64,000 nt of DNA, taken from assembly GCF_024521635.1 (NCBI RefSeq), contig NW_026250413.1:620001-684000 (forward strand), read 5' to 3'. Numbering within the stretch: the stretch's first letter is position 1; each line of letters starts with the position of its first letter. Position numbers and translations under genes: made by a program. This DNA is from Tricharina praecox. Its lineage: Eukaryota. The notes beneath the pieces were generated by a model, which saw nothing but the letters and a program-made list of their open reading frames with translations, was not told the DNA's origin and searched no databases. Below, in pieces: positions 1-64,000 of this stretch.

Positions 1-191
1 CGCGCTAATTCGGCAACAAACAACCCTGGCAACAATCCTATTGTTGGTGGGTACGTTGCGGCGATTTCGGGTGGCAGCGTTCCCACTCCAAAATCATCGC
101 CCTCTTTTCTCCTAGTTCCTCCGCTCCTACCCCCCCCCCAACACTCCTCTCCTCTCATTCCATCCTATACCCCCCCTCCCACCAACCCATC

Positions 192-2200
<2,009 letters not shown>

Positions 2201-2772
2201 TAATTGAGAGGGGGGTCGGTAAAATGTACTCTTAGTTGTCGTCTAGAATTTTTTCAAGCCTGTTTGCCAAAAATGTTCAGTGAATATAGGGTGCGGACGT
2301 TGTGACACTTGGGTGACTTGTTGAATGGAGTACATAAGAGAAGTGAATAGTTTGGCAGGGCAGGGCAGGGCAGGTACATATAACTCAATTCCAGCCCACG
2401 GTTGATACTGGTGACTGACCTGTGGGGTAGACAGACAGAGCCCAGCTGCTATGTACCCGTTGGTGTAGACCTCCCTCCTCTATCTTATCGATCAAAAACG
2501 CCCGGCCGGTTGCCGGCTTTCTTCCAAGGCTGTGCAGTCTTGTTATCCCACCTCAGCCACTAACATCCAATACTGACGTAACCGTTCCCACATGATACCG
2601 GTACATTATGTAGGTAGGTACCTCGCCACCAAGGAAACAACATCCAATCCAAATATTTTGGATACCAAGTATTTGCGTTCGTTCATACTTAATAAAACCC
2701 CCGTTTCCTTCTCCATATCCAAACGACCTCGAACATCACCACAAACACACCACAATAGAAGCGCAAAACAAC

Positions 2773-3723
2773 ATGTCATTCCGCGACACAAACACAGCAG
2801 ACCCCTTCTCCGCGCCCCCGCCGCCGGGCCCGCCCCCGCCCTCGCTGCCGGAGGGATGGCTCGCCAAGTGGGACGATAATTATCGGCAGTACTACTACGT
2901 CAATCTGTATACCAAGAAGAGCCAGTGGGAAATTCCTACGGTTGCTGCGATGGGGGCGGGTGGCAATGGTATGTACACAGCAGCAGTAGATGGTGGCAGG
3001 TGGCAGGTGGCAGGTAGCTGATGGCTGATGTTTCCAGGCGATCCGCCACCATATGGTGCACGGCCATCATCGGCGGGCTACATCGACGGCAGATCAAAGT
3101 CCTCGCAAAGCCAGGGCTACAACGATCGCCATGCCAGCCAGGGCCAGGGCTACACCACTTCAGACACCAAGCCCGCGCAGCAGAAATACGAATCCCTTCT
3201 TTCACCACCATCCAGCAGCCACATACCCGCGCACTCCCCGGCACATTCACCTGCAACCTCTGACCACGCCGTCCCGCGCACCTCTGGTAGTGGTGGCCTA
3301 GGCGCGAAGATATCCAATTTCCTCAAGTCCCACTCGCCGCAGCCACGGCCGTATCCGCAACAGTATCCGCAGCAGCAGCAGGAGCAGGCGTACTACTACG
3401 GCGGCGGGGGTGGCTATCCGCCACAGCAGCAGCAGCAGCAGTACGGGTATCCGCCCATGATGATGGGCGGTTCCATGATGGGCAACGGGGGCATTATGGG
3501 CGGCAGAAGACGGCGCCCCGGCGGCGGTGGAGGACTGGGCATGGCGGGCGGCGCGGGACTAGGCCTGGGCGCCGGCATGCTCGGCGGGATGATGCTGGGC
3601 GGCGCGCTGGCGGATGATAGGCAGGACTCGTATCAGGATGGGTATCAGGACGGCATGGAGGGGGATGGGGATTATGGCGGTGGTGGGGATTTTGGGGGTG
3701 GGGATTTTGGTGGGGATTTTTAG
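2773..3723 (+). CDS. WW-domain protein with Q/G/Y-rich low-complexity C-terminus (Wwm1-like)
   Basis: WW domain LPEGWLAKWDDNYRQYYYVNLYTKKSQWEIP. Intron 2969-3037 (GTATGT...GCTGAT...CAG) joins the two ORFs. C-terminus GLGAGMLGGMMLG...GGGDFGGDF is typical of fungal Wwm1-like proteins. Confidence 0.85.
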
Positions 3724-4308
3724 GATATGTATGGGACTTGGGTGTGGGATACGGGTAATATGGGGGTTGCTTTGGGTTTGATTTTCGGATGGGTGGGTGG
3801 GTGGGTGGGGGGGGGGGGGGGTTGCACTTATGTACACGATGGGTTGTACTTGCTTTGGGGCGGATGTAAGATGAATTGAGAGCTGGACGCGAAAAGACAT
3901 CTATATGGACGCATGCTTCTCGTCTTTGGGGGTAGAATCAATGATATTCATTGTATTCTGCACACAAATCCATCACATCACAATCCTCCATTCACTCAAA
4001 CTCAGACATTGGACTACCTACTTTGGTACCCTTACACCAGAGATAATCGATAGAGTAATAAAACCCCCCAGGCTTCCATTCCCACTCCGCCCTACTCTTC
4101 ATACTGCCCGTAGCAAAAAGTAGTCAAAACTTCCATTAAGAAACGGTATCCCTAATCTATCATCCTTCTTTCCCCCCAGCATCGTCTCCAAAGCCACCAC
4201 ACGGGTGCAATCAATCAATCATCAATCACCTCCTCTGCAAGAAAAGAACCACAGAATCCGTCAGCTCAGCAAAAAAACACCTCCATTACCCTCCAGCTCC
4301 TCCTCCTA

Positions 4309-7300
4309 TTACCTACCGCTCCAGCCCTACAACAATGCCGCCCGAAAAATGAAGTAAAAAAAAAACAAAGAAAATAAAAAGTGAAAGAATGTCAACATAC
4401 AATCGATCCATCTAACGCATTCCTCTGCTGATTGAGCCAGCTAGTGGGTGCGTCGCTCCTCCGGAGCAGCACCACGCTGTTCAGCTGTAGTCGGCTGGCC
4501 TGGTCATGGTACGCCGTAGCCATAAGTAAATTTTCGCGTTCCAGGAGTTCGAGCTCTTCTTCCTTCTTTCTCTGCACGGTACGCAAGGAACGTCAATAAA
4601 CTCCCAATGATTACGCTGGACGGGTTGGATGCAGATGCTTTCAATATTGCAGAAGAAGGTGGTTTGGGTGCTTGAGGTGTGGATGATGATGTGGCAGTAG
4701 CAGCAGCAGTGGCAGAGGATATAATTTGTGTTTGTGCGTCTTGTTTTATGTTTGTCGAAAAGGACAAGGTGGTGGAGGGGGGGCGTGGAACCTTAAGCTC
4801 TAGATATCGCTCCTCCATGGCTTGCAGTTTTTCGTCCGAGTCGGCCGCTCGCGCTGCTTCGAGTTGCTCTGTGAGGTCTTTGATTGTGGCGTTTTGCTTT
4901 TTGATGAACTGGAGAACAACGAAACGAAAACGGAATCACGTCAGCCATCACCCATCTCCTGCTTGTTGTGGGGAAAGGGGGAAACGTACGGCTTTGGACT
5001 TGGTCATCTTCTCCCGTCGGTCCTCGAGCTTGTTCTGGAGTTCTCGCACGTGCTTCTCCAACGCTCCATCGGCGCCGCCGATGCTTCCTTCGAACGCGGC
5101 AATCGTCTCCTTGAGATCCGAAAGCGCCTGCTCCTTCTCGAACAGAAGGTCCTTTTGCTCGGTCATCTTCGTCGAGAGTGCATCTTTCTCGAGCAGCACA
5201 CGTTCGAGGAGCGACTCCTTTGTCCGTAAGTCCGACTCGAGGTCCTTGACCCTGCTCTGAAGTTCCGCGTGCACTGTTTGCAGCTCTGCGAGATCCGAGT
5301 TTGCTTCCGCCTTAAGCTTATCCAGCGCTTCGAGCTGGTCGGCACCAACCAAGCTCACTATTCACCTCGGATTAGCAGCATGAAACATAAACTACGGATA
5401 GACCAGCCTGGGGCCATACAGTCCGACTGTGCAGTGACAAGAGCTCGTTTGGTAGTAGCCAACTCTGCTTCCAACTCCGATACCTTGATCTTAATCTCCG
5501 ACAACTGGGATTGGCTGTCCACGTAGCTCTGGCGCAGCTTGAGCATGACCTCCGAGCTATAGATACAGTCAACAACCGAGAAGAACCATTTCGGGGGTGT
5601 GTATTCGTATATACCCTTCGTTCGCGGTACCAGAACGGATCATGGCCAGCTGCGACTCGGCTACCAGCTTGGCCATATTGGCCTCCAGGTAGTCGTGCTC
5701 GAGCTTGTCCCGTGCTCTTGTTGCGTCCTCGAGCATGTGTTGCAAGACGACATTGTCAGCACCGACACCGCCGCTGTCCTTAAGATGTCGGATTTCAGCC
5801 TCCAGGCTGGCAATCTTGAGCTTCCTGAGGTATCGTCAGCAAATAAGCATCATCCGGATGGATTTTGTCAACACGCACATATCCGCCTTAGTCCTTGTCG
5901 AGTACGCCAACTCTGAACCGAGATCACCACCATATTCCTCGGCGGCTTCCGACACCAGTCCACTCTCCAGCTCCCGGATCTTCTCCTCGAGATTTCGTAT
6001 CCGCTCCTGGTCTTTCGTCTTCTGGTACTCGGCGCCATCGGATCTGGATAGTAATATCTGCTTCTCCGACTCCAGCGAGTTCTTCGTCCTCGACATCTCG
6101 GCACAGTCATTCTCCAGCCGCGCGACCTGTTTCTTGTACTGCTCGATGGTCCGCTTCAGTCCGGACACCTGTTTTGCGCTCTCCTCGGCAGCACGGAGCT
6201 CCTTCGACATGCGAGCATGCTGCTCCTCCATGATCTTCATCTGTTGCTCCAGGTCGCCCATGCTCTCGAGCTTCCTGCGGTACTTCTCCGTGACGTTGAG
6301 GTGTTTGGTGAGCTGGTCGATCTTGTGATTCGCCTCGTCCAGGTCGTCTTTGTACTTCATACCATCCCTCGCCCTCGGTTCGAGATCCTCAATCTGCGGG
6401 CTTTAGCAGGCACTCTCGTTGTCGATGACGGACGGGTACAGACTGTTCGTTCTTGCTTGGCGATCTTATGATCCTTGGTAGAAATCTCCTCCTCTTTATC
6501 GAAGATCTTGTCCTCGAGCTTCTGGACCTCATCCTGCAGCTCGTTGACGCGGAACTGAAGCCGTTCACCCCGATCATCATACTCCTGGCTATCTCTGGGC
6601 CTCCGATGAGACAGTTCCTCGATACGGGCTTGGGACTCCTCCTGTACAGAGTTTTCAGTCAGCCCCCATTGTCGAGCTGATGGTGGGATTGAACTACTAC
6701 GTACGAGCTGGGACTCCAAGCTCGATAACCTCCGCCGAAGCATTTTGTTCTCGTTTTCGACGGTTTCTCGATCTCCTACAATTCGTGCTAGCTCCTCCTC
6801 CATGCGGAATTGATCAATATCCGTTGGCCTGGTCACCCGTTAGATATGCAAACACGGATAGCACAATCTGGGGGCTTTACGCATCGCCGCTCTTGCTGCT
6901 GTCTCCATCATCCGCTTGATCCAGTAAGATCATCTATACCCATAAGCCTAGTCCAATAGCATCCGCAACCGCAACTCGGACATACCTCGTTGAGGATATT
7001 CATCATCTCCGTCTGCGAGCTCGGCGACAGAGCCTGGATCATCGCGATAAAATCCTCCTTCCGGTCACTCAGGACTGCCGTGGCGACAATAATTTTCGCG
7101 AGCTATAATCCATTAGCCCACCTCTTGTCTCCACCCCCGACCACCACCCCCCTTCCCCTTTGATCAAGTCGTGCGTACCTTGATAGTCTCCTCCACATTC
7201 GAGTCCTTCGCGATGGCCGTGAGATTCGGTGCCGGCGAGGGTAGTCGATGCCCGAGGGTCTCCGTATAGTACTTCGACAGGTCCTTATGTAGTTTCCTCA

Positions 7301-7738
7301 CTGCACCCATAAACATCAGCTTCCCCTCTCTTTAACCCCCACTATCTCTCCGTTGGCCAGGAGAACCCACGCATCTGGAACTTCCATAGCCAGTTCTTGA
7401 CCGCCGCCCCCGTATCACTGGGGTCACCCGAGATCTTGAAATAGCTCGGGTCGATGTCCTCTGTAGATTCCGGCGCACAGTTAGCTCTACATCCTGCGCT
7501 CCGGACGAGGGGTGGTCGAGGGGTATGTGGACGGACGTAGGACTTTGGCGATCGTGCTGCCATCGGAGAGGTCGGTGAGGGTTTCGATCTTCGGGCTGAT
7601 GGGACAGGAGTTGAACTGCACGAGCCGAGCGGGGGGTAGGTTCGTGAGCACATGTATACTTCAATTTACGCTGGGGCGAAACGGATGGAAACGTACCCAA
7701 TCCACAAGAGCTGCCGCAACGGCTCGTTCCGAGCCCAT
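4309..7738 (-). CDS. HOOK-family microtubule/early-endosome dynein adaptor (HookA/Hok1-like), multi-exon
   Basis: Spliced N-terminus MGSERAVAAALVDW|FNSCP...LSDGSTIAKVL...PNLTAIAKDSNVEETIK resembles a Hook domain. Long coiled coil follows (KYKDDLDE..., EKYRRKLE), then C-terminal RENLLMATAYHDQASRLQ...PTSWLNQQR. The 3' end is uncertain: 4392 if unspliced, 4309 with a final intron. Confidence 0.85.
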
Positions 7739-8314
7739 GGCGAAGGTTACGCGTGGAAGCTCAGTCGCGATGGTCTGGTGATGGTGGTTGATCGGTACTT
7801 AAGTGGGTTGGTGGAAGGCGCGGGGGCGTGTGTTGTCGCGAAGGGAGGAGGACGCTCTCGAGTTCCCGAATCCCAGTGCAGGGTGGTCAGGGCTCTTGTT
7901 CTCCCATGCTCCACCACCACCACAAGCACCACCACCACCACTTGTCTCAAGCAACAGGACGCTAAGCGCTTGCGGCAGTGGGCCGTTCCTCGTTTCGCTC
8001 AGCTGGAGCATGCAACTTGGTGATGGTCGGATCCCCTCTGTTTACCGGAATGAACCGTTATATCCCCAGATTGTTGGCATTCACAGCTTCCCTTGAGTAC
8101 TATCGTACATACAACATCCATTTAAATGATCGTGCCGACGGAAACAAATTGATGATTTCCCCAGACTTGCGGTCAGACGCTTGATCTCTCTACAGCAGCA
8201 GGCAGGAGCCATGACAAAAAGCACTTTGCAGCTATCTATCAGGTTCATGCACCAAACCCCAAGACCAAACACCTGAAACAAAAGGGAAGAACGGCCTCCG
8301 ACGATAGGCAAAGC

Positions 8315-8701
8315 TTAAAACATAACATCGACAATACCCGCATCCACCAGCAATAAAACAAACAACAGCAGCATCGGAAGAAAAGCAGCTAAAAGCAGCG
8401 ATACGCCATTCGTATTTACGCCGCGTGCCCCTGCAGAAGTCGCTGCAGGCGAAGGAACTGACGTTGACGACGCAGCAGCAGAAGCCGAAAAAGAAGAAGA
8501 AAACGAAGAAGAGGAAGAAGTCGAGAACGAAGAGAACGAAGACGATTCCGAAGGAGAAGACATATCCGCCGTCTCCGTGGAGCTTCCTTGCACAGCAGTC
8601 GACGTTATCGTTGTTTGCGGGGTAGCAGCAGTACTGTCAACCACACTGGAAGTTACACCCTCCGTCGTTCCAGTGCTCGTGACAATACTGCTGGCCTCAT
8701 C
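8315..8701 (-). other. In-frame post-stop extension of the I9 gene: Ser/Thr-rich stalk plus putative GPI-anchor signal
   Basis: 128 sense codons directly after the TAG at 8704-8702: DEASSIVTSTGTTEG...SSSSFSSS...AATSAGARGVNTNGVSLLLAAFLPMLLLFVLLLVDAGIVDVMF*. It has no signal peptide of its own. Confidence 0.65.
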
Positions 8702-9123
8702 CTAGCTCTGAATTGTCACCTGTTCGCGATGCTATCAGCTTCCGTACGCTAGTAGCCGTAAGGTGAGTAGATGTAATGCGACGTACGACCTGATCCTCCT
8801 CGATCGAGGGTTTGTTCTCGGACAAACTCTGGGCCTTGACCCTGTAGGTCTCCATGGTCTCCTCGGGCGACTCGATGGCGAAGCCTTGGATCAGCGCTGC
8901 ACGGGAGGTTAGCTTAGCTAAGCCGGGAGAGCGAAGGCACTCTCGGAAAACACTCACAGTAGCGATGGAGGAGCTTGGCTCCGCCGGCTACCAACTCAGC
9001 AAGGGCATCGTCGACCACCTGACTGGAAGTATTGTTGGGAAAGGTGACGATATATTTCTTGTTGGCGGCGGCTACCATGACAGCAAAGCTGAGCAGGGCG
9101 GCGGCGACAGTAATGAGCTTCAT
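8702..9123 (-). CDS. Small secreted peptidase inhibitor I9 (subtilisin propeptide-like), 3 exons
   Basis: Signal peptide MKLITVAAALLSFAVMVAA, then KKYIVTF...GGAKLLHRY|SLIQGFAI...PSIEEDQV|VTIQS*. Introns 8897-8957 (GTGAGT..GCTAAC..CAG) and 8720-8786 (GTACGT..GCTGAT..CAG). The YIVTF / HRY / GF / IEEDQVVT pattern is the I9 signature. Confidence 0.85.
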
Positions 9124-9965
9124 GATTTCGATTTTCGTGGTGGTTGATACCGCTGGGAGGATTGTTTCTGAATGGGTTGAGGTGAAGTACGAGCAATAGC
9201 AATGGTGTGAGTTGTAGTCGTTGCGTGGGGAGTTGGTGGCGAGAAGGAGGGAGGGAGGTGGGGAGTGTTCCATGATATCAGGGCGCGGAAACAGTGATGC
9301 GCAAGCTCCTAGCACGTGATCTTAAGCCTAGCCATTCAAGTGTCGAGGTTCCCTTCTGAACCTACGGGGCGAAACTCTAGGATGCTCCGTCGCATTTCTC
9401 TTCTCCAGTAGATAGACCAGAATGTACTTGGTAACTTAGCAGGCACCAGCAGAACCACATTCCTCTCTGAAACTCCTGAATCCGGCGAACAGCTGTGCAT
9501 CATGTCGTGCATCTCATTTTCACATCCTGGTTTCGGCCACTTCCACAGACATTGCGTGAGTGATAACCAATGATTGCTCCTTACCCACAGTGCACACCCT
9601 GCCTGCGATTCTACAATACATGTGAGCATCTATTCTAACGCGCGTTCAAAACTCTCTTCTATCGTGTTGTCATAGAATTATCTACAGCCATATGATAGCA
9701 CATAGAGCAATAAACTTGGATCAGCGAGCCCGGAACTTAAATGTTAGCTCACGCCAAGGCCCCTGTGTTCTAGGATGATGCGGCAATGAAATGTCAACGC
9801 CAACTGGAACCTGTCCTCATCAACAGTGGGCTTGAGCTACACAAACAAACAAGGCAATAATAATCGTGAATTTACCGCACACACGACACGACATCTACGA
9901 CAGGTTCACGACCAGTTCGCGACACTACTCCACAGCTAAACTGAGCTAAACACCCATCCACAGCC

Positions 9966-10768
9966 ATGGTTAAATCCACACAGATCGCGCGTCTCGACGG
10001 TATCCACACCTTAGCCCTGGCTTCGAGCTCCCAACTGACTTGAACTTCCACCAGGCGTACCCCTCGCCGCCTCCGTAGACGACGACCAAGCCGAAGCCGA
10101 ACTCTCCGAAATCAAGGGGCAAGTGAAGTACATCTTCCGACAGCTCAACAACGACAGCGAGCCACAGGCCTCAATCGAGAGCGGACCCTTCACGATACAG
10201 TCTTTCCCCCCTCCACTCCCCCCCCCCGACACAGACTAACCCGTCACAGCTACATAATACAATCCCACATCTGCTACGTATGCATCTGCGAGCGCAGCTA
10301 CCCGCGCAAGCTCGCGTTCACCTACCTCTCGGACATCGCGACGGAATTCCAAAACTCGTACGGGCAGGAAGCGATGTCGCCCAACCTGCGACCGTACGCG
10401 TTCGTGCAGTTCGACACGTTCATGCAGCGAACCAAACGGACCTATCAGGATACGCGGGCGACGGCGAATCTGGACCGGCTGAATGACGATCTCAAGGATG
10501 TGACGAGGGTCATGACGAAGAACATCGAGGACCTGCTGTACCGAGGGGATTCGCTGGAGAGGATGGGCGATATGAGCTCAAGGCTGAGGGATGAGAGTAA
10601 GAAGTATAAGAGAGCGGCGGTGAGGATAAATTGGGAGCATATGTTGAAGCAGGTATGTTGTGTTCGTGTGGACAGTGGGAGGGGATGGTGACTGACAATG
10701 AATAGTATGGTCCTATAGGTGGCTTTGCGTTCATCATGCTGGTGTTCATCTGGTGGAGGTTCTTTTAA
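9966..10768 (+). CDS. SEC22: ER-Golgi R-SNARE Sec22
   Basis: MVKSTQIARLDG|VPLAASVDD longin domain, YPRKLAFTYLSDI, RPYAFVQFDTF, SNARE motif DVTRVMTKNIEDLLYRGDSLE, and C-terminal TM YGPIGGFAFIMLVFIWWRFF*. Three GT-AG introns. Confidence 0.96.
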
Positions 10769-11634
10769 CCATACGGTGTAGAGGTGTGATTTGGTACCTG
10801 CGGCTGGCGTTTTGTCTTGTCTTGCACTTCTCTGGGCTTTTCGTTCTCTAGCCAACCCGATATCGAGGCTAGACACCGATCAATACATTGTTCTATCAAC
10901 CCCATTAACAGTTTCCGTCTTTTGGGATCTTTTGCGGAGAGAATAAGCGGGTCTTTCTGTTCGACTGCTACTTTTGCGTTGCGCTACCATGTCTTTAATA
11001 GTGTATAGTATATCTTATGTAGTATTCTTGAGAATTTTCCGGATGCAGTGTATTCGGAACACCATTTATCTTGGCGGAACAACAGGAACAGAGTGCAACG
11101 GAGTGGCGCAAGAAGCCACCCAGCAGCGAACAAAGGAAACAATCGGGGCATAGCTACAGGAGCGAAATGTAGACATAAGGTGAGGAGTTTTTCTTAAATG
11201 TGGCAGAAGGCTCGTACGGCCAGGGGAAGGTAAGGTCACGTTACCCGATTGGATTTGCACCCGTGATTGAATCTTTTGCAGAAGCCACCAATCCCAGCAT
11301 TTGCTTAACGTGACCTTACCAACTCGCAGCCGAACGAGTAGTGAAGAGGATGAGAGGGTGTGTATGCTCAGCTGCTGTCGCTGGTGCTTTTGCATTGCAC
11401 TGTCACCAGAGATACCATTAGGGAGATCTTGGTTGCTCCTGGCAAAGAACCTCAACTGAGATCCTCACCTCCCTTTGCAAAATCCCTCCATTGGAATTTC
11501 GACCGGATTGGTTTGGATTGTTTGCGGGTGTATAAGTACCAGGTATCGGACTTTTGCCTCGGCCTCCTTGACATATCTACGGACTTGGTTACCACCGTAC
11601 AACAGCTTAAAAATCAAAATTTCTTACTCACGAC

Positions 11635-12729
11635 TTATATCTCATCCTCCTCATCATCGAAATCATCAATCTCCCTATCCGGCGTAAATAGAATTGCGCC
11701 ACCACCCCCAATGCCACCCTCCCTCTGTGCATCAAAATACGGCAATACAACCTCATCCCTTGCCTTCCTCTGACTTTCCGTCAGCCCAAGCTCGAACGTA
11801 CTCATCGGCTCCTCCTCCTCCCCGGCGCCGCCCCGCTGCTTCACAGCCTCACTCTCCTTCCACCGCGGATGATCCTCCAGCAGCATGACCTTCTCCTCCA
11901 CCCCACCAGGGAGCACACTCCTTTTCATCCCGGCCGCCTCCCCCTCCCCGGGCAGGAAAAACCATTCCCCAACGCCCCGTCCACTCTTGCGTCGGTACTC
12001 CAGCTCCAGCACCACGCCTTCGGCAGGATTACTTCCCAGGCCCACGAGCACGCCGTCGACGCCCTCATCGAGCCCATAACCCGGCGGGGCAAGACTTCTA
12101 TCGCGCGCAGCTTTGGCGGCCAACATATGCGTGATCGAATGCACGGTGATGATCGTAGTCGCGAAATACGACAGCAGTGTTAGCGGCTGCGGGGCGGAGT
12201 CGGGATATGCATTTGCGCTGCCCTCGGGCGGGAGGCAGAGGGGCACGTCGGTATGGTACATAGCGACAAGGGTCGTTGTCGGCGACAGCAGCGAGGACAG
12301 GAATGGTGCTAGTGAGGAGGGCGCCGAGGAACACAGCGGGTTGAGGGAGTCGAGGATTAGAAGCGTTTTGCTGCTGCCGTTGGCTGAGCAGGCGGCGAAG
12401 ATCTCTTTTTGTAGGACCGGGATCGGTTTACGCCGTGCGCTGATGAGAGTGGTGATCCCCTGGGGAGGGCTGAATGTCGAAAAGGAAACGAAGACGGTTT
12501 TGCATTTTGCTGTCTGTTTCTGTTAGCTGCCATCACATATCCGGAAAGAAGTGAGGGCGGAAGGTACAATCGCTCGCTCAATATACTCGCGCACGAGAGG
12601 CCTGGATGACTGTGACAGCGAGTCAAGGAGGAGTGTGAACGGGGACGCTGTATCGCGGAGGCTGAGGAGTCGTGACACGAGGAGGAGGTTGTGGGTTCGG
12701 CGATGATCGACGGACTCTGCTGGCGACAT
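11635..12729 (-). CDS. ELP5: Elongator complex subunit 5 (Iki1/Elp5 family)
   Basis: HRRTHNLLLVSRLLSLRD..SPFTLLLDSL, YHTDVP, LEYRRKSGRGV, STFELGLTESQRKARDEVVLPYFDAQ and an acidic end DDFDDEEDEI*. One intron near 12510-12570. Confidence 0.88.
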
Positions 12730-13034
12730 CTTCAATGGTTGGACGAAGCTTGTGGTGATGGTGTGTCAAGTTGTAGTGGATGGTGGGGCGCCGTGAGGCT
12801 CTGTGAGACTTTGGTCCCTGAGATTTCATTGTGCAGAACTCTGCGGCGCTTCACATGGAGAGGCTTCAAGATGTTGCTCTATTACTTGCATTGGAATCTA
12901 TCAAAAACTTCCGAGCAAACACAATCGAGAGAAGAAAACGAGAGTACAAATACAATGATCCGAAAACAATATGCCCATATCGACCCACCCTATCACATCA
13001 TATCATTCGTACCTATGCCCTACATTACCATTGA

Positions 13035-14415
13035 TCAAACCCACTGTCGAGGGTTCTTGAGCACATCCAGCATACGCTGTTCCCTGGAGCCAGGTTCGGG
13101 GGAGTGCATGTACTGCCAGCTAGCGGTCAACGGCAAGCTCATGAGGATAGACTCAACCCTAGCGTTGGGAGTGTTCAGGCCAAATGCGGTACCGCGGTCG
13201 TGGATGAGGTTGAACTCAACGTATCGGCCACGACGGAGCTGCTGCCATTGCTTTTCTTCGGGGGTGAAGGGCATGTCCTGTGATATGAAGTTAATCGGTT
13301 TATATCAGGCAAAGGTGGGGCGGCGGGAAAGGCAGGTACCTTGCGTTTCTCAATGATTGGGAGATAGCCGGGCAGGAACGAGTCCAAGCAGTCAGTGGAG
13401 AACGCCAACAGCTTTTCCGGCTCCCTATCCTCAAGATCATCGAAGAAGATTCCTCCGATTCCGCGGGTCTCGTGACGGTGCTTGACGTAGAAGTAGTCGT
13501 CGCACCACTTCTTGAACCTGGAGTAAAACGCGGGGTCGTGGCGATCGCAAGCTTCCTTGAGGGATTTATGGAAATGGATTGCATCCTCCTCGAAGAGATA
13601 CGAAGGAGTGAGATCGGTCCCTCCGCCGAACCACCAGGCCTTAGTTGTGCCATCATCGTTCATGGTCTCAAAGTAGCGGTAGTTCAGGTGAACCGTTGGA
13701 GCCATAGGATTGCGCGGGTGTAGCACCATACTCAATCCCGCGGCGAAGAAGTCAAGCGAGTCGACAGTAAGATCCAAGCTTTTATGGTGCGCACGCATAT
13801 TCTTCACCGCCGCCGGAGGGAGTTTGCCGTATACAATGGAGATGTTTACGCCAGCCTTCTCGAAAACGTTTCCGTCCTGTAGCACGCAAGAGATTCCTCC
13901 GCCGCCGCCAGCATCAGGCCGGTCCCATTGATCTATCAGGAACTTCTTGCCGTCGACCTTCTCGAGGGCTTCGACGATTTCCTTCTGGCGCTCGCGGATC
14001 ATGGCTTCCATTCGGAGGCGGATGGGAGAGTTTTCGGTGACGCCAGATTCGCGCTTGAGGTTTGAGTCGGCCTGGCTCGTGCGGATGTTGCTTGATGGAG
14101 TTTCGCAGCGTAGAGGCTCCGGCTTCTGGTGGACGTCAGTCGATGAACATGTCTACCCAGGTGACGGTTGCATACCATGGTCATAGCCAGACCTCCGGCG
14201 ACAAACCCAGCGACGATTCCGGTGACTGTAAGGAACGTCATGTGGCGTGATTGGAAGGATGTGCTGTTGAGGCCGCCAGCTTTTATCGACGAAGTAAAGA
14301 AGGAATAACTCCGTCTCTGTGTCGGCTGAGCGACATTCCCACTGAGCTTCGACAAGCTGCGGGCAACTGTCGCACTCGGACTCCCGCCGCGGCGACAGAG
14401 AACACGGAAAGACAT
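13035..14415 (-). CDS. HEM13: Coproporphyrinogen III oxidase (aerobic) with N-terminal presequence/TM
   Basis: Motifs [61 protein letters not shown] and [20 protein letters not shown]. Two introns. Confidence 0.97.
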
Positions 14416-15537
14416 CTTGCTGGGGTAATGGAAAGGAACCTAGGTTAATTGACACGGTATGAAGAGAAGAAAGGACAGAGACCCACGACGCCTTATATCA
14501 CGGCATCGGTGGTTGGATTGACTGATAGATGGACCGATGTTCGTCGGATGGTATGGGCTGACTGCGCTAGTTAACGATGGCCGTGGCGGTTGTAGTGCCC
14601 AATGAGTGTAGCGCTTTAGGAAACCCTAACCTGCCGAGGTATGGCGAGTGGACTGAGATCAAGCGGGTGATATCCTATGTCTTAATTGATTAAGGAGCGT
14701 GCCTTTCATTCTGTTGTCGCGTCATTCTGGCTCGAATCAATGCAGATTGACTACTCCGATTGGGGTCGGACTGTCATCAGCCGCTCCTGGGGTTATAACC
14801 AATTTTCATAATATAGGTAGGTGTTTTCTGCAGTTCATCACTCGTGGTAAATGGCCGCTGGTTGCTGGTGTGCGAAGTAAGTCTGTTTCTCCTTGGAACT
14901 GGCTTTCTTCTTACTCCTTCATTTTCTTTGGTTTGCCTCACCACACTGACTGTTATCTAACTAGATGTCAGTATTGGGCTCTCTTCTTCAATAGGTAGGA
15001 GGATATGGTATGGAAAAAAAGAACTTGTAATTGTGAAGGAGCGGAGAATGCATGTATGCAAGTGAGTACACTACATATCTAATTTATGGGTGGTTCTGTT
15101 CGGAGGCTTCTACAGTGTACACATCCCCACATCCCCACATCCCCATTCACTCCTACATGATAAGCTGTTTGCTCCACCCAGAGCCACAATGTGGCGGTGA
15201 AGTGGTTTGTGCAGGTGCAGTTCGCATGCATGTAGCGTCAATGGTGTTTGCAAGGAGTCTTGGAGCTGGGGTTATGTATGTGGGTTCGTGGCCCACGATG
15301 AGTCCAGGAATCATAGTACTTCCGGTCACCCTCAATCACTGACGGGAGTCACGTGCTTTCTTTTATGCCCAGTTGCACCTGCACAGTTCCGCATTCCATC
15401 CGTCAAACACGCGTTGCACCAACTCTATTCCGTTTCCACTCTTCAATTCCACACCTTTTCACTCCCCAACCACGTGCCGCTGCATCGCAATCACATTCCT
15501 TCAATCGCTGCAGACAGACACTCGAATAAAAAGTGAG

Positions 15538-18148
15538 ATGGCAACTGATCGGGACTGGGACCGAGAACCTCACCACCGCAGCGACGACCCTCGTCGGCAG
15601 CAACCTCAACTACGTAGAGCGCAGAGTGGAATGGAGCCACCAACATTCCACGGATCAGACCCCTCTGATGTAGCTCGGCGCAACTCCGATTCCCGGGGAT
15701 CGTTTGTGTCGAACAAACATCCACAGTACTCTAGCGGTGACGGCAGTCGCCGGGGGCTAAGCGTCGACACTTCGCGACGCTCTCTGGGAGGTTCAAATGA
15801 CGGGAGGAGGAGCGTGGAGGCGTCGCCTCGGGATGTCACGATGACCGATGTTGGGGGAGGAGGAGGGGGGGGCGGAGGGGGAGCAGGCGGGGGAGCAGGG
15901 TTTCCCCGCCAGATTGAGCGATACCGTTCCGGCAGCAACAGCAACAGACGGGAGTCGGTCGATAGTGTGAATTGGACGAATGCTTCTCCGGCCGCACGAA
16001 CGCCTCCTACCTCACGTACACCTTCGGATGCCGTTGCGATTCGCGATCCTTCCCCTGCCACCTCGACGTATTGCAACAGTCCCCGGAAGATAGTCGCTGT
16101 CGCTGCAGCTGGCGAGAAAAAGAAGAGCTTCAGGCTAGTCATCCGGTTTTCCCTTCGCCCCGGCTGCTTAGATTAGCGGAAGTGCTGACTGGTATCTGTT
16201 CGGTGTTGTGTAGTGAGGTCGTGGCTCGCGTTTCTGATGTCTATTCAAGGTACCAGGCGGCGCAACGAAAATTGGAACTGGCGGGGATTGAACGGAATAA
16301 CCGTAAAGAGCATTTCGATACCTTCGCGTCCATACGCGAGCGATACCAAGGCGCATACGACAAGGCGGAGGAGGAATGTCGGAAATACAAAGAGGAGTGG
16401 AGCTTTGTGAGCACTTGGGCTGACAGCTATTTCAAGTCTCCACAACCCGAGAAAGACGGGGAAGACACGACCTCCCGAAAGATTCAGAAAGATCTTGGTT
16501 CGCTCTCAATAGACAAATATATTGAAAAGGTCGTCCGAGAGAAGCTTGCGCTTGCCAATTTACCAGGAATCGCAGAGCTGCAAACCCAGGTGCAAACATT
16601 GCAGTCAAATGACCGGCAGAGGACCGCTGAGCTGGCAGAATTTAAGAAATCGCTGGCGAAAGTTGACACCTCCTGCAAGTCTATGGAAAGCAGACAGACA
16701 TTCCTCAACGGTCAGGTCGAGGAAATGCGCAAATCGATTGAGCCCTTGAAAAAGGACGTCACCACCGCACAACAACTGGCCGTCGTGGCTGCGAACTCGA
16801 TGGACAAGCTAGATAAACTGATGGCGAGAGTCGATCAGGTATTGCTGACTGTAAATTTTCGACGGTGCATTGCTGACTATCAATACAGTTCGAGGATGAT
16901 CTGAAGAAAGTAGCCTCGGCGCTCGCAGAAGTCAGAACAGAATTTGCTGCGCACAACTCGCAACAGGAAGCTCTCCGGCAACGATTAGACACTATAACAA
17001 TACCTGTTCCAGCGTCCACGGATACGGGCATTCCACTGAACGAATTGCGGAAGGAAATTGATGATGTCATCGACCCTATCAAGAAGTATGTGGACGAGAG
17101 TCTGGACGGGATGGGTGATGTTGCCGACAACTGTGCTCGAGACGTTCACAAAGCCAATGCCGATATTGCCAAGCTATTGGCCGAGCTCGAGGGATTAACG
17201 TCGAAAATGACGGCGGAAGTCTCGAAACTCCGCACCGAGTTTACCTCTAGTCTGACGAAGGTCGCCGAGGATGTGCAGTCACTTGGGGGGATGTCCGGTC
17301 GGGAGATTGGGTTGTTCAGGGACCTGTTGTTGCGAGAAGGGAGGCGGATCGAAGGGCTTGAGGTGGCTGTCCGGCATTGTGACGATAGACTATCCCTTTG
17401 GTCCACGAATGACTATTACGAGAAGGTGGCCAACCTTCTTATAGCACGAAGTCCTAGTTGGTTCAATACCGCCCAACAGGTCCAATACCTCACCCAACAG
17501 GACGAGCTCCAACGGACTCAGCTTCAAAAGCTTGCCGGCCAAATTCAAGCTGTCCATTCTCAGCTACAAAACCACCTCCAGTCACCCGGGGCCCCCAGCG
17601 GAACGTTCACGCCAGGGACAGCTAGGAACCCATTCGCCGTCAATGGCGCGATCGCCAACGGTGCTAGCGGCAACATGGAGAGCAGGAACTGTGCCAATGA
17701 CCCCTTTCTTACCGAACTCAAACAACTCAAACAAAACTTCGAGGACCTGAAGGAGAAGTTTCGGAAGCTGGAGGAAAGCAGCGATATGTTCTCGCAGGAG
17801 AATCTAAAGGAAACGCTGCAGGATATGAAACACGAAGTCAACAAGGTTGTGAGGGAGAATGCTAATAAGATGTCACAAGTATCCGATTGGTCGGAGGATG
17901 TTAAACAAAACCTGCGATGTCTCTGGGAGGAGCTCTTCCGCATGGGAGTTCCTCTCGACCCGGAGATGCGCGCATCTTTTGGCCCGGCAAACGCTGTCGA
18001 CCTGAATGAGCTCACCGAAAACGGGTACGATCACATGACCGAAGACGGCGATATTGAACAAGTAGAGATGGAAGAAGAAGAAGAAGAGGAAGAGGAAGAG
18101 GACGAGGAAATGTCACAGAGAGAGGGTCTGGAGGAGGAAGTTGAATGA
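15538..18148 (+). CDS. Uncharacterised protein: disordered N-terminus, long coiled coil, acidic C-terminus (3 exons)
   Basis: Three long consecutive ORFs joinable by introns ending ...GCTGAC..TAG at 16213 and GTATTG..GCTGAC..CAG at about 16839-16888. Heptad-rich sequence and a poly-Glu tail. The exon 1 donor is ambiguous. Confidence 0.7.
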
Positions 18149-18259
18149 TTCTCCATGACGAACATACCTAAATACTCCAATATACCCTAGTTTTGGTACT
18201 AGGAATGCTTTTTGTTTTTACTTTCCTGTGGATTTTCTTTCCCGTGTGTTTCTTTTCTT

Positions 18260-18321
18260 GCATCTTTTTCCTGCATCTTTTTCCTGCATCTTTTTCCTGC
18301 ATCTTTTTCCTGCATCTTTTT
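18260..18321 (+). repeat. 13-bp tandem repeat (GCATCTTTTTCCT) x~4.7 in 3' UTR
   Basis: Directly visible perfect tandem copies. Confidence 0.9.
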
Positions 18322-18906
18322 CGAGCGAGTGGATATTCGAGTTGCATGCGAAGGGGTTTTTTTTTCATGATGGCGTTCGGGAGAAACAATGGATTGCTTT
18401 GTACTTCTTGTCTACATTTCTCATTTCCGGGCTATTGATAGATGTCGTTTGTTCAACGTAGTTGCTGGTTTTTGTCTTGTATTCCATGTCACAGGTACTT
18501 TGGGTGGTGATTCGTTTGGAAGGGCTAGCAGGTTGATTGTTTGCAGTTGCTGCTCTATTGATGGCTTTTCTGGATCATTTCTACATGTGTTTGGTTGGGC
18601 GTCTCTTGTGGTCGTCACATCGTGTTTGGTTGGGCGAGCGATTGATTTAATTCCAGTCAATCCACCGCTCCAGATAACTCCAATATAGGTACATAATAGT
18701 CAAACAGCAACGAGATCTCCGCGTCTAGTAGAATCGATTCCTGGCAATGGCAAGCAAACAGCGACCGGATCTCCATCAATAACAAGCCTCACACCATGAC
18801 GCTGCCGCCGTTGGGAAACTTGATGGAAAGCATGCCCCCTTCCTTTCAAAGTAGAGGGAATCAATCAAATGACTGTTGTGGTAGTCTCGTTGCCGTGTAT
18901 ACAGTC

Positions 18907-19574
18907 TCACAGTCCCTGCCTCAACCGCTCTGCCAACTGCTTCTTTCCAAACTCCCACGCATTCAAGAGCCCCTTTTCCGACAGGTCGATACTGCTGACC
19001 TGGATGTCCTGCTGCGGCGGCCGTGAAACCCGCTGCACAATTGCCCCCGGCTCTGTCTCCAGTATCACACCGTCGTCAACAATCTCCTCGATCGCCAGCG
19101 CAACGAGGTCGTAGTTCTCGATTATGGTTCGCTTGTCGGTAGAGTTCCTGATTACGGAGCAGAGAGGTCCAAGTCAATTCCATGCTTCACCCGAAGTAGA
19201 ATGGGCATGTGAATGAATGTTACTCACTTCAACAGGATCTGTAGCGTGTCCCTGAGTGCGAGGACAACTTGGTACAGCATCATCTCGTTCTCTTCCATTC
19301 CTCCGACGACATACAGCATCACGTCGCTCTCGGCCTTGAACAGGACGACGTGGCCATCATAGAGGATGATATCTGCCGTTGACTTCGCCGTCTTCTCCAT
19401 GAGTCCCTTCTCAAACGCCTTTTGCTCTTTCAGCGTGGGGTAAGGGTTCTCAGTCGTTGCCCCGGTAGTGCTGGCCGTGTGCGGAGATCGGTAATATTTG
19501 GCGAGGATGCGGGTGCCGTCGGTTGAGAGGATTAGAAGCGCGTTGACGCTGAAGAGAGAGAGGTTTGGTGCCAT
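18907..19574 (-). CDS. RET3: Coatomer (COPI) zeta subunit
   Basis: MAPNLSLFSVNALLILSTDGTRILAKYY...YPTLKEQKAFEKGLMEKT, then exon 2 NSTDKRTIIENYDLVALAIEEIVDDGVILET...LAERLRQGL*. Confidence 0.96.
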
Positions 19575-20109
19575 AGCTGTGGTGGCACGGTGATGATGTA
19601 GTATTGCTTGCTGCTGTGTTGTGGGGATCACTCAAACTGGCGACGTTGTCTGAAGCTTCAAGAGTGAACGGTCGCTGCTATTAACTAACAGCCTGTACTA
19701 GTAACTGAACGGGGACGCTAGGTTAGTAACTATGACTTGTCGCGTTCTCCCAACAACCCCCGTCGCGTCCTTCCTTCACCAACCCCACCACCCCACCACC
19801 GTCTACCTCAATCAACGCTCGTGTTCTTATTCAACTACCCCGCCATCCACCATCTCACCGTCTCATCCAAGCCTCGTCAATTGCGGCCTAATTCCAACTA
19901 CATCAACCTACTTCCACTTACTTCGCCGACCCCAAAAATTCCACGGTTGATAGCTGTAAAGCATCCCCATCTTCTCCGTCTTGTCACCTCAAATTATTTG
20001 AGCTGTGTTTTTACGCAACGGAGTTTGAGTTGCATCTGAATGTGCCCTTCGTTATTTAACTGCTGACGAGAACCCTCTAGCTCCTCATCTTTAGAGGACA
20101 ACCGACAAT

Positions 20110-23092
20110 ATGTTTAGAGCTCGTCCCCCCGATGCGGACCCGGAGAGTGATGAAGACAGTATCACAACAGCCTCTACGGAGGCCAGCGAGGAAGCCGAAA
20201 ACCAGGAATTTCCAGTGAAGGAGATATTGGCAGACAAATGGTCCGAAGTCTTCCAAGCCCCTGTTTATCTGGTGTACTGGGACGGCTACCCACTTGATAG
20301 GGCAACGTGGGAGCCAGCCAGCTCTTTCGACGAAGGGAGAGAGTACATCATCACCGACTACCTGAAGAGCAAGGGCCAACGGGAAGAATTCGACTGGCAG
20401 AAATGGGACGAAGACCGTGAGAGGGACGCACTCGTGAAGTACGAGCGGCACAAGCGGAGGGCTGCTAAGAAAAAAAGGAGGGAAAAGGCAGCGAAACCCC
20501 AAGCGCAACAAAAGAAGCTAAAGCGCGGCGTGGCAAAGCCGGTTACGAGGCCGAAGAGGGCCGCCAAACGGACAACCGTTGATGAAGTTCCTGACGTTGA
20601 TCTTACCGGCTTTGTGGTTGACGATGACGACAACGACGATGACGAAGACCCGGATTCGGATGTTCCCATAATACGGCGAGCAATGCGCAAGAGGAGAAGC
20701 ATCGTGGTGGTTTCTGAGACCGAGTACCCGACAGAGTCTGAGAGAGTTAGTGACGGCGATGCCGATTCACTGATGGAGGACTTGGCGGAAGACAGCGCCC
20801 AACTGAGAACCCCCAGGACCAAGTTGAGAAGAGCAGATTATGACAACGGCAGTCTGGCTGCGGAACACGCCGGCGCAACGGACAGCGCTCCACTGAAAGC
20901 CTCCGAGGCAAAAGTGAGAAGACCGATACCTAAGAGACGCGAAACTAGCCCGCATCGTGGACGTGAACCTAGCCCGCATCGTCGACGCATGACTGCCAAC
21001 ATTCCACCTACACAGGAGACTGCCAAGGTCCCCATGATCTACAATAAGCTTTCAATACGGAACATGGTCCAAAAAAAGTCCAAGAGGGATCTGGCTCCCC
21101 CTGCCGAGTTGTTACAGCTTTTCAAGCCTGGTGAAGGGGGAGCAATATCGCGTCCGACGAAAACAGTCCCAGTCCCAGTTGCTCAAACCCCGACCATTCA
21201 GGAGCAGCCAATGCAGAAGCAGCCAACACAGAAACAACCAACACAGAAGCAGCCAACACATAAGCAACCAACACAGAAGCAGCCAATACATAAGCATCCG
21301 ATACAGAAGGGACGTCGCAGCCCTAGTCCGCCTGCAACGGGGAGCCCGGGTTCTCCTCCAGCAGGTCCTCCCAAGAGGAAAGTCAAGATCCAGATGAATC
21401 AGATAAAGCTGGCAGATGAAACTGAAACCTATGCGACTTTTAAATGTGCGGTCGAATATGGACCATCGCTTAAAGCCATGCGATCCCTGGGTACAATCAA
21501 ATTCTTGGGCTTCGGCACTGAGTTTTTGGCCATGCTGCACGATCTGCAGCTAGAAAAGATGTGGATTTCTAAAACCCTGGAAGCCAAGTACCTTGCAGAA
21601 CGGTTTATTCCTGTAAGCTGCAACGTCCAAGGACTCACGGTCGTGATATCACTTATCTTGGCTGACTAACTGGGGGTAGGTCTATGGTCCGCCACTCGAA
21701 TACGTCGACATGGAATTTGAATCTGAATCCCCCGAACTCCCAGGGCTGTTGTCTGTCTTGTCGATTTTGCAGGGGGCTGGAATGGTTGTTCATAAGGAAT
21801 TTACTCTGATAGTGTTTCAGCCATCCCTTGAAAAGCTTCGGAATTCTTTCAAGGTTCCACAGCAAAGACGAAAGACGGCCCTTCGAGCTGTCTTGTATCC
21901 ACCAGTTGGCGTTGAGGTTCCTATTCCCCAGCAGGACACGCCTAAGCCTCAGAAGGCGCTGGATGATGGCTTCGATCGGTACTTGTCGAACCTTATGTTC
22001 AGGCACTTAAAATGCTATAAAGATCTTCTCACGACAAGAAAGGACTCCGATTCGACAGATCCCAAGATGGTGCTGAGCTATTGTACTACGTACTGTCCAG
22101 AAATCGCTAAGCCCGAGCGTCTGGAACTGGAAAATGTCCTCCGGCTGCAGGGCCATCGCATTTTCAAGATTCACGACACACCGGAAATAGAGAAGAAGTC
22201 GAGGCAGAAGAAGATCCACGTCGTCGTGTTTATACACCAATCAATGCGGTTCCACTTACATCTCCTGCCTCACATCGACGTGCTTCGCAACATGAATAGA
22301 GTTTCGTTCCGCATGTTTGGCCTGAGACTCGACCGCGGCCCCGATCCCAGCAAGAAGCACCTGATCACAGTCGACGAACGCATCTGGCCCTTTGGTTCCG
22401 TCATATTGATGACCAACAGATTTCTTGCATGTCATGTCTCTGTCGTGGGCCAGGTGCTCATGTACCAGAAGGTGAAAGCGGCGTCCACGAAGTTCTGCGT
22501 TGCTTCTGATTTCAGAGACCGGCTAGAAGCATTCGCGATTACATTGGCTCGGCTCGGTGGCGATCCCGCACTGGGTCAGGAGGTTCTCACCATCACCTAC
22601 AGGCTTGAAAGCCACATCGTGTCTGAGACTTCCGAAGATGTGATCTCACTTGAATTACCTGAACGAGCCGCGCCGCCGAGATTCGCCTCGCCTGGAATGA
22701 TGGATCTGGAGCCTGGCGAGATTCCCGCTGCTTGTAATGAGCTCGAGCTTGTAGCTGCAGCTGCCGAACGAGAACTTGATACTGAGGCCGAGTTTGAAAA
22801 CATGATCGACATGTTTGCGCTACTCCACCTCGAGCAGGCAACCGAGCACAGGAGATTCATCGTTTGTCATTCTCAGAGTGAATCGGCACAGGCCCAGGAT
22901 TTTCAGAAGTTGTTTCCGACTGTAAGTTGTCCCCTAAGCAGTGCTGATTGGTTTTGGGCTGATTTCTGTATTTCCCTCCTGCAGATCACGTTCGTCGATC
23001 CTGAAAAGGCCGTGAAGGAGCTTCACCCCCCTGGGTCGGCGAGAGGTACCAATTTCCGCAATCTCCGCACTGCTCCCATTACGAAAAAGTGA
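20110..23092 (+). CDS. Chromodomain-containing protein (fungal Chp1p-like architecture), 3 exons
   Basis: N-terminal chromodomain EFPVKEILADKW...YLVYWDGYPLDRATWEPASSF, a basic NLS-like segment, a disordered middle and a folded C-terminal region. Introns at about 21613-21680 and 22922-22984. Confidence 0.75.
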
Positions 23093-23396
23093 CCACCTGC
23101 ACGACACTCTCCCATGTCCATTGCATTCATCGCAATTCGATTGACTCTTTTTTTTCCCTTTTCATACGAGTGAATTGCATGGTGCTTGGTTTTTTTTGTT
23201 GTTCTCAAGCTTCTTTCAGCGCACACGTATAATAGGGGAGTTACGGTTTTTCGGTCTTTTTTTCTCAGGACTTTTGTGTAGACAGTGGGATATCATTTCG
23301 GGTGTGTTTTCAGGTCTTGTTTGTCATACGGTGTAGTTTTACATTCTCATATGCGATCCCAATGAGACAGGCTCAGTTACAGTATATACATTACAT

Positions 23397-24774
23397 CTAA
23401 TGATCCGTCTTCTCGATCGCCTTAGGGTATAAAAACCCATTGTCGTACCGCACCTTATCCATGGCCTCCATGATGAGGATACTCTCATCCAACGGCATAG
23501 TCTCACACTCGAGCTTCCCATCCCTCAATGCTCTCGCAGCACCATCCGCCTCCCAAAACATGCCATGTCCTGCGGGGATCGGGAACGCCTTCTCCTCGAC
23601 CCCTCCACCCAACTTGATGATGGTCAGCTTCTCGGGGCGGTACGCCGGGTGGGCAACCTGTATCTCGCCCTTGGTGCCCGAGATCCGGATGGCCGGCCGC
23701 CCGGAGTCGTCGGGATCCGTCGCGATCCGGATGCTGCTCGTGGCTATGCCGATGGACTTGGGGAAGGTCGAGACCACCACGTTTTCGGCGTCCACGCCCG
23801 TCAGCTCGAAGCGGCTGATCGTGCCGATCACGCTGGGTGCCGATGAGGCTTTCTCGGACGCGGAGAGCGTGTGGTACAGACATTGGTAGACCCAGGTGAG
23901 CGAGTAGATGCCGACTAGAGTACAGCCAACGGTCGTTAATGTAAATGTATCGCTGCGTGAAACGGGCGGGGGAACTCACGGTCCAGAAGCGTTCCTCCAG
24001 CCAAATCCGGGTTGACCTATCCTCCCATCATCATCAGCATCACTCCCCTCACCCCCTCGCCCTCCCCCCACAACCACCGCCGAACCACCTACCATGCGAT
24101 GCATCCCGTCTTTATATTTCACATCCGGGTCCTGTGCCTGATTCATTTCGGCGGTGACCCTCCGGACCTCACCGATCTCCCCACTATTGATCAACCTGCG
24201 GACCTCGACACTGATAGGAAAAAACCTCGTCCACACAGCCTCCATCATGAACACCTTCTTTTCCCTCGCCATTTGCACGAGGATCTTGAGCTGCGCGGCA
24301 TTAACCGTGAACGGCTTCTCGCACACGACGTTCTTCCCCGCCTGCAGCGCTAAAAGACAATGCTCGAAGTGGTGCGAGTGCGGCGTCGCCACGTATATCA
24401 CGTCGACGTTCCCGTCCGCTACGAGCTCCGCGTAGCTGCCGTATGCTGTGGCCCCCGCCGCACCCACGTCGGAAAGGAAGGTTCGTGCCCGTGACACGGA
24501 GTTGGACGACGCCGCGGCCGCGATCGTGTGCACAACGTCGGTCACCCCCCGGGTGGTGGGGTCGAGCACTAGGTCCTTCGAGAAGACTGCAATGAGGTTA
24601 GTGGGCGATACGGCGGGGGGATGGGGGTTTGGATATGTACTTGCCGGTTGCAATCCAGCCGGTGGCTAGTATTCCGCTGTCAGTCAGTTGCAGCTCTCCG
24701 TGAAATAATCAAACAAGCGGATGAGACTCACCGAGGATTCCCCAGCGACACTCGAACGGCTTTGCTTGCGACAT
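23397..24774 (-). CDS. Gfo/Idh/MocA oxidoreductase (dimeric dihydrodiol / D-xylose 1-dehydrogenase NADP+-like)
   Basis: MSQAKPFECRWGIL|ATGWIAT|VFSKDL, YVATPHSHH, CEKPFTVNA, MEAVWTRFFP and LAGGTLLDLGIYSLTW. Four introns, one of them GC-AG. Confidence 0.93.
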
Positions 24775-26315
24775 TTCTTGATTTTGATCTTGATCTGGAT
24801 CTGGATTCGCGATGAGACGAGATGAGATGCGATGAGGGTGTGTGTATGTAGATGGCGGTCTCTGTTCGTTTCGTTTCGTAATGTCGGGGTACCTAAACTA
24901 TCGGAAACCTTAATAAGTATTTATACACTCTACGCCTACTACTGCGGGGTTGCCGTTGATTGTTCCTGAGCCTTGACACTCTATGTAGAGTTAACCTCAA
25001 GACGGAGTTGCGCACCGCATATCCGATGCGGCTTCTGCACGATCGACCGACCGTGGATGGGTGGATGCTCAACCGGATCCCCGACGGAGGGGGCCGAGTA
25101 TGGAGTTACGTAGAGATCTCCACCTAGGATGTGTATAATAGTTAATGCTTTGGGGTTCGTCAATTATTACATAGAGTACGAGGTTCCTTGCGAGGAACTC
25201 GGAAGAATATGTGCGAGATCACTCGAAATACTGTGGAGTTGATACTTCGAAGGACGCTCAGTCCAGTTCAGTCACAGCAGCTTGATTGAAGTCCCTGGTA
25301 ATTGAGTACACAAGCGGCAAACATCAGACGATGAGAGATATCGCATGCCCAGCTGTGGGTAGTGGTAGTACTCACCTCCACACCAGTTATGCGGATGCAC
25401 CCAGACCATCCGGTCCCAGAATCTATCTAGAGCCTTAGATCAGTGACCTCCAACCCCAGAAAACCCCAGAAAAAAACCCGCAAAGCCTCCCGTAACTCCG
25501 GGGAAGATGCGTGTGATCTGTAACTGTGAGTCGAACCGCCAACTAGCGTCTTCTACACGGCTGGCCGAGCGGCGAGTCCGTTCGGTCCAACTGAAGGTAC
25601 TTTGTAACTGACACAGCATAATACGTTTCGAGCGGCCTCAGGCCCGGGTAGGCCTGGTCTTCACGGTTGATGTTCCTGATGCCTTTATGATGATATTCCT
25701 GACACTTTTATGGTGATAATTCCACACATTTCACCTTCTTGTTTAGATCAAATCCAAATCCAAAGACGTCGAGTGCTAACAAATACTCAACCAACCGCTT
25801 CAATCACCTTCAATCACTTCAATCCTGTTTCTGAGAAAACCAGAACAGTCCATAACAGTCCTACTCAAGTTTCAAACTCTCGAACCAATTCCACCGGCCC
25901 ATAATCCGGTATATAATCCAAAAACATCATGTGGAATCGTTACCACCTCCAGAAACCTCCCAAAATCCCCAGAAACCTCCAGGAAACCTCCAGGAAGTCC
26001 CACATTCCCTCCCCCTCCAGAAATCCGAGTAGAACCCCTCGGTTGCCAACCATCGATGGACAACTCCCAGAAGAAGATGCATACGGTAAGTATATTATAT
26101 ATTACCCAGTGCAGATATCCCCAAAACCAATCCAAGCCCTATTCAAGCCAAGTCCAAGTCATGAAACTTGGATATGAAAATAACTGATTACTTAGCACAC
26201 CCCTTAACGAAGCAAAAAAAACACTCTTGTGTATGTATGTACACTCCGCATACACCCCCTCGCTCTTCTTCCTATCCATCTCTTTTTTTCTCCTCCTCGA
26301 ACTCTCATCCGGCGA

Positions 26316-28076
26316 TTAAAAAAGGTACTACGGTGAAATGTTAGTAGGTGGGTGGAAAGGGGGGTGTATAAGGAAGACTTACAGGAATAAAGAGGTAAGG
26401 GACCTGTCGCTTGTACTCGTCCCAAGCGGGTCCGTACTTCGCAGCACAGCGGTCGGTGTCGCGCTTAGCGCGGTGCAGGATCATGCACATGAAGAAGGCG
26501 GGCAGGAACCAGGGGATCGGGCTCTTGAAGCCACAGATCAGGCCCCAGCTCAGGAACTGGCAGAAGTCGGCGGTGTAGTGGACCTTGCGGGCGAGGCCAT
26601 ACCAGCCGCTGGTGAGGAGAGTACCGGCTTCACACGTGATGAAGGTGGGGTTCTCGATCGTCTGCCAGGGCAGCTGGGGGAAGGCCTTGCGCTGGACCAT
26701 GGTGCCTCGCTCTTGCTGGCGGAAGCGGTTCTTCTGGCTGTTGCACGTGTCAAAGATGTAGTACGCGGTGAGCAACATGATGAAGAGCGCGATGTTGGTC
26801 TTCGAGGACCACTTGTAGACTTCGGGGGTGTTGCGGACCAGGTAGAGGACGCCGTGACAGTAGGTCAGGGGCACACCAGCCATGTTCCAGAAGATCAACA
26901 TAAATCCCCATTTCTCGTGCGACATGTCCCAGGTGGTGACGATGAGCTCCTCGCCCTTGCCGCAGGCATTGGAGTAGAGCCAGTGCGCGAGCAAGAAGAA
27001 GCAGACCTGGGGGGTGACGTATCCATACAGCTCGTACTGCTTGACGGAGGCGGAGATCGAGATCAGGAACAGGAGGAACCACGGCAGACGGACTTCGAAG
27101 AACATCTTGAGGTCGACAATGCCGAAAATACGGGGGTTCAGCTCGGCTCCCATGAAGAAGTCGTAGACGAAGTATCCAGTCATCCTGTGCTGCGCACCAC
27201 GAGCGATAGCGCTGAAATAGGCGATGAAGCTGACGACGATTCCAGACAGGATTCCAACGCTCATGTAGGAGCCGAAATTGTCGACCAGGTCTGTGATGGG
27301 GAACATGCCCGTAACGTGAAGAACGCCGGCCGTGATCATGGTGACCCAGAAAGCGAAGATGGCATTGCAGAAGTAATCCAGACGCAGGTTGTCACGGTGG
27401 GGGATCGGGTTGCCCTTGGTCCAGACACCGGGGAGGGTGATGTACAGCACGATCTGATAGGCGAGGAAAAGCCAGTACGCGGAAAAGGATCTGAGCGTGG
27501 GACGTGCGCACTACGTACGGATAGCCGTCATGTCAGGGTCAAGGTCCAAGCGTTTCGAAACATCAGTGCACGGAAATATGTTTACCTCCATAGCCTTATT
27601 TACGAAGTCCAGCAAAAAATCTCCGAAGGCTTGTCCCTTCGCTGGAAAGGGCAATTGCGCGTCATAGTAGACCTGGCCGACCCACAGGTACCACATGAGG
27701 ACGGGGAAGAACACCATCACGAGACCGGTTCCGTACACGCCGCCAAACTCGAACTCGCCGCTGGCATCGATCTTGGGATCATCTTCGACCTTGCTGGCGA
27801 CTCCATTGCTGCTGCCATTCGAGGTTCCGTTTTTAATTCCGTTTCCGTTTGCGATTCCGTTTCCGTTCGATTTGACGGCACCGTTGGCTTTCTTGGGCGT
27901 GTCGGATTGGGTGGCTTGTTTGCGCCCTCGAAGCTGGGGTACTTCCTGCTCTGTCGATCTGTTTTTTTTGTCCAGTCAGTTCCGATGTGCACAATCGACG
28001 CAACGAAAGGCACGCGATCATTGGGGACTTACTGAGGCATTCTGGACCTGCTCTTCGAACGTGTAACGGAAACCAT
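26316..28076 (-). CDS. ERG4: Delta24(24(1))-sterol reductase (ERG4/ERG24 family)
   Basis: [67 protein letters not shown] and [25 protein letters not shown]. Three introns. Confidence 0.95.
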
Positions 28077-29760
28077 CGTGGCGGAAATGACCAGACGGGG
28101 AGAAAGGATATAAAGAAAGAGAAGAGGACAGCGAGTGAGATAGGAGAGAGAGAGAGAGGAAAAACACTGAGCAGCCGGCTGGTTGGTATAAGTGGAAAGC
28201 TACTAGTTAGTGCAACCGACCGAGGATCAGGGGTACTCCGTAAAATCGATGGCCGGCGTCAAGGATCGGAGATTCTACCGTGTTCGCTACGCGTGGGTGA
28301 AGTCGGTTGCCTCCTCTTTATCGTATGCGTATGCGCATCTGATATCATGAGCATAACTCTATGTGCTCTTTAGGACTTGCTTACCTGTGTATCCGCTATC
28401 TCCGTGAAGCACACAGAACTCGAATTCTCGCTCAATTGATGACACAAGCTGCGCGGAGTCGCATCAGCGCGAGGGTGACGCGGAGAGGCCAACTGAGCGA
28501 TGGGAGTGTGTAGGAGGAGGGAGAACTTTCGTCCTCTTGTACTCTATTTCTATTCCAGCTGTTTAGGTTGATAAACCTTTTCTGGTCAGCGATCTCGGCA
28601 ATTTTGTTTGCGTCACTTCGCGCCTAGCTGTCATTCCAGCAGCTTCCGACACGAAGACCTTTGCCGAACCGGCGTCAAAACAGCAAAAACTCCGGTCAAG
28701 CTTCAGAAAACGTTGAGACGAAGAACAAGAAGGACCGAGCCCTATGCTAAAGCTGATTGGTGCAAAGACTTTATGCGAGCTGCCATTTAAGCTTCCTTGG
28801 GCAGGGGTTTGGAGCCTTGGAGCCTTGGGAGCCTCCTTTGTGTACCACAGTAGCCTTGTCAGAGCCCTGCGCTGTGGAGTAGGTACGCTTCCGGTGGGGT
28901 AGCGAGGCTACGACTGGTGCACAACAGACGGGCAACTGCTGCAATTTATCCGCAGGCCGCAGAACGACGACGCGAGACCGCTGCACCGGCGCCCGAAGTA
29001 ACGATTGGCCGATTTGCGAATTGACAACAGCCAGACCCCACGGGCCCCCGCATCTGGCATCAAGGGAGTGACCGGTAAAGGTTCATCAGATAGCCGGGTC
29101 GGCGGCCGCCGGGGAACCAGGTTTGGTGTTTTGCAAAGCAGGCGAGTGACTACCGATGCTTTTACCGGCCACGGCACTCGGCGCGATGACAAATAGATGC
29201 TCTCTCTCGCTCTCTCTCTCGCTCTCTCATGAAGGCCGGACTTCCGAAGCCTTCTGAATTAAGCCGGTGAGAAGTGTTCCCCGGAGTCTGAAGCCCTCCC
29301 CGCATGTTCCGCCTGAACTCTAGGCCCTAGGATGAATCGTTTCTCCTCATCGGTGCCCTGGGTATCCTGGGTGCCCGCATCCGCCAATCCGCTGGATTCT
29401 GGAGGGCCTAAAATAGACATTTGAACGATGATTCGGTGACGTTGTTTGCAGAGACGCCTTACATCCTTACGTAAGTACCCTAGGTATTTGCAAAATATAT
29501 ATACCCCGTGTGAACACGCTCTTTCCCGGAAATTGCGGGGTGCAGCGCTCACCACATTCATGCCGTCTTGACTACAACTTCTACCGGCAGCGTGCGAAGA
29601 CTGCCCTGTCTGGTTTCCGACGCTCAACGAGTACTCTACATAGCCAGCAACTCTCCCGCGAGTGCGAAACGAGGCGAAGTGATCGCTATCATAGTCTGGA
29701 CGGGCTGAACACGAGTATGATGGTATGATGGAACAAAAAGAACGTTTCCTATGTCCATAT

Positions 29761-30567
29761 CCCTATGGTACAGGTAATGGGGTAGGGCCCGTTTTGTTGA
29801 ATGGGCACGCATTTAAATCGGCTCCCAATATTTTTTCTGGCTGTAATTAGCCTCTATTTGGCTGTGAAAAGGCTGTGAAAAGGCTGTATCCAGGCTTGAA
29901 AGATTAAAAAGGCTGTAAGGTATAAAGGGCGATACCTAGTACATACGGCTAGAAAAGGGCACAGTTGGTCAACTGGCGTTGATAATAAATGGCTTTTAGG
30001 AGTTCATATGGCTGACATTGAACAATTATACGAGTGCAATCTACTGCTTCAGATTGCTGTGATTCTAGCTACTGCTGCTCGCCCAATATATATCCTCCCG
30101 TCTGCGCCCAAGTAAACCGAACCCTGCTTGTCCCCGCTTGTCCCCCGCTTTCCCCCGCTCGCCGGCTTCCACCCCGTCATCTTAGCACACATTCAACATG
30201 ACCGGCGTGCTCAATAGACTGTCTGCTGGTATCCGCAGCGAGTCAGGCCTGATACTGTAGGAAGGCATAGGAGGAGAAGACGTACCGGTGGCAAGAGGGC
30301 CAGGTGCTGTTAGACAGCAAAGGAGGGCGAGGACAGAGTGCTATTAACGGCGATGACAGTGGGGTTTCCGCAGCGAAGCAAATGTGTAGGATAGCATAGG
30401 AGGATGATGCGTACCTGCTGTAAGAAGACCAGAAACTGTCAAAGAGCGAGCGGCGGCAAGGGGGAATACTGTAGGGCGGACTGATGGGGGAGCTGTAGCC
30501 TGTCAGCGAGAAGAGGAAGTGATGCAGGAGCTGTGGGTGCGAGCAGGGTGAAGTGATGGAATAGCTG

Positions 30568-30603
<36 letters not shown>

Positions 30604-31429
30604 ACGTGGAGGAGGAGATGTTCGCGGGAGAAGGAGTTGCGGCGGGAGAAGGAAGGGAAGGAGAAGCTGTATGCAAGAAGAGGAGCTGTCAGGGAGATGA
30701 AGAAGTGATGGAGGAGTTGTGGGCGAGGGGAGGAGAGAAGGAGGAGCTGTTGGCGAGATGAGGAAGTGATGGAAGAGCTGTCGGCGGGAGGAAGCGAATG
30801 TGGTTAGTATGTAGTGGACTACAACGTTGGTGGGCATGGCGGGGGGCATGGCGGGGTCGGCCGAATAAGGACAAAATGCTCCATTTATAAATCGAAGCCC
30901 ATTTTCACTCAGGCCGGAAGCTTAATGAGCGGGAAAGTTATCTTTTTATCAACGGATGCCCGAAGAGAGTGGTGGAAAGACATTGCATTTACTTCCAATG
31001 GCCAATTTACACCTCAACGCCAAATCTGGCCTTTGTCTATTCGTCACATTGAGTATTGACAGCCAAATTAGGTGAAAGAGCCCAATTTGAGTATTGTAAA
31101 CTGGCCGAAATTACCGCTAACCGCCCATTGACCAGGCTTCGCCCAATATGACCATCGCAAACTGGCCTGCAATTACTAACAACCGCCTATTGACTAGGCT
31201 TCGCCCAATTTGAATATTTTAAACTGGCCGCAATTACTACTAACCGCCTATTGACTCGGCTCCGCCCAAATAAACATGGCAACTTGTGCCCTATGAGGAA
31301 AAAAGGCCAATTTACTGGCAGAAGCCTGAATTACCAGTGCAAATGAGCCGCACTTTGTGCTAATAGCCAGTTTACATGCAGACTCGCATTCAACTAAAGG
31401 GGCCTCGTCCTATTCCCTGTACCCGAGGG
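29761..31429. mobile_element. Non-autonomous DNA transposon with ~63-bp imperfect TIRs (CCCT...AGGG) and 3-bp TAT target-site duplication
   Basis: Left end CCCTATGGTACAGGTAATGGGGTAGGGCCCGTTTTGTTGAATG versus reverse complement of right end CCCTCGGGTACAGGGAATAGGACGAGGCCCCTTTAGTTGAATG: 33/43 identical, with similarity continuing through GCAT.TAAA..GGCT. TAT flanks both ends (29758-29760 and 31430-31432). No transposase ORF. Confidence 0.75.
31080..31270 (+). repeat. Three ~61-bp diverged tandem repeats, subterminal in the TIR element
   Basis: Units start GCCCAAT at about 31080, 31141 and 31203. Each contains AAACTGGCC..AATTAC..AACCGCC.ATTGAC..GGCT.C. Confidence 0.9.
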
Positions 31430-32008
31430 TATGCGTTACGGCACCTGTGGAACTGAAGTGAACTCACGCTTAGCCTTCTGCCGTGGCACCTTGATCTGAT
31501 CTGATGTGACGGGGCGAGATTCGAGAAGCTGCAGCTGTTGAGTGGTAATCACTTGAAACGTGTTTCGTCGAGGTGCTATTCTACCTGATTTTAGCAGCTA
31601 CGACTGCTCAGTGCTTATTCGAACGGCACGGCATCACTCGCCTACTAGCAATCACTCGTTCCAAGTTCCAAGTTCCAAGTTCCAACGCACGACTCTCTCA
31701 CTGTTCATACAAAAAATAATATAGTGCTGCATTCCGCACGATAGGAAGCTCCGCACCTTGAGCGGAATTGCGGGTGCCAATACACTACACTACACTAGGT
31801 ACCTACACTACATTACAGACCCAATTAAACCCATTAAAGCAACCCAACAACACCATCCGCTGGCTGGAGGGGAGATGATCCACATATCCCCTCCAGCATG
31901 AATAACCAAACCAACCAAACCACACATGCACCGTACATTGCATAAAACCAAAAACCAAAAACCAAAAACTCCTTAGAACACTGCACACAGCACACAGCAC
32001 GCGCCCTC

Positions 32009-33126
32009 TCACTTAATCTCAAACCCCTTACTGGCGCAATCCGCAATGCCACTCTTGATGAGATAACTCAGATGGGCGGCGATATTCGTGGAGATGAGTC
32101 CGTTGGCGGCAGTATTCCCTCCAAAATTGACGTATCCATTGAGGATATTGATTCCCACGGCGCCAGCCCCATCGCGGGCGATATGGTACTCCGGGCTGAC
32201 ATGTTGGTAGCCCATGAGCATGAGGGGTAGGCGGGGGACAGGGTCGTCGAGATGCGTGACGCGGTAGTTCTTGCCCGCGGTCTGCTCGGACATAAATTTG
32301 CACAGCTTGTCGTTGCCGAGCCGCGGCGAGCCGTACGTGTACGTCGTGACCTCGTAGCCGCGGATGCGCAGGTCCGTCGCCGCGATCTGCGCGAGCGCGC
32401 CGCCGAGGGAGTGCCCCGTCGCGACTATGCGGTAGCTGGGGTTCTCGCGCTTGAGCCGGATCAGTGTGGATAGGATGATTGATGCCTCGTCCAGGTACGC
32501 GCTGTAGAAGCCTTGGTGGATCTTGCAGCCTGCACACCATGGCAGCGTTCGCTGGTCCGCCGCCAGGTTCGTGAGCCAGTTGCGCACGCTGTGTGAGCCC
32601 CGGAAGGCAAGGACTATGGATTTGGTGGTTTTGTCGAGGGCGATGATGCCCGTCGTGTCCGCATAGCCTCTGCCATCATGCGTTAGTGGCCGTCCAGGGA
32701 AGGAGGAGGGCCAGACTTACTCGGCGAACTCGAGGATCGTTGTCACGGAGTTTTTGGTGATCGTTGGGCAGATATTGTTGGGGCACATGACCTCCGTTCC
32801 CGGGACATGATTGGGATCGCAATATGCCGCCGCAGAGAACTCTGCGAAATACAGAAGATCCGGCATCAAACTGGGAGAGAGCGCTGGTGAAGATTAGAGC
32901 ATGTTCCTTTGAGGGTGTGAAGGAGGAGGAGGAGGGAAGTGAGTGACGTACTGCCGCTTGGTTTGGCGGGGAATAAGGCATTCTTGGCCTTGTCGATAAC
33001 ATTGTCAGCGTGACCTTTGATGTCGTTCCACAGTCCTCCGATGCTGAAGGGCTCCGGCACGGGACGAGCGGTGGAGAAGCCAATCACGCACAGGAGTGGC
33101 AATGCGAGATATTGAGTGGACACCAT
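32009..33126 (-). CDS. Secreted class 3 lipase (triacylglycerol lipase / feruloyl esterase-like)
   Basis: Signal peptide MVSTQYLALPLLCVIGFSTA, FAEFSAAAYC, LAFRGSHSVRNW, IHQGFY, catalytic GHSLG, YTYGSPRLGN and RVTHLDDPVPRLP. Two introns. Confidence 0.95.
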
Positions 33127-33831
33127 CTTTGCGATCCCACGCAAACGAACGCGTATATAAAACTGAAGAAACGAATGAATGGCACACCCAGCTGAGAGGG
33201 TTGAGAGAATGACTGCGGCAGAGAGATCAATGGGGGACACTCATACCGGACGGCTAACTAGACGACGCTGACTGCCGGAGGGACAGCGGGAGATGCAGTA
33301 CTTAAGATGCTCCCCGCTGCCGGCCGTCAGGCAGGTATCCACCAGCCTCCGCATGAACGCCCCTCCCCTCGCTCAAGCGCTCCATCCGTTGTTGGACGCG
33401 GCACATTCCTGAGGGACCATCTCCACAGAGAGCCCTCCGCGCAAGCAATCAGAACCACCTTCCCCCTGAGTTGATGGCATGTGGAGAGTGCAAGTGGGGA
33501 CAGATGAGTATCCTACGGCATGCAGGGAAGAAAAATGGTAAAAGCAGGTACGGGGTGCGCAGGGCCCAGAATGCGAACGGTGTGCTGTGAGAGGTCGCTG
33601 GAGTTTCGGTGATTTATGCGAGAGTGAGACAGTGCGCCTATCAGAGGGCGCAGGTACCAGCCGCACGGACCAGGCCGAGCTTGAACCCTGCAAAACGTGG
33701 GGAAGGCGCCTACCTCACCCATTCCCTCTGCCCCACCATTGGCTCGAAGATCCTCCCTCGCCCTACTGCAATTTATACAGCCCCCCCAATCACTGTGCTC
33801 CCGCCCCGCTCACCGATACAGATACAGATTC

Positions 33832-34569
33832 ATGACTCCAGCCTGCCCAGCTGCCACCACCACCACCACCACTACTACGGGCACAACCATCCCCTCGACG
33901 CGAACCCTCCTATCCTCCCTTATCTCGCAACTATCCGATGCCACCGCAACCCTCACCCCTCCTCCACCGCCAGCCGCAGAGCTCCCGGATAGCGGAGGCA
34001 GGGGCGGCGGCAGCCTGCTCTCCAGCCTCCCACCCAGCACGCAGCAGATCCTGCTAACGCTCCACTGCCTGCTCCCCTCGGCGCTGCTCCCAGCCCTGGA
34101 CCTTCTCGACCGCGGCCTAGTAACACAATACACCCTCGCCGCACCAGCGCCCCAGCAACAGCAACAGCAACAGCAACAGCACACCTACTACGTCCACTCC
34201 TCGGCGCCCAGCCTCGCCAGCGACCCGCGGAAGTTCCACAGCAGCAGCAGCAGCAGCAGCGCCGTAGCGCGCTACGAAGTGCGCACGCAGGCGTGGAACT
34301 GCACGTGCGCGAGCTTTGCGTTTGCGGCGTCCAAAACTGCGTCCAAAACTGCGTCCAAGGCGACGGCGGAGGCCGAGGGTGCGGGTGCGGATGGGCACCG
34401 GAGTCGAGCGGCCATCTGGGGTGGGTACAGTATGGGCGAGGTGATGCCGGTGTGTAAACACTTGCTGGCGTGCGTGCTGGCGGAAAATTGTACGGTTTTT
34501 GCGGGGGAGGTGGATAGGCAGCAGGTTGATCAGATGAGGTTGGCGGAGTTGGCCGTGCTGTGGGATTGA
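33832..34569 (+). CDS. SWIM zinc-finger protein (Sws1/ZSWIM7-like)
   Basis: Single exon with LLTLHCLLP..LLPALDLLDRGLV and SWIM motif WNCTCASFAF...VCKHLLAC. The Shu-complex assignment is inferred. Confidence 0.8.
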   Translation: MTPACPAATTTTTTTTGTTIPSTRTLLSSLISQLSDATATLTPPPPPAAELPDSGGRGGGSLLSSLPPSTQQILLTLHCLLPSALLPALDLLDRGLVTQYTLAAPAPQQQQQQQQQHTYYVHSSAPSLASDPRKFHSSSSSSSAVARYEVRTQAWNCTCASFAFAASKTASKTASKATAEAEGAGADGHRSRAAIWGGYSMGEVMPVCKHLLACVLAENCTVFAGEVDRQQVDQMRLAELAVLWD

Positions 34570-36975
34570 ACTTTGAACTTGAAGGCATAAGGAAGGAAGG
34601 AAGGAAGGAAGGTGGTGGAGGTAGGTTGCGTTTGTGGAGGGGCGGTGGTTCGTGTCGAGATCCACATGCGGTGTGCATGGGTATACGGTACCTACTCTAT
34701 CACATTCACATTCACATCGTGACATTTCACATGTTTGTCTGGCCTTCTCTCCTTCTCTCCCACCCCTTCCCAGCCTTGCCATTTTCCATTTGTCATTTGT
34801 CAATTCTCCATTCGCCTCCTCGATTGGACGGACAAAATGTATTTATACCCACCACCACGGGCATTCCGAATGAGGATCCTTCGCTTCAATGGCCGATTGT
34901 CACACGGTGTACTCTACATATGTATGTATTGCCGAAAAAAAGGGCTGAGGTTTTCAACTCATATCGCTTGCGAACCTACCCCGAGATCCCCACGACGCTC
35001 TGGCCAATCGGATCGACGCGCCTGGGTGGATAATTGTATCTTCATCCTGGAGAACCCTCGGGCGGTTTAATCTAGGCAGGCGGGCTCGCAATACGGGTCG
35101 GGACTCGGGAAGTGGGGAACTCAGGGGTTGGGGACAGTGTAGCGAGTGATATTATGTGATCAGACATTCATTGGATATGAATTGTCTTCGGTTCCGCCGT
35201 TACACCATTCCACCGTGCTACACGAAAAGAAACAGTTATTGGATGTTACTGCTCCCATGGATGCATCGTATTGCTCGCACCTGGCAGAATAAGATGGGAG
35301 TATGACAGGTCTAGATACTGGACACTACGAGTACAACTGAGCGTGGTGTCAGTTGCGGTTGATAGTCGTAGTAGGTTTCGGCGAACTGCACCTCATATGA
35401 GATCATGATGTTGGAAACGCTGGATATCACTCTCCCTCCGTGAACATGGAAACAAAAAATGGGACATTTCTCTCGAGTCTCGGTGTGATGGCGAAAGTGC
35501 GGTCGAGATTGTGGCAACGAAGCCGTCGGCAACGCCAACCTGCAGGGCTTGTCAATAATTTACCAATTCTTCCACTTATGCCCTAAAGATTACCGCAGGA
35601 GATCCAGAGATTGTGGCGAGCGAATGGTGCTTTCGGCTGGACTTCGGAGATCGACGCCGTACAGTGCATAGGCGAGGTCCGATCTACCTACCTATGATCA
35701 CCGTCATAAAAGCTCGGGGATTCCGACTGGTCGGGCTGTATTGATGGTTCGGGGTAGGTAGAGTACCGGTACCTATCCGTGAGCTGTCGCCGTGTGGCTG
35801 TGGCCGTGGCCGCACTGGCTGAGACTGTAGGGCTTGATTTAACTAGCGGTGTCTACCCACGCGGTTGCTGCTACATAGCAGTCAGTCCCTCGCCTAGGAC
35901 GAGACCATAACCATAACCATATCCAGTCCAGTCCAGTCCAGCCGCGTCCAACGGTTCAACATCTCCGGGCTGGCCAGCGAGCGGACAACTGAAATGTCCG
36001 GGCCGGGCCAGGAATGTATACCTTGGCATCGGCATGCCGACACTCTGTGTGGGAAAGCGGGTAACCATCACGGACTGGCATGTGCGATAGGTAGAGTAAT
36101 GTCGAATGCCTTTGGCTTTGGCAGAGCATTCACGCACTCTCGGCGGCGGTGCGACGGTCTCGCCAGCTATCAGTCTGGGACCGCCCCGTTGGGTACCGCG
36201 GCCGTTCTTCTTTCCGACCGGATCCTATGTTGCAGGCCGGTCTGTAACGTCGCAATCAAATACAGACCACATTCCCTGGCAGGATATCCACTTTGTTTCC
36301 GTCCCCGCCCAGCCCGCAGTCACGTGGGACCTCGCCTCGCCTCGCCCTGGGATCCACGGGTCGGATCAATGCTGGATCTACCAGATAGATAGATATATAT
36401 TCTTATCTCGGAGCTCTCGATCGGTAAAAACCAGGTGCCAGCTCGGTGTTTCCAGTGGAGTGGAGTTGGGCGCGCGCGGGCGGATGCACTTGCCGTCGGA
36501 ATCCACCCACTTCGACTGAGACCCACTTCTCTGCGTCCATGTAGGTAGAGTAGACTGCGCATGTACAACGCAAGACAAGTATATGTATGAGGTATGAGGT
36601 ATGTACGCCCGGGCTCCCGAGGTCACGATCGCTCCGCTTGTAGCCGTCGAGGGAAACTCACTCACTCGCGGCCGCGCTGCACTCGCTCAACCCTTGAACC
36701 ACCACCACTGCAACTCAACTGCAACTGCAGTATGTAACCAGCCTCCCACCAACAACGCACACCACACGATGGCGGCGGCCGTGTGGAGCTGCCGCAACTG
36801 GACCCGGCTCCTGATTAAATCCGCCCCCCGAGATTTGAGCGAACGAACGGAGGAAGAGGAGGGACGCCCCCGTGTCTTTCGGTGGGATAGGAATTCGTAC
36901 ATAGTACCTGCGATATAAAACGGAACATTCGATTGGAGCGCGGCGCGATGTGTTTTACGTAGGAAGATCCGAGAT

Positions 36976-37226
36976 GAAGAAGAAGAAAGAAAGAAAGAAA
37001 GAAAGAAAAAGAAAGAAAGAAAGAAAGAAAGAAAGAGAGAAAAGAAGAAAGAAAAGAAAGAAAGAAGAAAGAAGAAAGAAGAAAGAAACAAAGCCTCATT
37101 TTGGAGTTGGTTGGTTGGTTGGCCTATCAATCCTAGAGCGGTCCACCTACATACCTGCCTGCCTGCCTACCTGCCTGCCTCCTTCTTTCCTTCTTTCCTT
37201 CCTTCCTTCCTTCCTTCCTTCCTTCC
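36976..37226 (+). repeat. Purine (GAAA/GAA)n tract followed by CCTG/CCTA and pyrimidine (TTCC)n tracts
   Basis: About 110 nt of essentially pure A/G at 36976-37088, then TTCC/CTTT repeats at about 37180-37226. Confidence 0.9.
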
Positions 37227-38122
37227 TACTGTTTCGGTCCCGATCGTCCGGTGCAGCTGTGCCGTGACATAGTTGCCTTCCTACCGACTCTAACTACTGG
37301 CTTATGTGAGGATCCTTCTTACGCTGGGGAAAACGCTGCTGAGTACACACCTACTATACCTACATCTCTACTAGTATAATCGCCGTCGAGTATGTACGCA
37401 TGACGATGCGTCCTCGTCCGTTCGTCGTTCGTCGTTCGTCCGCCCTGGCCGAGAAACGCGCCACCACCGCTGTTTTCCTACCATGGGTTTCCTGGCAATG
37501 GGCAAGTCGCACTGCACTGCACAGTGGCTCCTACCTATTGCCCGAGCTCCACTGTAATCGGGCAATACATAGGAGCCAGCCAGTGTGTGGGGGGCAATGG
37601 GCGAAGGCACGTCAAGCACGGAACCCGCCCCAATTGGACAAATGCGGGATGGAAATCTTGGTCACTGCGTCCCGAGCATGGGGATGCGTGCACTGCTGCG
37701 TCGCCACAACAATGCAAAACCCTAACTCGTGTCTAGCTCGTGTCGATGTTATGGATGTATGGATATAACCCCGCCCTATTTCACATCTTGCGTCTCCCTC
37801 CCTCCCTTGCATCGAGAGAGAGTCAGCGTGGGTGTTCGTCGCTATCCTGAGTTCTTACCTCCTCGTTCTATGTACTCCTCCTCCGCCTGCTAGAGCTGCA
37901 AAGAAGAGCTATGGCTGACTGACATCTGCTTTAGCGCGCATCGTTTGCAGATACATCGCATTGAGGCTGGGCTGGGCACTGGTGGTGGTGGCAGCATGAT
38001 CACTTCTATGTGGGTTGTGATGGGCGCCAGCAGTACGCTAGGGAGCTTGCAATATTGCTTGTTCCCGAGAGCAACTTCGGAACACTCATCGCAAACTCCT
38101 CTTCCACTCTGAGTCGGATCCT

Positions 38123-38148
38123 GGGGGGGGGGGGGGGGGGGGGGGGGG
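38123..38148 (+). repeat. G homopolymer (26 nt)
   Basis: Directly visible. Confidence 0.9.
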
Positions 38149-38733
38149 AGGATGAGGGATCTGCTGGCCATCATAGCTATCATCATAGACCGTAGATGCC
38201 GTAAGGCTGTTCCCCTCCGCAGGCTGTACCTTCCTGAACCGCCCAGTGACATCCGAGATCTTCTGCTGCGGTTATCAGTCTGGCAGGAGAGCAACTGCAG
38301 GGAACTCTCCGCACTCTTCGGTTCTGCTGTCCGAGCGACTGCATGGCCACCTACTTACCTACCTGCCTGCCTACCTACCTACCTACCTACCAACAGTGCC
38401 GCGAGGTATGTAGGTACATAGAATACCCAGGCAAGTAGCTGCCCGTAGACATATATATCCCCGAGTGGGTCCGCCCCTGCGCACATCCCTCTCGCTCGCA
38501 CGGCATTCACGACACCCCATTGCAACTGAACCCGAGCTTGCGTGTGTTTCCGAGAAGCAAAAAAACACTTTCTTGGGAGCTTCGGATTTTCCATCAATCG
38601 GAGGAGACGACACGGCTGCAGGCTGCAACCAATCGAAACTCTCCCCGGCGGAGCAGCAGCAGCAGCAGCAGCAGAACCTAAGTTACTGGATATATCGGAG
38701 CTCATCGAAGTCGATATATATCAACAACCCGCC

Positions 38734-41200
38734 ATGAGAGCCGAGCGAATGTTGAATCTCCGAGGAGTGCCACATCCGCTGGAACCGCTATCCGTCGACG
38801 AGATCAATGCTGCGCGGGATGTCATCCGGAGGGCGCGTGTCGGCTCGACGCTGTCGGTGGTATACCGGGACATAACACTCGAGGAGCCGCCGAAGGCGTT
38901 GATGGTGCCGTTCCTGGACGCCGAGCATGCGGGAAAACTCACGGTCTGGGCCGACCGGCCGCCGCGGATCGCAAAGGTGCTGTACGATGTCGTGGCCGCC
39001 GATAGGAAGTCGATGGACTTTTGCTGCTCCATGGTCAACGTCTTCACCGCTCACGAATTGAGCTACGAAGTCATCGACAAGCGGTTCCATTCGCCCTTGA
39101 ATGCGTAGGTGGCCTTCCCCTCCTCCACTGCCAGCAGCGGTAGGACTGACAGTTTTGCTCAGTGACGAGGTCGAGCTCTTCCCTAAAGTTGCCATGGCTT
39201 CCCCCCTATTCAAGGATGCGCTGGCAGAACTCTCGTTGCCAAAAAACGTCCACATTGTGATTGACCCCTGGATGTACGGCGGGTGGGATCTTCCCGGCGA
39301 AACCAGCCCGCGGTGCATGCAGGGCCTGGTGTACGCAAGGGATCCGTCCACAAACAACCCGGACTCGAATCACTACGCCTTCCCGCTGCCGCTGATGCCC
39401 GTGATGGACATGGCCAGTGGACAGATCATCCGGGTGGACCGGCTGGCAACCGGCGGGAAGGAGGACGGGCTGAAGTACGGGACGGGGCCGAAAGAGGCGC
39501 TGCAACATTGTCGGGCTTCGGAATATATCCCCGAGCTGGTGGAGGGTGGGCTGAGACAGGATTTGAAGCCGCTCAATGTGGTCCAGCCGTTGGGACCGTC
39601 GTTTACCGTCACCGGGAACTCCCTGGTCACTTGGCAGAAGTGGAAGTTCAGAGTCGGGTTTACGCCGCGGGAGGGTGCCGTGATACACGACCTGGTACGC
39701 TCGCCTCCAAAATGCCGCAACTGCGTAGTTCCGTTACTGACGGCGGGAGCAATAGCGGTATGATGGGAGGAGTATCTTTTACAGACTTAGCTTCAGCGAG
39801 ATGGCGGTACCGTACGGCGACCCCAGAGCGCCATACCATCGAAAACAGGCCTTCGACTTTGGAGACGGAGGCGCCGGCCGTGCGGCCAACAACCTCGAGC
39901 TAGGCTGCGACTGCCTGGGGTTAATAAAGGTACATACATACGGACTTCTCACTCCGGCGTTCCCCCGCACGTCAGTCACCCGCTGAAACGTATCGCAGTA
40001 TTTTGATGCCGCGATGAGCGATACAGCGGGCAACGGCGTCACCGCCAAAAACGTAGTGTGCATGCACGAGGTCGACGACGGCATCCTGTGGAAACACACC
40101 AACTACCGCACCGGCCGCGCCGTGGTAACCCGCAACCGCAAGCTGGTGATCCAATTCATCATCACGCTGGCCAACTACGAATACATCTTTGCGTACCACT
40201 TCGACCAAGCCGGGGGGGTCACTGTCGAAACCCGCGCCACAGGGGTCGTGAGCACCGTCCCCATCGACCCGGGAAAGACCAGTCCGTGGGGCAACGTCGT
40301 CTCGCCCGGCGTGCTGGCGCAGAACCACCAACACCTATTCAACCTCCGCATAGACCCGGCAATCGACGGCCACAGCAACTCCGTCATCCAGGAGGAATCC
40401 CACCCTGTGCCCTACACGCCGGAGCTCAACCCCTACGGCAACGCCTACGAAGTCCGCCAAACAGTCCTCGATGTCTCCTGCGGTGTCAATGCCGCCCCGG
40501 AGAAAGGCCGCCTCTTCAAGATCGTCAACCCCAACGTCCAGAATCCCATCAGCGGCCGCCCAGTCGGATACAAGCTTGTGCCGTCGCCAACACAGCTCAC
40601 GCTCGCTCACCCAGACTCGATAATGGCAAAGCGAATGGGCTATGCGGATCATCACGTGTGGGTCACAAAGTATAGGGATGGCGAGCTGTTTGCCTCGGGG
40701 AAGTTCACGAACCAGAGCTCTGTCGAGGTACCGTTTCCGTGCTTGATGTTGGATTTGGGCATTTACTGACGAAGAGCAGTGCGGCGGCGTTAAAGACATG
40801 GCCGCGCGCGGCGACAACATCGATAACGAGGACATAGTAGTGTGGCACTCGTTTGGCCTAACTCACAATCCACGAATCGAAGGTAATTCCCCCCCTTCCC
40901 TCCCTCCCCACTGCACATTTTCTCACTCGCTTCCCCCCACCACTAGACTTTCCAGTGATGCCGGTGGAGATCCACCAGATCCACCTGAAGCCAGCGGACT
41001 TCTTCGTGCGCAACCCGGCGATCGATGTACCGTCGTCGAAAAATATGAGCTCGAAACTCCACGGCACTAGTAGTCCGGCAGCGCCGGCGGCGAAGGCACT
41101 CACGATGGCCGATGTCATCAAGGATGATACGTCCGCTACGTGCACGCCGAATAGAGGGCCCCCCCAGCAGTTGGAGAAGATGAGGACTTGTTGTAAATAA
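38734..41200 (+). CDS. Copper-containing (TPQ) amine oxidase
   Basis: PHPLEPLSVDEI, WKFRVGFTPREG, PYGDPR..HRKQAFDFG, LGCDCLG, active-site TLANYEY, copper ligands NHQHLF, and WHSFGLTHNPRIE|DFPVMPVE. Five introns. Confidence 0.96.
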
Positions 41201-41644
41201 TAATGTAATAACGAATGGCTGTTGATATTGATGACGATGACGGTAGATCGTGGGGTGGAGGAGTAAATAATCAAGACATGGCGGGTGATGACATCGAGAC
41301 CGTCACAGCCCCATTACTAGTACATACGAGAATTAAAGAACCCCTCCCTCGCACCCAATGAATGTCTGAAATGATTGCGATACCCTCATCCAATCTCGGC
41401 CGATCGATTGCACGCCCTTCAGTCTCGAGTGATTCTCCATCCAAATCGATAGTCAGCCAACCAAGGCCGGGTAAAACACCTCCGCGAGCGTGGTGGTGGT
41501 GGATGGAAATCGTTGCCGCGCCCTGGCATGCTATCCGAAAACCCGAACCCTCCCTGCAACCGACATCAGCAACCTCCATCGCCATCGCCCCACGCTTCTA
41601 CACCCACCTACGCACGTCTTCGCATCCCAAAACCTACAAACACA

Positions 41645-42041
41645 ATGCTCGCCGCCTCGTGGAAAGCCGCTGGTTTCAGGTGTGTACACATTCACATTTC
41701 TTCCGCCCCGCTTGGCTTGTGACTGGTTGAATGGTCGCTAACGAAGGTGGGGTCTGCGGCAACAGCTACAATAGGTACCTGGCCATCGCCGCCCGCGTCA
41801 TCCGCAAGTCGCTCAAGGAGGAGGCCCGCGTCAAGGCCGACCGTCGCGGCCCTATCGAGCTCAAGTTCGTTAAGTGGGAGGTCGGTTTTTCCCCAGAGTC
41901 ACTGCGGTCGCTGCGATGGGATGGGATGGGATGGGATGCGATGCACAGAGACACACAGAGAGAAGGTACTGATGCTGACACGGGCGGCTGCAAATACAGA
42001 ACGGAAAACAGACCGAGCCGCAGATGTTGTCTTCCAAATAA
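41645..42041 (+). CDS. ATP15: Mitochondrial ATP synthase epsilon subunit (3 exons)
   Basis: MLAASWKAAGFS|YNRYLAIAARVIRKSLKEEARVKADRRG..ELKFVKWE|NGKQ...SSK*. Confidence 0.94.
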
Positions 42042-42354
42042 GCTGCTGCTGCTGCTTGCTGGTGGTGGGCGGTCTTTCTTTCTTTGAAAGTACGTCTAAG
42101 GATGGTGGAATCATGGTGACGGCAAGGAGGGGGGGAAGAAGGATAGACTCGGACAGCAAAAACACAATTGTACATTGCCATTGCGATTTGTTCTCTACAA
42201 CCTGACCTGACCTGTGCCTCCTCACGCTCACTCGCTTGCACGCATCCTACCTGTCGTTTCTTCGCCCACCGTGAATTGGCTGGCACGGCATGGCATGGTG
42301 GTGCTGGCTGTGCTGTGCTGCTCAATGCCACAGAAATTTCGCTTCTTTTCCGGC

Positions 42355-42407
42355 GGTGGTGGTGGTGGTGGTGGTGGTGGTGGTGGTGGTGGTGGTGGTG
42401 GTGGTGG
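42355..42407 (+). repeat. (GGT)n microsatellite
   Basis: About 17 perfect GGT units; they explain the poly-H/P/W/V/G runs in the ORF track. Confidence 0.95.
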
Positions 42408-42764
42408 ATACTCCCGCACTCGCACTCACTCTTCCGCCGGGTCACTGTCCCCCTCCATCCATCCAATTACCCGGCCGGGCTGCCTGCCAACCAGCCAGCT
42501 AACCAACCAACCAACCAACCAACCAACCAACCCACTAGTCCGTGATTCTGCCCCACCTTCGTTTCGTATGTAGCCGGATGACTTCATAAGTCAAGTAGTG
42601 GGGCCGCACCGCACCCACCCTGTACCGGTACCGTATGTAACTAAGGAACGCGTGAAATACCTCTTGACTCTTGAGCCCAAATTGTGCCGCACATCTTCTT
42701 CGACGACCACATTTCATATATACACGACCTCATACGTGCCCAATATTCCGGCAGAACAGCAGTG

Positions 42765-45566
42765 ATGAACGGGTGCGAAACCAACCCCAACAGCCACAGC
42801 AACGGCCACGGTAGCGGCGTCGAAGAGCTCGGTGCGCACCCATATCGCCTACATGCTCATGTAGGTACCCATGCATGCGTGCAACCTCGCTGACGACAGT
42901 TCGAGACCCGCCCGCAGGCATTGCAAAGCTGCAGCTCCTCGACGACCACGACGACCACGACGACCAGAAGAACACGGCTTCGGATCCTAATATCCACCAC
43001 GAATCCGCGCCGCAGCTGCCGCAGCCAGCGACCGCCCCGATGAGCAGGTTCATCGACATCACGAGGGAATTTATCGAGGCTTCTGAAAGTACGGCTGCTT
43101 GGTCCCGTCCTGTCCTATCCACCGTTTGTACTGCTAGCCAGCCAGACCAGATGCTGACATTCCGCGTGGGTGGGTCGCAGAGCTCGATGTCGGCCAGCTC
43201 GTCAAAGATCATGAGTTCACGCTATTCCAGGCGGTGGGAGCGTTAGAGGTATGTCACTCTCCCGCCTCTCCTCAAGAGATAGCACGAGGATGCGCTGTTG
43301 ACGATATGATGTCCGGCCGCCGCAGATCGGAGACTTGAAGATGGACAGCGGCCTGCTCGAGCCGGAGTACGAGCTGTTTGATGCGTGGAAACCAAGACTG
43401 CCCGAGGAGCTCGTGGGGATTATGGATAGGCTCTTGTGCAATGAGGTACGATTAACTTCAAGAGCTTGCGCTTACTATGGCGGGGGGAGGAGGGGAGGGG
43501 GGAGCTGGCTGACTGACTGCTGACGGGTGGATGTGTACTACAGATGGCGTGGCATTCCGGCTCCGCACTCTCCCAGACGCTGTTTGCGAATCTCTACATC
43601 GACCAACTGCTCTCGTCGTGTCCGACGACACTGAAGCAGGCCACGTTCGGCGCACGGCCGGGCACGCCGGCAGATCTGCTGGACGCACTAGGCCAGGACA
43701 TTGTGCAGAGCGTGCTCAGGCCGTACTGCATCGCGCTGATAAAGTGCTGCGGGTATGTTTGCTGGCAGGTGCCCAGTGAGCGCATGTACGAGGTATGCCA
43801 TGGCGTGAGAGGGGGGAGGGGAGGGGAAGGGAGGGGTGGGGACGGGAGTGTGCGCTGATGACTGTAGGAAGAGGATTTCGTCCAGCAGACCTACGGACTA
43901 CCGCTCCTGCAGATCGTGGACGCCCGTGAAGTCTTTGCCCTCCTGGAGTCGGCGTTGGAGTGGCTGGATGAGAATAAGGGGGCGCCATCGTTGTCGGAGG
44001 AGCTGGCCACCGCCATGCGCAATCGCCTGCTGCTCAGGAAATCACTGCTTGAGAACTTCTCGCTCGGCGCTGAGATGTACCATGAGGGTGTTGAGTCGAC
44101 GTGGACCGGGTGTCTCGAGTTGGTCGCTAAGGTGGAGAAGGAGCATGCCCTGGCGAAAGAGGTGCCTGAGGCGTGGAGCATGTCGGTGCAGAGGAAGCTG
44201 GCCAGCTCCGTCCCGCCCAGGTCGCTGGTGGAATTGCCATTCGAGGAGGCGGCAACGACGCTAAAGCAGTTGTGTGCTGAAACGAAGGATATACTCAAGA
44301 TTCTGAACTATGCTGGGGCGACGAATACCATGGTGAGTTTGCACCTCATCGCAGATGGTTTCCATTGCTGACCATGAGGAGACATATTTCATGCACTTCG
44401 GGGCAAGAAGGCCAGCCCCACTGCCATACACCCGGTCGCTCATACAGTCACTGTTCATGAAGGACGTCAAGATCATTGGAAAGATGCCGGTAAAGTGCAT
44501 CCTCTTTGATGACCTCAGCGAGCTCTGCTACCCGATGCAGGAGCTCCTAAATCCAGCCAACTTCGAGGTCGAAGCCCCGCAGAGCCCACAATTCCAGATC
44601 GCGCGACGCATGGACTGGTTCGTCGAGCGCGCTGGCAAGGCATACATCAACCTGTACCGCGACTTCTGCCAGAACCGCTCGCGTCTCCGCCGCATCCTCT
44701 GCAAGTCCATCCTGGACTGGGATAGTCTCCAAGTGGAAGCCGAAGAGATCGATTCCGAGATCCGCACGTTCACCCTGGAGGAGCCGCTCCAGACCCGCGA
44801 CGGCCCGCAGTACAGCTTCTCCCTCTCCAGCTGGGTCTACCACTACAAGCTGCACCTGATGGAAACCGTCGTCCTCCTCGGCTTCGAACTCGAGATCTTC
44901 CCCCTCCACGAATTCGCCGGAATGTACTGGTACCTGCAATACTACCTCCGCACGCGCGCCGCGCACGTCGAGCGCATCTGCAGCTTCGTCACTAAACCCC
45001 CCGCCTCCTCCTCCTCCTCCGCCGAAGACCAGGAGGCCTACCAAAAGACCCACTCGCTGCTAAACTACCACCTCCTAACCATCACGTCGATGCAAGACCT
45101 GTCCACAGGCCTAGTTTACCTCTACTGCGTGCTCGCACGCCACTCCCTGCTCGGCCCGACCCCGCCCGCCGACGCCCTCCGCTACGAAGGCCGTCTAAAG
45201 CCGTTCCTGACAATCGGCTGCCCCGAGGTCGTCGCGTACTCCGCGTTCCGCGACGTAGTCGACAACGTCGAGATCTCTGACGCCGAGCTGCTATCCTACG
45301 CCGCCGAGCACCTGCAGGAGGCCAAGCGAGGGTACATGCACATTGCCAAACTCGACGCCGACACCGCTAGGGCGACATTGTGTGAACAGGATTGGAGGAA
45401 AAATATGCAGAGGTTGCTCAGGAGCTGCTTTGGTGCGGCTGTGGCGGTCGGCGTGCTCGCTAGGGAGATGGAGGTGGGGGGGCTGGAGGGGGTCAAGGTC
45501 AGTCTCGATAGGGGCGCGGGGTATCATGAGGCGTTTCCCGTGCCGGTTGTGGGCGTGAGGAAGTAG
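42765..45566 (+). CDS. MAK10: NatC N-terminal acetyltransferase auxiliary subunit Mak10/Naa35
   Basis: DITREFIEAS|..LDVGQLVKDHEFTLFQAVGALE|IGDLKMDSG, MDRLLCNE|MAWHSGSALSQTLFANLYI, YEEEDF, CQNRSRLRR and GFELEIFPLHEFAGMYWYL. About 6 introns. Confidence 0.93.
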
Positions 45567-46027
45567 GAAGTAGTGTGGGAGGGGACGGTGGTGGTGCGTT
45601 GGTGTACGTTACGTTACGATATCAAGGGAGTGAGTGCTGTGCTGTGCTGTGCGTGGGTAGATAGTAGGTTTGCTAGCGGAGTTGGTCTCTACATACTTCT
45701 TTTCTTCTTCTTCTATGCTTACACGATTGTTGTCATGGCGAGTGATATTTCAAGATCGTGTTCGATCATTGATGGGCATTGGCCTCGGTATAGTAGAGTA
45801 TCACTCATTCTTCTCCCGTGGAGCTGCCCATTGTTCTGTTCTGCTCATAGACCGACCGACTGACCGATCGTCTTATCCATCCATCATCATCTACCACTCG
45901 CCCACTTTTTCACCAGAGCGATCCAAAACCAAAACCAAAAAGCGAAAGACAACAGAAAAAACCAAAAAGCAAGGGTAAAGGGAAAAGGGAAACTAGTATA
46001 CACACCGCCACAAAACCTGGATGGCCT

Positions 46028-48486
46028 CTACAACTTGGCCTTCTGAGGATTCTCCCGATCCGTCTCCTCATACAGCGCATCGAGGATCTCCTTGTACTTC
46101 TTTGTGGCAGGTATCCTCTTCATCTTGAGTCTGTCACGCCACGTGCATTAGCAATATTCCTAGCCACCACTACCCTCCAACACTCAGAAAGGAGGAAACT
46201 TACGTCGGCGTCAACAGATCATTCTCGATAGTGAAGGGATCGATACACAGATGAACGTTCCTAATCTTCTCGAAGCCCTGTAGCTTGACTCTCTTCGCGA
46301 CCTTTTCCATTTCCTTCAATGCAGCCATGCGGACCTTTTTATCCGCGCAGGCATTCTCTATGGCGACGGTATCCGCAGGGTCGATGGTGCGCTTCAGGAC
46401 CTTACCCGCAAAGTCGGCAAAGTGCGCGCGGTCGACGCCGAAGACCCCGACGAGGTACGTCTGGAACGGGTCGCCGTAGGCGAGCCCCTGCGCGAACACC
46501 GGCAGGTTCGCGAGGTACTCGTTTTCGACTTTTTCCGGGGACACGTATTCCCCCTGTGCCAGCTTGAGCAGGTTCTTGACCCGGTCGATGATCGAGAAGC
46601 GCCCGAGGGAGTCGATGCTGCAGATATCGCCGGTTGCGAACCAGCCCTCGGAGTCGAATGACTCTGCGGTGATGGTGGGGTTCTTGTAGTATTCTTTGAA
46701 GATGGTGTGCCCGCGGATCATGAGCTCGCCGCGGGGCTTGGGGGAGTCGGATGAGGTGTAGCCCATTTCGGCAACGTCGCGGAGCTTGCACTCGTTGGTT
46801 ATCGACGGCGGGCCGCAGTTGCCGGCGCTGTTGTCTTGGACTAACTGCCCGAGGGCGACCGCGTACGTCTCTGTCATGCCGTAGCCTTCGATGAAGTTGT
46901 TGCCGAAGATCACGCGGAGCGTCTGCAGGACTTCAGGAGCGATCGGGGCCGAGCCCGAGACCATAGCGCGGCAGCGGTCGAAGCCGAGGGCGGCGCGGAC
47001 TTTGCTGGCCCAGATACGGTCGTAGAGGGCGTGGCTGTTGCTGCCGTTCGTCTTCATGTGCTCCATCTTTGCTGCCAGGGCATGGCGGGAAAGCGCGCCC
47101 TTGATGCCGCCTTGCTCGACGGTGGCTTCGAGGATGGCGTTGTAGATGCGGTTGAAAAGGCGCGGGACCGAGATGAAGGTTGTGGGACGCAGCGTCTTGA
47201 TGTCATCGAGGACCTCGGAGATATTGCCATGGAAGAAACCGACCGCTCCACCACCCCAGAGGGTGGTATTCTCGGCGATACGGGCGTAGATGTGCGCGAG
47301 TGGTAGGTACGAGAGCGTCACGTCATTTGGGGTTTGGTACATGTTGCTGGACATGGCACACGAGGCGGCGGCGACCGCATTGCTGTGCTTCAGCAGCACT
47401 CCCTTGGGGAATCCGGTGGTGCCGGAGGTGTAGTTGATGGTGATGGCGTCCTCAGGGCGGGGAGGGCTGGGCCGCAGCCCGCTCCTCTCACCCATCGCTT
47501 CGACTTCGGCCATCGTGTACAGTGCTACGCCCTTCTCGGCGGCCCAGGCCCCGAGGATTGCCTTCTTGCTGTTGCCGGGGGCCTCGCCCTCGCCCACCAG
47601 AGGGTCCATGCAGACGATGGCCTTGAGGCCGGGGCATTGGTCCTTTATCGACAGCAATGTGGGAATGTGCTATCACTCGGATCAGCCCGTGTCCTCGTAA
47701 CGGGAAACGAGGAACAGGGTATCACTCACCACAAGACTGGCGACAACGGTAGTGAGCTCAGCATGGTTGATGATGTACACCGCCGTATCCGGACCGAGAG
47801 TATCGTAGATGCTGACAGAATACAACGATTGGCTCATGCACGCGATGTCGGTGATCTGCCACTCAGGCCTGTTCTGCGACCAAAGACCGGTGGGGACATG
47901 CTTTTCCGTGACCTAAGAATAAACGCGCGCCCGATTAGCGACTGTCGCCGTCACCGTCATCTTCACCGGGTGAGCATGCGACATACTCCCGCCTGTTGAT
48001 GCAACTGGACCAGTCCAGCGCCCAAGTTCTCACTGCGCTTCTGCACGGTTTTGTAGTCCATCCAATTGTACGGGCCCCATTTCTTTGACTTGGTATCCTG
48101 CTCTCGCCATCCGAGGCAGTTGTTGTTTGGGTATTTGGAAGCTTATTACAGTCAGCAGTCTGTCTCGGCGACATCGGTCGGCACTCGGGATTCTCACATG
48201 CAGAGACGAACGCCTCCCACATAGTGGTGATCTGTTGCGCGACATCAAATGTTTTAGTTCTCATGTGGTCGCGCGCAGTCAAGATGGAGACGAATAAAGA
48301 TCATACCGACGGATCAATGGTCTTTGGCAACTCTCCGACGCCAGTATGGTAGTGGCGATACACAGCGGTGCAGCCAGGCCTCTTGCTGCCCGGGACAGCG
48401 ACACCGTGAGGCTGGCCCTTTGGCGGCAATCCGTTCTTTTTCGAAGCGGCGGCGAGATACGGGTCTGGGGAAGTTGGAACGCCCAT
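46028..48486 (-). CDS. Long-chain fatty acyl-CoA synthetase with PTS1 (-AKL); peroxisomal, Faa2/FaaB-like
   Basis: AMP-binding motifs INYTSGTTGFPKG, SYLPLAHIY, EGYGMTE, GWFATGDI and IIDRVKNLLKLAQGEYVSPEK. The last exon (after an intron at about 46132-46203) ends ENPQKAKL*. Confidence 0.93.
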
Positions 48487-50133
48487 TGTCGTTGTTGTTA
48501 TTGGTGCTGTTTTTGTTGTTGTTTGGTTTGTTTCGGTTGGCTATGTAACTATCGAGGGATCTATGTACGCGCGAGCTGGAGCTGGCCGAAGCGCTGGCTT
48601 TAAAGGAAAGCAGCGATGTCTGCGACGGCGACTGCGGCTGCAAGTTCTCGTTCAGCTCGTGACAGACAGACACAAGACACAAGACGCCGCGCTGTGCAAC
48701 TGCAGGGGCCACGACGTGGCTTGTGGGGATGGGTGTCGTACGGACAGATTCTCGTGTAGCTAGCCAATCAGCTGGGACGGTGAGGCGTTGGGAGATGGGC
48801 GCGATGGAAGAGCAGTTGGAGGAAGTTGGAGGTTGAGGAGGTTGAGGTCTTGGAATGTGGAAGAAGAGGAAGAGGAAGAGGAGGAATCGGGGGAGGAGGA
48901 AGGAGAAGGGTAGCAACTGTTCTCTATTTTGACAGCGGCCAGGTATGTGAATGGATGGCCCAGTTACCGGAGGGGCGTGGACATCCGGGGCATCCAACTA
49001 CATACCCACCTATGTATCGTCATGGCACAGAACCGAGAGCGCACGAGTTTCCCAAGTCCAGGCCGGAGAGGCCGAGGTTCCGAGGGTAAGCAAGTACTCT
49101 AGCATGGCCGTGATTGAGCTTTCGTTCATGTGCAACTTCCCCGGACCCGGAAGCGCAGCTATGGATGGCCGAGTCGTTTGGAGAACGATGCTAGGACTGA
49201 TAGCGGTTAGGGGATGGAGCTACGGAAGAAGTATAGTGGGGGAGTAGTGTGGCGGCGCAACAAGCGCGGGGCGAATGGGAAGGAGAAGAAGGGTGAGGAG
49301 TGAGGGGTGGAGAAGGTAGTGATGGTGGAGAAGGTGGTGGAGCCGTGATGGTTGTGGTGGAGAATAAGGAGTTGCGATGATTGGAGCATGTAGATACCAA
49401 GTATCTAACTTAAATGGGTATCGAGATGGTATATACATGAAGAAGTAAGGAAGGAAGGAAGGAGGCAGGAAGGAGGCAGCAAAGCCGAATGGAGCATTGG
49501 AGGCTGGAACATGCCTCCCCTCGCCACGGCAGAGTATCTACAAACAAAAGGAGCATGCTTCCCCCCCGCAGAGTTCTTCACCCTTGCCGCAGCACAGTCC
49601 ACAGACCGAGTAGGAAGCTCACAGAGTACACGTCATATGTAGGTACCTAAGCAAGTGCTTTGGGTACTTGGATAGAGCATATATTCTATTCTTCACCGAG
49701 ACGCACGTCGACACTCGACATATCAACCGCTACATACAAAACTATTCAGGCACATGTTACTAAGGCCAAGCCGAGGATCCCCACAACTCTCATCTCAAGA
49801 CCCCCACTCCCGACAACACCGACGCCGTCACCACCACACCACCACCACGGCTACTCTACATACAAGGAATACTACCGCCACCACGGCTACACTACAACCT
49901 ACTATATACTACCACCACACCTCACATCGACAACCATCCAGATACCTCCATCTCCGGTAATTCAATCCGTCAAACCAAACACCCGAATCAATCTACAGAG
50001 GGCGAACGTGTGTGAGAGAGGCGAGACGTGAGACGTGAGAAGTGAGACGCTGTGTCTGTTCTCGGTGACAATACTCGCAAGGTAGCAAGAGAAGTACAAG
50101 AAAAAACTTCAAATCTCCCTCCAATATAATACC

Positions 50134-53100
50134 ATGGACGGCCTCATAATAGCGACACGTCCTCCACCCCGCACCACCACAAATGGCACGGCAGCAGCAG
50201 CACCAGCGCAGGAAGAGTTCCTAACTATTGCCACCACCACTACCACCGCCACCACCACTGCAGGCCCCACCCGGAGCGACAATCCATCGGCAGCTCCGCC
50301 CGTGACGCAGCAATCCTCCTTATCCGAGATCCTCGACCAACTTCGCTCCCCCAGCCCCACGTACGATACCGTCGTACGCTGTTTCCGTTGCCTCGACCTC
50401 AGTCTCGATCACGACATCCTTAGGCCCTCCCCGCACTCCTCGCAGATCACAAAGGTCCTGCTCGAACGAACGCTTCCAGATTTCTGGGCCGTGCTGAAGC
50501 GGGAACGCGGGGCGCTGGCAAGATGTTTAGGCTCCCCCACGGGGCTCGGCGGCATCACGGCGAGGTTAAAAGCCCTGATACCACCTGCCAGAAACGAGGA
50601 GGCGGCGGGGGCGAGTGGCGCTCGCCAAAATCTGGGGGATCTACTGGACCTGTTGCAGGTGGTGTTGGGGCGGGCGGATTTCGTACACAGCGTGTGGGAA
50701 CTCTCTATCGTGAAGGAGACGGAGATGAAAAGGGACATACTGTGGAAGGAGTTTGCGACGTTGGTCGGCGGCGGCCGCTTACTGAGCGTGGCGGCCGAGG
50801 CTGAGACCACGCTGGGTCGGCTAACACCGCAGGAGCGCTGGGTGGGAACCGGAAAGCTCTATGCGCTCTGGCTGGGACGCGGAATCGCAGAGGCGTGCTT
50901 AGGCTTCGATCCCGACGAGGCCGACGATGCTGCCGCCTGGAAAGCAATGTCGGTGCTGCTGACGGCGAGCTTCAGGCTGGGATACTCGGGTATGTAGGTG
51001 GGTGACATGGCGCTGACTGGACATTGCATGCTGACAGTGCGTGCGGGAAATAGACAGTGTGGTGGATGGCCTGGTGCACAAGCTTATCACTCCCCAGGAT
51101 GACTCGGCGGTCCGCCTGAGGAAGCTGGTTGTTCTGCTGCCGGTACATGATAAGCGAACATTCATCCTCTCATTGTTGCGAGTGATCTCGACTCGGCATC
51201 TACAATCGGATGCCTTCGAGGATGGTGACGAAACGTGGTGGAAACACGACGAAGCCAAAGTCGCTGGCGCCGCCGCACTCCTGGAGAAGATCGTACTGCA
51301 CGATGACGATTACCGATCTCTGGTCCTGGAGTGGCTTACTTCGAGCTCTGGCGGGGGCATTGGCGAGCCCATCGCTCTCAGAAGGGCCATCATGGCGGTA
51401 CTGGCGCATGAAGGATTGGCGTTCAGAGGGCTATTTGAGAAGCTGCTGCAGCAGTTTGCCGACAAGCTCTGGATAAAACACACCCCTATTATGCGGCAAG
51501 AAGGTCCGTCTCGGTCCTCCACCCATCCTTTTTTTTTCTTTTGTTTTCCGTCACCACCTGTATATATTCAAAAATTACATTGTTTACCCACCGTGAATGC
51601 ATGGACTCGAAGCTCATTGCTCGTAAGTGAGCGTCCAGATCCTCCTACTGTGCGCAGGTATCGCGCGCCAGAACTCCCCCTCACTCCTCGCCCGCCTGGC
51701 CCGATCATTAAACTACCTCAGCGGCGTCTCGAACCACATTGCGTCCTCATCGCATCGCTCTAGGTTCCTGGGGATGATCGTGGGCGAGGCCTTCTCGGCT
51801 CTCGTCGACAAGGACGCAAAGATGAAGATGTCCTTCGAAACCGAGGATATGCTGGGCTCGGATGCTAAATGGTGGAAGTCGATTCCGTACATCGAGGATA
51901 AGATTGGGGACATCAAGGATTTGATTTCTGCTCCGAAGTCCGTGGTTAAGAAGCGCAAGCCCGTGGTTGCTGCTACGAGTACTACGGTCAGTTCCTCGGG
52001 GATTCAGGTTGTCGATGAGCAGGAAGACGAGGAGGAGGAAGAGGAAGAAGACGACGAGTTCACGCCATATGCTCTCCCCGACTCCGACACAGAGGATGCA
52101 CCAGACGAGGACGCAACGACGATAGACAGGAACAAGCCATCACCACCAGTGTAAGTCTCACAAAACCACCCTACCTCGCCTTGATCATCACCGTCTAACA
52201 CCTCAATGATAGTTACATTCGCCAACTCCTCTCCTACCTCCTCTCGCCGGACAATTACGACAAGCAGCTCCTGGCGCTGCAACACGCCTCGGCGCTCATC
52301 CGGCGCAAATCCGGCCCCGGCAACACCAGCAAAGAAGTGATCTCTCACCTCTCCCAGCTCGCCGCCGCCTTTGCCGGCCTCGACGACCGCTACGACATCC
52401 CCACGTTCGACGAGCTGCGCCGCGACGCCCTGGTCGCACTGATCCTCGCCGCGCCCGAGAAGATGGGCCCCTGGACCGCGCGTTCCTTCTACACGGGAGA
52501 CTACGGCCTCGCGCAGCGCGCCATGCTCCTCTCCACACTCGGCCTAGCCGCACGGGAGCTCGCCGGCTTCACCTCCGCCCCTCCCCCCACCACCCCGCAC
52601 CTCCCAGCGCACATATCCTCTGTCTGGGGCTCCACCTCGGACCCTATCACCTCCCTCTCCTCCACTCTCGCAAACACGTACCTAACCCCCCTCGCCGCCC
52701 GTGCCGCCGACTCCCTCAGCGGCCCCCGTATCCTCAAGGTGCGCACCTTCTCCTCCCGCCTCGCAGTCCAATCCCGCACTCCCGTGCCCACCACCCGTCC
52801 CATCCTGCAGGCATTCCCTTACCTCCTCCTCCCCCTAACCGGCGGCTGGAGCATCGCGGCGCGCGACTACGCAGGCGCACAACCACACGCCGACCCCGCG
52901 CTACTAGTGCACCTCCTCAACACCTTGTCGGTACTCGTGCACGCGGCGGGGCCGGCCGCGCCCGCGCTGGCAGATATGTGTCGCGAGGTGCTGCAGCTGC
53001 TGGCGGGGATAAGGGGCTCCGCAGCCGCCGCAGCTGCCGCCGCGGGCGAGGGCCGTGTGCGTGAGGCGGTGCTGCTGGGAGTGCTCACGGTGCTAGAGGT

Positions 53101-53320
53101 TAATCTTGCTGGGGGGAGGGGGGCGAGGGGCGTCGCCGAGGAGTTTGGAGGCGTGCTGGGCGAGTGGAGGGGGTTTGCGGAGAGGTGGGTCGATGGTGAT
53201 GGTGACGCCGAGGAGAGGACGAGGGCGCTGGCCGCGGGGGTGTTGGTTAGGATTGGAGAGGTCGAGGAGGGGTGGAGGAGGGTGCTGTTTGCGGGGTCGG
53301 GCGTAGATGAGGGGTTCTAG
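50134..53320 (+). CDS. TEL2: Telomere length regulation protein Tel2 (TTT complex)
   Basis: YLSGVSNHIASSSHRSRFLGMIVGEAFS, PYALPDSDTED...DEDATTIDRNKPSPPV|YIRQLLSYL, and FYTGDYGLAQRAMLLSTLGLAAREL. Three introns. Confidence 0.92.
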
Positions 53321-53653
53321 GTGAGTGAGTGGGTGGATGGGCACTGGTGGACTCGATGGGAATCAGTTGATGATTTTGTGCATTTTATAATGGACAGAGA
53401 TACAGAAACACCCACACCGTAGCTATGAGAACGAAGTACGAAAAGCAAGCAAAGAGAAGAACAAAAAATGAAGTAGAAAGCAGTAAAATGAAGCACTGAG
53501 CACAAATGGCGAGTGATCCACATCAAAAAGAAAGTAAAGAGAAAAAAATCCCCATTCCCATCCGATCACACAGATTGCGAGTGATCAACTTCAGAAAGAA
53601 AGCAAAAACAAAAACAAAAACAAAAAAATCCCCATCCCATCCGACCCTGCCCA

Positions 53654-55014
53654 CTACCTCTGAGCCTTCGCCTTCTTCGCCTTCATCTTCCTGATGAAGG
53701 CCTCGCCCTGGGCGTTCATGGGCTTCGCAAAAGTCCGCGAGCCACTCACGACACGATCCTTCGGCGCGATCTCGTAGCTCTGGCTGGACGGCATCATGAC
53801 CGTGGCGCGTCCGGTATTCTTCTTCGGAGCTGCAAGGGCTGCGCGAGCGTTGTTGGTGTCGTCGGCGCTGTTCTTGCGAGGTTGGCTGACAATAAGGTTA
53901 GTATTGAACATAAACCGTGAGGAGGAGGGGGTGGATATACCTAGAAGGCATAGGACGAGAGTCGCCGGCTTTGGGGACCTCCCGAGAGCGATAGTCGTCG
54001 CTGCGTCCCAGAATGGGTCGAGACCAATCTCTAACCAGCTTCTCCGCCTCACGCTTGATGTGTCTCTCCGGCCTCGCGTCCTTGGTATAGAACATGACGA
54101 TCTTCCCAATTCCACTCTCCTGGAGATGTGTGAAATCCGGCTTCAACTTCGCCAAGATCTCAAACATCAACTTCTGTACATTGTACGCGGGGAGCGATTT
54201 GTTCGGCAGGGGTTCAAGCCAGCGGCGAATTCCCTTCAGAATGCCGCAGTCGACTGCGACGGACAGGAGCGTCTGACGTCCGAGCAGATCGCGGACCTCG
54301 TCGACCATGGCCAGCTTGTGGGTAGCCGGAAGGTTATTATCGACTGCCTCAGTGTCGCATTTGGCGGCTTCGAGCATCGCGAGGCGTAGGTTCTCCACCG
54401 TCTCATCGTCCATACGCTCGAGGTCGTGGTCGTTCTTTCTTCTCTTCTTCTTCTTGGGACCCTTGAGAGCTTCGTCCATCTTACGATCGAGATCCCTCCT
54501 GCGCTCTGTTCACACCACATCAGTCACCTTCCCACGCAAAACCTCAACACTGGCTGACGGGTAGCACCGCCCCCACAACCATTGGGAAATACATACTCTC
54601 CTCCTCTGTGAGCTCAATCTCCGCCACCGGCTGCTCCAAGTCGGGCTCATCGTCCATTCTCACCGCCTTATCCCGGCGACGCCGCTTCTTTTCCTTGACC
54701 TCACCCATTGAGCCCTTCTTCTTCTTGAACTTTCCCAAATTCACGATCGTGTCCTCATCTATTGGGATCGACTCGTCGACCGCGCGACTGCCGCCGGGTT
54801 CGTTGTAGTCGGCGAAGATCTCATCGTCAAGGTCGGACAGTTGACTGTCGTCACCGTCGTCGTCGTAGCGGGGGGCAGGGGAGGCCGCGGTGGCAGGAGG
54901 AGAGGCAGCGCTTGGAGGCGAGGCCGCGGTCGCGGTGGTGGTATTATTGTCGTTGGCGGCATCGGCGGGTGCCCCGTCGACGGCGACGGCAGGCGCGTGT
55001 TCTGTGTCCGACAT
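53654..55014 (-). CDS. IWS1: Transcription elongation factor Iws1/Spn1
   Basis: Acidic N-terminus and a TFIIS-N-like domain: PATHKLAM, RRWLEPLPNKSLPAYNVQK, LQESGIGKIVMFY, WSRPILGRSDDY. Two introns. Confidence 0.95.
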
Positions 55015-55430
55015 CGTGAAAATTGTCGCTCGCTACCAGTTGTGCTTCGTGTCCGCTTCTACAAAGCTCCTGGCGTAGCTGCAGTGTCGTGTTTTGTCGT
55101 GTATTGTCTTGTGTGGTCGTGGTAGAGAAACAGAAGAAGAGCAGCTTGTAGTTGTGTTGTGTAGTTGTGTTGTGTTGTCGTGGTAGTAAAGTAGAGAAAT
55201 AGAAGAAGAGAAGCTTGTGGTCGAGAAAGGAAAGGAATGTTGCCCCCTTCGCCCACACTCGACGCTAGCTCAACTAGACGCTAGCTGAACTCTACGCGAA
55301 CCAGACGCAGGCCGGCCGGCAACCACCACTCGACAATCCAGAACAAAAACGTCACCCGAAAAAAAACCCAAACACCACATCCACCTCGCCCCTCCACCAA
55401 ACAGCCAACCAACCAACAGCAGCAATCACA

Positions 55431-55698
55431 ATGTTCGGAGGAGGTATTCTCGATCCCAGGAAGCATAGGAGACGGACGGGCTTGGACTAATCAGAGTGGG
55501 AGGAATAGCACCGCCACCACCCAGCATCGCCGAGGTCAGGCAGCAAGAGGCTATGGCCAAGAGTGCTATCCAGTTCACGGCTGCGACATGTTTCCTGCTC
55601 TACCTCTGTAGGTTCTCCTTGCTGTGAGGTGTGGGGCTTGGGCTGACATGGGGTATGCAGCTCCGTTCGCGGTTGAGTACGTTCAGAAGCTTCTTTAG
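55431..55698 (+). CDS. TOM5: Mitochondrial outer membrane translocase subunit Tom5 (3 small exons, absent from ORF track)
   Basis: Spliced product MFGGAPPPPSIAEVRQQEAMAKSAIQFTAATCFLLYLSPFAVEYVQKLL*. Introns GTATTC..ACTAAT..TAG and GTAGGT..GCTGAC..CAG. Confidence 0.9.
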
Positions 55699-55992
55699 AT
55701 TGCGGACGTAAGGAGGAATGGGTGGTGCGTGAGAGCGAGGGGACCCCGCGTCACGGCTGTATTATAAGACGGGTACGGAGCTCAAACAATTTTCATGGTT
55801 CGGATATAGTCCGCACAGTATCTCGATTCAATGCAAAGCTCCCATGCCTCATGCCCAATCGTCATTATCTACCACTACACCCTGATGCACATCCAGGTAT
55901 GAAGGATTTATAAAAAGAAAGGAAAAGAAAAGAAAACGCGGTTCCCTTGCAGATATCAATGTTGTTCGTCAACCACTTCGACTCTACAGCTA

Positions 55993-57594
55993 TCATAGAA
56001 AGCCGTGACGACCCTGGTTCGCCTCCTGCCATTCGGCAAGTGACTTTTCGATGGCGAGGACTTCTTTGGTCAGGTGTGCTAGGCCATCGGAGTTGCTTCC
56101 CAGTAGCTAAAGGTAGGTCAGTAAATGTACTTGTTGCGAAGAGCTGCGTGAAGACTTGCCTTTCCGGTTATCTGGAGCTGGTTCTCATCCCAGACGATCT
56201 CGACCTTGCCCATGCTCTCCTCCATGACCCGCGCCTTCTCCTGAACCACCATCATGCGCGCCCAGATTTCGTTCATCCTTCCCGTAGCGGCAGGATCCTG
56301 AACATTCTTGGCTAAGCCTTCGAGCCGCTTCTTCAACATCTCCTCTTCCGGCTGGAGGGCGTATCCCCGATTCTTGAGGACCTGCACCTTGGCCGCCAGA
56401 GATAGCGCGCGACGAGCAAGTGCCATGTGTCTCCGTCGGCAGTCTTCAAGTTTGATGCTGGTGGTCAGATCGTGCTGGTTCAGGATCGCAGCGAGCTTCT
56501 CCTGGATTGTGTGTAGCGATGTACGGAACTGATTGACCTGGCCTTGCTGGGATTGTACTCGCTGGTCAAGGTCCTTGAAGCCGTTGGCCCGAACGGGTAC
56601 GCAGCTGTTGTAAGTCAGTGATGCCGCAGGAATGCCCGGAGGTGATGTCCTTACGCATCATTGGGTCGCTCGGCCCACGCTTTCTCCCATGCCTCGGTGT
56701 CGTCACCGGGGGGCTTTTGGTAAACCACTGCCCGTTCCTTGCCGATGTGGTTGTAGAAGTAGTATTTGAACGCGTAATCGGGGTGGGTCACATCCCACGA
56801 ACACCTAACCCGGTAGATCTTCTCGGTGGTAGCATTTGATCCTACGGAGGGTCAGTCGGTGCTGGACTTCAAATAGCGATACTGAATATACCTTGCTGTT
56901 GCTGCTGCTGCATCTGCTGCTGCTGCATGTTTGTAGCACCCAACATGCCTCCTCCTCCAAATTGCGACTGCCCGAAAAGCCCTCCGCCCTGCTGTTGCTG
57001 GGGCTGCTGCTGGCCAAAAAATCCTCCTCCCGATTGTTGCTGCTGATTCTGCCCACCGAAAAAGCCTCCGGTCTGTTGCTGTGGCTGCTGGGTTGTCTGA
57101 CCAAACATACCAGCACCATTACCCATTTGCTGTTGCTGGTTTTGTTGTCCGAACAACCCACCACCCTGCTGCTGCTGCTGGGGCTGCTGTTGGCCAAAGA
57201 GTCCTCCCGGCTGCTGAGGTTGTTGCATCGACTGTCCAAATAGGCCTCCACCGGACTGCTGCTGCTGAGGTTGCTGCATAGTCTGCCCGAACAATCCTCC
57301 ACCTGACTGTTGAGGTTGCGTAGTAGTCTGTCCAAACAGCCCACCTCCAGACTGCTGAGGCTGCTGCTGTGCAGTCTGGCCAAATAGTCCTCCTCCCCCG
57401 GTCTGCGGATTTGTCTGTCCGAACAAACCGCCAGTTTGCTGCTGCTGTTGATTCGTTTGACCGAAAAGACCACCGGATTGCTGAGGCTGTTGCTGCGTCT
57501 GTCCGAACAGTCCACCTGTTTGAGGCTGAGTTGTGGTCGAGCCGAAAAGGCCGCCGCCGCCGCTAGACTGTTGCTGACCGCCGAAGAGCGACAT
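55993..57594 (-). CDS. NUP57: GLFG nucleoporin Nup57/Nup44 (Nup54 family)
   Basis: Many GGLFGQ repeats, then [51 protein letters not shown] and [10 protein letters not shown]. The last intron is GC-AG. Confidence 0.92.
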
Positions 57595-58021
57595 TGCTGT
57601 CGCGTTGGAGGGGGTGATGCGATGAGTAGCTGGTGGTGCGTAGGAGTGGGTGTTGAAGATTGGTGGTGGCAATCGAAGGGGATAGAATCGCTGTAGCCGT
57701 TATCGTGGTTGGCGCAAAAACGCTCTTACTCTACTCTTTTTTTTTCTCTTTCGTCCCGTGCAGCGTCGTGTTGAAGAGTCGTGTTGAAGAGTCGCGTCTT
57801 GTCGCGGTTGCTATTGTTGCTATGCTACGTTCCCACTGAGCCAAGCCCTCCAATATCGTAAATAGCCGGCTTAGTAACCCGCGTCATTGCGGGAACAGCG
57901 AATGTGGAGACCAACCGGGGGCTTTTCCACGAAACATCCAAACCTCGAACCTCGAAAACAATCCATCCCCGCCCAGGCAATTGGCTCTCCGACCGCGCAC
58001 TGCTCATCCTAAAACACAACC

Positions 58022-58682
58022 ATGGCCACCAACCGGGAAGCTATGTGAGAAACCTCTGCGATCTCAGACTCATCACGAAAACACGGAGATGGTTTGCTGA
58101 CCCCGCGCGCGCGCATCCGCAGCTTCACCCATGCTGTCCTCATCGATAAGACGCCGATGCCCGACCACATCCCCAAGGTGGAGGAGGTCGGCGCTTCCTC
58201 TGCTCCACTGACTTCCGCGGCGTTCTTTATCGGCGACAAGTGCAGGCCCTACAACGAGGACTACATGCTCTGCAAGGCCGAGGCACAGGGACGGGGAGAG
58301 CTGGACTGCTTGAAGGAGGGGAGACGGGTTACGCGCTGTGCGGCTTCGGTGTATGTTCTCTCCACTCGAGCAGCTAGGAACGTTCCGGGCGCGCACGGGC
58401 TAACGGGGGTGTAATGGTAGCATTGCCGATATCAACAAGCACTGCCTTTCCGAGTTCAGAACGCATTGGCAGTGTCTCCAGAACAACAACATGGAGCTGT
58501 GGCACTGTAGGAATCAGGAGAAACCGTTCAATGCTTGCGTTTTCGAGAAGCTGGTCAGTGTTCAGAAGCGCATATATGCGGTGCTAGTCCTTGCTGACCT
58601 TCTACAGAAACTCTCCAAGGTCATTCCCGACACACCCAAGGGGGAGACACCGATACACCTCCGCTCCAGCACCTTCAAATAG
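58022..58682 (+). CDS. NDUFA8: Complex I 20.8 kDa subunit (NDUFA8, twin CX9C)
   Basis: PDHIPKVEEVGASSAPLTSAAFFIGDKCRPYNEDYMLCK..CLKEGRRVTRCAASV|IADINKHCLSEFRTHWQCL..CRNQEKPFNACVF. Three introns. Confidence 0.95.
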
Positions 58683-59265
58683 ACCCTTAGATGTAGTCAT
58701 GGTTTGGCGGGAAAGGACGAGGAGCTTCAACCGTTAACCGTCATATACCGGGCGAAAGGCTGCTGTCGGGGACGGGATTGCTGTACCATACAGGCTTCAG
58801 CAATAAATGGGGCGGTCCATCTGTACACATTACATTGCGCAAATTCTAGTATTCTGTCTATGTTGAGTTTTTACCGAAAAGTAGAGCTGTGAGGTATCTA
58901 GAGCTTGGGGGGTATCCAGTGAGATTCTATGCTTGACATTTACGTCAACCATGATTGGAAGCCAGTGAGCAAGGCTCCTGTGGCCTCAGCCTCAGCCTTC
59001 TCCGCCGGGTAAACACGCGATGTGCGTCAGCCACCGCTAGCCCCGATAGGGTCACGCCACATAAACACACAAACACACACACACACAATAGCCTCATCAC
59101 GTGCCCTCCGGATTGCCACCAACGCACAAAACTGTGACTGCTCCTCCCCCAACCCTCGCTTCTCGCCCAAGATACTTGCAACGAAGCGCGAAGAGCAGCA
59201 CCCAAGTCCAACCTTGAACTGCGAGACCGAACCCAACTAACAAACCACAGTCCAACGCCGCAAAG

Positions 59266-60102
<837 letters not shown>

Positions 60103-60240
60103 TAACGAAATAAATGGTTATGGAATTCCCAATCCTTCGACGTGATGCGTAGCACATGTCTCGTATTGAGCTCGCCAGTGATATGCATCTCTTAAGTAAC
60201 GCCAAAGTATCCAGAATCTATGGCTTCATGATTCAATCTA

Positions 60241-61418
60241 TTATAATACAGGCCAACTCAACTCCACCGTGGCACCATGAGTCGACCTCAAGCATCCATA
60301 GCACATCTCCCTAGGCACTTCATCCCCATTCTCCTCCGCCCCTAATGTCAGACCATTCCCACCCCCATCCACAGACAAGCCGCATAGCGTACAACACCTT
60401 CTCTCCTCTCCCACCGTCTTCAACCGATCCCCCATCCTGACCACATTACTAACCGTACTGGGATACTGCACCTCCATCGTCTCAAAGTACTGCGTCAGCA
60501 GTTCCCCCACGGTGATATTCCTGGCACTGATCGCATTGGCCGCACTATGCCTTTGCCTCCCCTCTTCCGCCGTACACAATCCCCACAGACTCGGTTGCAC
60601 TACATCCTTCACAAACGTTACCAATTCCTTCTTGAACACATCCCTCAGCGGATGGTAGCTCAGCACGCCCTCGTGTACTCCGTCCTGTGTGAGAAACGGC
60701 AGGCTCGCCCCGCGGCCCAGGGCGGAGGAGGTGAGGATTTGCGACGCGAGTGTAGTGGTCGAGCTCCCCCAGAGTATCCCGGCGCACCCGTGCTGAGCGG
60801 CGAGACGCTGGATCAATCGCGTGCGCAACACCCGCGCGAGGTCTTCTCGGCTGGTGGGACTGGGGAGGGATTGCAATGTCTGCCGCAGACGGGCGGCGTT
60901 GTCTTCCCCGTCCCCCTCGCCGGATCCTTCGCCGGATCCTTCTCCTTCAAACGAGTATATTTCCTCCAACTTCACAACACTGTACTCCCCCGCCTCCGGA
61001 AATCGTTCGCGTATCGCGGCGAGATCTGCCGCCGGCGGCGCGCGCGCATTGAGGAGCGACTCGTCGATGTGCACGATCTTGAGGGTGTAGCGTGCGCGGC
61101 TGACTTTTTGCCGTTGCGTTGTGAGTGCGGTGGAAAGGATCTGGAGGAGCGCGGTGGAGGAGACGCCGAGAGACAGGGGAAGAAGGAACACCGGGATTGA
61201 GCCGTTGGGGAGAGATCGGATCTTGTACGATTCTATGCGCTTGATGCATTTGGACCGGATGTAGTGGGAGAAACAGTCACTGCGGCCGGTTAGCTGGGTG
61301 AGCTGGGAGAGGGCGCGAAAGCGGACCTGCAGTGGGGATCGAGACGGAGGGTGTAGATTCCGGGGTTCTCTTTGCAGCGCGTGCATACAGCCGCCGTCGG
61401 TGGTGGTTCTGAGGACAT
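60241..61418 (-). CDS. NCS2: Cytoplasmic tRNA 2-thiolation protein 2 (Ncs2/Ctu2)
   Basis: N-terminal CTRC..C|SDCF, LLPLSLGVSSTALL, LPSPTSREDL, LGRGASLP, HPLRDVFKKEL, YPSTVSNVVR and C-terminal CTLC..CYGCLR. Confidence 0.9.
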
Positions 61419-61663
61419 TTTTCGAGATATGGTCGTTGGTGGGGCGGTGCGACGGCCGTGGGGTGACTTGAGGCTCAAGCTAGTTAAAATCGAAAGCTGA
61501 AACGAAACGCACCACCACGCCAAAAGAGCCGCGTCGTAGTCAACTTCACGTTCACAATTAACTACACCCTACCTCCCCAGCACCAGCACCAGCACAGCCA
61601 CCACCCTACATCGCAGCACCACCACCCCATCTCAATCAACCACCACACAAGAACACATTCACA

Positions 61664-62132
61664 ATGGGCAGCATCGGAATCCCCATCAAGCTCCTGAACG
61701 AGGCCCAAGTGCGCACTTCCCCTCTCGGCTCTCTCGAGCCCTTGGAAGCTGACACCCACGACTAGGGCCACGTCTGCACGCTCGAACTCACGTCGGGCCA
61801 AATTTTCCGCGGCAAGCTCATCGAGGCGGAAGACAACATGAATGTGCAGCTGCGCGATATCACGGTGACCGCGCGCGACGGCCGCGTCTCGCATCTCGAC
61901 CAAGTGTACATCCGCGGATCGCACGTACGGTTCTTCATCGTGCCCGACATGTTGAGGTACTTATCCGCCCGCTACACCAGTAGGAAATGGGCTGGGATGG
62001 GATGCTGATACAGGATTGTGCAGGAACGCCCCAATGTTTAGATCGAGGACGGTTCGTGGACGAGGTGTGGGTTTGGCCAGAGGAAGAGCTACGGTGAATA
62101 GGGCGAGGGGTCAGAGGGCTGGTCGTGCGTAG
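61664..62132 (+). CDS. SMD3: Small nuclear ribonucleoprotein Sm D3
   Basis: [97 protein letters not shown]. Confidence 0.97.
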
Positions 62133-62361
62133 TTGTGTGCTTTGTCGTTTTGGTGATTGCTCAATGCAATTGCGCTCTCAGCGGATCAGGTATGATTGGG
62201 GCTGTAATATTAGGTGCGAATATTGAGCTCATTCTTCACATAGGCGAGTGATTGCTTGTGCAGAAACCAGACTTCTCGTTCATTCGCGATCGTACATAAG
62301 AGCAATTGAAAATTTGATCCTCCTTCTTGAAATCCCCTGTCTTCCCTTTGAGACGGACCTT

Positions 62362-63146
62362 TCACGTATACATGTTCAGCGTAATCCCGCTCTGAGGATC
62401 CGTCAATTCTGGGCAGACGTTAGTATATGCATGGCCAATCACCCATTCACTTCGTCCGGAAAACGTGATACTCACCGAACCAGTGGAAAAACGCCAACCC
62501 TGGGCGACTCGCTGCCACCTCAAAGTCCATACGCTGACCACCCTTGCACGGGATTGTAGCACCCACAACCATTGCATCTCCACCCTCCAGCGGTTGCTAT
62601 GCCCTATCAGCCCCCCGTTTCCCTACCATTTCGTTTCACGGGGTACTCACCGTTATGACGAACTGCGGCTTAACCGTCGTCCTCGCGGGCTTATTATTCC
62701 ACGACGTGCCACCATTAATGATGATACTCTTGAGGCTCCAGACATCCAGCTTCCCGCTGCCGACAACAACCCACTCATAGCCTCCCACGTCGTCTTCCTT
62801 CATGGGCAGGCGGAACTTGATCGAGCAGCGCGTGCCGACATTCGCGGGAACGTCGAAGCCCACGAGAAGCCGCCATTCGTTGCCGGCGCTGGGGCCGTTG
62901 TAGGAGACGTCGCCTGTGTATTGCGTGGGGAAGGTAGTGTCGGGGTCGTCTTGGAGGATTGGGACTGGGGATCGTTAGTGAAGGGACGACTGGGGGGAGG
63001 GGGGGGGGGGGACCGAGGTAGTTGGGGAAGACAACTCTCTTGAGGGAGGCGGCGGATACGTCCTCTGCGCCTTCTTCGGCGATGGGGGCGCTGAGAGTGC
63101 TGGTGAGCGTCAGGAAGAGGGTCAGGAGGGTGCCGATGAACTTCAT
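62362..63146 (-). CDS. Small secreted protein with But2 C-terminal-like domain (4 exons)
   Basis: Signal peptide MKFIGTLLTLFLTLTSTLS and a KR site, then VVFPNYL|VPILQDDPDTTFPTQY..LVGFDVPANVGTRCSIKFRLP..SWNNKP..PCKGGQRMDFEV..HWF|ELTDPQSGITLNMYT*. The family call is from the FDVP-x-C-x-F-LP pattern. Confidence 0.7.
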
Positions 63147-64000
63147 GTTTGCGGTGAGGAGACGATAGATATGCTGGACGATGAGGGTGAATTTATACAC
63201 CGATGGCTCCTACGGAAATAACGGCATGATCTTCCTCGTATGCCGTCTGATCAGATGCTCATATCAAGGTTTGGTTCTGTGGACCGTGGAAAGGATTGAT
63301 ATGAAGTAGCCTGATGCCGTGAACTATCAGCTATCACTGTTACCCACGTGTATACAGGACCCTCCTTCGTGGACCGATATTTCCGCTCACTTCCGCCAGC
63401 TTTACGAACCGTTGCTACTAGCATGTAAGGTACAGCAGGTAGTGCTCTGGTAATACGAAGAAACCGTTGATATATCGTAATTTTAGGGACGTAAACATCC
63501 TACAGGGCCACAGACCGTGGTATCCGGGAGTTCCGATTCAAATATAGAGTGGAAACCGTGGAAAAGAGCGCCGGAGATGGTATCATATTCCGCAGCTGGC
63601 CAAGCACCCGTGCGTGCTCGTGCTTCCATGTGGCTGTTTCGCTTGAATAGTGTAATGTAGAACTGAAGCTGTATCTGCAGGTGTCCGTACCGGCTAGGTA
63701 GTCGAGGACCACGGACTGTGTTGTGCGCCTGTGTACCTTGAGATGTTTTTGCAGATGATACCGATAGAACCGTTTCTGTTCACGTGCAAAAGGTCTAGAG
63801 TGTAGCAGACTCGTCGGACGTACTGTACGTGTAGGGAGGATGAACTTCATCCGTGTGTGTGGACTCAATTGCGGGCATACTGAACGGACTGACCTTTGCT
63901 TCCGATTATAGCCCTGGCCTGTCCCCATGCCGATCAGTTCAAGCTCCCTGGCTGGTCCCGTGCCGTCTCGGCAGGCAGGCAGGAGACCACCCCGTCTCGC

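Follow-up and report, generated by a model that had tools for sequence, protein, structure and literature searches.

A gene of the cup fungus Tricharina praecox that encodes a putative secreted subtilase inhibitor ends at a TAG codon, and a strong predicted stem-loop begins exactly 8 nt behind this stop, within 128 further codons that remain open in the same frame. The stem-loop at this position is the new observation here. We consider the locus to be a real and well-formed candidate, as yet unproven, for programmed readthrough by which a secreted inhibitor would gain a surface anchor. In the open-access literature searched, we found neither a fungal GPI isoform produced by readthrough or editing nor an I9-GPI protein, and the functional readthrough described so far for fungi in the cited papers, in the sections of them drawn on here, concerns short peroxisomal signals at UGA-CU (PMC4207609). 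If the candidate were confirmed, recoding would be extended to the secretory pathway by a virus-like arrangement of UAG, 8-nt spacer, and long stem in a nuclear gene of a fungus, and ribosomal recoding would determine whether a fungal protein is anchored at the cell surface. Gene models that skip a stop, possibly including that of the Geopyxis carbonaria homolog P0014 described below, would then hide more such cases. The order of secreted ORF, stop, hairpin, and Ser/Thr-anchor frame would offer a search pattern for anchored isoforms missed by annotation, and the region would make a compact and easily tested reporter cassette. All positions refer to the window, i.e., the whole stretch of 64,000 nucleotides that was analyzed (contig NW_026250413.1, positions 620,001 to 684,000).

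Gene structure, inhibitor domain, and transcripts

The gene lies on the minus strand and has three exons, which after splicing encode 97 residues ending in VTIQS-TAG. Its coding part consists of the following features:

8958..9123, minus strand: coding part of exon 1, with the ATG at 9123; first half of the I9-like domain
approximately residues 1–20, in exon 1: signal-peptide-like N-terminus, recognized by inspection
8897..8957, minus strand: intron 1, 61 nt, GT..AG; joint found in the RNA assemblies X1, X2, and X3
8787..8896, minus strand: exon 2, ending at EEDQV
8720..8786, minus strand: intron 2, 67 nt, phase 0; joint found in X1 and X2
8705..8719, minus strand: VTIQS, the C-terminal strand by alignment with POIA1
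8702..8704, minus strand: TAG stop in the context UAG-G; genomic, and unedited in the covering RNA contigs

The spliced product is 100% identical to an annotated hypothetical protein of T. praecox (P0001). When exon 1 was used as the query, two of the 331 candidates matched, i.e., P0001 (100%) and P0002 (80%). Intron 2 contains a branch-like A at 8735, 15 nt before the acceptor in use.

The Pfam I9 model (PF05922) scored 14.1 bits, which is under its gathering cut-off of 21.2, and we therefore call the domain I9-like and do not assign it to PF05922. With phmmer, the domain matched the POIA1 structure 1itp (E = 0.0033). An AlphaFold2 model of the domain, built from a 78-sequence alignment (mean pLDDT, 88), has a predicted propeptide-like alpha/beta fold. 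The two best Foldseek matches of this model were 1itp and 1v5i (E = 1.1e-3), which represent POIA1 alone and bound to subtilisin, and the next matches were subtilisin propeptides. From these sequence and fold similarities, we infer that the domain is a POIA1-like putative subtilase inhibitor, that it would act by inhibition, and that its VTIQS strand would enter the protease active site. A propeptide-like binding mode via the C-terminal strand is described in the available part of 10.64898/2026.05.05.722857. The protein resembles POIA1 of Pleurotus ostreatus and other stand-alone I9 inhibitors in sequence, in fold, and in the C-terminal strand that follows an EED motif; unlike them, it has a signal-peptide-like N-terminus, a Pfam I9 score below the cut-off, and a candidate anchor hidden behind its stop.

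The neighboring genes within 1001–19631 are all of the housekeeping type, i.e., those for an ATP synthase alpha/beta-family subunit, a WW-domain protein, a HOOK-like protein, a longin SNARE, Elongator Iki1, coproporphyrinogen oxidase, and an adaptor small chain. The HOOK-like gene flanks the inhibitor gene on one side and the longin SNARE gene on the other. A scan of 24 long ORFs from the first 20 kb of the window revealed no protease gene.

For the RNA comparison, four of the seven listed runs (X1–X4) were used, of which X1 and X2 span the stop and X3 and X4 do not; their RNA nature was presumed by the tool, and the contigs are spliced. X1 and X2 come from different studies and each gave one spliced contig (1,065 and 1,037 nt; word depth, 957 and 715) that begins near 9235, ends near 8065, and skips 61 and 67 nt at its two joints. 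The acceptor used in both is the proximal one at 8720, and both contain the TAG and the entire 128-codon tail on the same molecule. The original prediction that the spliced gene ends at the TAG at 8704–8702, with 128 open codons behind it, is thus confirmed in the sequence and in the spliced contigs, and the transcript, which was expected to reach 8315, runs past the tail to about 8065. An assembly error or a strain-private nonsense allele, either of which would have made the stop spurious, was rejected, because two studies yielded spliced contigs that contain the TAG and the proteins of the sister species stop at this residue too. Neither a T>C difference at 8703 nor an 85-nt joint (8786–8702) is listed in either of the two covering contigs, which are assemblies of unrecorded growth stage from which rare variants are dropped.

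Predicted stem-loop behind the stop codon

Three structural features were located around and behind the stop in the spliced mRNA:

8694..8701, minus strand: 8-nt spacer between the stop and the stem-loop; six of the eight nucleotides are purines
8626..8693, minus strand: stem-loop B, a predicted fold and candidate readthrough stimulator
8677..8788, minus strand: competing stem A, which encloses the stop in the fold of the spliced mRNA

The lower stem of stem B comprises 14 bp (8693–8680 with 8639–8626; 13 Watson–Crick pairs and one GU pair), followed by a 3 × 3 internal loop and a 9-bp upper stem (8676–8668 with 8651–8643). Its predicted energy, −39.0 kcal/mol (z = −5.06), was equaled by none of 200 shuffles. 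For a 75-nt fold, the z values ranged from −3.7 to −5.3 against dinucleotide, synonymous, and codon-order shuffles, and the protein-preserving nulls over these 75 nt gave −3.7 and −4.0. When the region was synonymously re-coded under two schemes, such a helix appeared in 0 of 1,500 sequences in each. At least 13 Watson–Crick pairs starting 3–15 nt downstream occurred at 1 of 1,104 TAG sites, and the next best site had 10. Stem B has the strongest z along the mRNA, and its energy is the lowest among 1,622 stretches of matched GC content that follow stop triplets in the window (mean ± standard deviation, −17.5 ± 5.1). Equal or greater stability was found behind five of 3,781 other stop triplets, every one of them GC-richer. 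The two arms pair in the in-frame antisense register, and no further copy of stem B was found in the window. A search of Rfam gave five matches, all under the gathering level, in which miRNA models scored weakly.

Stem A is a perfect 10-bp helix formed by the last 2 nt of exon 2 plus 8719–8712 with 8686–8677; it has 10 bp only once intron 2 is removed and 8 bp before that. A 10-bp enclosing stem was found at none of the 1,107 TAG sites compared, and the z of stem A is −3.9 in a fold with 30-nt flanks. Stems A and B have a common arm at about 8686–8680 and are mutually exclusive, and stem B displaces stem A when pairs spanning at least 70 nt are allowed. On the basis of these predicted folds, the two stems could constitute a conformational switch.

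According to the sections of PMC3159437 drawn on here, published readthrough stimulators in alphaviruses, tobraviruses, and a Drosophila cellular gene have spacers of 7–9 nt and stems of 11–14 bp, and in MuLV, UAG-G is combined with a pseudoknot 8 nt downstream. Predicted stem B falls within this description of a stable stem of about 11–14 bp placed 7–9 nt after the stop, and an open, coding-like frame continues 3′ on the same mRNA. In Drosophila readthrough, structures are commoner at TAA and TAG sites, as stated in part of PMC4207609. A plain leaky context was also considered and rejected; the stop lies in UAG-G, which is neither the UGA-CU nor the UAG-CAR motif.

The open tail and its relatives

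The region behind the stop was divided as follows:

8318..8701, minus strand: open tail, 128 codons in frame behind the TAG, closed by a TAA at 8315–8317
8423..8701, minus strand: Ser/Thr-rich stalk, tail codons 1–93, including a simple-repeat Ser run
8426..8437, minus strand: SAGA, a small-residue stretch resembling an omega site, tail residues 89–92, by a rule-based reading
8345..8404, minus strand: hydrophobic segment of 20 residues, tail residues 100–119 (Kyte–Doolittle value, 2.9 over 19 residues)
8315..8344, minus strand: nine residues with two Asp, then the TAA; a departure from the textbook GPI signal
8065..8314, minus strand: 3′ UTR up to where the transcript contigs end; no periodicity

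The openness of the tail is by itself not remarkable: 133 of 20,000 dinucleotide shuffles of the 3′ region also lacked a stop over 128 codons, and a second frame of this region runs for 134 codons without one. The ordered layout of stalk, SAGA, polar spacer, and hydrophobic segment turned up once in 20,000 shuffles and once among the 585 stop-to-stop segments in the window that comprise at least 60 codons, with thresholds that were chosen after the tail had been seen. The codon-position periodicity of tail codons 1–47 (chi2 = 40) was reached by none of 420 scanning windows outside long ORFs and by 20 of 706 within long ORFs. It is still present when the hairpin and the Ser repeat are left out (p = 5e-6), and it is lost past the stop of the tail (chi2 = 4.5). 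The GC3 of the tail is 0.45, compared with 0.76 in the exons of the I9-like domain and 0.67 in the 16 training ORFs for codon use, including one read from the wrong strand, and its codon score is −0.26 bits per codon, compared with +0.16 in the I9 exons. The third positions are T/G-rich and resemble the 3′ UTR, a pattern that fits a rarely translated tail and a decaying tail alike.

A very Ser/Thr-rich stalk within a classic GPI architecture had been proposed for the tail. The stalk is borne out, with 53% Ser + Thr over tail codons 1–93, and the small omega-site residues, the polar spacer, and the hydrophobic segment of a rule-based GPI layout are also present. However, the hydrophobic stretch is not at the very C-terminus, and nine residues follow it. 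The likely omega site lies 36–39 residues from the C-terminus, and the usual propeptide range of GPI proteins is shorter than this. The predicted tail, which contains one Arg and no Lys, could equally well provide a single-pass membrane anchor or a GPI anchor. The language-model neighbors of the tail in the ESM Atlas included KRE1-, FIT-, and CFEM-type proteins, with scores of <0.9 and low recognition, and provide a lead only. No homolog of the tail was found among 86 candidates when its C-terminal 53 residues were searched.

Four spliced proteins of a sister cluster, which are 80–82% identical to the inhibitor, all end in VTIQS, and their contigs are up to 901–1,070 nt in length, close to the transcript length here. 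The sister proteins end at the same VTIQS, and the stop is therefore older than 18–20% protein divergence. We simulated neutral decay of the tail at assumed distances of 0.1, 0.2, and 0.3 substitutions per site, and it stayed free of stops in 54%, 30%, and 17% of the runs, respectively; in a second variant, with indels at 5% of substitutions, it stayed free of both stops and frameshifts in 11%, 1.6%, and 0.2%.

Profile searches gave 104 and 49 hits. The C-terminal motif is present in 122 of 155 homologs, and seven extend more than 20 residues beyond it. Among the 122 homologs with the motif, a Ser/Thr-rich and hydrophobic tail was found only in P0014 (G. carbonaria, KAI5787173.1), which is one gene model only. 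In P0014, an I9-like domain without the terminal inhibitory strand is followed by a stalk with 45% Ser/Thr and a GPI-type end, which are joined right after EDDQV, i.e., at the position of intron 2 in T. praecox. The two tails do not align (E = 21), and the ESM Atlas contained no usable match for P0014. This model may reflect a genuine fusion or an alternative splice form, or its prediction may have skipped a hidden stop. In the tree, P0014 was placed with Sphaerosporella at 88/81, and a Pezizales-like group was recovered at only 59/71; its orthology is likely, not firm.

The models from Sphaerosporella, Wilcoxina, Pyronema, and Kalaharituber have the short form. In Sphaerosporella brunnea, the last exon of P0110 was modeled in another frame. 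When decoded, it fits the short form at 10 of 10 positions and implies a TGA stop, and the 20 codons past this TGA cannot be stops and have a Thr/Ile-rich pattern. The 30 nt after the TAG of T. praecox match P0110 in frame better than all 98 downstream pieces and all 5,000 random pieces of the window, although the match is weak under the strictest null, in which 67 of 5,000 random tail codon sets were as good. P0110 and P0007, which are located on the same 238,958-base contig of S. brunnea, are identical over 92 residues and are apparently duplicated copies whose last exons were annotated in different frames.

In a metagenome scan, 305 pattern matches were reduced to four distant loci (23–34% identity). 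None of the four has a tail, and the three genomic ones have no intron 2. The distant I9-like genes L002, L003, and L004 lack an intron after EEDQV, and their other intron is placed differently. The genome and viral collections searched yielded no relative's locus. Two homologs, P0044 and P0088, have two I9-like domains in tandem. Judging from these sequences, intron 2 may be restricted to Pezizales, and the short form is the norm; the tail looks like an addition within Pezizales.

Proposed readthrough and alternative explanations

We regard the prospects as evenly balanced that programmed readthrough gives rise to a minor anchored isoform. The main product of the single spliced mRNA would be the secreted, POIA1-like subtilase inhibitor of 97 aa. 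Stalling at stem B would cause a minority of ribosomes to insert an amino acid at the UAG and translate 128 more codons, producing a 226-aa form with the signal peptide, the intact inhibitor domain, the Ser/Thr stalk, and a GPI or single-pass membrane anchor, which would be displayed on the hyphal surface. The predicted folds suggest that the hairpin could form and stimulate readthrough, and the tail would then be translated and anchor the protein. The 226-aa form would keep the inhibitory strand; at the surface, it could be bound by a target subtilase, which could then release it from the stalk by cleavage.

Readthrough is favored because a stem-loop of the readthrough type sits 8 nt behind the TAG, and it explains the hairpin, the 8-nt spacing, and the single unedited transcript all at once. 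Readthrough predicts a single splice form, the absence of T>C at 8703, and a tail on the same contig, as seen in the covering contigs, and it tolerates the TGA inferred in S. brunnea. Three routes had originally been put forward, i.e., editing of the UAG, readthrough, and use of the TAG as an alternative 3′ splice site. The stem-loop points to the second, and the first and third were unseen in the two covering contigs, from which rare forms are dropped. The broader idea that one gene could make a free and a tethered inhibitor gains real support from the coding-like tail on the same mRNA, the stop shared with the sister species, and the fused model in G. carbonaria.

The arrangement is similar to the structure-stimulated readthrough of the MuLV gag UAG, alphaviruses, tobraviruses, and a Drosophila gene (PMC3159437, in the sections used) in its stop, 8-nt spacer, 14-bp stem, and open frame downstream, and it shares the UAG-G context with MuLV gag. 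Unlike those systems, it involves a fungal nuclear gene for a secreted protein and a predicted stem-loop, not a pseudoknot. The cryptic peroxisomal signals of fungi, which are exposed by readthrough or alternative splicing, are likewise C-terminal targeting signals hidden behind a stop and result in dual localization; as described in part of PMC4207609, these are mostly UGA-CU cases with a short extension, whereas the present locus combines UAG-G with a long hairpin and with a stalk and anchor of 128 residues in the secretory pathway. More speculatively, and with doubt outweighing confidence, a conserved, hairpin-programmed UAG/UGA readthrough in Pyronemataceae might split one secreted protease inhibitor into free and surface-tethered pools, with the tethered form acting as a surface trap that is clipped off by its target enzyme. 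The trap would be clippable because readthrough keeps the inhibitory strand, with the scissile bond just before the stalk.

It is unlikely that the tail is an untranslated remnant of an anchored ancestral form whose fusion persists in G. carbonaria. The hairpin would in that case be a 3′ UTR element with another job (stability, localization, or a small-RNA precursor) or would have arisen incidentally from the in-frame complementarity of Ser/Thr/Ala codons. The UTR-like third positions, the imperfect GPI end, the lack of a tail homolog among the 86 candidates, the in-frame antisense pairing, and the weak miRNA-model scores, far below gathering, are all consistent with a relic. However, codon positions 1 and 2 are strongly biased while the third is UTR-like, as if a protein were under selection, and the stop has outlasted 18–20% protein divergence. 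A relic would also have to account for a helix that synonymous re-coding does not reproduce, and the 8-nt spacing would have to be a coincidence.

Sexual-stage A-to-I editing that converts UAG to UGG in apothecia, with the anchored form made during fruiting only, has close precedents, and we consider it quite unlikely here. Pyronema confluens, which also belongs to Pezizomycetes, has 2,772 edited sites in sexual tissue, of which 149 are stop-loss sites (PMC5381528, in part). The U at −1, G at +1, and A at +3 of the TAG form the preferred context given in the sections used of PMC11156358, and a fold with 30-nt flanks, as applied to DBF2 (PMC13123824, in part), leaves the A unpaired within stem A. 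Yet both covering contigs are without T>C at 8703 (stage unrecorded, rare forms dropped), stem B wins over stem A once pairs spanning at least 70 nt are allowed, and editing leaves stem B unexplained. Moreover, the A of the TGA inferred in S. brunnea has no U at −1. The locus thus shares with the sexual-stage stop-loss editing of FgDBF2 and P. confluens (PMC13123824 and PMC5381528, in the parts used) a UAG in the preferred context, a local hairpin, and a related lineage, and differs from it in that no edit is seen and the stop is followed, not enclosed, by the dominant predicted structure. Among the "inhibitor" entries in the first 6,482 rows of the first sheet of Table S3 of PMC5381528, where an ortholog may not carry that word, there was no secreted stand-alone I9 protein, a result that carries no weight either way.

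Use of the TAG as a minor downstream acceptor of intron 2, which would give an 85-nt intron and a 220-aa anchored form without VTIQS, ranks after editing and is improbable. The 67-nt joint is the only one seen, and all four spliced sister proteins are short. The TAG lies 33 nt from the branch A, compared with 16.5 ± 7 in Trichoderma (PMC4324775, in part), and two CAGs are nearer than the TAG, although a weak branch-like word is located 14 nt before it. The stalk of P0014 begins at the intron 2 position with the strand missing, as this splice form would, but that junction may be the work of a predictor skipping an in-frame stop. A parallel is provided by CRF1 of A. fumigatus (Crf1, Crf2, Asp f9), one gene with non-GPI and minor GPI forms, in which the GPI form is about 1000-fold rarer in vitro; according to the sections used of PMC6443627, the two forms arise from alternative transcripts, whereas a single transcript form is seen here.

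Chance, i.e., a T/G-rich 3′ UTR with a simple repeat that is accidentally open in frame, would suit the shuffle counts for openness, the second frame open for 134 codons, and the repetitive Ser run, and is very improbable in view of the periodicity outside the repeat, the ordered layout (1 of 585 segments; 1 of 20,000 shuffles), the hairpin, and P0014.

A separate tail gene starting at the ATG at 8563 was also considered and is unlikely; its product would be without a signal peptide, and the A of this ATG reads G in X2 and X4. This difference at 8563 (T>C; A>G in the mRNA, with U at −1), which changes Met to Val in the tail and is absent from X1, probably represents an allele, although its sequence context is of the editing type.
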